A stretch of 64,000 nt of DNA from Phallusia mammillata (taxonomy: Eukaryota). Of the stretch, positions 1-64,000 are shown piece by piece. The notes beneath the pieces are model-generated. The model did not search any database and was not told where the DNA came from. It saw only the letters and a list, made by a program, of their open reading frames with translations. Made by a program: the position numbers and the translations under genes. Numbering within the stretch: the stretch's first letter is position 1; every line of letters begins with the position of its first letter. The DNA is taken from contig OZ281497.1 of the NCBI GenBank assembly GCA_965637545.1, positions 1,054,001 to 1,118,000 on the forward strand, written 5' to 3'.

Positions 1-292
1 TTTCAGTGTTATACAGTGTTAATAAAAATAAAAATAAAAAAGCACGCAACAACAGCCATTCACCAAAAAACACATAGAGGATCTAATTTCAAATATATTT
101 AGTTACTGTCTGAATGTTGAACGGAAAATACAATAGGCAAAAGTTGCCAAAACTGTCAAACAAATAATACTGAGTTTAAGGTTTCATTATGAGTCAAAAC
201 ATTCGCTCCAAACTATAACATGCAGCACATTCTTGGGTTTTGCCGCGTTAAACAGTACACAAAAAAGTTGGCTTGTAGGCAATCAAAAGGTT

Positions 293-2665
293 TCAAACTG
301 CAACAACAGCCCCCTCGTATCTTGGTTCATCCAGATCCATAAAAAGCGACCAAGAATCTGAAACTGGATCAAAAACTTCCACTGATCCAGTTTGACCACT
401 GCAACATATTCAAGTGAAATAAGATATGAAGACAAACAGCAGGATCAACTGAAAAGGCTTAAACAAAACTGTAGATTAAGATTCCAACTCACGATGAGTT
501 TTGTCCACCAATGGCATAAATCTTTCCACCAACAACACAAGCACCATGGAAAGCCCTTCCAACATTCAGAGAACCGGCATATGCCCATTTGTTGGCAGTC
601 AGGTCATAATACTCAACAGAGGACATTGGGTGTTGGCCATTCCAACCACCTATAAGTTAAAATATTTTACCAGTGTTTACTGCTAGCTGTTATTCACTAA
701 AGCAATCATCAAATGACGTTGTGTCCTATATTAATTTGGCTTCTGGTTAAGCTTATATTTGTTTAATACTTTTGGGGGTTAAGAACCTAAAACTAATTTT
801 TAGGCCAAATTTGATATGGCCATGGCATATGAAAAGATTGCCTTGCATAAAATGACCACTGACTGTAAAAAACAATGCTTCAATATATGACAGTGGTTGC
901 CAACCTGGGGTTAAACCCCCTAGCAGTCAATTCGATGGTTCTAAGGAGTCCATGAAGACAAATAATTATAGGCATATTTCAACTAAGGATTTGAGGTGAG
1001 TTTATTTTGCTAGGTGAAACAAATTGTAGCAGCACAATTGCGCTAAAATATTCACCAAGCCATTTCTTGAAAACTTTGAAAAGTTCTTGAAATATGCTAT
1101 AAAATAGTTTGTATTCATGGACCCTCTTAAGGTAAACTTAGCTTAGCCCAGGACTGTATTACCCTAATATATTACTGAGAGGGGTCGGAAGCTATCAAAC
1201 TGTTGTGAACCACTGGTCCATGAGACACGACTTACCGATGGAATAAATCTTTCCATCATAAAGCACACTGGCCAGACCCCATCTTCCCTTCTTCAGCCGA
1301 GTCATGTTTTGCCATTGTCCGATTCTGAAGTCGTAAAATTCACAAGCATGGTTTTGTTGTGAGGAACCACCGATGCAGTACAAAGTATCTGCAACAAGAT
1401 CAAGCTAATTGATTGACTCAATACTTGGTGTAAAGTGATCTTTTTTGTTTCAAGTGTAGTAACTAAACAGGCTTTAGTTTTATCAGCTAGAGCTGGTTCA
1501 TGTGTTTATGTGAGTGTTTAAGGTGGTACTTTTGCTTAACAAAGAGACTGGATGTCCTTTAACATGATTAAATAATAATCACCAATTATGAAAACTATAG
1601 AAAAACACCATCTTACTTTGGTGTGCAATCATACGGAATCCGCTTCTAGTATGCAGCATGTTTGAATGCTTGATCCATTGAATAGAGCCAATATCGAATT
1701 CATCAAATGAGAACAAGGGTTCATCATTCAGTCTTCCCCCAGCAACATAAATGCTCTCTGCAAAATATATATATAACTGGTCTGCCTGTTAACATCGTTT
1801 GATGCAGAAAAACTCGCACCTCCCAAAACAGCTGAAGCAAGACTGTCCCTTGGTTCCAGCAGATCAGGCAATATTGACCATTCTGTCGGGTCATTCATGT
1901 CCAGAGTCTCACAACTTCTATGTGAGTTGTTTCCGCAGGCATCCTCCGCACCACCGAACACAAAAATCTTTGTTCCAACTTTGACGGCTGTTGTTTCACA
2001 TCGGCCCACATTAAGTGACTTTGAAGAAACAAAATATAAAAGGTTAAAGCACAGCCAGATATTTCACAACCAACTTATATTTAAGTTAAAACAAAATGTA
2101 TTTTTTAGGTAAGCATAGATCAGTTCCTTCCTAACTGGGGTCTACAGTCTCTTGTGTCATATTATATTACAGTTTTATTTGATGTTAAAGGTTTAGATAG
2201 CTGTATCAAAAGATACAAATTTGCACTGAACATGTATTGAGCATTATTCCCATGTTTTTAACAAATCACAAGTTACAAAAGAAACAGATTGTTTCAGCAT
2301 GATTAAATTGTTAACAGCTTTATTTGGCTAAAACACATATTCAGCTACTTAAATATTTTTAAATTGGTCAAAAATGAAAAGGAATGGTTAAAAACATATC
2401 ATTAAAAAGTATGGCAACCAGTAAAGTAAAGAAACAGAATAAAAAGCACATAACACTTTTTTATCAATTTACATCTTTTTATGTGTAAACAAACTTTCTC
2501 AAAAGTATAGATTGCCTGAAGTTACATTATTGCCACTATCTTGTACAAAACAAAAATCAATCTAACTTACAGGCAAATTGTGATGTTGTTTTGTGTTAAT
2601 GTCAAACTTCACACAGTCGGTTTCAGCCCCGTCACCACCGACAACAAGAAAGGCATTCGTCGGAT
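293..2665 (-). other. Five Kelch repeats (beta-propeller) of the gene above
   Basis: Repeats FLVVGG, IFVFGG..W..LP..R, LYCIGG..YD..W..R, IYSIGGWNG..VEYYD..KW..R, IYAIGG..VEVFDP..W..PR, spread over five exons with in-frame junctions. Confidence 0.93.
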
Positions 2666-5600
2666 CTGGAAACAACAGTGAAGCGATAACACACCAAGAT
2701 GCTTGGAAACCACAAAACCCACAAAGTTAAGCTTAAATGGGAGTCAATGTGTTTTTTCAGTCGACACAAACCAGTTTATAACGAACAAGCGTTTCGTCCA
2801 CCAGGTGCATATTTAACAAATTTGTCGTTCAACTGGTGTAATGCTAAACACAATACTAGTTGTTGTTTTTTCATTCATATTATTTATTGCTCATAACATT
2901 CATTGCTCTGACAAAAATCTACCATTTTGGTGTGCGAAATGTCAGCAAAAAACGGGTTTTGAAAAAACACTGAGTATTTTGTTTAGCATTACACCAGTTG
3001 AATGACAAATTTGTTAAACAAACTAGCTTGTTAGTATCTTACTGGGTTTGCTTGGTGAGAAATGAACTGCATCACAATTGGATTTCATCTTGTACTTGTA
3101 AACTTTTTTATAAACTCACACAAAAGCTCATAACTAAAAAAACGTTGTTAAGACTGATAACAAATTTGCAGTAAACACCAAATTCTTTGCACAAACAAGC
3201 AATGTGGCATCACTAGCAGTGCAGAAACTAAGTTCTACTGGATGTACATTGTAAAGTTTGTCATTGGAAAAGTCTAGACAGGACGTTATGTACAGAGCAA
3301 ACATGTCTTGTGTTAACGCTTGTGTAAATATGCTTATTCCATGTCAAACACAGTACAAAATTTTACTGCTTTGGCACACAAGTAATAAAATTGCTTGGCT
3401 TTGAAATGGGTTTAAATTTAATTAATCATTTCTGTTTATTATACAATATAAGTAGGATCTTACCCAGCAATATTTGTGAACTTGTTTCATCATTTGAAAT
3501 TCCAACCCTTCGAGATGTGCTCATACCTGTGTAAAGAAACAGAATATTAATTAACAAACAAATAGGCAAACGTCATCATCTGAACCTGTAAGAGCAAAAA
3601 AGTTGGCCTATCTTTAACCATTGTGGCAGTGCATGGCTTGTCCCGGTGTATGTTACAATATACAATAAAGACACAATTTATCTCGAGTGAACAAAGCTTA
3701 CCTTCACCGAAGAGGAGTTTAGGGTTTGTTTCATCGCTCGAATTTGCGAAAAATGGTTGTCGACCTGAATTTGCAATTTCAGCACAGATTTCTGAGTAAC
3801 TTTTGCTTTTGCCTTGTTGTAGTTTTGGTGGTGTGTTATCATCTGAATGGCCATGTATTGCAGCTGCACCCAAAACAATAAATTTATGCATAAATGAATT
3901 AAGGTGTCCATATAATGACATAAAGAGCAGCGGTTCCCAAACTTTTCTAAAAATTTTGCCTGGTGGACCCTTTGTAATTATTCTGATAATTCGCGACCAT
4001 ATAAAAATCAAAGAATGCTATTGGAAAAATGCACAAAACACACCAACAAAACAAAATAGCAAATTCGCTAACTAAAGACTAATATAAAACAGACATTACA
4101 CCCAAGAAAGCTTTATCAACAAATTAAAATCATTGCCGTACATTGTGGACCCTCCAAAAATGACTAATTCTCATGGCAGACCCTCGTACGGACCTCAGTT
4201 TGGGAACTGCTGATACAGAGAGATATACCTATTGGAACTTGATTTGAGTTGAGTTTATTTCGCTGGGTGAAACCAATCGTAGCAGCTGCAGCACTACTGC
4301 GACCTGGTAATTTCGGGTGAGTTTCATCCTCGGAATTTCCAACAAATACTGGTCGGTTTGAATTTGCAATTTCAGCAGAGATTTCTCTGTTACTTTTGCT
4401 TTTGCCACTAGGTTGTGCTTTTGGAATTGTTTCATCTTCTGAGTTTTTTGCACGGTGTTGGTTTTCTAAGAGCATAGAACATACTAACAAGTTAAAAAGC
4501 ACAATTTATCTCAAGTAAACAATGCTTACCTTCACTGAAAAGAAGTTTAGGGTTTGTTTCATCGCTCGAATATACAATTTCATCATCAATTTTTAAGTAA
4601 TGTTTGGTCACCAAATGAGCTGCACCCAAAATCAAGAAATATATGCATAAATGAATGAAGGCATCCATATAATGACATATAGAGAGATATTTACCTATTT
4701 CAGCACTTTGAAAAGTGATTTCTGCAGAACTTTTGCTTTCGCCACTGGGTTGTTGTTTTGGTATTGTTTCATCTTCTGAAGTTTCAACCATTGCATGATG
4801 TTGGGTTTCTAAGACCATAAAACATACTAACAAGTTGAAAAGGTGTCCACAGAATGTCACACATACACATAAATATACCTGCTGGCAGTTTTGGGTGGGT
4901 TTCATCACTTGAATCAAAAGTGGGACCTGGTGAAGCATCTGCAAATACATTTCACATAAGCAGAGACATGTCATATAAAAGCACTTGCTTCGGTAGCATT
5001 ACATTTCAAGAGAGAAGAGATTTCCGTTGCAATGGATTTCAAAACAACCATAAATGAGACTTTTTGTATGGCATAATGTGTAACAGTAATTCTGATGAGT
5101 AGGAACAGCAAAAAAATGTTACAGATGCCATATGCCATAAGAAGTAATGACTCAAATGTGTGACATGTTACATCTGGGCAAACTATTTTGGTGGGGCAAC
5201 CTATAATTGTTAAATTATGTGTTATTCTTACTTGGTGCAATGCTTGGTTGGCTAGAGGGGCTTGAATCATCAGATGACTTAACGTTGACATCTACAAACA
5301 TAAGGACATGGCTGAATGGTGGAAGTATTTACACTTAAATGCAAAAAATACATGCCTTAGTGCAGGTGCAAAACCTGCAGCCACATGCAGTCGCGGTGAC
5401 GAATGTAAGCAGCCATGAATTGATTAAAACTCTTACATATATATTTACATTTGAAAAACCAGTCTAAATGGACTTTACTGGGATGAAAATGTTTATCAAA
5501 GCATTGGACTTTTTGTAAGCCTATTGTTTGTAAATATTTGAATAAAGAGGCAAACAAATGATGTAACAGTATAAAAAAGCTGCAAAATGTGCGACTCAAT

Positions 5601-8476
5601 AGATGGGATATTGAAAGATATATCCTATTTCTTTACATTAGTAATGTATAACTAATAAACATGAAGACAATTAGCTTTACCAGGGAAAGAATTTTTTTTA
5701 AACAAATAGTAGACTGTCAGCAGGATTTTTAGTTCTTTTGTTAGTGCTTTACGGTTTAGTCTTGTGCACGATTCTTTAGCGCTGTTTGTTTTTAGATACT
5801 GATGATGCCTATTACTTGATGACTTCCGACTTTTAAAGTTTTCAATCGGTTAAGACAAGTAGTTTTACCTAACAAGCGCTTGCGGTAACTTTTAGTTGAC
5901 TGTGATTCAGTAGAATTGCCACCAATTGTATCCACTTCCTCTCTTTGATATAGCAGCGGTGGTTCAATGTCTGCAATAATAACAGATGTCACACCACACG
6001 TTTTCACCAAGTACACAATTACCAACTTTGGTTTTGCGCTGCCTGTTGTGGGTTTTCTTCCCGTTCCGCCTCAAACCTGGGCAGGATTTCACTTCCAGTA
6101 GCTAAACATGAAAAACACAGTTTGGTTTTGTCAATGCAAATTTCTGCCTGGTTAAAATAGAATGAAATTTGCCACATAAACACATGCCAATATATCCTAT
6201 TTGTAAATTAAACATAAAAATTCCCTTGAGAATATACTCTTTAGTATTTGCTGTGCTATACATGTCCCATGTGTGTCTTACAACAGTTCAAAAATCTGCA
6301 ATAAAAAAAAACAGCAAATACTTCTATTTTTACTAAGACACTATAAATTAAAAAGCCACATTGAAATGAGGCCTATTAAAAACTAATAGTACAAATTTTT
6401 CTTTCAATCAAAACACATAAGTCTTACTTTTTTCTCTTGCTGACCCATTAAAGTGTATTAGTGGCATTAAGGAGATGTTTTAAATTTATTGTGTAGCAGG
6501 AAAACTCACTGTAAAACATTCCAGTTTCAGAAGAAAATGTGTGAAGTGGAACAGTAGGTTTGTGTTCAGCTGCAGGATGCTTGATTTCCATTTCCTTGAC
6601 AGCATCAGTGACTTGTTGTGAAATAACTGCTGGGTCTTGTTTGGCAAGATGTTGTTGGAATTCATCTCGAACTTCCAGCATGTCAGGTCGGTTAGTGGGG
6701 TCCTGGTCCCAACATCTGGTCATCATCACCTCCATCACTTCAACTATCGCTCTGTCACTCTCACTACACATCAGTTCCTGAATTGCTTCACAATTTGGAC
6801 GAACTCCTTGCTCCAACATATGTCGAAAGTCTTGGTAATCTTGAACTGATGGAAAAGGTATTTCTCGAGTTAAAGTCATGCAATATATCAAGCCACAGCT
6901 GTAGGTGTCTTGTTCCTTCTTCGGTCTGGCGTCGTGCAAAAGCTTTTCAGGAGCTGCATAAATCCAAGTCAGCGCTGGTCTTTCTCTGTTTCTCGGCAAC
7001 TGTATCGTTGTGGACCCAGTGTAGCTTGCGGTTCTCGCGCTACCAAAATCAGCTATCTTGCAGTGCAGATCACATGTTAAGAGGATGTTTTCTGGTTTCA
7101 AATCTCCGTGAATCATTCGCTTTTTCAGTGAACAATTGTGAATAAATGAAACTCCACTTGCAATTTCGGAATTTATTCGAAGCCGAAGAGCTACTCCGAG
7201 GTCCACAAACTCATCAAGTAACAAGGTACACAAATTTCCACCTTCGTAGTATTGCATCACAATGCCCATTGAGCCAGGCCATTTGGTGTATCCAAAAACA
7301 GTCGCTATGTTGTCATGGCGAGATTGAAGCAACATATTGTATTCATGCTTAATTCTGAAAAAAGCAAACACTCAGAATTTAAACAAAGTCACATTTATTT
7401 TCAGAAATGTTTGTTTCTTGCTAATTTTAAAACTATTAGATGAATGACTTTTGTTAGAATTTGATAGACAATAATTTTACTCACAATAAATTGCTAACAT
7501 AGCGCCTTTGTCGTGAAAACACAAAGCCTAAATAAATTAAAACCATTTAAGATTAGTTGGTAATAGGATATTAGGTTCACTAAACCTATACAATGTAGCT
7601 GCAGCATGTTTCAGCCACAATTGTGCCCTTCACTGTTTTGCGCTCCATACTGTTTGCACAGCTAAACAAAACATTGCACAGCTATTGCTGACTTGGTGAT
7701 GGTTTTAGTTCTTTTGTGTTATAATGTTTTTTGTTTCACCGAACAAAATAAACTCAACTTAAGTACGACAGAAACTTTAGCCAAAATACATTAATTATAT
7801 GTTGAGTATTACTTGCACAAACTTTGTTCTTACTTTTTTTCAATGAGCAACTTTTCTCTTTCCCCGCCCATGACTTTGAAACACTTGATGGCCACATATT
7901 GATTGCGTCGATGAAATCCAAGCAGAACGCAACCGAATCCTCCCTGGCCTAACTTGCATAAACCAACATCACAGAGGATTTGCGATGGATAGAACTCATG
8001 GATCTACATAGATATTTATAGTCATAGCCAGGATTGAAAAAAATAAACAAAAAAGGTGAAAAATAGAATAAGAAAGTAAATTGTTCTCGTAGTTTTAGTA
8101 ACAATCTCACCTATTGCTTAAATTTACATTTGTTAAAGTTTTATATGTTGAGCATCTATTTTTTGGTCGCTCGTTTGAGATTAACTGGTGCTTTTTGTCC
8201 ATTATTGTTTTATTATTATACAATTTTTTTCTAAATCATGTTCAGGTTACTTAGCTCTCTGGTGGCAGACATATATATGGACTTTAAAATGTTAAAATAC
8301 AATTGCCAGAACAGCTCTATAAATTTGATATCATGCTTAGCAGTAACAGCTTGTATATATGTGGACATGTACATGCTTCATTTATGTTTTGAGTCGAAAA
8401 ATTTAAATTATTAATAGAAATAAAGTGCATATAGTTGATAACATAGTTAACTTACGAGCTGCTCTTTGGTTGACAT
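293..8476 (-). CDS. Multi-exon gene: RIPK-like Ser/Thr kinase + acidic repeat linker + C-terminal Kelch repeats (~900 aa), no BTB/BACK, death or CARD domain seen
   Basis: Manual splice model keeps one open frame with GT-AG introns: 8476-8456 (MSTKEQL), 8003-7834 (LGQGGFG..VAIK), 7354-6510 (kinase core), linker exons between ~6101 and 3464 all joined by phase-1 introns, then Kelch exons 2665-2571, 2018-1820, 1388-1236, 649-493, 398-293 (stop TGA 293-295). The kinase-Kelch link is inferred from phase compatibility; one linker donor (GTTGGT near 6025) is weak. Confidence 0.75.
2812..3018. mobile_element. Foldback/MITE-like element with ~60-bp inverted arms and TTAA ends
   Basis: ttaacaaatttgtcgttcaactggtgtaatgctaaac (from 2813) is the near-perfect reverse complement of gtttagcattacaccagttgaatgacaaatttgttaa (to 3017). 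Confidence 0.7.
3464..5291 (-). repeat. Tandemly duplicated exon+intron units encoding ~8-9 copies of the S[SE]DETxPK motif
   Basis: SSDETHPKLP, SEDETIPKQQPSG, SSDETNPKLLF, SEDETIPKAQPSG, SEDETHPKLP, SDDNTPPKLQ, SSDETNPKLLF, SNDETSSQ. Flanking intron sequence is also duplicated (e.g. catactaacaagtt at ~4482 and ~4824; gctgcacccaaaa at ~3864 and ~4619). Confidence 0.9.
3928..4212. mobile_element. hAT-type MITE
   Basis: TIRs cagcggttcccaaac / gtttgggaactgctg; 8-bp TSD ataaagag / atacagag; the paralogous empty site (gac-atatagag-agatat) is visible at ~4673-4690. Confidence 0.85.
6510..8476 (-). other. Protein kinase domain (TKL group, RIPK-like, non-RD) of the gene above
   Basis: Motifs LGQGGFGCV, YVAIKCF, IHGDLKPENILL, KIADFGSA, WIYAAPE, QDTYSCG, CWDQDPTNRP; 307-aa ORF 6448-7371 plus two upstream exons. 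Confidence 0.95.
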
Positions 8477-8983
8477 CACATCGCCATTATCAAGAACAAC
8501 TTGCAACTGCTTAAGTACATTTTCGAAACACAGTCATGCAACGGGCCAAAGTCAACTCCTTACGACCGCACGTGTGTGTACCAACTTCCTTCAACACACA
8601 GGTCGTTCCTCATTCAAGACTGTGCGGTCAAGGCTATGACGTCGACAACTTCAAGTGCACTTCGAAACAGAAGTTTTGCAAAGGGGAAATACCGAAATTT
8701 ACCACACGTGTCAATTTGTTTGTTTGTTGACTTGTTAAGTCAACGAAGCAGGTTGTTTACCAGAGCTGGGTGATTTAGTTGAAATCAAAGGATCCGATGG
8801 CCGTCTCGTCCTTTCTGCTATTGTTATTTGCCTTGTCAATTTATTTACTTTTAAAACTTAATAATTCGCAAATGCAAATAAATATGACATCAAATTTATT
8901 GCATTTGTTAATTAAATATTTACCAGTACATGAAAGATGCAAGAAAATACAAGAGAAAGTCCCGTATATGTGTAAGTGCAATT

Positions 8984-9344
8984 CTGGGGTTAACTTGCGG
9001 CCCGGCCTATCGATTAAAGATTGTGCGGCCCGCAGAGACGCTTGGATATCAAATGTACTGAAAAACGAGTCCAATTATTATATATTTTGGGGTAGATTAT
9101 TGGACCCACTGCTATTTTTCTGCGTCCTGGCAATAATGCTGCTAGAATCAAATGCGAATTTTACTTGTTAACTTAATATACTATATGCAACACAGCAAAA
9201 AAGGTGTTATATAAAGGTGCGGCCCGCGGTCTATTCATGGTAATATTTGAGCGCAATTGTGCTGCTACGATTTTGCCCAGCAAAATAAACTCAACTCAGC
9301 TCAATTGTATTTAGCCCCACAGTGACAAAGGTTGCACACCCCTG
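8984..9344. mobile_element. hAT MITE family A copy (reverse orientation, degenerate left end) carrying an AATAAA(CTCAA)n repeat
   Basis: Right end aaggttgcacacccctg; internal gcggcccgcagagacgcttggat matches the reverse complement of the 45443-45750 copy. Confidence 0.7.
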
Positions 9345-11177
9345 ATCTAGTAGCTGCAAGTTTACTTAAGTATTTAGCTGGTGTTCAGGTTAGTTGGGTT
9401 AAACCTGGTAATGTTCACTTCTGCTTACAACAAACCACCCACTGAGTCCTTTGCTGTTGTTTTATTTTTACAGGGTTTGTTTGAAATATAGCGAGGCACC
9501 AAAACAACATGAAAAGTTGCGCGACATAGTTATGCAGGCAAACCACCAATTTGTCAAAATATTTCGATGTTTTTAAGGGATTTTTTTCGAGAAAATAAAA
9601 CTCAGCAAGGCCAACAACTTTCCGCACAAATGTGCAACAGGCATCAGAATGCATTGTGGGAAAATTTTCCCTCGAAAACAAAACTGACAAGTAAATTCTC
9701 TCTGCGAGGAGACACAAAAAATCAAGGACGTCATAGATCGAAATGTTCCAAAAAAACATATGAATACCTTTTTTTTAAACATACTTTTTATCACCAGTTT
9801 TATACATTTCAATTAAAAACTTTTTTTTGAAATAATTATCAACATTTTTGCCAAAATTATTCGAGCATACAAAACGAATAGTGAAATCAAGCAAGCCGAA
9901 ATACAGGGCAATCTTTTCTGCCACATTTTGTTTTTCAAATCAACACTTTTTCAAACATTTTTCTGAAGGCAGGGTTGTATGCAACCAACACAAAGTCTGT
10001 TTGAATCGCACAGGAAATGTGAAATATATACAGCACTCAACAAACATAACACACATCACTGTCAAATTAGGTGGTTAGGTCTTGAATGAGTTTGAGCTGA
10101 AATTTTCTAAACAAAATTATACATGTTTATGACATTAACTTTGAAAAGCAACTGTCCAGTTTTTACTAAATAGTCGGTTTTCTAATTATTTCTATGTCCA
10201 AACAGCGGTGACAAGGTTTCAAAGCGAACACAAAAACTGTGTGGTGACACAACAAAAAAAACGAACAAACAGACCAGTGGACACACAAAACAACAAACAC
10301 ACATTTACTCAGGCACCAACAAGCACACAACAATATACAAACAACATAAATTTGCCTAAACTTTTCACTTTAGGAATTTTCATGTTTCAAAACTAGCAAC
10401 TAAATGAGCCTTAATGCAGGCAAATGGAAATCCTTCGAAGGAAGCTACCTTAAATTTAAAAGCTGCATGTGAAGTGTAGTATGACACCACTAAATTTAAG
10501 GTATAATAAAGGTGAAAAGGACTTGTTTTTTATACTCATGGGGCTAATCTCCCTCTCAAGACACTATGTGTACAATATTTACAAGAGTATGCGTATTAGG
10601 GCAGCATGGAAAGTCATGCAAACAGGACAAACAGATATAGATGTATGTACATGGGGCTTTAGCAAAGGTTTAAGGGAAATAAATATATGTATATACATGG
10701 CGGGGGTAGGGGGTAATATGAACAAAGAAATAATGTGTTCCTAAATGAAAACAAAAATATACATTCTTAACGTGACATACAACAAAGCAGAGCAAATGCT
10801 GCCGTGAATGCAAATACTTTACTTGGGTTTATTGTGGCTCTGTGCTTACACAGATTCAGTATTTCAGAAATCTTTTTTAGCCAATAGTAAAAACATGTAG
10901 GATATAGTTTGATTCTGTTTTCTTTACAATTGAAAAATGTTGTAGGCATAGTTTTGATGTTTATCATATCTTACATAAACTACTTAAATTTCACTAACAA
11001 TTTAACAGCAAACTAACTCAGCATTGAGCAAGAGAATGCATGCTTTGAAGAAAGGAAACATGCATATCATTGTACACAAATCTCAGGCAAGCGTAGCGCC
11101 AAAAAAATACATGCAAACTACAAAAATAATCATCACTAGAAAGATATTGTTTTTATGTTTTTTGTAGGAGAGGATAT

Positions 11178-14100
11178 TTATCGAGAGTTGGCCTTCGGAG
11201 GTCGTCCAGTCAGCTCTTTCTCAAGGTCAGTGTCCATCAACTGTATGTGTTGCTCGAATGTGCCCGTTTGCTGGCATTTGTCCAAACCTTGCTTGTGGAA
11301 TTTGGGGCAGAACTTTTCAAAGTTGGGTGAATTTTCATCACATGACGGATTCTCGAACAATAGCTTGCCAATTTCTAACAAACAAATGGCAGTTTTAGAT
11401 TTTTTAGTTGATTTTACTTGTAACATTACAAAATTTGGCAATCATAACCCGAGGAAATTTTTTAACTTTTTTTTAACAAAACAGAAATAAGTCGTCAAGC
11501 AAAAAAATGTCAGTTTAGAATTTCTATTCCATATATTTAAACTTTAAATCAGATTCTCCCAGCTCATTGCTTGGTAAATGAAGACTATAATGAACCTTAT
11601 CCTTATTGATTCAAATTTACTAAAACATTAAGTCAATCTTTCTTATGAATTCAACATACTTATATTTTGCCAATGTGCCATCTTATAGATATGTAGTTGA
11701 ATGTGACAATAAAAACTTGGCAGTCATAACCCAAGGAAATAACTTATTAGGCAGTCATAAGGGGTTATTAAACAGAAAAAAGTTGTAAAAGAACATTAAC
11801 AAATGAAACAGATTCATACCCCACTTAAAAATGTAAACAGACAAAGAATGCAGTGTATTAATTAATTAAGTTTGGTTTTCAAATTAGTTTTGCATGAACA
11901 GGCTTGTGCAAGCTGATCACAACAATGAAAATGTTTGACATATGTTTGCTTTTTTGTTTACAAATTTTTTTACACAAAGCCACATCAGCTGGTTTAGCTG
12001 GCAAATGTCGGGCCAGTACAAAGCAGCAAATAATTACAGAGCGGTGCAGTAACAACTGACCTAACACGCCGGTGTATACAGGAAATATTACCATAATAAA
12101 AACAAAGGATATGATGCATGATATTAAAAGCTACAGGCTTACTTGGAGGTATATGATGTAATAACTTAGTTGCAATGAATTATGTTTACAATAGAAAGCA
12201 ATAATGGTTATAGATTTAAATAATAATCAAACAAACAAACTGTTAACATACAATAATGCAAAAAGCAGCAAAAGTATTGGTTATTGAAAGCAACATGAGT
12301 ACTTAGGAAATTAGAAATTAATCTTAATTGCCAGCTAAACTAGCACAATTATTCTTAAAACAGCAATTCTTGAAACACAACCATTGCAACATGTGTGCGA
12401 ATTCAGATAGGATATTAAACATCCAAATTTGCAGGAACATGTGTACATTTTCGTTTGACAGAAGCAAAATTAATTCTGCAAACCTTTTTCAATTCCTTTC
12501 AGCTGACTTTCCACACTGTCACTGTACAAACTGGTGGACAGATGTTTGGTGGGTGACAAACTTGAAACAAAACTTGATGTGTAACTTCCAAAGCTTCCAT
12601 CTGAAACAATGCATGCAGTGTGTTATTACTTGGTCAGGTATCTTCCATTGTTATGGTATCATAATGATTATTTAAGTGGTTAACGCATGTTTTCTTACAT
12701 TACAATGCAACATAAAAACTGTGTGTTAGCATAAAAACAATGAATCATTATTTGTATTAAACAATAATATTAGTTAAATAATACTATAAGTTTCAAAACA
12801 TTGTAACAATGTATAACACAATTGAAACCCCTATGAAGGAATAATTTCTAAGCATGTGTTTGTTGGGATTTTAAGTTAGCATGTTAGCACAAAAATATAG
12901 TCATACACTTTTATCTATTTTTGTGCTTGTCATGAAATAAGTATAAACTCTGCCCTGTGAAAGTGCAAGTTTGAACATAATATAGTGTGCATGCATTTGC
13001 TTACCATTGTACAAGGATTTGTTGGTGTCAACAGGATTAGCCAGAGAGTTTTCACTTTCAAGTACTTCGTTATGGTGGATCGGTCTGCAAACAGATAATG
13101 TAGAAAGTTGAAAAATATGCCTTGCTCTACTTTGGTTTGAAAAACACCAGTATCAACCAAACTTATATCATATCTAATGTGAAACCTCATATCACATTCA
13201 CACTTTATTGTTTGTGTTAATCAACTTGTCAGATATTTTAAAACACCAAAAATAATTCAAAGCTTCTCTATAGAAAGTTTGGCAAAACATTCGATACAAA
13301 CTCTTAGTCGTGAATTAAAGTGTTTACATTCCTGTGCTTTATTGTAAGCTGTGATTTGTTAAAGTTAACACAGACAATAATTTGTAGTTACACAACCAGT
13401 TTCCAAAGCTGTTTTTGGCAACTAACACCTAAACACACAAAAATATTTTCATTTCATACCTGAAGTGTGTCATAGCAGATGGTTGTAGAATGCACGGATC
13501 GGACGGATTTTGCTTCTCGCTGTAAACAATGTCGACGGGACGGATTCCAGCAATCGCTTGCCACATGTTTCCAATTCGAAGTGAAGTCTTCCATGCTTCG
13601 TTCTCGGTCACACAGTCGGCCAAACCTTTGGAGTTCTCCTGAAAGTTGCGGGAGTCGTGAGGAAACGTAGAGGCTTGATCTTCTGGATGTGGAACAAGGA
13701 AGTCATCATCCTTGTCATGATCATCCGTTGCCATGTCAACTTGAAGCATGAGAGGGTTTTGTTCGTCTGTGTCTGTTACAAACTCGATGACACTCCGCAC
13801 CAGCCCAGCAACATAACACGCATCATCGTCCTCATCTTTAGAAGTGACGTCGCACGACGCTTGCAGCTGGAGAAGTTGTTTGATGTCTGGGATCGGGTCC
13901 AAGTTGCCGCATCCAAGCCACTGCAAGTCAGAGGCGAACAGAGTAGATGTGACATCAGTAAAGAAATCATCCATTAAGTATGATTTGTCACAGAAGTTGC
14001 CAAACATTCCCTTCTTTTCCTCCCCCCAGTCGGGCAATCCTGAATACACACGGTTCTGTTTCATGCCACAGAAAAATTTTGTCGGAGATCCGTAATCGAT

Positions 14101-17100
14101 GTCCTGAGAATTTCTCAGCCAGATGCGTTTCCGTGACAACTCATCATCAGCTTTTCTGCTCAAAAGGTTGAGATCCTCCGATATCAGGTCGATCTGCTTG
14201 TGAAGCAATGCAAGATTGTCGGAAATACTTGAATCAAGCAGACATAAATTGACTTCATCAGAGTCCCAGGAACGTTTGAAAGTGGAACAGTAGAGACATA
14301 GAGATGCTGTACATTCCTTATTGCCATGGTTACCATCCTTGTGAAGATAGTTTCCATTTTCATCAGCTGGTTCCTGGTTGTCACCGAATTCAAGCGGGAA
14401 GTAGTTTTCTTCCGCCCAAATCGAGTTTAAAATACTCTCGATCTGTTGGGGAAGATTTTCATACAGACCGTCCGACTCATCACTGTCATCTTGACACTTT
14501 TGAAGATCGTTTTCTACCTCGGTGAAAATAGCTTTGTAATCCTCCCACAACTGTCCAGCCTCGTCAGACGGACTTGCATCAAGGTCGGGTGGACGATACA
14601 TGGTTTCAAGCCGACTCACTGCTACACTGGGAGAAGATGCTTGGTTGTCGTCCCACAGAGAAGGGGAAGGACACCACAGCCAACTCTCGGACGCTGATTC
14701 ACGATCCTCGTCACTAACTGCCTCATCAGATGACCCACCAGCATGTGGAGATTTATTCTGTGGAGATTTCTTTCCCGGCTCAAACTCAAGGAATCCTGAC
14801 TGTGGGTCCCGAAACCACTTGCTTTGTAATTTAGGCTGCTCACATTCTTCAGGTGATGGGATATCTTGTTCTAGTGGAAGTTGCCAGCATTCGGTTGCCC
14901 CAAATCCATATCCACCATGAAAGAGATTTTCCGTGAAGGCAGAAGCCGCTGGTGCAGAATCATGCCAATGATGTTGCTGCTTTGCTCCAGGATTCCAAAG
15001 CCCTGCTGTATTACGCATAACATCCACTGGTTTAGATGCTTGCTGTGTTGACTTCTGGGTTTTCGATGATGATTTTCTGCCTGTTGTTTTATTTCTTCTG
15101 TCAAACTTATGTTGGTGTTTCCATGTGTGATTGTGTGAAGATTTGTAATCCGATGAATTGATATTTTGCTGTCTGTGGTGGCAGGCTGGTTTCTGCAGGA
15201 ACTTGTTGGTTTGTGATTTGTTTCCTTGTGTGCGTTTTGCCGAAGTGCAACTATCCTCAGACACAACAGCTGGCTTGTTACGACGCCGTTGTCTCGACAT
15301 TCGCATACGACTGTTGCTGGCTTGTGGTTGAGGAATTGTTGCAGGGTTGCGACCAGTTTTCTGTTCAGTGTCATCTTTTTTAGTGTTTTGTATTTTTCCT
15401 GTAAACCTGCAAACACAGTAAAAAGTAAATACGCTGCTCTATTACATAATCTAAAGCTGGCTTTGTTTTTGACACTCAGCAAATTTAGTGCTGATAGTTT
15501 TAAAGCCCATAATTTTTAAAGCCCACACATTCCTCCAAACTACAGGTTTTAAATGGAGGGGGTACGAAATAGACCTGGCATAATGTGAGGGTTACGAAAT
15601 AGGGTGCCAAATAATGTAGTTTCATTTTATCTGTGACAAAGTTTCAGTATGGTTGAGAACATTTATCTAATTACACAAATAAAACAGCAATCATTATAAA
15701 ATACAATTCAATTGACCGTTGTCAAATCTTGTTGACAAGGTGTATTAAGAAATGTTACAAAGTTAGCTTAAGTGGCATAAAAGCAACAAAGGTTTAGAAC
15801 CACTGCTGAATATAATGTTTTTGACTTAAAGTCGGCTTACAGTGTTTTTGCAGTTCCTCCCCAAACAGTTTTGGCAACTCCGCTAACACTTGTAGTTGCT
15901 CCACCAGAGGCGGCAAAGAGTGAAGGGAATGCGTCCTGATATTTTTCACGTTGTGTGTTGGGCAACGACGTAGATCGCTGCTTCTTGTTGGCGTGTTCCT
16001 CATCTGAACTTGAACCTCCTTTATTTTCTGCAAAAAAGTAAAAGCATGAAAAAAATCTGCTTATATTGTTTCACCTCATATTTTACTACGCGAGGAAAGT
16101 TTCCAGATGTTTTGGTTCAAATCATCAGGAAAAAACTAATGCTTAAATATCTTCTATATATTTTTTTTTGGTAAAATTGAAACTTCATGTTAAACTAAAG
16201 GAATATGTTCATTTACCATTTTAAAACCTGTAAGTTTATAAAATGTGAGGACAAAAGTTCAATAGTCTGAAGTATTTAAAAACTGCAATCATAAAAACAT
16301 GGTGGATTTGAAAAAGCCCATGATAAGATGACAAGGAAGTATTGAAATGCTCTACAACCATGCTGTATAAACTGTCCAGTGTATGTTCTTATACAATACA
16401 AACCATACAGCAATACAAATGAGTAAATTTATTTGTTTGAGTTAGGTGTGAGAGGTATTATTATTTTTATGGGATTATTAAATCTGGCTTGTCACAGCTT
16501 GATACAATGCCATATTCAGGTACTTAATATCATGTCACAGCACAGGTATAAACACCAATAGGCATATTTGCTAATGACAGATTATCTTAATACCGTGCGT
16601 AGTTCTTTAAAGATTATCCAATCATGCCAAGATATACACATGTAATGACAGCAATGACAATAAATGGATTACAGAAGTATGACCACAAGAGCATGTCTAA
16701 TAATAGTTGTGCAGCATGTGTAATGCTGAGCAAGACGTTTGTCATGTTATGGACTTTGGCACTGTATGACATACAAGTGCAAATATGTGTAGAGTGTAGG
16801 GTATGATGTATATGGGTGACGGCATGTCACAGTGCTTCACACCTACAGACGTTATACCACCACTGCAATACACAACAATAGAAGCAAACATTTATAAGCT
16901 ATTTTGATGTATTGTTTTAAAATACAAGCCAATACAACTGAAACACTAAGTTGTTATGTTGGACAAGGAGTATATTCACTTATTAATACAAATCAACTGT
17001 GACAAAAGAACACGGAAAATCTGTCAAAACAGCTATATATATTTTTAGATTGAAAATATTATTTAGAGGAATCTGTCACTATTTAGGGGTTGTGCTCAGG

Positions 17101-18353
17101 ACAGATACTGTAGACAATAGACATGCACACAATCCAGGCACAAGTGGTAAATAATCCACTGAAGAGAGATTGTGTGCTAATCCACCTTCTGTGGGGCATC
17201 TATGTTGTCTGTTGCGCAAAAGGAAGTACCGGCTTACAAAGGAAACAATTGAGGAGAATTTGTAAACAAGGAAAATAGCGCCTTAACACAACTTCCTTCT
17301 ACATCCGATGTATAGTAAGGGGAAATGGCTGACAAGTTGCATGTCAAACTATCTGGGCCAACTTAAATGTTGGTACATTTACACATCAGTCGATAAACTA
17401 CCGTAAGAAGCTAAGGCACAAATAGAAATCAATTTCAAATCAAATTTCCTGAAGTGTTTTTTAACTTTATCCAGCAAAAATCACCAGGACAGCCAATCTA
17501 CATAAACATGTGTGGCTGTTTCACTTCATAAATGCACACATGTATATTTCTACAGAACAGTTTCAGTTAAATGTACTATATATGTAATATATATCACTAC
17601 CTGATAAAATGTTTAGTTTATTCATTCTGGAGCAAAGGTTTTCAATGAGTTTTTTAATCGCCTCATCATTGAGTACATCATCGTTATTCTTATCCACAGC
17701 TGAGAGAAGACATTCAATGGCCATTTCCTTTTTCAGTGACAACTCGTCACCAGCCGTAAAGGAGTTGGTGCGTTTGTTGTATTTGTGTTTGGGTTTTCTG
17801 AAAAAATTACGTATAAGAAACTATTTAATAAAGCAAAATTTCATTCTTTCCAAAACATGAATACAAGTACAAACAAAACTTGATTTTTAAAAACTGTGCC
17901 TATACAGATATCTTATAAACCAATGCTCACACATTACACACAATTCTCATGGCAGATAATATGGATTAAACTGAAACTTTTAGTATTATATCGTTTATCG
18001 ATAAACACAGAATAATTTAAGTACACTGAAAGCATCAGTTTAGCATATCAATTTTTTAAAGAGAATGTTTATTATTATGATAAAACTGCAAAACATGCAT
18101 GTCAGATTTTTGTGGGCATAAACCTTACTGAAAATTCACTGAGAAAACTATGATCATGTACGTACCGATTTTTAGCGCCTGGCAATTTGGCAAATATGCT
18201 TTCCTCTTTTTCAGCGAGATGAAGGTCGTCAGTGTGACGGGAGTTTAAGAAAATGTCGAGAACATGATGAGTAAAAATGACAGCATCAATTTTGTGGAGT
18301 TCAAGTTCAGAAGCAAGCCACGTTTGAAGAGAAGCAATGTTGGCTTGAGACAT
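11178..18353 (-). CDS. KIAA0232: KIAA0232-like uncharacterised protein
   Basis: N-terminal QTWLASELELHKIDAVIFTHHVLDIFL and KKEMAIECLLSA..IENLCSR resemble the conserved KIAA0232 N-terminus (recalled, not searched). Exons 18353-18166, 17797-17601, ~16022-15840, 15406-13460 (large exon), ~13081-13004, ~12600-12484, last exon ending in TAA 11178-11180; the small 3' junctions are less certain. Confidence 0.8.
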
Positions 18354-19209
18354 TGTTTCTAAGATAAAATATCGAGGTTACTTAACCAAATATCCAAAAC
18401 ATTTAGTGCCATATAATAATTTGAATCATACCTTTAAAATCCATTTTAACACATCAGTTGAGCAGTAACAGAAATCGGGTAGTAGGGAAGATCGGTATTA
18501 ATATCCAGTGGTCTGTTTGTGCACCACCAATACTTGTAGTTACGTAATAGCATGGTGATGCAAACAATTACAAGTAACAGTAAACTGGTGAAGACCTGTT
18601 AGGTCATAATTCTAGGCTTGATAAGCACACAGGGCACAAACCTAAACAAAAAAAAAGTTTGGTTATTGGTACTAACCAATATGAACACACTTATGTGTGG
18701 AGTTATTACATAGTACACTACGTTGCAACATAAATGATGAACACATGTTTATCAAATGCACTGATTATAATTTATATTTTTGTATTTCAGTTTCTGTTAA
18801 TTCTCCAAGAAATAATATCTGCTCTTAGATTTAGTAAACATTTTCTCAGAATGAGCTGGGTTTGATTTTCTGTAGTATTTAAAAAAAAACTTTTCTAAAA
18901 TAGGTCTGTTTCATAGAGGATTTAAAAAATATACAAAAATCTGAACGCAAATGGTTGAATACATCTGGCAACTACGGAATGTAACACCTTTTGTTCATAC
19001 ACATGCTTAACGCTATCAGCCTATCTAAATAACAATGGCTGATCAGCTGATAACTCAGCAGCAGATAAAAAGATAAATCATTAGAAAGATTGCGAACTTA
19101 AATTAACCGAAGTCTATTATAAAACGACGCTAACACACTAAACGTCTAAACTCGTAAAGCTGTGAATCTCGCACATATTTTCGATATCGCCGTCGCGACG
19201 TAAACAAAG

Positions 19210-20112
19210 GGGTAACACTAAAAGAAGAAAAACGGAAAAGCGGGAAAAGCAGGAAATCAACACTAAAAGCAGAAAAGAAAGGAAAAGCAGAAAAAAGGGA
19301 AATTTGTGTTTTCTAAAACAGGGAAAAAATAATTCCAGAAAAACAGGAAATGAGTAAAATTTCTTGTTTCATTACGAAAAGCAGAAAAACGGGAAATGTT
19401 TCTTTATTTGTTTTTTATACCTTTCTAATGGGCTACTCTAAAATACGCAATCTACGGCTATAAGGGTCAAGGTGAGGGATTGTAATACAAATAACTTTAT
19501 AATTTAATTTAGATACCTTTTGGACCTAATTTTCTTAGTGTTAACATGTGGCACCATACAGTGCTTAGTACACTTTCAACACATATGAGAATATTAAGTC
19601 CAAACTGGGAATCTAAAACTAAATTATAGTGTTATTTTTATTATAAACCTTTACCCAGACCCTAAAAGCCCTAACCATCAACATTTTGTAGATTGCGTAT
19701 TTTGGAGGAGCCCCTTTCTAACTCGTAAAAATCATTTGAATGTGATCTATTAGTGTTCTACATCGATTGTGTGTTGTGTCCAATACTAAAAAACAAGAAA
19801 TGTTTTTTATTTGTTTATTTCCCGTCTTTTCTGTATTTTGACACAATCAATGTAGAACGCTATTAGAACACTTTCGAATGGTTTTTAAGAGCTAGAACGG
19901 CAAAAAAACAAATAAAGAAACATTTCCTGTTTTTCTGCTTTTCGTATTTTAAAATCTTATGAAACAAGAAATTTTACTCTTTTTCTGTTTTTCTGGAATT
20001 ATTTTTTCCCTCTTTTAGAAAACACAAATTTCCCTTGTTTCTGCTTTTCCTTTCTTTTCTGCTTTTAGTGTTGATTTCCTGCTTTTCTGTTTTTCTGCTT
20101 TTAGTGTTACCC
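19210..20112. mobile_element. Non-autonomous foldback / Mutator-like element with ~270-bp inverted arms
   Basis: Ends gggtaacacta / tagtgttaccc; perfect 9-bp TSD taaacaaag (19201-19209, 20113-20121); the arms mirror each other almost to the centre. Confidence 0.9.
19430..19713. mobile_element. MITE nested in the left arm of the foldback element
   Basis: TIRs gggctactctaaaatacgcaatctac / gtagattgcgtattttggaggagccc; TSD ctttctaat / ctttctaac (8 of 9 match); absent from the mirror arm. Confidence 0.85.
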
Positions 20113-21118
20113 TAAACAAAGTCATAAAACATAAAAACACAAAAGACAGCGAAGTTGAACCGTTGTTCTCAGTAGTAACCAAAGGTCATGCCAAAAACCT
20201 CGCTACAGCGACTTCGCATCGAGTCATGACGCATTCCCCGCCTACAAATATGACGCAATCTCGTGACTGGTGTTTCGCAATCGTGTCTTCATCATTGTGA
20301 TGCTACAAAACGTGTTTATTCTACTTTCGATATATATTTAAGTCCATAAATTGAATTTTGGTATTTTTCAGCGTTTCCTAATCGTAATTCCATAAACGCA
20401 CTGAGCGACAACGTATCTGTTTTTAAACTTTTGCCTTCGACTACGATTGGCTGGCCTGCTTTCATAGCTCCCCTGTCATGCGCACAACCTAGCAATTATA
20501 ATTTATACTTAACGTAGTCCCTTCGTTCTATGGGTAAGCCATATTCCAGAAGTGGCCAGGAAAATATATCAGCTTCCCAATTTTGATTTTTTCGCTTTGT
20601 TTCCAACACAACTTCCTGAACACCAAGCGACAGACAAACAGGAACTATTCTACAATTAAGCCGCTCGACAGACACTGTGTAACCAGCTTGTTTGTCCACA
20701 AAACAAATGACGAAACTTGCATCATTTACATACTCCATGAAAATTCGACGTCAATACTCCAAGACGTATTGTCTGGCTCTTGACAAGATTTGTCCTAAAT
20801 GACCTCACTAAAATGACGTTTTTGCATGTTTTTACACAGTGACTAAATTCACACAATACACACGTCAAAAGACTGGTTACCATCCATTCAAAAATGTCAC
20901 AAACATTAAAATAAAATAAAAGTTTTGACAAAGATTTTTTTGCAGACTGAAAATCCCATTGGACACTAAAACATTTTTTCTGTTCATATTGTTAAAACAT
21001 AGTCAAAATATTGCATGATAAAAGAGTTTGTTAACAGTAAGAAAAAGGTTGAATAAATATGATGTGTTTTAAACAAAAAAAAATGATCCAGTACAGAATT
21101 TGTTCCATAAAATCATGA

Positions 21119-22853
21119 TCATTTTGGTTGTTGAGTGTTTTGAACAAACTGAACATTGTAAGAACCAGTTTCTGCGTTTTGTTGCATCTGAAAGTTATTC
21201 GTTGACAAACCGAAAGGTTTTAAAACCATGTTTCCCAACTCCTTCAGTTTTCCTGAAACACAAATTTGATCAGTGATTATTTTGAAAACAAACAAACACC
21301 CAAAGAAATGTTTTCTCTTATATTTTAAATGTGTCTGGACACACATGAAAGCTCCCTGAGTCCACTATGGACCACTACGAGCATAAGATACACATATTGT
21401 AGCCACTGGCCACACACAAGTTTAAGGTCAAGCAAAACTGCTTCTTTACAGATTTGTTTTTTTAATCATTTAACATACCCATCATTTCTTCTTTCATTTT
21501 TTCATTTCTCTCATTAATCTGCTGGGGTAATCTCTTTAAAAAGATATAGTAAGTATTATGTTTCAATTAACTCAAATTTCACAAAAAATTCAAGATATCT
21601 TAGCACAACCATTCACAGAAAATATTGCTTTTTAAAAAAACATTTACACTTAGTCATGTTAATTTCAGTGCTTCTTCAATTATCTCATTTAACCAACATT
21701 TAACATAACAATTCTTTAGGTAAGTAGAACTTTTTAATTACTTTTCTTAACATACCATGCATGCCTCTCTGGCTTGCTGTACAGATGGATCAATTTCTAT
21801 CACCGCTTTATAGTCCCCTAAAGCTTCATCAAGTTTTTCAGTGTCTTCATATAATTGTGCTCGCCGCAATAAGACTCTTACATATTTCGGGTTGAGCTCA
21901 ATGGCTACATAAAAAAGAACATAAACAAAGGCATGTAAAGACTTCGTTGTCCGACTAAACATCATCATTTAGACATACCTTCTGAGCAATCTTTAATCGC
22001 TTCTTTATTTTTATCCTGTAAAAAAACCTGCTTTAACATTTTTTTTTACATTACGTTACACAGTTTATGCAGAAAGTCTAGTACTTGAGAATTAGCAATA
22101 CTACACTTACCATATTCTTGTAACATGCAGCTCTATTGGAAAACAAAACCGACCGTTCAATTTTAAAACATTTTGGACATCTCTGGAGACCTCTAGTGTA
22201 CAAATCATGTGCTTCTGTGTATTCTGAGCAAAAACATAAAATGACAAGTGTTGTGAAATTTATGCTAACCAATAACTTATGCATACTCTGTTGTTTAAAT
22301 TGTTCATTGCCATCCTTTTTGAATTCCAGAGATTCCTTTTTCAGGTCCTAAAACGCACAAAGATGACCACAAGTTTGACTATAATCCTAACTGTGTGACT
22401 TAAGTGTGAACTTGCACCCCTGAGTGAATGCTTGTTTAGACTCATTTTAAGCTGAGCTCATATTTCAAAAGTTACATATTATTTACGTTGCATACACTTT
22501 GGATTACAACTAGAATGTTCTATTAATAAAGCATTCAACTGCTTCTATCCTCAATAACATACCTCTTTTTCCTCTTCGGTCAAACCCTCTTCAAATTCCT
22601 CATCCAAACAAGTTTTTTCAATTGCCTCCGTCATTTCCTCAACTTCAGGATCAGCATTTTTTGCTTCATCATTTACCCCGGAAGTCTCTGTGTTTTTCTG
22701 TTCGATGTCATTTACAGGTATTTCTGTTGCAAGATTTGGATCTGCAGTAGTTTTTTCCGCATTGTCTGCGAGCTTATTGTCTTTCTTGTTTTGTTGAAAA
22801 TTGTTTGTTTCACATTCAAAAAATTCTTCATCACTGCCACATTTTTCTTCCAT
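21119..22853 (-). CDS. TTC1: Tetratricopeptide repeat protein 1
   Basis: Acidic N-terminus, TPRs (YTRGLQRCP..SVLFSNRAAC; AIELNPKYVRVLLRRAQLYE..DEALGDYK) and the characteristic C-terminus GKLKELGNMVLKPFGLSTNNFQMQQN..GSYNVQF; six GT-AG exons in frame. Confidence 0.95.
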
Positions 22854-23577
22854 TTCAATTTACTTGTCCGATACTTTTATATTTAATTTTCATTTACAAT
22901 CAATCAAAAGATTTTATTCCTGTAAATTTGTCATAGAATTTTGATCAATACCATGTTACTGTTGTAGAACCAGTGAAAAACAAGTGTATTTTGCTGATAA
23001 GAATGTTAAACCTTAGTAAGGCTTATACAAGAAAGAATGGCTGACAAACCATTAAGTAATACCAAATATTTATATTAACCTAACCAGCAGTAGCTAACAA
23101 TAAATTACAAACGTAAAATTGAAACGCAAAACAACATATTTTCATTAAAACATCTAGGCACAACTTATTTCTTGAAATACAAGGTTAAAGGTCAAATCGG
23201 TTGTAAACAAAGATCGCTCGAATTTTTCCTTTTTCTTTTTTTCTTCACACGTGCTTTCACGTTTCAGCGAACATAGTATTTGTATGTAAGATACGACGTA
23301 TTTTTGTGTAGCCTTTTAAAACAAATTATCATACAACTGCGTTTGTCAACAACTGTAATTTGCAATTTTTTTCCTTTTTTGTCATGTAGGATGTTACTCG
23401 CAACTTAACGAAATCAGAACAGTTGTTATATTGTTTTCTTATGCAACATGTTGAAATATAGAAAAAAAAAACGTTTTTTCTGACAATGCTGTGTGGTTTT
23501 TGTATTTCATTTCATGTTTATTAATGTGTACATTATTTAAAAATTTTTAAAGCTGCCAATTAGACAATGTAGACAAA
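22854..23577. promoter_or_regulatory. Shared head-to-head promoter region of TTC1 and INTS14
   Basis: Divergent ATGs ~725 bp apart; local CpG enrichment, CACGTG at ~23247 and GTAAACAA at ~23203; splice-acceptor-like sites upstream of both ATGs. Confidence 0.6.
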
Positions 23578-26299
23578 ATGCCCACAGTGATTGCAATTGA
23601 CTGTTCGTTTTCCTTGAGCCAGTTATCAAACACTTCTGATGGAAATTCAGTTTCGAAGTTAAAGCTTGCAGGAATTTGCTGCCTTGAGATTATTGAGCGT
23701 TTGTCTGAAAAACTAAATCTGGAGCATTTTGCTATTGTGTCATTTTCATCTAACGTCAATGTTATTTGCGACTTTACAAGGGATATTTCCCAGTTAAAAT
23801 CAAGCATTAATAAGGTACATGATCTACTTTCAGTTTTATGTATCGTTTATTCCACAATATAATTTGCCTTAAACAGTAGTTTATGGTCAGTTTTTACAAT
23901 ATGTTTTACAATGTTAATATTTTGTGATTTGTTTTAGTTAACGCTTGGAGACAAATCAACTTTCAGGCAATTTGTTTCAACCACCAACAAGTTCATCCGT
24001 AAGGAATGGGGTTGTATGCAGCCATGCAATATCATTGTCATAACAGATGGAAGATTGGATGGATTACAGGAAGCTTCACCACATGTAAGTCAGCCAAAAA
24101 AAACTGTTTTGTGTTCCTTTTGACCAAACCTGATAACAAATTTTGAGAAACCAATTTTAGGCATCTTCAAGTGCCACTGCACAACTGTTTGATTTCGACT
24201 GTCAACTTTATTTCTTGTGTCTCGAGACTGCTTCAAACATGAGAACAAGTGGCTGCTATGAGACTATGGAAAAAATCATGGAGCAAAACAGGGGTAAGCA
24301 TTTGAACATTTAAAAGCAAAACAATTCTCAGAATTACCAGTTTTATCTGCTGAAACAGAGCATAGTAATTATTTCCATTCCACTTATTTGCAAATTGCTT
24401 TTTGTTGCACTTAATTGCAAACTTATCATAGTTGACATGGTATTCTGGTTATCTGAGTCAAGCCATCAAAAGTTGCGATCCACTAAAACATTAACTGTCA
24501 AGACTTACAAATTTGGTGTTGATTAGGACATGGATCCATTCACACTCTGTTGAAATCCTACAACCAACTTCCATCTGATATTTTACCAACGATCAAGAAA
24601 TTTCTTGATGACAACTTTCAGTCATTCCACGCTGTGGTTCAGTGTGGAAGTTTAAAAACCAAGGTTTGTAAAAAAAACACTGTTCTTAAAATTTCCACAA
24701 CAAATGAGATTTTGTTGATTTTGTGGTGTAGGTCACACTGTATCCGAAAGTGAATAAGGTTGTCACTTATGATGAAGAGGAAGACTTTGAAGAAATTCTA
24801 GAAATTGTTGGATTTCTAAACATTTCAGATCTTGGAAATGCTCCAGTGACGTCAAGGTAACGTTTTACTGATTGGGTCATGTGTTCTATACAGGATTGGT
24901 CTTATATGGGTTCAATTTTGTGCTGTGCTGCAATCGTTTAAATATAGTTCACTGATGATGGCATAAGCATTTGCCGAAACGTTTGAACAATAAAGCATGT
25001 CGCTTTTTAAGTCTAGTTGGACCGTTATTTTCCTCATTAAACTTGATAATAGACTTCTGTATATTGCTTCGTTTTAAATATGTTGGACAGTAAATTACAT
25101 TAACTTGGTTTTTAATACTCAGTACTGGGAAGGAATTTACTTTAATTTTTTACATGTAGTTTATAAATAGGCACTTAATTAGCAGAAAATAACGTGTAAA
25201 GTTGATAATATACTCAATTGTACATGAACTTTTTATGGTTTAGCATTTACTATGTAGTCATAGAGGCATGAAAATGTTTTGAATTGTCATTGGGAGAAAT
25301 TATTTGAAAAAGGTTGGGAACTACCGCTCTAAGCAATGTGTGTTTCATACCTTTTTTTAAAAAAATTAACTTCTTTTTTAGACACCTTGTTTTACCCATT
25401 GAAGATAAGAACCCAAACGACAGCACAGCAACAAAAACTCAACCCTGCTTTACTGTGTTGCTGCATGGAAGTCTAAAAACTGAAAACAAAGTTGCATTAG
25501 TTCGAGTTGCAGCAAACTCATTTGGAATTATTTCATCGTGGAACGACAACAAAACAAAGTCCAACCTGGTACTTTCCCTTTTCACCCCAGGGTTCACTTG
25601 CGTACCCTGGTTGGGTGACTTCAGATATTTGGGTCCAGCATCATTATTACCTGTCCCTATGACGACCAAAAAAGGTGGGACCGATCTTCCGACATTTCCT
25701 GCTCAGAATCGGAAAGGCACCAAGCGAAGTTATGCCCAACCAACAGTGGCATGGACGCGGCCAACTGGTTTGCAAACTGATGTACAGAAAATATTAAGAA
25801 GTGTCAAGAAACTTCCAGAAAAGTCTCAGGTTAGAGTTTCTTCTGCCATAATGTTTCGCTGTTTAAATATTTTGTTTTTCCTCATTTATCAGTTAAAATC
25901 ACAAATCCTTTTTTTATATAATTCTCATGACAAATATGATTGGCCATATGGTCAACAAATGCAACATGCTCTATTGTGCATCACACTTTTTAAAACCATG
26001 CTACATTGTTATGTTGTCAAATTTATAGAGCTCTTCTGGCAATTGTTATTTTGTGTTAGGTGTTCTACAAAGATTTGAATAGATTAAGAAGAGCGGCGCT
26101 TGCATTTGGTTTTCACGAATTACTGGAAGGAATATCTCAGTTGTTAGAGAGGGAGTGTATACAACTGCCTGGAACAGCTCACCCCGAAGCAGCCCTACAA
26201 TTGTCCCACGCTGCCCGAGAATTAAAAGCTTCCGTTAACTTGGGATACGATTATAATCTCGAACCCCTAAAAACAGATTTCAAATTCCATAACAGATGA
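23578..26299 (+). CDS. INTS14: Integrator complex subunit 14 (VWA9)
   Basis: vWA start MPTVIAIDCSFSL, IIVITDG, and C-terminal KRSYAQ..W..PTGLQTDVQKILR..KLPEK / FYKDLNRLRRAALAFGF..ERECIQLPGTAHPEAALQLSHAA; seven exons with GT-AG junctions. Confidence 0.95.
24947..24988 (+). ncRNA. Minimal type I hammerhead ribozyme motif (Penelope-like-element type) in an INTS14 intron
   Basis: gttca-CTGATGA-t-ggca(taagcatt)tgcc-GAAAC-GTT-tgaac: 5-bp stem I, 4-bp stem II, palindromic ACGT helix III, followed by AATAAA at 24989. Confidence 0.8.
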
Positions 26300-26492
26300 T
26301 TGCTTCACAAGACAAAAAAAACTCGCAAAAATGTTGTATTCTGTTTTTTTCACATCACTGGATTGTAAAGTAAACCTTTATTGTGCCTGTACAACTACAC
26401 TCTGTTTTAATTTCTTGAATAATGTTGAATATGTACAACATGTTATTGGACTTGAATGCTATTTCAAACTTAAACTGAGTGATAGTTTAAAC

Positions 26493-26808
26493 CAGGGGCA
26501 TGCAATCTTTGTTACTGTGGGGCCAAATACAATTGCCAAAATTAGAGCGCGGGCCACACCTGGGTATAACACAAGGTGATTTTACTTTGTTGCATACCAA
26601 ATATGCTTAACTGCAATCAAAATTCGCATTTAATTTTTGCTACATATTGTCAGGTCGCAGTAAAATAGCATCAGATGCATTATTCTGCTAAAAATATATA
26701 ATAGTTTGACTTGTTTGCCAGTATATTTGAAATTCAAGCGTCACAGCGGGCCGCAGAACCTTTTTTCAAGGGCCGCATCTGACCCGGGCCGCAGGTTGCA
26801 CACACCTG
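26493..26808. mobile_element. hAT (Charlie-like) MITE family A
   Basis: TIRs caggggcatgcaa / ttgcacacacctg; perfect 8-bp TSD gtttaaac; internally homologous to 45443-45750. Confidence 0.9.
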
Positions 26809-26896
26809 GTTTAAACAAAACTAAGAAATTTTCTTATTATTGCACATTTTTTCAGACAAATTAGAAAAACATGACTTGACTGATTAAGCGATAAAT

Positions 26897-29800
26897 ATGA
26901 AACAGTTTCTAAAGCCAAAACTGCTGAGTCATGCTCGACAGCTAGCCAAAAATCAAAGACTCTCTGTCGCCACCTGGAATGCTCTTGCAGCTTCATTCAA
27001 CAACACTCCGCAAAGAAAATTTGATTTCTTTTCAAAAAATGTTGGATTATTTCAAGTCCCAGAATTGAAAAGTCCAGATGGATTCAAAAAAGCCAAGGTC
27101 AGTTGCGGAATGTTTATGTGTTTCAAAATATTTAGGCACAATTTATACAACAAGTCTGAAATCAGTTACTGTGTTAGTTTTTAAGCCGCAACATGTGTGT
27201 TTTTTAATGTTCAAACATAATTTTTACAAGATGTTGTTCTGTGTACATGAAATTTCATTTTTGTAAAATAAATACATGTTCAAACAGTTTAGAATAGAGT
27301 TCAGCCCCATTTAAGAGCTGCATAAAGCAAAGTCATTTTTACTATCCTAATAAATATTCTTGTAGGAGAATGCAATGCAAGAAGGTTGGAAGTTATTGGA
27401 CCGAGCAGTAAACGTTACACCGGGAGAAGAAACTGTCGTTTTGTTTGATGAATTATCCGACACTTTGTGCCGGTGATACTTTACACACATCTAGATCTAT
27501 ATGTTAAATTGTTGTTATCAAGCACCACCGTTCCTTAATACAAAAAAGCAGTGTAATTGTGGCAACATTGGTGAATGCGTTTAAAATTAAAACTGTACTT
27601 ACAATGTTTTTTATTCCCAGAGTTGCAGACCTTTCAGATTTTATCCGTTGTGCTCACCCAGACTCAGAGTTTTCCGAGGCTGCAGCGGATGCACATCTTG
27701 GGATTGGGACCATGGTTGAAGAACTGAACACTCACATGGATCTGTACAACTGCATTAAGAATGTGACAGAAAACAAGAATGTGATGGAAAGGTGCAGTGT
27801 TAATTGAGTTGAGTTGAGTTTATTTCGCTTGGTGAAAGACAACATAGCAATCACCAAGCCAGTGCAATTGTGATTGTTTAGTGCAATTGTGTTGCGATGT
27901 GTTCTTTCACCAAGCGAAATAAACTCAACTCAAGCCGAAAATAGCTGCGTTAAACGTTATGGAGCGCATAAAAGGGGAGGGCACAATTGGTGGATAATGG
28001 CTGAACGAACTGCAGCTACACCTTCATTACAAGGCGTTAAGCGACTGGGGCTCACAAGATAGTGAGGTTGGCGCATTGTGAGTAGTTATAATTGATTAAT
28101 TGGAAAAAAATGTACATGCAAAGGGAAATTGTGAAAGTCAATGGCACCTAAATTGTTGTTTAAAGTTTTACTCCAATATCAAAGGGCATAAATCTGATTA
28201 TTTAGTCAAAAAGTAAAATGTTGCAATCGAATAAAGACCATTATTGTTAATGTACGGCACAAAACATCACACAAACAATCATTGGGAGAACTTGGTGATA
28301 AACTTTAGTGGAAAACTGCACCAATATTTAAGAACCACTGGTTTACAATGAAGTTTGCATTAAATGTGTCCAACCCATTTGTTTAGCTTGGATGTTGAAA
28401 CACAAACTGTGGCAAACCTGTTCATGTACGATTTCAAAATCAGCGGAATCCATCTAGATCACGAACAGCGGCAAAAAGCTGTTCAACTTCATGAGGAAAT
28501 TCTTCAGCTAACTTCAACATTTCTGCAGGTAAACCTTTTCTGTTTTTAGGTTCATTGTTTTGGCGAATAAAAGCATAACAATCCATTTAAACATTGTCTT
28601 GGTGTCTAGGAGATTTTTAGTGCTTTGGGCAATGTAAGTTTCTTTCTTGTTTTGAATACTTCGTACTCTGATAGAAAAGTAATTTAAACCAGTTTACAAT
28701 TTAAATCAGCATTTCAATTTGATATTTGAAAAAAAAACGTGTGCCCAAAAAATTAAATGTTTAAACTGCAACGAATTCATTTGCCAAACAAAGACAATAA
28801 AGACCAGCATATTGGGATTTTCAAATTACAACCAAAATTAACATAATTTGCAGATATGGCTTGGTGCAAAAAGTTGCAAACAACTTAATATCTTTCATCA
28901 GAAAGTTCAAGTCATTTTAGTCAAATTTCTATTTGTTTTAGCAATCTTAATATCTTCCAACAGAAAGTCATTTTAGTTCAAAAGTTCTTTGTTTTAGCAA
29001 TCACATTCTCCTGTGGCATTTCCCAAATCTGACCTTCCGGATGAATTTCACTCACGATTCAAGCAGGTCGGCGACAACCTTGTTATATCGAGTCTCCATA
29101 GCGACAGTGCAGACGAGGTCATCAGAGAAGCATCATATCGATTATATTATTATACAAACCCTGAAACTGAAGCCACTTTGTGCAGGTTGGTGAAATAATA
29201 AGCCTTTTTACATGGAGCATTTAAGCGTATTCGATACACATTTCTCTCGTTTTCGAAAAAGAAAAACGGCAAAGCGTATTAGACTTTTTCGATTCTCGAT
29301 GCGTTTGGCACAGGTGGTTTGAATACGCTTAGGCGCTAATACGCTTAGGAGAACTCTTTTGTGAACAGTAGGTCAACTTGAAACAATATATAGTTTGTTT
29401 AATTTGGTGCCGAAAATAACGAGGAAATATGTGGTTAATGCTAAACATACGTTCCATACTCCAAGTTGCATATTTAAAGTTTTTCGTCCAACTGGTGCAA
29501 AGTTATACAAATTAGTCGTTTTTTATACATATAACCCACAAGAGACTCTAATGAAACAAATTTAATAGATTTGTACAGTCATATAAAGGAAATTTTTGAT
29601 GTGTTAAGCGGCCTTGTGTTTGTATATCACTTTACAATAACCACCATATCGTTTTTGCGCAAAGCTGAACACCTTGAATGCGATTCGGTTCGGCAGCCAT
29701 GTAATTTTATGCTTTAGCGAATCGAAATCGTGACGTCACACAATGCGCATCAATGATTCGATTCGCTCATGTAAAAAGGCTTACTGATTCAAATTTTTTA

Positions 29801-32800
29801 ACTTTCTAGACTGCAACATACAACAGCTGTGTAAAGTACTGATTTTTATCTGCTGAATTTTTTAACTTACAACTGACAACAACTGCACAAACTTGTAGTC
29901 TGCAACATACAACATATAAGCTATTGCTGCCAGGCAAAATATAAAGTTAGTACAGCTCTTCTGGCCAATTGCCAAAGTACTGATTTTTTTTCTGCAATTT
30001 TTTTAACTGACAAAAACTGTTTTTGTTTGTTTTCAGATTACTTGAAGCAAGAAATGAAGTTGCACAGCTGGTTGGTTTTCCAACTTTTTCACATCGAGCT
30101 CTTAAATCAACAATGGCCAAAAATCCACAGTCTGTCTACAAGTTTTTAAACACTTTGTCAGAGAGATTAAAACCTTTAGTTAAGGTATATATATATATGT
30201 TAGTGCTTTGCTAAGTTTTGCATTTTTCTATTTTGCTACCTGCCATGTAGTTTAAATAAGTATGTCCAAGTTGAATTAAATGTTTATTTAAATGACCGTG
30301 TCTTAAAATTCCCAACTTATTCATTTGTTTCAACATTGGCAGATTTTAATGGTAAAATTTAAGGTTCTTTAACACCCTAGTTTTGCATACTAATCAAATT
30401 TTGCTTTTATTTATCCTCATGCATAAAGTTAAAAAACTCAAGGTCTATGATTTTAAACAAATTTTGATTTCTGGTATTAATTGTTGTGTTGCAAATCCAG
30501 AAAGAATTGGATGATCTGAAATCATTCAAAATCAGTGAAACTCCTCTCAGCACAAGTTTTCAGCCATGGGATTTACATTATTATGTCAACAAGCTAAAAG
30601 AAAAAAAGTGAGTTGAAAGTTCGAATGAATTTTACAACATTGTTTAAGTAAACTCTTGTTTCCAGAGCTTTAATTGACCCCGTGCTGTACAGTTCATTTT
30701 TCTCTCTCGGGGATTGCATGAATGGACTCAGTGCTTTGTATAGTGTAAGTTAATTTCTTGCTTTGAATATTAAATGATACCAGTTCAACAGTTTTGCATC
30801 AAATTGCTGAAATCAAAAAATTAAATGTTTAAATACTGCAAAGATTTCATTTCCAAAGCAAAAAGGGCTAAAATTGCTAAGCCTTTTCTCTGTGTTTCGT
30901 AAAGACCAGGTCTTTGCCGTTTATCAAACTTGACCCCTTGCAGGAAAAAGTTAGATAACCACTGCTCTAGGGGGTCGACAAAGCCTAGGTCATTACCAGC
31001 TGCCCTACCTAGTGGTTACAAACTCTGGTTACAGATGTTTTGATTTGTGTCACAGTCTCTGTTTGGCGTGACACTGACAGCTGTTCCCGTGCAAAAAGGA
31101 GAAACATGGAACAACGACATCATCAAGTTAGCAGTCGTCCACCGCACTGAAGGAGTATTAGGACACATTTATTGTGACTTCTTTAACAGACCAGGAAAAC
31201 CACAACAAGACTGCCACTTCACTATAAGGTGGGAGATAGATTAAGTTTTAGGATCTAAACTCTTGTTCTGCCTCAATAAGTGCAAAGAATTGCTTATATC
31301 ATGAGCAATGTCAAGACATTAGCTCTTCGAGTCATGGAAACTAAACGCACTCTACATGCTACACTTCAAAAACAGCTTTATTTTGCACAATATTGTGTAC
31401 CCCAGCTTTTTAGCTGGTTAAATTTACTTTTTGTTTGGCAATAGCCACTGGCATAACATGGACTTGTTTCTTCACCAGTGGTTTCCAACCCTTATCCACT
31501 AATTCCTCACTTAACAATTAAAAACTTTTTCATTCCTCCACAATAGATGCTAAACTACACAAAGATCATTTAAACTCGCATCTTTTATCAAATTCATAGG
31601 TTATATTCCCAGAGCTTATGTGTCTGTTTACAAACCACATGTAAAAATTATTGTAAATCCCTCCACTCGGTTTAAAATTCCTCCCCAGTTATGAACCACT
31701 GTTATAAACAATCAGTGTGCTGTTGTTAATTATCCAATCTTGCATGATTTAACGCAGAGGAGGTCGTCGTTTGCGCGATGGATCCTATCAATCCCCGATA
31801 GTTGTCCTGATGCTCCATCTACCTTCTGCATCTTTCTCCCAACCTCCTCTTCTCACTCCATCAACTGTAAACAACCTCTTCCACGAGATGGGACACGCTA
31901 TGCACTCTATGCTTGCTAGGACTCGATATCAACATGTTACTGGCACTCGGTGTAGCACAGACTTTGCTGAGGTAAGCAATTTTGATCCTTCTACTGTTAA
32001 TTAATTGTAAGAGTCTGTAAAAAGTTTCGAATACCTCAAGACATAACTACAAAACACTTCTGGTTTTGTTTTTACTATTTTACATTTTTATGGCAAACTT
32101 ATCCCCTCCCAAAATGTGTTTTTGATATTGGTTTTCCTTTTTTATTTTCTAAGCTATCCCTTGTGTATTTGTGAGGGTTTTATGTAGTATGGTAAAACCA
32201 TTGGTTTGCAAACAGTACAGTTTTTATTTCAGATGTCAATTAACACAACACTATAAAAACTTGCATCTGTGAGGCAGTTATTAAAATTTTACAAGCCTTA
32301 TTCAAACATTGCTTCCTATACCATATTATTTGTACATGACCAACCCCAAACCTGATCCTTTTTCAGGTACCATCAGTGTTAATGGAATATTTTGCAATGG
32401 ACCGCAGAGTTTTATCGTCATTTGCGAAACACCACAAAACCAGAGAAACCCTCCCACTTGAAATGATCAACAAATTATGTCATGCTGACAAACTGTGTGC
32501 CACAAGTGAAATGCAAACTCAGGTACTTTGACCTAAAAGTAATTAACTGTTTGTAATGACAGAAGCATGAATACCCTTTTGTTTTGTTTTTTAACGATTT
32601 TTGGTGCAAAAAGACTTTAGCATATAAAAGCTTCAAGCCATACATGTTCAACTGCAAAGCACACTGTTTTGACCTATTAGGTTTCATTATTTCCCAGACG
32701 GTTGTTTGGGCATTGTGAACCAGTTCTTGTGTCATTAATGCCTAGTTGTGGCACCCGACAGTTTGATGAGACATTGCTTTTCAGCTTGTTAACCCCAACA

Positions 32801-33759
32801 AACTGGAGTGCCGTATGGTGACTACATTAGCTCATGCCTTATAGGTTGAAACAGTGTGCACTGTCGGTGACAATCTGAATATTATCCACCCAACTCCCAG
32901 TTAATTACTACATGTTGTTTAGGTATTTTATGCACTTGTCGACCAACATTTTCATGACGACTTCAAACCTGGGATGACTACTAACCAAGTGGTCGATAAA
33001 GTGAGTGAAGTTTTGGAGCTGTCTGTTTGTACAGCACTTTTGTAAGAGACAAGGCATATAAACACTTAGCGAGCGTTTTTTGGAACAAACCTCTTGGTTG
33101 AAAATACTCCAATGTAAGAATATGTACATAAATAGGACACAATATCTACATTTACAAATAACACCCCTTTAGACTACGTTTATAAATAACATGCATGAAG
33201 GGCTGGGTACATGGTTTTTGAAGCGTCCAATATGTTTACATTTGTTTTAGAATAACTACATATTTTCACTTAATTTAGGGTGACTGTTTTTTTGTTCCAG
33301 GTTCATGCAGATCACTACTTTATGCAAGCTGTCCCAAACACTTCATGGCATTTGCGCTTTCCTCACTTTGCAAGCTACGGTGCCAAATATTATTCCTACC
33401 TTATGTCAAGAGCTGTTGCCTCAAGAGTGTGGAACAAGTGTTTTAAAGATGATCCATTCAATAATGAAATGGGACAAAGATACAGGTATTGCAACTAAAC
33501 AAGGTGTTTCTGTATTGGCTGAAAAGCAGGCGACATACAGAATGTAATCACTTAAAACAAGCGCTTTAAAATTGCTTTTTTTACTGGGTCGATTCAACCA
33601 AACTGTGTTTTATCAAATATTTTCATTAAACTTTTCAGATCAGAAATGTTATGTCACGGTGGTGGAAAAGATCCAGCTTTAATGTTTGAATCGATGTTGC
33701 AAGAAGATTTCAATTTAGAAAGTCTCGTCGATACTTTGATTATTGATAGCCAATCATAA
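26897..33759 (+). CDS. MIPEP: Mitochondrial intermediate peptidase (M3 family)
   Basis: Basic presequence-like N-terminus, [61 protein letters not shown] (HExxH), [24 protein letters not shown]; stop TAA 33757-33759. Confidence 0.97.
27804..27933. repeat. Two inverted copies of the AATAAA(CTCAA)n-tailed short repeat forming a hairpin
   Basis: ttgagttgagtttatttcgcttggtgaaaga and tctttcaccaagcgaaataaactcaactcaa are exact reverse complements (~31 bp). Single copies lie at ~991-1050, 4244-4301, ~7733-7762 and 9242-9306. Confidence 0.85.
29201..29781. mobile_element. MITE with 14-bp TIRs (PIF/Harbinger-like or TA-targeting)
   Basis: agcctttttacatg / catgtaaaaaggct flanked by TA (or TAA/TTA depending on end placement); CpG-rich interior with repeated aatacgctta / gattcg motifs. 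Confidence 0.7.
31476..31701. mobile_element. hAT MITE family B
   Basis: Ends cagtggtttccaac / gttatgaaccactg; interior is the reverse complement of 56630-56837; TSD degenerate. Confidence 0.75.
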
Positions 33760-34497
33760 CATGTTCTGCTGTGTTTGTTATTCGTTTTAAAGATGGAAGG
33801 CATAGAAAATACAGATGTCCATGTTACCCATGTCTGAGAGTGGAATGCATAGATTTACACAGACAAAAAAAGTTGTTTATCTGTCAAAGCTTTATCACTT
33901 CACCATTTCATTACAAACCGTATCCTACTATAGAGCTTTGTTTCCTTGAGCAAGAACTTTGAGTGACATTTGGTTGCAGTGAATTAAAATCACTAATTTC
34001 ATAAAGATGCAAAACAATAACAAACGTATGTTGTGAGCTTTACACATTCATGCAATATTCCCCCCAGGTGGCAAAAAGACAGATACACCCAAGAAAAATA
34101 GCAAATGTTAGAAACATGAGCATGAAAACGTTTGCCAAATAGAGTTACAATTGAACAGAATCATCTGAACCCGGTGGGTGGTGAACATATAGTCAAAAGT
34201 ACGATGGGTTCAAAACATAGCAACACTGTGTTAAACAAATTCTGATTTGAACCAAAACACAGGATTGCACTGCATCAAAGTCTACATAAAACAGTTGTCT
34301 AACTTGCGTATTTTTTCCTGTACCCACTGTATTACTTTGGACACAAGATGGCATCCATGAGGCTCTATCGTGTAACAATGGTTTGGATTACTTTTCTTTT
34401 ATTGGCCTCACACCGCATGGCAGTTAACTTGGCCCAAAACTCAAAAACAAATGGGCCAATGCAGATTTCATTCGGTAGTTCCCATTTTAAATTTGTA

Positions 34498-35575
34498 TCA
34501 CCACAAAAGCTTTTTGTTCCTGCCCGTTTTTTTGACACCATCAGGTTTCTTTTTATTGTTTTTTCTTTCCTCTCTCATCCTTTTCATTTGTCTTGTGTTC
34601 ATCCATGAAGGATATTGTCCGTGCTCATCAAGGAGTGTCTTCGGATTTCGCTTTGTATCTATATTCATGTTTCCGCCTTCATCTAAAATGCAGCATTTTT
34701 CACATTGAGAAAATAGTTTTAAAACACCAGACAAGCTCAAAATCATTGCTAACTGTAGGGACGCGAGGTAGGTAACGTTTCTGTACATTTGCTCCAACTG
34801 ATGCAAAAAAACACTGAGCAACTGCAAATCTGAGTTTGCTTTCTGGCTTCAAACTGTTGGTTATGGAGTTGGCAAGAATAGGTTCGCAGTGACAAACGTT
34901 TGTGATCATAGTTACGACAGCAAAAAAGGCAATGTGTTCAGTTTTGAATTCTTAAATTTTAAATTCCTTGATCTTTGGAATAGAGAGGCAAAAGATGTAT
35001 TTCTGCCTGTGGGTTTCAAACAAACAGATGGTGTATTTAGCTATTTGTGACCGAGCATCTAAAGTAATAACATTTGGTAGTAAGCATCTTAACATGGTCC
35101 ATATGGTATATATTTTTAATACGACTAATTAGTTAGTTACAACTACTTGGAAACACTTCGTATTATTCTGCAAATTTATGTGTCTAATGTGATTTATATG
35201 TTGTTGTAAGATTTGCATATTCATATTCAAGTGCGGTGTTTCAAAAAATGTTTTGTTTTTTTTTTGCTGAACATAATCTACCAGTTATAGGCACATAAAA
35301 ATTTACGTACATGAAATTAATCACATCTAATTTATGGATATATTGCAAACCAGCAAACCTGTTTGTTGTTCTTCCATCTTTGATTTTTCCTTTTCTTGCT
35401 CTCTTTCTTTTTGTCGGAGTTCAATTTGGGCGAATTTGCACATATCTTCTGTTAAGTTAATCTTTCCATGGTTCTTTAACGTTTCTTTCAATTTCACCAA
35501 AACACGTTTTTCGTTCTTCTCCCGTTTAATGGCGCGCATTTTACGCCTCCATTTACTTCTTAAACTTTTAGCCAT
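34498..35575 (-). CDS. LLPH: Protein LLP homolog
   Basis: [15 protein letters not shown] (exon 1) and [25 protein letters not shown] (exon 2 from 34682). Confidence 0.95.
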
Positions 35576-36871
35576 CGTTTAAATAGTTTTATTGCCAAAA
35601 AACGTTACTACTTTGCTGTTAAGCTCGAAATTTTAGTGAATACAACTTTACATTAAAAAATTCTGAACCAAAAACCACGTTGGCAAATTATTTTTAATCC
35701 AGACCAACAGGGTTTTTATTTTTTTCGGGGCGCGTTTTTCATCGGTTAAAAAGCTAACTACGGTATAATAGGCCTTGGAGGACATGTCCTCCTTTTTAAC
35801 AAAAATCAAGTTGTCCTCCGAGGACAAGAAAAAAAAGTGCCCGAATGTCCTCCTTTTTAAAGAATTTCTGATTTACCAAATTCATATGTGACAATTATGT
35901 CTGTAAAAACAGCCAAATATACACCTTTGGCTTACTTTTAAAGGATACAGATGGATTTTACCTTTTTTTGGAAAATACAAGCTTACTTTAAGTGATAAAA
36001 GTTAAACTTTATCCGAACAATAATTTAATACCATCTAATTTCTGAGGCTTTTATTTTTTTGGGAGTATTTTTTCATGTTTTTTTTTTCAACAATGTGTCC
36101 TCCTTTTTGGGGATGGAAATATGTTAGGCCTAATCTATAATAGCTATGTTTCCTTCACTTTCTTTTAATCTGCAACAACCACCAGCCTTTTCAAGTAACT
36201 GTATTTACTCAAATATTATCACCCATTGTCAAAGAGAAACCATCCTATTGCAAGAAACTAAGGCAAAAATATTGCAAAGGGAATGATAATTTCGCTCCGA
36301 CATTTCTGGAAATATGACACAATACACTAAACAGGACATATGACACAAAACACTAGTAACATATGAGAACCATTGTTCTCAATGTACATACAGGGTTCAT
36401 AAATATACTGGCTCGCGCATTTCATTGTAAACTTTTTCACATCAAACGGAAAAGATTTGCTAAACTGAAACAATGAAAGACTGAAACAAACAATGAAAGA
36501 GTGTCAGCAGTCGTGCACATAGTGGCTACATGTAGCAGCATCAAACTAATTCAAATTTATATAGTCTTTAAATACAGCTTATGACAGTTTAAACACATTA
36601 AGGCTAAACTTGGAACTATATGAGCAGAATTAACCATATAAAACATATTTTTCATACACAGACAAGCTTTAGAAAATGAGTTTTCGTTCCATGACATTTT
36701 AACCAGTATTCACCAACCTATGAGTCTATGAGCACCCAAGCAACAAAATGTACAGAAATGGTTGAAATGACACATGAGAATGTTATTGTGATGTTTTTCC
36801 AGATAAGGAAGCTTGCAAATTTTTGCCTTTTTCCACATAAAATGTAAATGATGCTGACAATAAAGTTTTGA

Positions 36872-39147
<2,276 letters not shown>

Positions 39148-39439
39148 GATGTGATCAACAATGAAATTCCAACCAAGATTATGATTTGTAAAAACCAAAG
39201 CAGCCGCTATGGCAATCTATCTTACAAGGTAGTTTTGTCAGTAGAAATTTTTAACCTAAACTTAAAACCCAGTTACTTTGGACAACCACCGAATTTCTAA
39301 CATAAAATAAATCGTAGCTTTGCAAGGTCTAAAAACACACCAAGAACTGACATTTGAAAGAAGTATCTTACCAGAAAGAAGAAATAAAACTGCCTAAAAT
39401 ATAAAACGTCAAAACACAAGCTTCGCGACACGACACCAA

Positions 39440-39520
39440 AACTACGTTCATTATCTCGATGCCAAATTTACAACGAAGAAACAATGACGTCACGTAATCT
39501 CGCGCCCACAGAGCTTAAAA
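39440..39520 (-). promoter_or_regulatory. Probable ARF core promoter with CRE motif
   Basis: CpG-rich patch containing TGACGTCA (~39485) and TCTCGCG ~350 bp upstream of the ATG. Confidence 0.45.
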
Positions 39521-41268
39521 TTATATTTTAGCAGTAGGGAGCTAATGTTTTAAAATAGTAAATTAGCACCCAGTTTTAAAAAAATATTTATTAACTGAAG
39601 AATCAATGTGACTGATATAAATTAACGCATTTCGCGCATACTTTCAACTAGGTAGACGTTATGTTTCATTGTTACCAGTTTGCATTAAAATTGTGCAACT
39701 TGCATTAAAAGCTATTTTGTGAAGACATGTCCCTAATTTGCCTCTAAAATCTGTTTTTGAATACCTGAATATCTTCATTGTCAACTCAGCTAAATTGTAC
39801 AACAACTCGATTAAATTTTACTTATGTATTGCTGGAAATTAAAACTGTTTGAGTCTAACCAAAATAACTGCAATAAAACTGGAAACAAAAAGAACTTCTC
39901 AATGTTTTCAGGACACTGTATTTATAAACACGGGACAAAACTACTACACGATAACGGAAAATTATAAAAAATTAGAAAACTTCAGATTTGCTGCTAACAT
40001 TTTTCTAGAGGGGCAGCACAGGCATCAAAAGTTCAAGGGGCAAAACTTTAAAAAAGCATAAAACTTGTGCAGTGTTGGTTTCTCATCAGGTCGCTTGCTG
40101 TCGACTAGGCACTTCATGCACAAAGCACACAGCAACACAAGTTATGTAAGCAATGAACTATCGGAAACAAGCCAACCACGGTGAGAAATTCAAATGTACC
40201 AGAGCTGTGCCAGAGAAAAACATTTTTGTCCAATATTTTCTACATGTGGAGTGATATTTGGCAAATATTCATGATAAATCATTAAAGGAAGAGCGTCGGT
40301 GTTGGTATATATTTGAATGTGCACTTTTGAGATATTATTTTGCCCTGAGGCATAATTCTCAGGTGAGTCTCGTTCCACAAAATATGGTTTTCACATTGAA
40401 TTATCTCCCAAACATCACAACATGACCTTTCTTCAAAAAAAAAAGCAATTTTCCCAACCATGCCCGGAATGGTATCACTGACATAAACTCATTATGACAT
40501 CATAATACAAAGCAGAGGTTATTCAGGGTCAGACTGCATGTGCACAGTGGTGATGTGACACCACTACAGACAAGTTATGCCAAAATACTTGTATTATTAA
40601 ATGTGGCATTGGATGAAGTAGTGCTGTGTTGTTGCTACTTGAAGTAACATAGCAACACTTCTGTGCCAAGTAAAACTTCAATGTTAAATACAAAAATCAA
40701 CCGTATGTTAAGCAATCTAGCACGAAACAAGATAATTAGGTGCTGATAGAAAAACGCCAGGTTTGTTGGCACAGTGCCAACTTTAACTGTGAACACCAAC
40801 GAGATAATGAGGTTCTTATGCTTGCATGACATGCGTTATAATAATGGGGCAGTGTGCAGTCTGTAGGCTATTGTGTACCAGAAGCTGTATTGGAGACAGT
40901 AAGGTTTTGTTTCATTTTCAAAATGACAATTTTTCCCGTATTAATGAAAATAGTGGAGGTTTTTGAGTCAATATACAAAAAACTTAAATAGGATTGTTTA
41001 GTGTGAGGAATATATTGGACACCTGGAAACACTTTTGTTGTCAGTCACAATACCACATACTTATCACAAAAGTTAAATACTTGACAAAAGGTTCCAAAAG
41101 TGACCATTGATTTAATTATGGGTGTTTCAAGCAATAGGTTTTGTTTTGCTTGGGTTTTCCGGAATGAGTGACCCACCAAGAACTGCACCAACACTTGATG
41201 GCGTGTCAGTAATCTCATGAACAGCTCATGAATGAATCCACATTTGGTTGCTTTCAGTGTATGAGGTG

Positions 41269-44200
41269 TTAGTTGTCCGAGACCACTTCAATAAGTCGCG
41301 GCTTTTTTCGGGCAGGTTCACTCGCAAAGTCTTCTTTCACTGTGTCAGACTTTATTTCATCTACTTTTACGTCAATTGTCTCTTTGACAGGAACTATTTC
41401 AACCTTCTCTTTGCTCTCATCCAGTTTTGTGTCGCCTGACGAACTGTCGTCGTCCGAGTCATCATCAGAATAATCCACCAACCCGACGAGTCCGTTCTTC
41501 ACAGCCACAGGTTTTGCATCAGCAGCTAGGCTTGATTTCTCGGTGGACTCGATGCCATTTGCATGGTTGGTTTTTGATTCAGCAGCAAGCCGCTCATTAA
41601 GTTTGTCAATGTCAGCTTGTTTTTTCTTTGATTGGTCATTTTCAGAAGGTTTTTCTGCCTCTAAAATGCTGTCGATGTTGATTTTTGGGGTTTCGGCATC
41701 AAATGAGTCTGACTCAGCAGAAAAGTTCATTTCTCCTGAGTCATCCTCGCCATCGTCTTTTTCAAACCACATCTCCTCGTCCTCATCCATGGCTCTCGCA
41801 TCCCGACGATATCTATTGTTTCTCCCTCCTCCCTCAGCACCATCAGTCAAGCCCAGTCTGTGATTTTCACGATGTTTCTGCTGCTCATAGCGGAGTTTTA
41901 ATCCACTAAAGGTCTTCACATAATCGATCAATTCCAACTTCTTGTAGTGCTGCTCCACCACATGAGTGATGAGGGATTTAATGTCCTCGATCCGAATGAA
42001 CTCGAACATCTCGAGGATCGCAGAATTGATGAGGTTGTATCTTTTGCCCGACTCAAATAAAGCATCTACAACCGGCTTCATAAGATCTCCTTTGATGATA
42101 TAGCGGTTGTAAAAATCATCGATGGTGCTGATTATTTTCCTCATAAACCTCAGGGATGCAAGAGCTAGAAAAATGTGCTTGGAGTTCAGAAGGACGAGGA
42201 CTCGTCTGAGAAGATCCTTGTTTAGAATGTAGTTTTTTACATGATACGTATGATGCTCAACTGAAAACGTGATGAGGTCGAGAATGAGGCTTAGGAGGTG
42301 GGCTGTTTGGTAATCATCCTTGCCTGGCTTCTTTTCATCGGCAGTGTTGGCAAGTAACGGAGCCATTAACACATGCATGCAGTTTTTGTAAAAAAAGCCA
42401 AGGAATTCAGTCTTCTCATTTTTGTTTGCCATCATGTTCTCGGGATCGAGGAGCACCCGGAGCAATCCAGTGAGCTGCATCGCACAACTTAATTCCGGAT
42501 CAGGATCATAGATCATTTGCTCGATGACGAGGTTGAGAAGGAAAAGATCTTCATCTCCGTTGGTGTCTGTGCGAGCCTCATCCATCTCCTTGTGTGCAAA
42601 ATCCCGCACCATAGAGGGACTGTGCTCAACCACATGGGCGAACATGTCAATTGCAAGTCGATGGAGTTGGGGGTCCTCTCCTGCGAGCAAGGATTCGACC
42701 CCTTGTAAAATACCAAGCTCTCCAAGTTTAATGAAGAACTCATCTCTGGGAGCTGGCTGAAGGGTTTGGGATAACGAACAAAGCTCACGAATGAAGCCGG
42801 CTACTTCGCGACGCTGGCTGTCGTTCAGATTGTCGTCACGAAGTTGAGTGAAAAGGGTTTTCAGGAGGTTTTCATCGTCTTGTACCATGTTTACTATTTC
42901 AATCTACATTATAAAAACAATATATTTTATCTTGCAATAAAATTAGAGCCAGTATTTGCGAAAAAAGCATGATTATGTTTCAACAATTTTGCTCAGAACA
43001 TTCAAAACCATGCATTGTGTGTCTAAATATAATTTATCTTGCAATGAAACTTAATATAGATTAACAGGCAGTATAGAGTAATTCAACATTCACTACTTTC
43101 AAAATGGTCATTTTTTGGCCCTTTACACTGTTTTACCCCAATGATTTTTTATGTGTGTACGTTTAATGCAGTGGAATATTCATTACTTTTAAATCTTGCA
43201 TTAAACAGTGTGTTTAACAAACATTTTGTTTGTATAAGTTCAATGCGGTAGAATGCACAAAACAACTTACCTTGTTGAAAAATATGAGTGAACTGAGAGT
43301 AGAAAGGGTGTTTTCCTCAAACACAGATGGTGTTGGAAGCACGACGTCCTGAATGTACTGGAGTCGAAACGTCTGGTGGATTTTCTTTTTCAGATTTGGA
43401 TTTTCTATGGGCACCACTTCTTTAAAGTTGACTTCTTGTAACAAATATTCCCGATGTTTCCTCGGTTCACGCAGAGCTGGGTCGTATTCCAAGCAACCCA
43501 CAACCTCCATAATGTTGGAATCTTGCAGTAAAACATCGAACAAACCAGTCCTGTTTAGTAGGAAAATCCCCTTCATGATTTCATAAAGCCGATGCAGGCC
43601 ATCAGTATTTTCCAAATCCTCGCAGGTTCGGAATAAGGAGAGAAGTTTTGGAATGTAATCTGACTCCTCGATTGCCCGCACAAGTTGGTCCCGTCGAACG
43701 AGGGACGATAAAGCTATTGTGAAAAGTTCTGCAATCTCATCGAGTTCCCCGAGTTCACAGGCTGGGAGGTTGTATGGGGAAGCAGATTGACGCTGTAACG
43801 AGTCGGCGCTGTCATCGAGGCGACTGGATGAGAGCTCGTCGTCGTCATCACCATCATCAACAACATCCTGAGTAATTTCAACCGAAGGATCTTTGCCTTG
43901 CACCTGATAAAAAACAGAAACATGATTTAAAACTACAGACTAAGCAGTAGAAATAAATATAAAAGTGACTTTACATATCAGTATTCAGATAATGTATTTA
44001 TGTGACAAACATGATTCATACAAGTGGCTTCCTAATATTGCCCTGTGGCAAAAAAAAAAAAAAATATTTTTCCACTACAAATATTGTCCATCTCAACTTT
44101 ACGGGAATGTGATTCTTACTTACATTTTCGTAGAAGACCAAGTATTGTTAAAAATGAAAGGTATGATTAAATACATGACCAGATAAAATGAAAATACATC

Positions 44201-44551
44201 ATCACAACATTCTCTTGGCTTGCGGTAAAAAACTTCCAAGAACATAAAACTCACATGGCAAATTTTTTCCCAGATTTCATCACAGCCGGCTCGCTCCTGA
44301 AAGCTGAGAGCAAGATCTGTGCTTTCACCTTCCGACCAAACTATGAGGGTTTCCTGTTGTTTCTGGTATGCTGTATCGGGAAGAATTTGAGATTCTAGCA
44401 GGAGAGAGCCGTCCTGCTCAGCTCGAACAATCAGCGTCATGCCCTTCAGACTTTCTACATATGCTGATGATACATGGCCTGTTCCTCGATCGTCCCATTG
44501 TCGTTCATCGTTCAATGTGTACACCTTTACTCTTCGGCGCGTATCAGCCAT
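41269..44551 (-). CDS. PPP4R3: Protein phosphatase 4 regulatory subunit 3 (SMEK/Falafel)
   Basis: EVH1-like start [25 protein letters not shown]-1 region ([31 protein letters not shown]), [27 protein letters not shown], acidic tail; three coding exons. An in-frame upstream ATG also exists at 44566. Confidence 0.97.
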
Positions 44552-44589
44552 TTCAAGGTGCACCATTCACTTGATTCTGTTTTAGTGGT

Positions 44590-47500
44590 TTAGTTTTTCG
44601 TGGAGCTGCTTCTGTTTACACAAATCTTCGTTGGAACAAACAATTGCGAGTCTTCAGTGTTTTGACGCTTGTTCGTTTTTACTGTACCCGATTTATTGAT
44701 ACATTTTAGGTCCCAAGGCAAAGTGATAGGTTCTAATCGACCACAAATGTTTTCTATCAGTTCCTGAAGTAAACTGTTACTGGGATTTCTAACAAATCCA
44801 ACAGTCGAGGCTCTTTTAAGGTCGAGCAACTTGCAGAGATGGTTGCTTAAATCAGGAACGCAGCCTGCTTTGATATTGTGGGTGGATGAGAGCAACAGAA
44901 TATGGTTGATAGCATTCAACGGTTTGATCGAACGACAACAAAGTACCAGGGAAAGCTCGTTTCGTTCCAAACCCTTGGTAACTTCACGAATTCCAAACAC
45001 TACTTGCTTTCTGAAACAAAACAAAATAGGTTTGCTGGCTTAAAAATGTTTGTTCAGTGGAAAATTCCTTATAGACGTGAGGATTGAATGCCTTGATATT
45101 TCCTATTATTTAGAAGCAATAAACATAAATTTGAGAGTTGAGTCTACTGTACATGAACAACTGTGTGGGATTTAAAATTGCTACAAGAGCAAATTTCACA
45201 CAAACAGATGGTTCACACCATGCTAGAACTTCACATTTCTGCTGCGCTCCTTTTTAATTATCATTTTTAGGAAACCCTTATTTCACACTTTTTATCCATC
45301 TTTTATGTGACTCCAGTGGCAAATTGTTTGTGTAAATACTAGGATATTTGTGTTAAAATGAATAAAAGTGTCTGGTATATCGACATAAATTAAGTGTTAC
45401 AGTAAATTATAATCATATTGTATTGGTATCAAACCTCTATAACAGGGGTGGGCAACCTTTGTTACTGTAGGGCCAATTATAAATGTCAAAATTGGATCGA
45501 GGGCCGCACATGTTCATCACACAAAGTGATTTTGCTTTGTTTCTTACCAAATATGCTTAACTGCAAGTATAATTCGTATTTGATTCTAGCCACATTTTGT
45601 CAGATCGCAGAAAACTAGCATCAGGCGCATTAATCAGCTCAAAAACATGTACTAATTGGACTCGCTTGCCAGTACTTTTAAAATCCAAGCGTCTCTGCGG
45701 GCCGCACCAGCTTTAATGAAGGGCCCGCGGCCACAGGTTGCCCACCCCTGCTTTATAACATCTCAAAAGGCAAGTTTGGGTATTACACAGCTGACAATGC
45801 AGCAATCATCTGAAGTTGCAGGAATAATGCATGTTGGGGTTTTTGCACGATGCAACAAACAGCAAACCTTATTCACCCCTGGACAGCAAAATATCATAAC
45901 AACGTGATTCATTTCCCCAGCTATGTAAACATTGGATGAAACACATCAGAAAAGAAAGTGTTACTTCATGTCACAGAATCTATTTATATCATCACGTCTC
46001 TTTCTGTAATTTGCTTTAAAAAAAGTTCACAGCAAAATCAACTGCATGGGGACCATAGAGAGACTGATATGTTTTTTACTGATATATTTTATTGGTACTT
46101 AAGTAGGCCGACAACTGATATTTTATTTGCAGTATACCATTTATATTTTTTAACGTCCAAAACTTTAAGTTGTTTACCAGGCCAGCATTCTGTGATTATA
46201 GGATAGAGTATCAAAAACTAGTAGTTCGAAGGCCATGCTTTGCTATCATAGCTAAAAAAATGAACGATATCATCTGTGTAACACTACAACTAACAAAAGC
46301 CATGTCAGAGCATCACAGCTTTCAACCTTGATTTGCCTTGATGCCGATTAGTGACTAGACAATGCTTTAAGGCGAGACCCAGTTGCATCAAGCAAAATAA
46401 ACATAGTTGTCATTTATCAGCCAAAAAGTGACAAAAAGGCTGATACCAATAATCGTTAATATGTCGAATATCGGTCTATCCCTAATGAGAACAGAAACCT
46501 GGACACTTTTTTTAGGTTTAGCAGTTTATGCTGTAATAGTTTTTATGTTGTAACTATAGGTGGCATATTTCTTGGTATAAACTCACCCCAATATATCTTT
46601 CAGTTGAGTGATCACTGGTTTATCAATAGCGCCACTTTCTAAAAGAGTTTTCTCGTTACAGATTGACGTAAAAAATCTGTAAATCGTACAGAATGTTATT
46701 AAAAAAGGGTTAAAATATATTTCTCCTAAAACAAAAAAAATATTATCAATAATTAAAAAACACAATTTATGAGATTGTGGCAATGAGACTGCAGTATGTA
46801 TTGACTAATTCTTTTGGTTATCATAACAGTATACACTACTGAAAAAAGAATTTTGTGTAATTTCATATCGGTTTATGTAATTGGCAAACAATCATTTTGT
46901 TTACTTGATTATATAGAACAGTTTACCAACACTTAAAATTAACAAAAATCTATAAAACAAGCTTAATAAATGATCTAATATCTTTACCACAATTTTATTG
47001 TAAAATAACCAAAAATCAAACTCCCAAAATTAAAGTAAGTTTAATAACACAATACATAAACATACTTGTTGGTCTCAGATAGAATGTAAGGAGCAGTTCC
47101 CTTGTGGAGTTGGGGCCTGAGAGAAATTATAAAAGAGTTTAAGGAAAGCAAAATGTGAAATGATCGCTATCAGAAGGTCTTTGGCTGAACAATGTGTGCA
47201 TTAAAGTAAGGAGAAAATGCAAGCAGCTTCAGGGAGCAGTGTTGTAGTAATTACATTATGCAATACTTGGTTTGGGTAGGTCATGCACTTTGAGAAAATC
47301 GATGTCTACAAATGACAAAGTTTAAAAGGTAAGTTGTTAATTGTTTCAAATTGACCAAGTTGATTGTACTGGAAACTTGACTGCAAAACATTTCTCCGTT
47401 TTTTTAGAATCAGCAACATGGCAGATATTTGTAAATCTATATTCTATGTTGAAAATAAAGTGGAGCGGCTGTGCTGAGGATTGTCTAAATTCAGTATATA

Positions 47501-48066
47501 TATATATGTTTGTATTTGCCAAGAACGGATGGTGTAGAATACAAATCTTTTTAAACTAAAAATATGTATTTAAACTGCATGACAATGTTTGCTTTACAAC
47601 TTTTATTACACTGCATAACTATGGATGTATTTTTATAATTCATGTCATTCAAATGCCATGATTATGTACTTAAGACACACAGACATGGACTTTTTTACAG
47701 CAGACTTGATAAGAGTAAACATTTTACAACACCACACCTACTGTAAGAAAGTTAATTTTAAATTTGTTTATGGAATTCAATAGAAAATGTTACACATAAT
47801 GAGTTACAGCCAATTGGAGCAATCAGCTAGTTTGTAGTCGAAGTGAAAAACAACTTACTTGTATAAATGTGCTGGCCCAAAAAAATTGCTGTAAAACTTT
47901 ATCATTTTCACTTGGAGTTTCCTTACTATTAGTTTTGTTAGGTTTTAGAAATCCGCATCAAGTTTTAAACTTACCAGGAGATAAGATAGGGATGAAGCAA
48001 AGAGCTTTTCAACACAACTTTGTGCTCACGTTGCTTGATTGCTCCTACTGTGCCGCTCTTGGACAT
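44590..48066 (-). CDS. RPP38: Ribonuclease P/MRP subunit p38 (L7Ae family)
   Basis: Last exon KQVVFGIREVTKGLERNELSLVLCCRSIKP..HILLLS..AGCVPDLS..LPW; first exon MSKSGTVGAIKQREHKVVLKSSLLHPYLIS at 48066 matches the RPP38 N-terminal motif; middle exons only partly resolved (~46585-46680). Confidence 0.85.
45443..45750. mobile_element. hAT (Charlie-like) MITE family A
   Basis: TIRs caggggtgggcaac / gttgcccacccctg; TSD ctctataa / ctttataa. Confidence 0.9.
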
Positions 48067-50401
48067 ATCGAAACCATTTTACTCTATGTTTAACTCATAC
48101 AATACCCCTGCAATGCAACGTAAAGATGTAAACACATGTTGTGTTAAATTGTACAACAACAATTAAAAAACTATTACAAGGACTTGGACCAACTTTATTA
48201 GTCTAAATGCCATTTTCACTTATTTCTGTAATGCCTAAGTGCAAAAGAAAAGATTACAAAAGCACTTCGCTGGAGCAACTAACCATAAAATCCTGTTGTT
48301 TCATTTTTGAACTAATACACTATTAAGTTCTGCTATTTTTTTACACACCTTAAGCAGACAGGAGATTTTAAAGTGTGTTTTATGCAATAATTAAATAGTA
48401 GGTTATGCTAATATAGCTGACAAAAGGGTTGTTAGCAAACATTGTTGGACTTAAACTACCAATAACAGTCGGACAAATTTAAAATTAGCATCAAGAGAAC
48501 AAGAGTAATTGGCCGATAGTTAGGAGAAACGCTTGTGAAAATAAATATTACTGCCAGAAATGATATATTTATACCAGAGTTATTGATTAGAAAAATACAA
48601 GTGGCATATGTGCACATAGCTTTAAATCATTCAAAAACTGCAATGGTAATACAATGGAAATTTAAGCAGAGCTATATGGTGCAGTTTAAAACAATACAAT
48701 ACACAATATGGAGGACATTAAGTTATATCAATAACTTTTTAGTTAAACATCACCCAAACCATGAAAGACAGTCAAGACCAGCCATTTGCTAAATATATGA
48801 ATATTTTTTCATGTGACTAAGCCAGGCCACATTTATCATCTCAAAACTTTTTATACATTTCCCTTTGTGACCAAACAAGTATTTTAAATAACAACATAAA
48901 CTTGACTGGCATTCGGCCCGAAGCTATCTGTAAAAATGTAAATAGTTGGATAACTTTACATGGCAACCATCAGAAGTTTGTAGGCAATTAATGTCCATGA
49001 ATATTGCTTAATAAAGAAGAGTTTTTACATATCTGATTCATAAAAATTATACAAATAAAATTTTAAATGAAATTATTGTTTAAACAACACTATAGTAGCC
49101 AGAACAAGGATCTAAAGAATATATCTTAAAATGTTTATTCAGTTTTATACAGTAGTTTTAAATAGGAGTTTTTTACACTCCAGTAAAGTGAAATCATCAT
49201 TTTTCAACAATGTGTAAAAACAGATTTCTAAGTGGACGTAACTGTACATTATAAATTGAATTCTTGAATTTTAAACATAAGTTTTATTGCTACTTTAACA
49301 TGAGGTTCTGTCAACTTATAATTTACCACAGAACGTTTGTGTTGCAAATGTAATAACTTGATATATTTTGTCCACAAGCTTAAAAACTCAATATTGTTAA
49401 GTTTTTAAAACTGTTTTTCGTTTATACGGTCAGTAATAGATTCTTTTTCAATGTTGCAAGACAACAATTTTAAAAGCCATTTATTTACAATTTTAACACA
49501 TTTTGATGTGTTTTAACTTTAAATAATTATAACACAATTTATGTTTTAAAGTAACACAACAAAACTTATGAAGTTTGCAAAATAGAATACAAATTACGCA
49601 ACATTAAAAAAAGTTTTTTTTGGTTTGGATCATGGCCAACTTAAAGTTAAATTTCTTTAATGCGGAACAACATGAAATGTATCATGAAGTAAAAGACAGA
49701 AATACCAAACAATTCTACTGACTTTCGGATTATATCTAGAGGCCTAAAGTCAGTAAAAACGGATTGAAAGTCGTTTTGTGCCAAAAAACGATTTTCTTGA
49801 AAAACGCTCTGAACTGAACGTGAGAAGAAATAAATCGACGATAAAATAATTCACAACGGTTCGAAAATACGCGAGAAGAAAAAATACTTTTTTGTCTGAT
49901 TTCTATTAACTACAATTTTATGGAAGCAAAGCATTACAAGTTCTTTGGCTTTCTGTATTTAGTTGTAGCGTTTAATTCCACACTCGTTTGTGAAAAAGTA
50001 GTTCAGAAGTTGACAAAATGGGCAAATTAATGCATGTTAAATAGTTACGATGGTTTGCCTGTTAGGTACACATTTTCTCTGGATGTGCCCTCTAGTTCCA
50101 GAAAAACTGGTTGCCATCTTTGAATAAGATTATTATCTACACTAGAGTACTTGAAATCGCAAGTCGTGTTTATTATGCTCGTTGCTTTTTGCATGCAGGA
50201 ATAACAGGCAGTTGCAGAACCATTAAGCTAGTTATTTTCCTGCAGACCGGCTTAGTTCGGCTTCAGACGTAAAGTATTCAGATTGATACACCGGTGTTGA
50301 CCTCCACTTTTTATGTTTCATTGAGTTCATCAGGATATTTTTGTGTGTGTTTTGGTGCAATGGTCGCATTATTAGAAATGTGTCTTGCAAAGTACGCCAT
50401 T

Positions 50402-50443
50402 ATCCTGATGAAGGCGTATTGTATGGGACGTCGAAACGTCGAT
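50402..50443 (+). ncRNA. Second Penelope-type hammerhead ribozyme motif (weak stem I)
   Basis: atc-CTGATGA-a-ggcgt(attgtatggg)acgtc-GAAAC-GTC-gat: intact core, 5-bp stem II, GUC cleavage triplet, only 3-bp stem I. Confidence 0.6.
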
Positions 50444-51377
50444 TTCTTATCACAAAAATTGCTGGAAGAGCAATATTCGTTTATGCATTATGACTGGCAG
50501 CGATAACTTATTTACAAAGTTCTAACGTTAGATAGATGTTTACGGCTTGGTGATTGTTTTTCTGCAATGCGTCTCAATTTGTTCCAAGTGAAATACTCCC
50601 CTTGGCTCTAATGAACTGCTTACATCTTTGCACACGACTTTTTGCATTTTAATCAAAAACATAGCTGCCAGAGAGCTTATGTATACAGAATACACCAGTT
50701 CAACAATCACTGCTGTCATCATCAGTGCAGGCGTATTATTTTTTGTATTTACTTTGTAGTTTTTGTGACACAACGCTATTGCGTGCTGTCTTTTTTTTTC
50801 AGGCACAATTGATCTTTCTGTCTCAGTGTCTCAGTTCACACACAAAAAAACTCGGCGTAAAAGCTTATAATTTTTTGTTGTACTCGTAAAATCGTCGGTG
50901 TTTGGGAAAAAGGGAGGGCGCGCGCGAAATTGGGGGGTATGTACAGCGCCACGGTCTATCGCACAGCGCCACGGTCTGTCACACACCGTCACGGTCAGCT
51001 GCAGAAGGAAAATAACGCAAGGGAACAAAAAAAGACAAAAAAAACGCAAAGAGGTAAAAATGAACGGATGCGGCTCGCACAGTTGATGGGAAATTGAGCT
51101 GGAATGATGTATCACACAACACTAGAGTTGTATTAGGGGGGAGTGAGTTGCCAGGGGGGTGCGGGGGGGAGTTGGGTCGAGTCCTGAGCACAGTTGATAG
51201 TTCTATTTCATTTCGGGAATTCCCCCTTGGGCAACCTTGGGTTTAAAGGCACCAGCGCCATCCAGTGTTCGAATGTTTGGCTCCGACGGAATATTTCCTC
51301 ATCACGGCGATTGAAAGGTCTGCTCCGGGTGATGCAGATCTGAAGTTGGGATCACTTGAATGTGGTGGAGGAGATCT

Positions 51378-54300
51378 TCATCCCTGAGGAGGAGTGGATG
51401 AGGAGGATAACTTGCTCTTCTCCCACTCTGCTCCTCCCACTCCTCCTCCGCTGGCTGAGTGCCAGCTTAGAGAGGAGACAACCTCTTTCATGGCATGATA
51501 GATGATGTTCTTCAGTTGCAGCTTGTCCTCGTGATTTGAGTGAGCGGATGAAAGATGTCGAAACTCCTCCATGAGTTTGTAACATTTGTCGACATGCTCC
51601 GGAGAAACAAAGTCCTCTGCTACTTTGATGCAGCTGTGGAGGTTGAAAACCTGGAAGCAAAAAGCAAAGATGTCAAAAAGCTGCATAAAGTTTTAAACAT
51701 GTAAGTGTGATAAAATCATTGGCTGTTTCAGAACACAAAGCACGGTTCTGAAGAGTTTGAGCAAGCCAGTATTTGAAAGTAAGACATCGTTCGTTCGCAT
51801 AAAAACAGCTTTTAGAAACCACGGTGCCTAAATTTTCCAAACTCCAACTCAATTTCTAAGACAATGCTTTCCCAATCGAGGCAAATTATGTGTGTCATTA
51901 GCATCAATTACCACAAAAATCAAATGATCAATTTCCACAAAGGAAATGGCATGAAAAACATCATATTGAGGCAGACTTATTACCTGGTGAGGTGCACCAG
52001 CAGGGATAAACACGCTGTCTCCTTCACATTGAACAATCGGGAATGATTCGACCCGGTACTCGTCTAATAATCGCTTGCGGAGTTTCTTGTCAAGGTAAAC
52101 TTGCTGGTCATGAATGGGGTCATGGTCGTCCGATACAATCACACCATTCTCAGCTTTTACCTGCAGCAAAATTAGGGTTGTTACATGAGATGGTGGTAGT
52201 AGGCTACTTTGTAATATCCACTGGTGGCAATGGCACAGAATTTATTCTTACAACTGACTTTATTTACTTACACAGAGCACACAAAAAGAGTTGCTTTTGA
52301 AAATGATTCTGTTTTAATGCAAAGCCAATCTGTGAAAATTGTAAAAATACATGAATATTTCTATAGATCATGTATAGAAAACTAACAGACTAAACTAACT
52401 GGATTTTCCAAACATTTAAAACCGACAAACATAACAGGATTGATTTAATTACAGTATTGTGTTCTTTCATTGTTTTTTTTCCTATTTATGGATGTAATCA
52501 TAATCAATTGCTGTAGTTTTTCTTACAGCTTGCATCATAATATACACAGCAGTATTTCTACACCATAGAAAAGTATGTTATGCAGTTTTACCTTTAAAAT
52601 GAGACTCCTGATTTTATCAGTGTCTGAAGCTTTGAAAATATGCCACAGCGCTCCAGGTTTGTGATGCTTCACTCGCTCGATCTGGGAATCATCCACATCT
52701 CCCTCCTTGATTATCTGCAAAATAACAAGAGATTGTGTCAGAAAAACTCATTCTGGGTCAGCAAAATTATGTTCAAATTGTGGTTTTTAAATTTGCAATT
52801 GTACAGAATATTCAGTGCCAAACACATATAACTAACCTAGGACCTGACCTGGTTATTTTTTCAGCCACTTTTACCATTATTTATGTTGTTAATTCCAAGT
52901 TAACACAATTATGATCAAGAGTTCTCAGTCTCAACTACATGCAACTTTACTTTGGACGTGATCTATCGACCGGTGGTGGTATTCAGCCAGTTCGCACCGG
53001 TTGTATAGAACCGTCTAACGAAATTTTATGAAATCAGCGAACCGGTTAGCATTACTGGTTACTGTCAATTGACTTTTTGTAACAAACTGAGACTTTTGTC
53101 ATAGAACGGACTGGCAACAAATTTCAATTCCACCACGGCTTTCGACCACTTTTAGCCTTATTCATGTTGTTCAGAGCCTTTCCATGTTACAATCTTTCAC
53201 TAAAGCCCCAAATAGTCAATAAATTTAGCATTTTAGTTTTAAACACTGTTGCCACAACCTATGTAATATTCTAACAAAGTTATATCCCCATTGTGCTTAT
53301 GTTGTGATTTTGTGTGTTTCGCTCTCAACGCACCTTGAGCAAAGTTTCTACTGCTCCTTCTGGTTCATCTTTAGGAACTCCAACATACACCATAAGATTG
53401 CAAGCATCGGAAATATCAAGATGAAGGTTCGTCGTTCCCTGGCTCCAATCCTCCTCGGTGACCCAACCTGACCAAGACAAGCATCCAGTTAAACACAAAT
53501 CAACGTGAAACAGTAGGTGCTCAAAACATAAGCGTAACACATGCAAATTATATTTGTCGGACAATCAACTCATATAACAAAAATAGTGTTAATGTACTCT
53601 GTATTAAATCCACACACACAAATTTTCCTGTACAGGCCTGTATTGTACTGTACCGAGCCCTTCAAAGAATTGTAAAAAAATTGTTGGCAGATTGTGCATG
53701 AAGCATAAGTAAGAGACACATGCGAATTATATTTGTGGGACAATCAACTTGTAGGCGCAATAAACTAAAAGTGTAAATATACTTTGTTTAAAATCAACCA
53801 AAAAAATCAGATTTTGAAACAGGACTGTATTGTACGGCACCAAATCAGTGATTAGAATACCTTTCAATATATTAAACAAACATTTTTTGGCAGTTTTGGC
53901 ATTAAAACATGGCACACATCAGATGTCAATTTATGAAACATACCAATCAGTTAGTAACAATGTTAAGTGTCATTATGTATTGTCTTCATAAAAAAGACTC
54001 ATGAGCAAGACCTACATGAAGCCAGTGATCATACAGCATTGTTCTAATTATGAATTTCTTAGTCTGTATTTCCTTGTTACTGCACATCATAATTTGCTTA
54101 CATAAGCGAGACACACATGACAATCATAATTGTGTGGATAAGACTTTAGATCAGGGGTTCCCAACCTGTGGTACGCGTGCCACTAGTGGTACGCGAAGGT
54201 TTTTCAGGTGGTACGCGAGTAGATTCTGTTTTTTTCACAAAAAAATGGATTTACAACTTCATATTTTGTTTATCTGGTTTTGTTTACCAAAATTATTTCC

Positions 54301-57300
54301 CTAAGCTTATTCTTATGTTACGTAACTACTCCTGTTGTTTCGTATCATTACGATCTACAAACTACACGTCATGTCAATTGTCAACAAGAAGCACATTTGC
54401 TTCAAAAAAACGTTCAATGCTGTTCGACAATAGGCGTTAATTATCTCAAGCAGCGAAAATGCATGTAACAAAAATCTCATTAAATTTAGTTGTGGTGCTT
54501 TAGTGTTGTTTTAGTAGGACAATATTATTCTTCTCCATTCAATATGATTCGAACAGATTAGTTGTTCTGTGCAATGTGGTATGCGTGGCAGTAACAGAGC
54601 GTCCAAGTGGTACGAGATCGTAAAAAGGTCGGGAACCCCTGCTTTAGAGCACGACTTCCATGGAGTCAGTGATTATAAAGTATTGTTCTAATTATGAATT
54701 TCTTAGTCTGTATTTCCTTGTTACTTGTTACTTGTTACTGCACATTACAGTGTTGCTTACCATATGCGATGTACATCTTCGGGCCGAGATCCGGACGAAC
54801 AAAGAAGTCAGGAAGATGAGCGGCGATGTTGAACTTTCCATCTCGTGCAGTGTAAGGGGAAAGAGGAAGAGCACTCATCAGATCCTGTGGAAGAAGAAGA
54901 TGCAGAATGAGGATCAGTTTACATAAAAAAATGGAAAGAATGTATTATCACCAGTGGTGGGACTCAAAATTTGTTGTCAGCTGGTTCTATCACAAAAGTC
55001 ATATTTTCAGCGGGATCTGTTACAACAACTCCATTGACAGTAACCAGTAATTCTGACCGGTTCGCTGATCTCATAAAATTTTGTAAGACGGTTCTATAGA
55101 ACGGGTTCGAACCTGCTGAATCCCACCACTGCCTGTCACTGTTTTTTTGGCAAACATCACTCGATAGTAAACTGTACAAGCATTAAACCTGCTTTCTGAT
55201 AGGGTGTTTATTAGGCACATAGTGCTTTAGTTTGCAAACGAGAAACAGATAAAGAATGCATGTTGCTGTTTGTTGGTAAACATGACATTGTATCGATAAT
55301 AAAAAGTTGCACAAGCATAAAAATCTTATCTTTATGATGGTGGAGCATTTTAATTTAACATCTGCACACATGTGGACATTGAATACTTTTTTAAAAGTTG
55401 CATTCCAAAATTTTACTCACATCAAACATAGCTGGCATCGTGTCGATGAAATCTTCGGTGGTCGGCCAATCCTTCAACTTTAAAATCATTTTCTCTCCAC
55501 TTTCTTCATCCACCAAACGATCTGCAAGTTATCAATTCAGATTGTCACAAAGTGAGTCAATTATCATTGAGTTTACAAATAAAGATTTTCATTCTTTTGT
55601 AAATGACAAATGCAGGCCAATTTTAAGAACGGGCAGGTAATTACTACTTCTACTTTAGCATCATTTATTTTGTAACAATGCCTTTGTTAAAACCATTGTT
55701 TTATGGCCCAAAAATGCACAGATCAGTTTCAAGTTGTTGTTTTTTCTCTGGTATGTTTGTGATGAATCACTAGTCTTGACAATTTAGATTTTAACTTTAT
55801 TTAGATGTTAATTTTCACCCAAATGTTTCAGTTTACACAAGTAAACATTTTTCACCTTTAATGGATTCAAATCCATTCCAGAAATCTTTTATGTAAGCAT
55901 TTGTGATGACCGACCCTTTCCTGCAGTTGATGAGAGCGTTACGTGTCGGTTCATCACCATGTTCGGCACAAATTGTGTCCGGTTTCCACAAATCACGATT
56001 CAAATACTTGGTGGCGCCAGAGGAAACAACAGGCTGCGTAGAAACAAACGTGACTCAAACAATCATGCATTGGTAAAACGCAATACAGGCAGACAACAAA
56101 CTTTTTTAAACCATCATGTTAATAAAGAGACCAGGCTACTTTTGGGTTATTGTGATTAAAATGTAATTTATTAGGATATTTCATTTCTGCTGCAACTGTT
56201 TTTAACTTTAAATTTTTATATATTTTGCGTATTAGGATATTTTTATTTATGTACAACTGTTTTCAACTTTAAATTTGTATACTTTGGGGGCTTTAGGATT
56301 ATTCTATTTTATTTCTTGTGCAATTTTTTATTTTCTCTCTTTTAAACTTTAAACCCATGAAAACCACAATACAGCACTTCACCCCTCACTATTTCCTAAA
56401 TTGTGTAACAGCAATTCACAACAAGCACTCACCATTCCACAGAACCAGTGCATCTGGAAATTATCGATATCAACACGAGGTGAAGGGTCGGTTAATTTGG
56501 GGAGTTCCCCATTGCAGAACCACGATCTCGACAGATGTGAGGGAATCTTCGGCGGAACTAAACAAGAAATGGCAACATATTAATTCAGCAGTAATGTTTG
56601 CTAGAAACCTTATGGGTTATCTGTTGAACCAGTGGTTCCCAACAGGGAAGAATTGATTGTAATTTTTACATGTGGTTTGTAAACATACATTTAAGCTCTG
56701 GGAATATAACCTATGAAGTTGATAAAAGACTCATTTTTAAATGATCTTTGTATGCATCTACTGTAGTCTATGAGGGAAGAATGGAAATGTTTTTAATTGT
56801 TAAGGGAGGAATTCATCAAAAACGTTGGGAACCACTGCATTAAACTACGTATATGCTGGAATCAGCAAAGATTTCACAATTTCAGGTCCAACAGTATAAA
56901 TATCTAGCTAATATAATTTAGTTCACAGAAATTAACAAATCCATACTCAAAGAAACTGAATCCTGTAATTACTAGGTATTATGAACAGTCATATTATGGA
57001 CACCAACCTGGCATTTTGATTGCTACTTGTTGTTCAACTTCGAGTCTTTCAGTGGATGCTGGTTTTTCCTCACTAAATCAAACACAAGTTTGTTACCAGC
57101 AAAAGTAACTGGAATTTTTTCAAAACTTTATGCTGTAACATGCTTGTTGACAAACACTCGAGTTAATGTGATAGCTAAGTTGTATAACAACTGGCACCTT
57201 ACACAGTAGAGCCAACTATTTTCAATCAAACACAAGTTTGTTACAAGCAAAAGTAACCAGATATTTTTGAGTGTTCAGTTTAAAATGAGATTGGTATTAT

Positions 57301-60300
57301 AGCACATGTTTGTTGAAAAACACTGGAGTTTATGGGATAACTAGATAATTGAAGAGTTTATGCGATAGTTCTCTACCAACTGTCAACTTACACAGCAGAG
57401 TTGGGTTTTACAGGTGGGGATGACTTGCGTTGTTCACGGAGAGCGATGCTCGCCAACCAATCAAGCGGGGAGGCCGAACTTTCGCAGTCATAACTCTTGA
57501 AACGGCTGTAACAAAATTAATAGTCAGTATTTGTGACAATTGTCATTCCATGAAAGCATTATGCCTACCAGAGAAACATTACATTTATGTGTATTTGTTA
57601 TGACATTATTAGTGTTAGGTAACAGATCAGGAAGTTGTGCTTACTTGTCGCGATTTTGCTGAAGATTTTTCGGATCATTTTTCCCAGGACCTGGTTTAGC
57701 TGAATTATGCGTCAACATTTCATCTGAAAATGAAACAAATGTCAATCAAAAACCGAAAAACATTCAGCATTTGTTAGGGATGGCCTGAGTCGCCCAAAAT
57801 GACCAGAGCATTAAAATTGCATGTTCATGACCTGCTAACATTTCGAAAGAAGCACAAAATTGACTGTTTTTTTGTCAAAATTGAAACCATGCGAAATTTG
57901 TATTGTGTCTCTATTACTAGTCACCCAGTTAACTGAGATTAAATTTCACAACATACAGACGAACTCACTGTGACAATGATTCTTCAGAAGAGGAGTAGGA
58001 TTGGAAGATCTGGATGCGAGAAGCGATGCAGAAGTTTTCTTACACCGACATTGTGAACCAATGTTCCACTTGGCACGAGCTTGATGAGCCATTTCACACA
58101 AATCGAACAGACAGGTGCTGGAAGGAAAATTAAGTTGATTACTCTCATTGTTTGGGCAAAAGTTATAATTCACAGACATAGAGTGTCAGTTCGATGTTTT
58201 TGATGCATACTTCTGGGGCCTGTACAGATTAATACACAGATGGTAGCGTAAGGGACCTTGGATAGAACTAGCATGAAATTGGTACAGAACATTTGCGGTT
58301 CTAGCCCATCCCTACTTTCAACTATTTTGTGACACAGAAAACCTAAATAGCACTGATAGTTAACATTGAAAAGTTTACATTGAGGTGTGTGATTGTTACC
58401 TTGGAATAATTTGTGTGGGCATCAGATGAAGCGGGAGGTGGTGCTTTCCCTTCGTACATCTCATCCATCGGTACAAGTTGTTCTTGTCACTGTCATATGC
58501 TTCAAGCTCTGCATATGTTCAGAGAAAATACAGTCAAGCATTTTACAAACAAATACCACATAATCATCTACTGCAAATTCAAGTGCCAGTAACTTCAGCT
58601 ATCACTAACTAAAAGTTATCATTAATCAGATGGTAATAAAAAATTGGCAGCAAAAAAAGTTGAAGGCATCATCCATTTAACAATAAATTTGCTGCACACT
58701 AAGCACTGGATATCCAATTAGGTGGTAAGTTTTTGGCATTGATATAGAAAACTCAAGATTTTACTTATAAAAATTTTACAAAATTATTATTAAACGCAAA
58801 ACGCTTTTAAAGTTTGAACTGCTTAACCTATTTTACAGTTAACACAAATAGTTCTACATTTTAAATCATTTTTAATGCGGTAAGCTTCCCAGGAAAATGT
58901 ACGCCAACTTTAGGAACTGCCCGCCTGTCTAGTCATCTACTAAGTTTGACTTTCTGCCCTTACCTTCTTTTGTCATAGCTCTTCTTGTGTTGAAACAATC
59001 ACAACAGACACCGAAACCACATTTGGGGCAGACCCAGTGTAGATTGAACAACGTTGTCTCACAAGCGTCACACATTTCCCTCACTCCTGTCACTGGACGT
59101 TTCCAGCAAACAACAGCTGCAAATCAAAATTTTTAAAGTTGAAAAAATGGCTTTTTAAGTATATGTATGACCTAAAACTAATCATCCAAAAGTGTGACAC
59201 GAATATAATACCTGCAATTTTGTACCATTAAAACAATAAATAGTTAAATTTATTAAATTAGGGAGATTTTTGACTACTATTTTTTGCAATTAAGGGTCAC
59301 ATTGATATAAGGGTTACTACAATTTAAAATTTTTAGACTAAATCTGACCAAACACCACACCTTCTCTGTGAACTTTCACCAGTGCTTCTTTCTCTTCATG
59401 GACCAGCTCACAAAACTGACCACCGATGTGACTCATGATGTACTTGCAAGCTTCAAGGTCAAGTGATGGTTGCACGCCGCCCTTCGCTCCCGCTGTCAGC
59501 TTTAGTTGCTCGTTGTACGTCGGAAGCCACAGAGATAAGTCCTGATGTTCACTGTCTTCTGGATCACAGAAACCAGCTGCTTGAAGTTGGCCATTAACAA
59601 ATGCAAGTCTGCAGAAAAACATGAGATGATGACAACAGTACGTAAAGTGATTGTAAGAGCACAATTGTATAAAAAAAAAGATCATTTTATAAAACAGTGA
59701 TCGCATGTCTCAATAACTCCTTGCTATAAAAGCATTAATCTTAAGCAACTTTTAGATCTAGCCACTGTTACAAGCAAACCCATCAAGATAGTCTTTATTT
59801 AGGTTGCTTTCAACAATGCAAACTGATATAGTAAAACTGTGTCATAAGCATGTTATATGGTATTTATGGTCTTACACAGAACACTTACTTTCTAAAGTGG
59901 TAGAACCTGCAGAATATTGTTGTGTTTTCCTTTCGTTTTATGCTCCTGCATTCCCTGCACTTGGGGATTGTGGTCGAACCGTTAGTCGAAGTTTGGATTG
60001 TGATGCCAGAAATTGCTGCAAGTAACAAATAAAACTTAACATTATGAAGCAAAGTTGTCAGCCATTACCATGCTATATTCAGTACTGTTTATATCCATTG
60101 AATAAAGTTTTTTGTCTTGTCGTTCCTTTAATTTTATTTGCGACTGATTGTGTTTTAGTGGCAAGGCTCATAAGACACTTGTCTTTACTTAACTTGGTAC
60201 TATTCAAAGCATTCTGAAGTATTTGCATTTTACAAAAAAAACACAGAACTGAGTGCAACTACGTACCAGATATTTCGTGGCAAGCTGCATCTTGCATGAA

Positions 60301-62205
60301 ATGTTCTCCCGATCGCTTCAATCTTGCTTGTTCCTTCTTGCAATAAAGGATTGACATCGGTAAACCATCTGCAAAGAAATCATTGTTCAAAGCAGGAGAA
60401 ACAACCATTAAATTGCCATTTCAATATCACAGAGTTTTTACATGTTTTACAGGAAAATAAGATTATTCCTATTGTGTCTAACAATAATACAAACAGTTTC
60501 TCCATTGAGTTTATCCAGATCGAGCAGAAAACAAGTTATGGTTGTAAAGACTGAAGTAACATAACACAACAACATACTTTCTCCCAGTGGCATTTCTGTC
60601 ACTTCCTTCTTCTTTGAATGATTTTTCTTCTTATTTTTCTTCCCATCATCGTTTTCCCCGCTCTGCTCTGCATCATTTCCATCAGCAACCTCCTCTTCTG
60701 AGTTGGATTGTTTCAGGGAGTTCAGGAGACCCAGAAGATACTTTTTGCTGTTTGAGAAGGAGCACTTCATCTTCCCAGCCTTGCTTCCCTTAATATCATC
60801 AACTTCAAACTTCGCATCTTCTGCTTCCTGTTTCTCAGCAGCCATTGGAGGAGACATATCACTTCCATGTTCCGGAGACTTCTTCATCTTTTTTGGCTCC
60901 TTGTCTTTGTGCTTGCGTTTCTTTTTGTTTGGGTCCTTAGGCTTTTTGTCCTTGTCTTTATCCTGCTTCCGGTGCTTCTTCTTTGGCTTTTTCATCAGCG
61001 GAGGAGCAAGAGGGTCTTCCGGAGTCTTTGCCTCATCAGAAGGAGTTTTTACCGACTCCTGATTGGTCAGAGTTTGGTCAGGTGATGGAGAACTGCAAAC
61101 ATCACCAGAGTTTCTGCGTTTTAATGGTTTGTTTGCTGGAGAGCGCGGTGAGTCATCCGATTCATCGGACATTCGCTGCATCCATGCTTTCTTCAATTTG
61201 GGGCAGTTAGCAGGTTTTGTGCCTGGGGTGGGAGCAACAGCAGTTGGTGGGACAACTTCTGGGGTGGGTGGTTGAGTTTTGCTTGATGCCGAACCACATG
61301 AGAAGTCGGAAATGCTTGAGGCATCCGAGCTTGGACTGACAGCGACTGTCCCGGTCGGGGTTTTGGGTTTTACTTCTGGAGCGTTAGTTGTATCCATCAC
61401 AAGGGTCCTGGGCTTGTCAAGGTTGTTTGGAGCTGACACAATCACAGGGGTACTCACAGTGGGGGGAATAGGGGCAGCTGCTTGGGGTTTGGAACTTAAG
61501 TTCATCGGGGTAAGGTCATCCTGGCTCGCTGAGTTTGGCGGAGTGACTTTGTTCTCTTGCTTTTGTGCCACATGTGGTGGAAGAGTCATGGTTGGAGCTT
61601 GAGACTGATGAATACTTTCTCCATTCATGTGCACAGGAGGAGGATGTGACCTCACTGGCTCACGTTTTAAACCAAGCAAAGCATCTTTAAGGGCATGTTT
61701 GCTTGGGGCGCCGGGATACTGCCCATCAGTTCCCGATGTACCCCACACAATACTGGAAGGGGCGATATGCAATAACCCAGCTTGTGCAAGGCCTGTTAGA
61801 TGTGGGTCCTTGCCACCACCTGGAAGAAAGTGACGCATAATGTTTGCTGATCCCATCTGCTGCATCTGCTTTTCGTCTGCAGTCAGTTGTTGAACATCTG
61901 GACACGGCTTTTTCTGCACTGAAGCCACATCATTTTCTTGATTAACTCGCTTGCGATTGTTTTTGTCAGATTCTACTTCTGGGATCTCAGATTTGATTAT
62001 CGGCTGGTTTTTAATTTCCTGGTGAACTGGGACAGGGGAAGATCTTGGAATAGTTTCGGGGTGTTTAGGATACACAACATGACTAGGTCTGCTCGAAGCT
62101 GAGGTCTGGATGCTGTCATTGTTGCCATGGACTTCTGTGACCTTGTAATGACCTCCATTGATGATCACTGAGTTTGCTTGCTTCTGCGGTGATTGCTGTT
62201 GCTGC

Positions 62206-62251
<46 letters not shown>

Positions 62252-64000
62252 GCTGTAGTTGGTGTTGTAGTTGTTGCTGTAGTTGGTGTTGTTGTAGTGG
62301 TTGCTGAGGCTTTGTCTCGTTCGGTTTGGGGAATCGATACAACTGACTCAATGCATTGGGACTAAGTATCCTTGCATGGCTGCCATCTTGCATTAATGGA
62401 CCGACCTCGTCTAGGTTCTCTACTGCAGCAGGTGGCTTGTGATTCGCTGCATCTCTTTCACTGATATACTTCACAGGTTGGGGGTAAGAAGTTGCAGCCT
62501 TCATAGGAATACCCTTCTCTGGGTGAATCCCCCCTGCATGAATATCATCAGTTGATGTTTTCGGGGATGGCAACTTCTGCCCTGACGGACTGTACTTCAG
62601 TGATTTGATGTTTATAACTGAAGGCTGGGGTGGGACTGTGCTCGGCAAAGATTTTCCAGTTTGTGCCACCACTAGGGGGTGTGGTACTCCCCCAGCAGTG
62701 TGAGAGTAGCTCACATAAGGCCATGTTGGGTAAGCAGCTGGACTAGAAGTTGCTTGTGGTGGAGGCATTGGCGGTTTCTTAATGGCACGCTTTGGTGAAG
62801 TTCTTCTGTCTCGAGCTTCTTCTTTAGGTGATTCTGTGACAACCGGTGGCTGCCAAGTCCTGCAACTGCTTGCCACTGCATAAGTAGGCACAGAAGTAGG
62901 TGGAGTAGGTCTGCTTCGGTCTGGTGTTGATGCTGTTGGTTGCATGCTGCTCCTCACAGTCTCCTGCAGGGCACCGTTTGCTTTTGCGTCATCGAAGAGA
63001 TACTGAGCTGCTCTGGCAACATACGTAGCAGGGTCAATCTTGCCGAAGGGACTATTAGTGAGATGACCTGGTTTATCCAACCACGGACGTGCATGGGAGT
63101 TTTCCACTGGGTTTTCTACTTTCGGAATTCTTTGTTCCGGTTGCCGCGCTTGCGCTACCACCGTTACTTGCTTGTTTTCCACAGGGTTGGTTTTGTATTT
63201 CTGCAACGGAAAAGAAAGTGAGGATGTGTTGAAATGTAAACATATTCTTTGCACGCTCTTTCCAAGAACTATAGTGGTTTAATATTTAACCCCATAATTA
63301 TTTGAGTGGGTTCTTGTGGGAGGTGCCTTAAACAAATACAACTAACTCAGTTAATAGTTAACTCAAGTAAACCTGGAGCAGGGAGAAGTTCCTCAGCATA
63401 AATTTAAGTGCACTTTGACATTTAAAGCTGCTACACTTAAAAATACACATTGACCACTATTTTTTAGGATTGATATGATCAGGGCTGGTTTAACACTATC
63501 AATTACAGTTTAACCATTTTCTATCTCTTTGCTATAAATTTCCGGCAATTTTTAGGGATGGTTTTGTTCCTAAATGACCACTAAATAACAGGGCTAGTTT
63601 AACACCATCAGTTACGCTTTAACGATTTTCTAGCTCTACACTGTTTGTAGTTGGCAATTTTTTAGCGATGGTTTTGTCAACAGACTAACTAACAGAAGGA
63701 TTAATTTTAAAACGCAAACTTACATTTTTCCATCTTTCTTCCTTCATCTTTGCCTCTGCCTCCAACTTCATCATTGACTTCCTCTGCTCCTCATGGAGGA
63801 TCCTCTTCTCCTCCTCCTGGATGCGGAGGATCCTCTCTCTCTCCTCCATGAGGACAGACGGGTGATCCCTGGATGCAGGGTGATGCGGGGACATGTTACG
63901 ACTGGGTGAGTAGTGAACTGCTCTGCCCCGTTCAACTCCCTGGGATTCCTGGGGTCTGCGTGGGGTCATCGTTTTCACCAGTGGGGGCGGAGGTTGGGTG
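51378..64000 (-). CDS. KDM3: KDM3/JMJD1-family JmjC histone demethylase (5' end outside window)
   Basis: JmjC motifs [80 protein letters not shown]; zinc-binding motifs [15 protein letters not shown] and [30 protein letters not shown]; large disordered exon ~60550-63200; stop at 51378-51380. Confidence 0.95.
52971..53138. mobile_element. hAT MITE family C (reverse orientation)
   Basis: Ends cggtggtggtatt / aattccaccacgg; TSD ctatcgac / ctttcgac; interior matches 37198-37377 inverted. Confidence 0.85.
54152..54641. mobile_element. hAT (Charlie-like) MITE
   Basis: TIRs caggggttcccaac / gtcgggaacccctg; TSD ctttagat / ctttagag; subterminal gtggtacg repeats. Confidence 0.9.
54952..55131. mobile_element. 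hAT MITE family C
   Basis: cagtggtgggact / aatcccaccactg; interior homologous to 37198-37377; TSD partly degenerate. Confidence 0.85.
56630..56837. mobile_element. hAT MITE family B
   Basis: cagtggttcccaac / gttgggaaccactg; homologous to 31476-31701. Confidence 0.8.
57775..58314. mobile_element. Possible older TAGGGATG-ended hAT MITE
   Basis: tagggatggc / cccatcccta ends; no recognisable TSD. Confidence 0.4.
62193..62306 (-). repeat. CAA/CAG polyglutamine tract in KDM3
   Basis: [25 protein letters not shown] in the 935-aa ORF; (TTG)n run on the + strand. Confidence 0.95.

Follow-up and report, generated by a model that had tools for sequence, protein, structure and literature searches.

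Gene structure and transcript support

The window, a 64,000-nt stretch of Phallusia mammillata DNA (contig OZ281497.1, positions 1,054,001 to 1,118,000), carries a gene between positions 293 and 8476 of its minus strand. Its 18 exons, with GT-AG boundaries, join into a 2850-nt frame with zero internal stops that runs from an ATG at 8476 to a stop at 293-295 and encodes a protein of 949 amino acid residues (Table 1). A RIPK-like Ser/Thr kinase, a 321-residue repeat linker and a Kelch propeller follow one another in this protein. The first-pass annotation of this DNA had proposed a single kinase-linker-Kelch gene with these limits, and both the open frame and the bridged junctions uphold that proposal.

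Transcript support comes from contigs of three runs (X1-X3) of a single study, which are presumed to be RNA, as the GT-AG joints favor. Spliced contigs, whose joints have minus-strand GT..AG ends, connect 6510/6101, 6027/5970, 5869/5291, 5232/4938, 4879/4808, 4695/4619, 4530/4465, 4229/3863, 3699/3523, 3464/2665, 2571/2018 and 1820/1757, including the 6510/6101 and 3464/2665 junctions that the earlier annotation had singled out for verification. All junctions from 6510 to the third Kelch exon are thus bridged in up to three runs, and at the loose contig end at 1617, 30 nt match the sequence from 1388, which is the next exon. Within exon 3, contigs cover positions 6510-7184 and the donor at 6510 is seen spliced; the Pkinase match was obtained on the window piece 6451-7371 of the minus strand. 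Matches to Kelch motifs fall on minus-strand pieces located between 296 and 2063. Exons 1-2 and 16-18 were modeled from the sequence and from colinearity with a paralogue, P0001, a public protein of 887 residues with the same architecture. Exon 2 is 50% identical to residues 10-65 of P0001 and is flanked by predicted AG/GT splice sites, and the C-terminal ending of exon 18 matches that of P0001 (...GGSTVVAV).

Table 1. Exons and other features of the kinase-linker-Kelch gene in the window.
Feature	Position	Strand	Support
Exon 1, MSTKEQL (ATG + 7 codons), GTAAGT donor	8456..8476	-	predicted; colinear with P0001 N-terminus
Exon 2, kinase N-lobe, GQGGFGCV + VAIK (Lys47)	~7834..8003	-	Pfam Pkinase E 9e-4
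Exon 3, remaining kinase (HGDLKPEN, DFG, APE) + conserved 45-aa tail	6510..7354	-	Pfam Pkinase E 4e-32
Linker, nine phase 1-1 exons	3464..6101	-	every joint in spliced contigs
Linker exons 1-5	6101-6027, 5970-5869, 5291-5232, 4938-4879, 4808-4695	-	
Linker exons 6-9	4619-4530, 4465-4229, 3863-~3702, ~3526-3464	-	
Possible alternative exon spliced to 2665, in-frame ATG 3088, GTAAGA donor	3043..3102	-	joint 2665/3043
MITE-like interspersed repeat, intronic, outside coding unit	2783..3019	.	depth spike, many loose ends
Exon 13, Kelch start, first GG doublet, blade 1	2571..2665	-	joints 3464/2665, 2571/2018; aligns with P0001 593-631
Exon 14, Kelch blades 1-2	1820..2018	-	Pfam Kelch_2/Kelch_6/Kelch_1; joints seen
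Exon 15, Kelch blade 3	1617..1757	-	Pfam Kelch_3; joint 1820/1757, loose end 1617
Exon 16, Kelch blade 4	1236..1388	-	Pfam Kelch_1; contig loose end; donor predicted
Exon 17, Kelch blade 5	493..649	-	Pfam Kelch_1 E 3e-17; splice sites predicted
Exon 18, Kelch blade 6 + stop (...YEGAVVAV*)	293..398	-	Pfam Kelch_1

We considered that two neighboring genes, one for a kinase and one for a Kelch protein, might be joined here only by read-through or by contig mis-assembly. Kinase and Kelch parts are connected through four contigs that overlap one another in series, none of the reads or contigs extending over the whole span. Contig depth roughly doubles in the Kelch half; since it cannot rank the parts of a gene, we set depth aside as a measure of isoform ratio. 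Moreover, a single run contains a joint, with a short side of 30 nt, between the first Kelch exon and the possible alternative exon at 3043, which has an in-frame ATG and could begin a Kelch-only message. Two separate genes nevertheless seem very improbable to us given that the junctions are all bridged and that the frame stays open through nine phase-1 linker exons. In addition, Kelch exons follow the kinase in the same order, on the same strand and without BTB-BACK in 16 of the 18 paralogues that we fetched, after only about 370 bp in one of them, and in the public gene models of Phallusia, Ciona and Clavelina the two domains belong to one protein. The intronic MITE-like repeat matches the genome in both orientations, with 810 candidate copies.

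A RIPK-like kinase with complete catalytic motifs

The kinase retains complete catalytic motifs, namely GQGGFGCV (residues 26-33), VAIK (44-47), HGDLKPEN (146-153), DFG (166-168) and APE (198-200), and belongs to the non-RD type, HGD replacing HRD. Judged by these motifs, which most paralogue copies also retain, it looks catalytically competent. Its best matches in the PDB are RIPK1, RIPK2 and RIPK4 (E 7e-22 to 4e-21), with RIPK3, IRAK4 and TAK1 trailing (E about 1e-15), and our kinase tree places the tunicate clade as the sister group of fish RIPK1 (support 94/77), in agreement with the initial designation of the kinase as RIPK-like. Like vertebrate RIPK1, RIPK2 and RIPK4, the protein starts with a non-RD kinase of related sequence, continues with a flexible region and ends in a module for protein interaction. 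Unlike them, it has a Kelch propeller as this C-terminal module, where RIP kinases have a death domain, a CARD, a RHIM or ankyrin repeats, and the identity between the kinases is low. Downstream of the kinase, Pfam returned Kelch families only, with no death domain, CARD or ankyrin repeats, and the RHIM tetrad [IV]Q[IVLC]G is absent from the window protein. A published survey, applying its own definition, identified no tunicate homologue of RIPK1 (PMC12119088).

A six-bladed propeller related to Cul3 adaptors

The Kelch part contains six blades, with six GG doublets over 283 residues and Kelch_1 matches on its exons in Pfam, rather than the five repeats counted at first. The fold was computed on P0001, which is colinear with and 41% identical to the window protein and stands in for it here; the Kelch part of this paralogue is predicted to form a six-blade propeller (pLDDT 94.4) that superposes on the peptide-complex structures of KLHL3, KLHL12 and KEAP1 with TM scores of 0.92-0.94 and rmsd of 1.3-1.7 Å. 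KLHL2 is also among its structural matches. The closest sequence relative of the Kelch part is a Phallusia BTB-BACK-Kelch protein (36-47% identity), and the Kelch domains of the window gene's family group with Phallusia BTB-Kelch proteins with a support of 98/97. The six-bladed Kelch_1-type propeller is thus shared with the BTB-BACK-Kelch adaptors of Cul3 such as KLHL20, KLHL3, KLHL12 and KEAP1, the difference being that a kinase occupies the place of BTB and BACK. Using the BTB-BACK part of P0291 as a tblastn query, we found no such domain in the window gene, as had been claimed from the letters alone, nor in 18 paralogue loci; one chance-level match (E 0.57) lies elsewhere in the window. Lacking BTB and BACK, the protein can therefore neither reach Cul3 nor dimerize through a BTB domain.

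Kinase dN/dS ranges from 0.21 to 0.32 across all paralogue pairs. Kelch dN/dS is higher, and the youngest pairs reach values close to 1 or beyond it. On partial alignments, loops of the propeller are more variable than strands (p = 3e-4), and variability does not differ between the loops of the ligand-binding face and those of the opposite face (top versus bottom, p = 0.32), leaving a face-specific diversification of the propeller unsupported.

Actin binding is established for the propellers of several KLHL proteins (Kelch, KLHL2/Mayven, IPP). The existence of such propellers, along with KLHL2 as a structural match, would accord with a kinase that its propeller tethers to a fixed structure such as the actin cytoskeleton, that is, with a localized housekeeping enzyme rather than a sensor. 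We find this unlikely, because the closest relatives of the propeller are proteins of the Cul3-adaptor type and because a single role would leave unexplained both a faster-evolving propeller and about 19 diverging copies.

A kinase-Kelch family on chromosome C4

The window gene is not the isolated oddity that it first seemed to be. No fewer than 136 exons of RIPK-like kinases are present in the genome, and about 19 close paralogues, the window gene included, lie on a single chromosome, C4. The nearest public counterparts of proteins encoded in this genome come from P. mammillata, at 94-96% identity. Kelch exons are found downstream of the kinase in 17 of the 19 family loci and BTB-BACK in none. 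The window kinase exon is 57-65% identical to 17 of the C4 copies and 53% identical to an eighteenth, and the family kinases form one clade (support 100/99). A large single kinase exon, a variable linker and then same-strand Kelch exons characterize this family, and the window gene has all three. In-frame stops occur in some paralogues, in the kinase of L018 and in the N-lobe of L029. The window gene sits in a tandem-duplication region. BTB-BACK and Kelch exons have been amplified on the same chromosome, the BTB-BACK-Kelch family more than 50-fold. The best explanation of these genomic comparisons is that the C4 family descends from a member of the RIPK-like kinase expansion that was joined to a propeller of the locally amplified BTB-BACK-Kelch family.

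An older and separate kinase-Kelch fusion in ascidians

Kinase-Kelch proteins are already present in public protein sets under wrong or empty names, for instance in Ciona (XP_078489399.1), Clavelina (XP_076804735.1) and P. mammillata (CAB3227504.1, whose public name "CaMKII-like" is wrong and is corrected here). A literature search returned no paper characterizing an animal kinase-Kelch protein, as the first-pass annotation had stated; the architecture itself is already displayed by those mis-named or unnamed entries. A conserved ascidian gene (Ciona LOC144746229), shared by Ciona intestinalis and Clavelina lepadiformis, has its own copy in the genome that contains the window, at C8:12,927,389-12,930,804. 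Domain order, RIPK-like kinase, six-repeat Kelch part and absence of BTB are common to this gene and the window gene. Differences are that the conserved gene has almost no linker, that an intron interrupts its kinase, and that it is only 27-35% identical to the window protein. Its kinase branches outside the clade of the window family (99/98). In the Kelch tree, the conserved gene joins a Ciona BTB protein and not the window Kelch, and an AU test rejects a single origin of all kinase-linked Kelch domains (p = 0.011). Neither by its kinase nor by its Kelch part does the window gene fall within the Ciona LOC144746229 orthogroup. Tree topology and AU test both indicate that the C4 fusion arose separately from the older kinase-Kelch gene common to Ciona and Clavelina.

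This second fusion also bears on whether the window gene might be a by-product of segmental duplication, a functionless chimera decaying or drifting neutrally in a fast-turnover cluster. Tandem duplication, the in-frame stops of L018 and L029, the elevated dN/dS of the youngest Kelch pairs and a linker that is free to vary would all be expected of such a by-product. Yet the 949-codon frame is intact over 18 exons, the catalytic motifs are complete, kinase dN/dS is low, three runs show expression and correct splicing of the gene, and the older, independent fusion of the same domain types has been kept in three ascidian genera; we hold a functionless chimera to be improbable.

A proposed recognition domain wired to a kinase

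Our preferred reading (probability of about 0.6) combines what is directly observed, namely gene structure, expression, architecture, family and domain history, with what we infer, namely ligand binding and kinase activity: the locus would be an expressed 18-exon gene encoding a cytosolic RIPK-like kinase-linker-Kelch protein, member of a C4 family born from a separate fusion, in which the propeller recruits a partner to the kinase. A partner protein would be recognized by the propeller through a short motif, in the manner of KLHL3, KLHL12 and KEAP1; binding would bring the partner to the kinase, or cluster the kinase, and phosphorylation would follow. In this way, a type of recognition domain whose usual output is ubiquitination by Cul3 would serve phosphorylation.

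The linker is rich in S, E and P, contains six S[SE]DETxPK motifs, matches no Pfam family and is probably disordered; its exon-plus-intron units are duplicated with 86-90% identity. A tblastn search for this repeat in 18 paralogues found none, P0001 carrying a different repeat, and the repeat therefore carries no conserved function. For the same reason, we rejected S[SE]DETxPK as a conserved Kelch-binding or pseudo-substrate motif of the family. Such a long, flexible linker would permit intramolecular contact, so that the propeller could fold back to regulate the kinase; alternatively, being nearest to local BTB-Kelch genes, it could be a decoy that competes with BTB-BACK-Kelch paralogues for ligands and shields these from Cul3. 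A non-recruiting propeller of either kind is doubtful, though slightly less so than an anchor or a functionless chimera: a pure decoy does not need a kinase under purifying selection with intact catalytic residues, and the linkers of the paralogues share no conserved Kelch-binding motif. As a separate observation, S[SE]DETxPK resembles the acidic degrons of KEAP1 and KLHL3.

Within the partner-recruitment reading, we likewise infer a sensor or immune role, which would fit the family context of many copies, faster-evolving Kelch parts and non-RD kinases. More tentatively, and with odds clearly against it, one may envisage an intracellular surveillance system with two outputs, in which a single set of fast-diversifying KLHL-type propellers is wired to Cul3 through BTB-BACK in more than 50 genes and to a RIPK-like kinase in about 19 others, so that a ligand is either degraded or signaled. 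The ligand might then be a protein of a pathogen or a self protein that has been modified, and two ascidian fusions of kinase and Kelch would mean that the pairing was selected and not accidental.

In vertebrates, cell-death, inflammation and stress signaling depend centrally on RIP kinases and on Kelch adaptors, which, to our knowledge, have been described as separate proteins only. An invertebrate closely related to the vertebrates appears to have joined both domains in one chain on two occasions and to have multiplied one of the fusions about nineteen-fold beside a large array of ordinary BTB-Kelch genes, which would constitute a natural experiment in rewiring recognition domains from ubiquitination to phosphorylation. 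The C4 genes are a candidate family for ascidian innate immunity, in which receptors and signaling kinases are poorly known. Phallusia embryos are easily injected and imaged, and the proposed mechanism is therefore directly testable.

Other combinations of Kelch with signaling enzymes

Plant BSU1/BSL and Plasmodium PPKL proteins have an N-terminal Kelch part and a PP1-like phosphatase as enzyme. With respect to the window gene, the order is thus reversed, the enzyme is another one and the proteins are unrelated by descent. What these Kelch-phosphatases have in common with the window protein is a single chain that unites a Kelch propeller with a phospho-signaling enzyme (PMC3447748, PMC3434153). 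Kelch motifs are also drawn in holozoan tyrosine-kinase architectures, in filasterean proteins that differ from the window protein in being tyrosine kinases and receptors. Finally, the search for kinase-Kelch architectures and their copy number, suggested at the outset, yielded sponge and ciliate entries in addition to the C4, Ciona and Clavelina genes. These are ESM Atlas clusters in which Pkinase and Kelch_1 are predicted in one protein from language-model features alone, three of the sponge clusters having 50-73 members each.

Gene structure and expression

Pfam located a protein kinase domain in the open piece 6451-7371 of the minus strand (E 4e-32), the glycine loop and VAIK portion of the kinase within 7833-8003 (minus strand), and Kelch motifs in minus-strand pieces between 296 and 2063 (Kelch_1, E 3e-17 at 492-656), while no Pfam family matched the extended open stretches from 3550 to 5000. 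Over the first 10 kb of the window the G+C content is 35-38% and coding sequence lies in split pieces, which fits an animal genome. Sixteen public runs of one organism were screened for the window by the share of its sampled words. Two runs of undeclared kind, probably DNA, contained 75-85% of these words, and four likely RNA runs contained 21-25%, approximately the exon share. We compared contigs of four runs over the interval 1550-7500, and three of the four, all from one study, yielded intron-skipping contigs, every skip being GT..AG on the minus strand. The runs had been typed as RNA by guess; the spliced joints show their RNA origin.

The joined model comprises 18 exons, all with GT-AG introns, and 2850 nt encoding 949 amino acids with zero internal stops. 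The exons beyond the contig joints were placed using splice signals and colinearity with P0001, a public P. mammillata paralogue (CAB3227504.1) that begins and ends like the window protein. Passage from kinase to Kelch is carried by a chain of four overlapping contigs, none of which alone covers the whole gene, probably because the repeated linker broke the assembly. Cross-assembly between gene copies is unlikely, since paralogous proteins are at most 65% identical to that of the window and each contig piece shows 0-3 mismatches to the window. The single-frame kinase-linker-Kelch gene proposed by the first-pass annotation is thus borne out by stop-free exons and bridging contigs; the junctions 6510/6101 and 3464/2665, which it had singled out, both occur in spliced contigs, and its limits of 293-8476 coincide exactly with the ends of our model.

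Exons of the kinase-Kelch gene and contigs that chain the kinase to the Kelch part (X2 and X3, sequencing runs)
Feature	Position	Strand	Basis
First exon (21 nt)	ATG at 8476	-	inferred: splice signals, colinearity with P0001
N-lobe exon (second)	8003-7834	-	inferred: splice signals, colinearity with P0001
Kinase exon start	7354	-	added to model
Exon 3 (kinase) 3' end	6510	-	contig joint
Linker exon	6101-6027	-	contig joints
Linker exon	5970-5869	-	contig joints
Linker exon	5291-5232	-	contig joints
Linker exon	4938-4879	-	contig joints
Linker exon	4808-4695	-	contig joints
Linker exon	4619-4530	-	contig joints
Linker exon	4465-4229	-	contig joints
Linker exon	3863-3702	-	contig joints
Linker exon	3526-3464	-	contig joints
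First Kelch exon (exon 13)	2665-2571	-	contig joints
Kelch exon	2018-1820	-	contig joints
Kelch exon	1757-1617	-	joint at 1757; loose end at 1617, running on into sequence beginning at 1388
Kelch exon	1388-1236	-	inferred: splice signals, colinearity with P0001; start met by loose end 1617
Kelch exon	649-493	-	inferred: splice signals, colinearity with P0001
Last exon	398-293	-	inferred: splice signals, colinearity with P0001
Chain contig 1	6671 to 4695	-	X2 record 6
Chain contig 2	carries 4695/4619 joint	-	X2
Chain contig 3	4621 to 4229	-	X3 record 9
Chain contig 4	4353 to 1617 and further	-	X2 record 5

Domains of the predicted protein

The kinase (approximately residues 20-300) retains GQGGFGCV, VAIK, HGDLKPEN, DFG and APE, and thus shows no sign of being a pseudokinase; by its HGD loop it belongs to the non-RD kinases, a trait shared by RIPK and IRAK relatives. 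Its top matches among solved structures are RIPK1, RIPK2 and RIPK4 (E ~1e-21), followed by RIPK3, IRAK4 and TAK1. The linker (residues 346-666) is encoded by nine exons, all of phase 1-1, is rich in Ser, Glu and Pro, and contains six copies of S[SE]DETxPK; duplicated units of exon plus intron within it are 86-90% identical, which indicates growth by internal tandem duplication. This linker is not common to the paralogues, P0001 having another repeat at that place.

The Kelch part (residues 667-949) contains six GG doublets and hence six blades, rather than the five repeats first counted. KLHL20 and KLHL3 are the nearest natural structures by sequence. The predicted fold of the Kelch domain of P0001, which is colinear with and 41% identical to that of the window (pLDDT 94.4, pTM 0.91), superposed on the propellers of KLHL3, KLHL12, KLHL2 and KEAP1 with TM scores of 0.92-0.94, several of these having been solved together with substrate peptides. 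Searches for BTB, BACK and RHIM found none in the gene, in agreement with the earlier reading that no BTB/BACK sequence is present.

A kinase-Kelch family on contig C4

Among 313 candidate matches to the kinase exon in the 240-Mb assembly, at least 136 relatives were scored. Of these, 18 with 53-65% identity in the kinase exon lie between 0.5 and 3.9 Mb on C4, the contig that carries the window at 1,054,001-1,118,000, and more than 100 further RIPK-like kinase exons (~41-47% identical) lie mainly on contigs C2 and C1. Kinases of the latter type form dense arrays at C2:0.69-4.04 Mb and C1:32.7-36.1 Mb, where several copies score identically, which points to very recent segmental duplication; their public relatives bear SH3 (Phallusia), TPR or TSP1 (Clavelina) tails, or none known.

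We examined 10 kb at each of the 18 close copies. Kelch exons follow downstream in the same strand and order at 16 of the 18, with a kinase-to-Kelch gap of ~0.4 to 5 kb, and BTB-BACK is absent from all 18 loci. Catalytic motifs are kept in most copies, all of them non-RD, and clear in-frame stops occur in two. The kinase dN/dS is 0.21-0.32 in every paralogue pair. For Kelch, older pairs give 0.20-0.60 and the three youngest (L017/L023, L018/L027 and L026/L028) about 1-1.9; in these three, dS is 0.06-0.10 for Kelch versus 0.18-0.36 for the kinase at similar dN. This low Kelch dS may reflect gene conversion, mosaic duplication or small counts.

An exhaustive protein search with the kinase exon retrieved P0001 (887 aa, 62% identical), to which Pfam assigns Pkinase and Kelch. 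Its public name, "calcium/calmodulin-dependent protein kinase II-like", is misleading, given that its kinase is RIPK-like and is joined to a six-blade Kelch domain. At C4:2,337,006-2,337,857, a paralogue with Kelch exons matches the P0001 kinase exon at 96% identity, so that an independent public model backs the fusion in a sister copy. Two further kinase-Kelch proteins appeared among the kinase matches, Ciona intestinalis XP_078489399.1 (647 aa) and Clavelina lepadiformis XP_076804735.1 (656 aa), both labelled uncharacterised, with one Clavelina isoform named "RIPK1-like". Clusters combining Pkinase and Kelch_1 in the ESM Atlas, from sponges (three, of 50-73 members each) and ciliates, provide a lead only. 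Given the 16 related copies with Kelch exons and the similar public proteins, this architecture is not an isolated case; our literature search found no description of any kinase-Kelch protein, which upholds the statement that no characterised animal example is known. A recent RIPK survey reported no RIPK1 homologue from tunicates under its own definition (PMC12119088).

Origin of the fusion

Outside the family, the Kelch part is most closely related to the Phallusia BTB-BACK-Kelch protein P0291 (47% identical to P0001, 36% to the window), whereas the Ciona and Clavelina kinase-Kelch proteins reach only 27-30%. P0291-type BTB-BACK exons gave 166 genome matches at over 50 separate loci, and 159 matches were obtained for Kelch exons, both amplified almost only on C4 at 0.8-4.85 Mb, interspersed with the kinase-Kelch copies. 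The BTB-BACK-Kelch array spans C4:0.82-4.85 Mb (more than 50 BTB exon loci) and C7:5.27-5.29 Mb, and some of its genes directly adjoin kinase-Kelch copies, as at 0.82, 0.90 and 0.96 Mb on C4.

The kinase tree unites all tunicate sequences in one clade beside fish RIPK1, with the Ciona and Clavelina kinase-Kelch pair as its first branch; the window's family (100/99) is nested, across a 99/98 branch, among kinases with SH3, TPR, TSP1 or no known tails. The Kelch tree places the window protein and P0001 with Phallusia BTB-Kelch proteins (98/97), and the kinase-linked propellers of Ciona and Clavelina with a Ciona BTB protein. Placing all kinase-linked propellers in one group was rejected by the AU test (p = 0.011), the group having been chosen after the pairwise identities were known. 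The assembly also has its own copy of the older ascidian kinase-Kelch gene on contig C8 (minus strand; kinase exon 12,930,346-12,930,804, Kelch exons 12,927,389-12,928,074), 48-58% identical to XP_078489399.1 and with an intron-split kinase. The simplest reading of these comparisons is that RIPK-like kinases and KLHL-type propellers were fused on two separate occasions in ascidians, the second probably within the Phallusia lineage and adjacent to the BTB-Kelch array.

Possible function

The gene is expressed and has multiplied, and it tethers an intact kinase, under purifying selection, to an intact KLHL-type propeller. On the model of its solved relatives, the top face of the propeller would bind a short motif of a partner, which the flexible linker would allow the kinase to reach. 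Alternatively, ligand-driven clustering could activate the kinase, similarly to induced proximity for RIPKs. The family may have an immune or surveillance role, as suggested by its many copies, a RIPK-like kinase of the non-RD type, a propeller that evolves faster, and the similarity to the array of Cul3 adaptors, which is likewise amplified. Variability did not differ significantly between the putative ligand-binding face of the propeller and the opposite face. The architecture is real and unstudied, yet neither unique nor missing from databases, and what adds to its interest is that the fusion recurred and that amplification took place together with BTB-Kelch genes.

Alternative exon and local variation

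In one run only, a joint connects 3043 to 2665 and defines an exon at 3043-3102 (minus strand) with a GTAAGA donor and an in-frame ATG at 3088 (MKSNCDAVHFSPSKP). This exon could be the start of a Kelch-only message or a 60-nt cassette exon; in that run exon 13 is entered by both routes at similar depth, contig depth being an unreliable measure. The intron preceding the first Kelch exon contains a MITE-like interspersed repeat (2783-3019), ~236 bp long and with inverted ends, which has 810 candidate genome copies and accounts for a spike in depth and for numerous loose ends among the RNA contigs. In the linker exons the contigs differ from the assembly by the absence of 6 nt at 4284 and by 9 letters in place of 12 at 5279-5291 (exon 6 start), the frame being kept in both cases, which probably represents allelic length variation of the linker.
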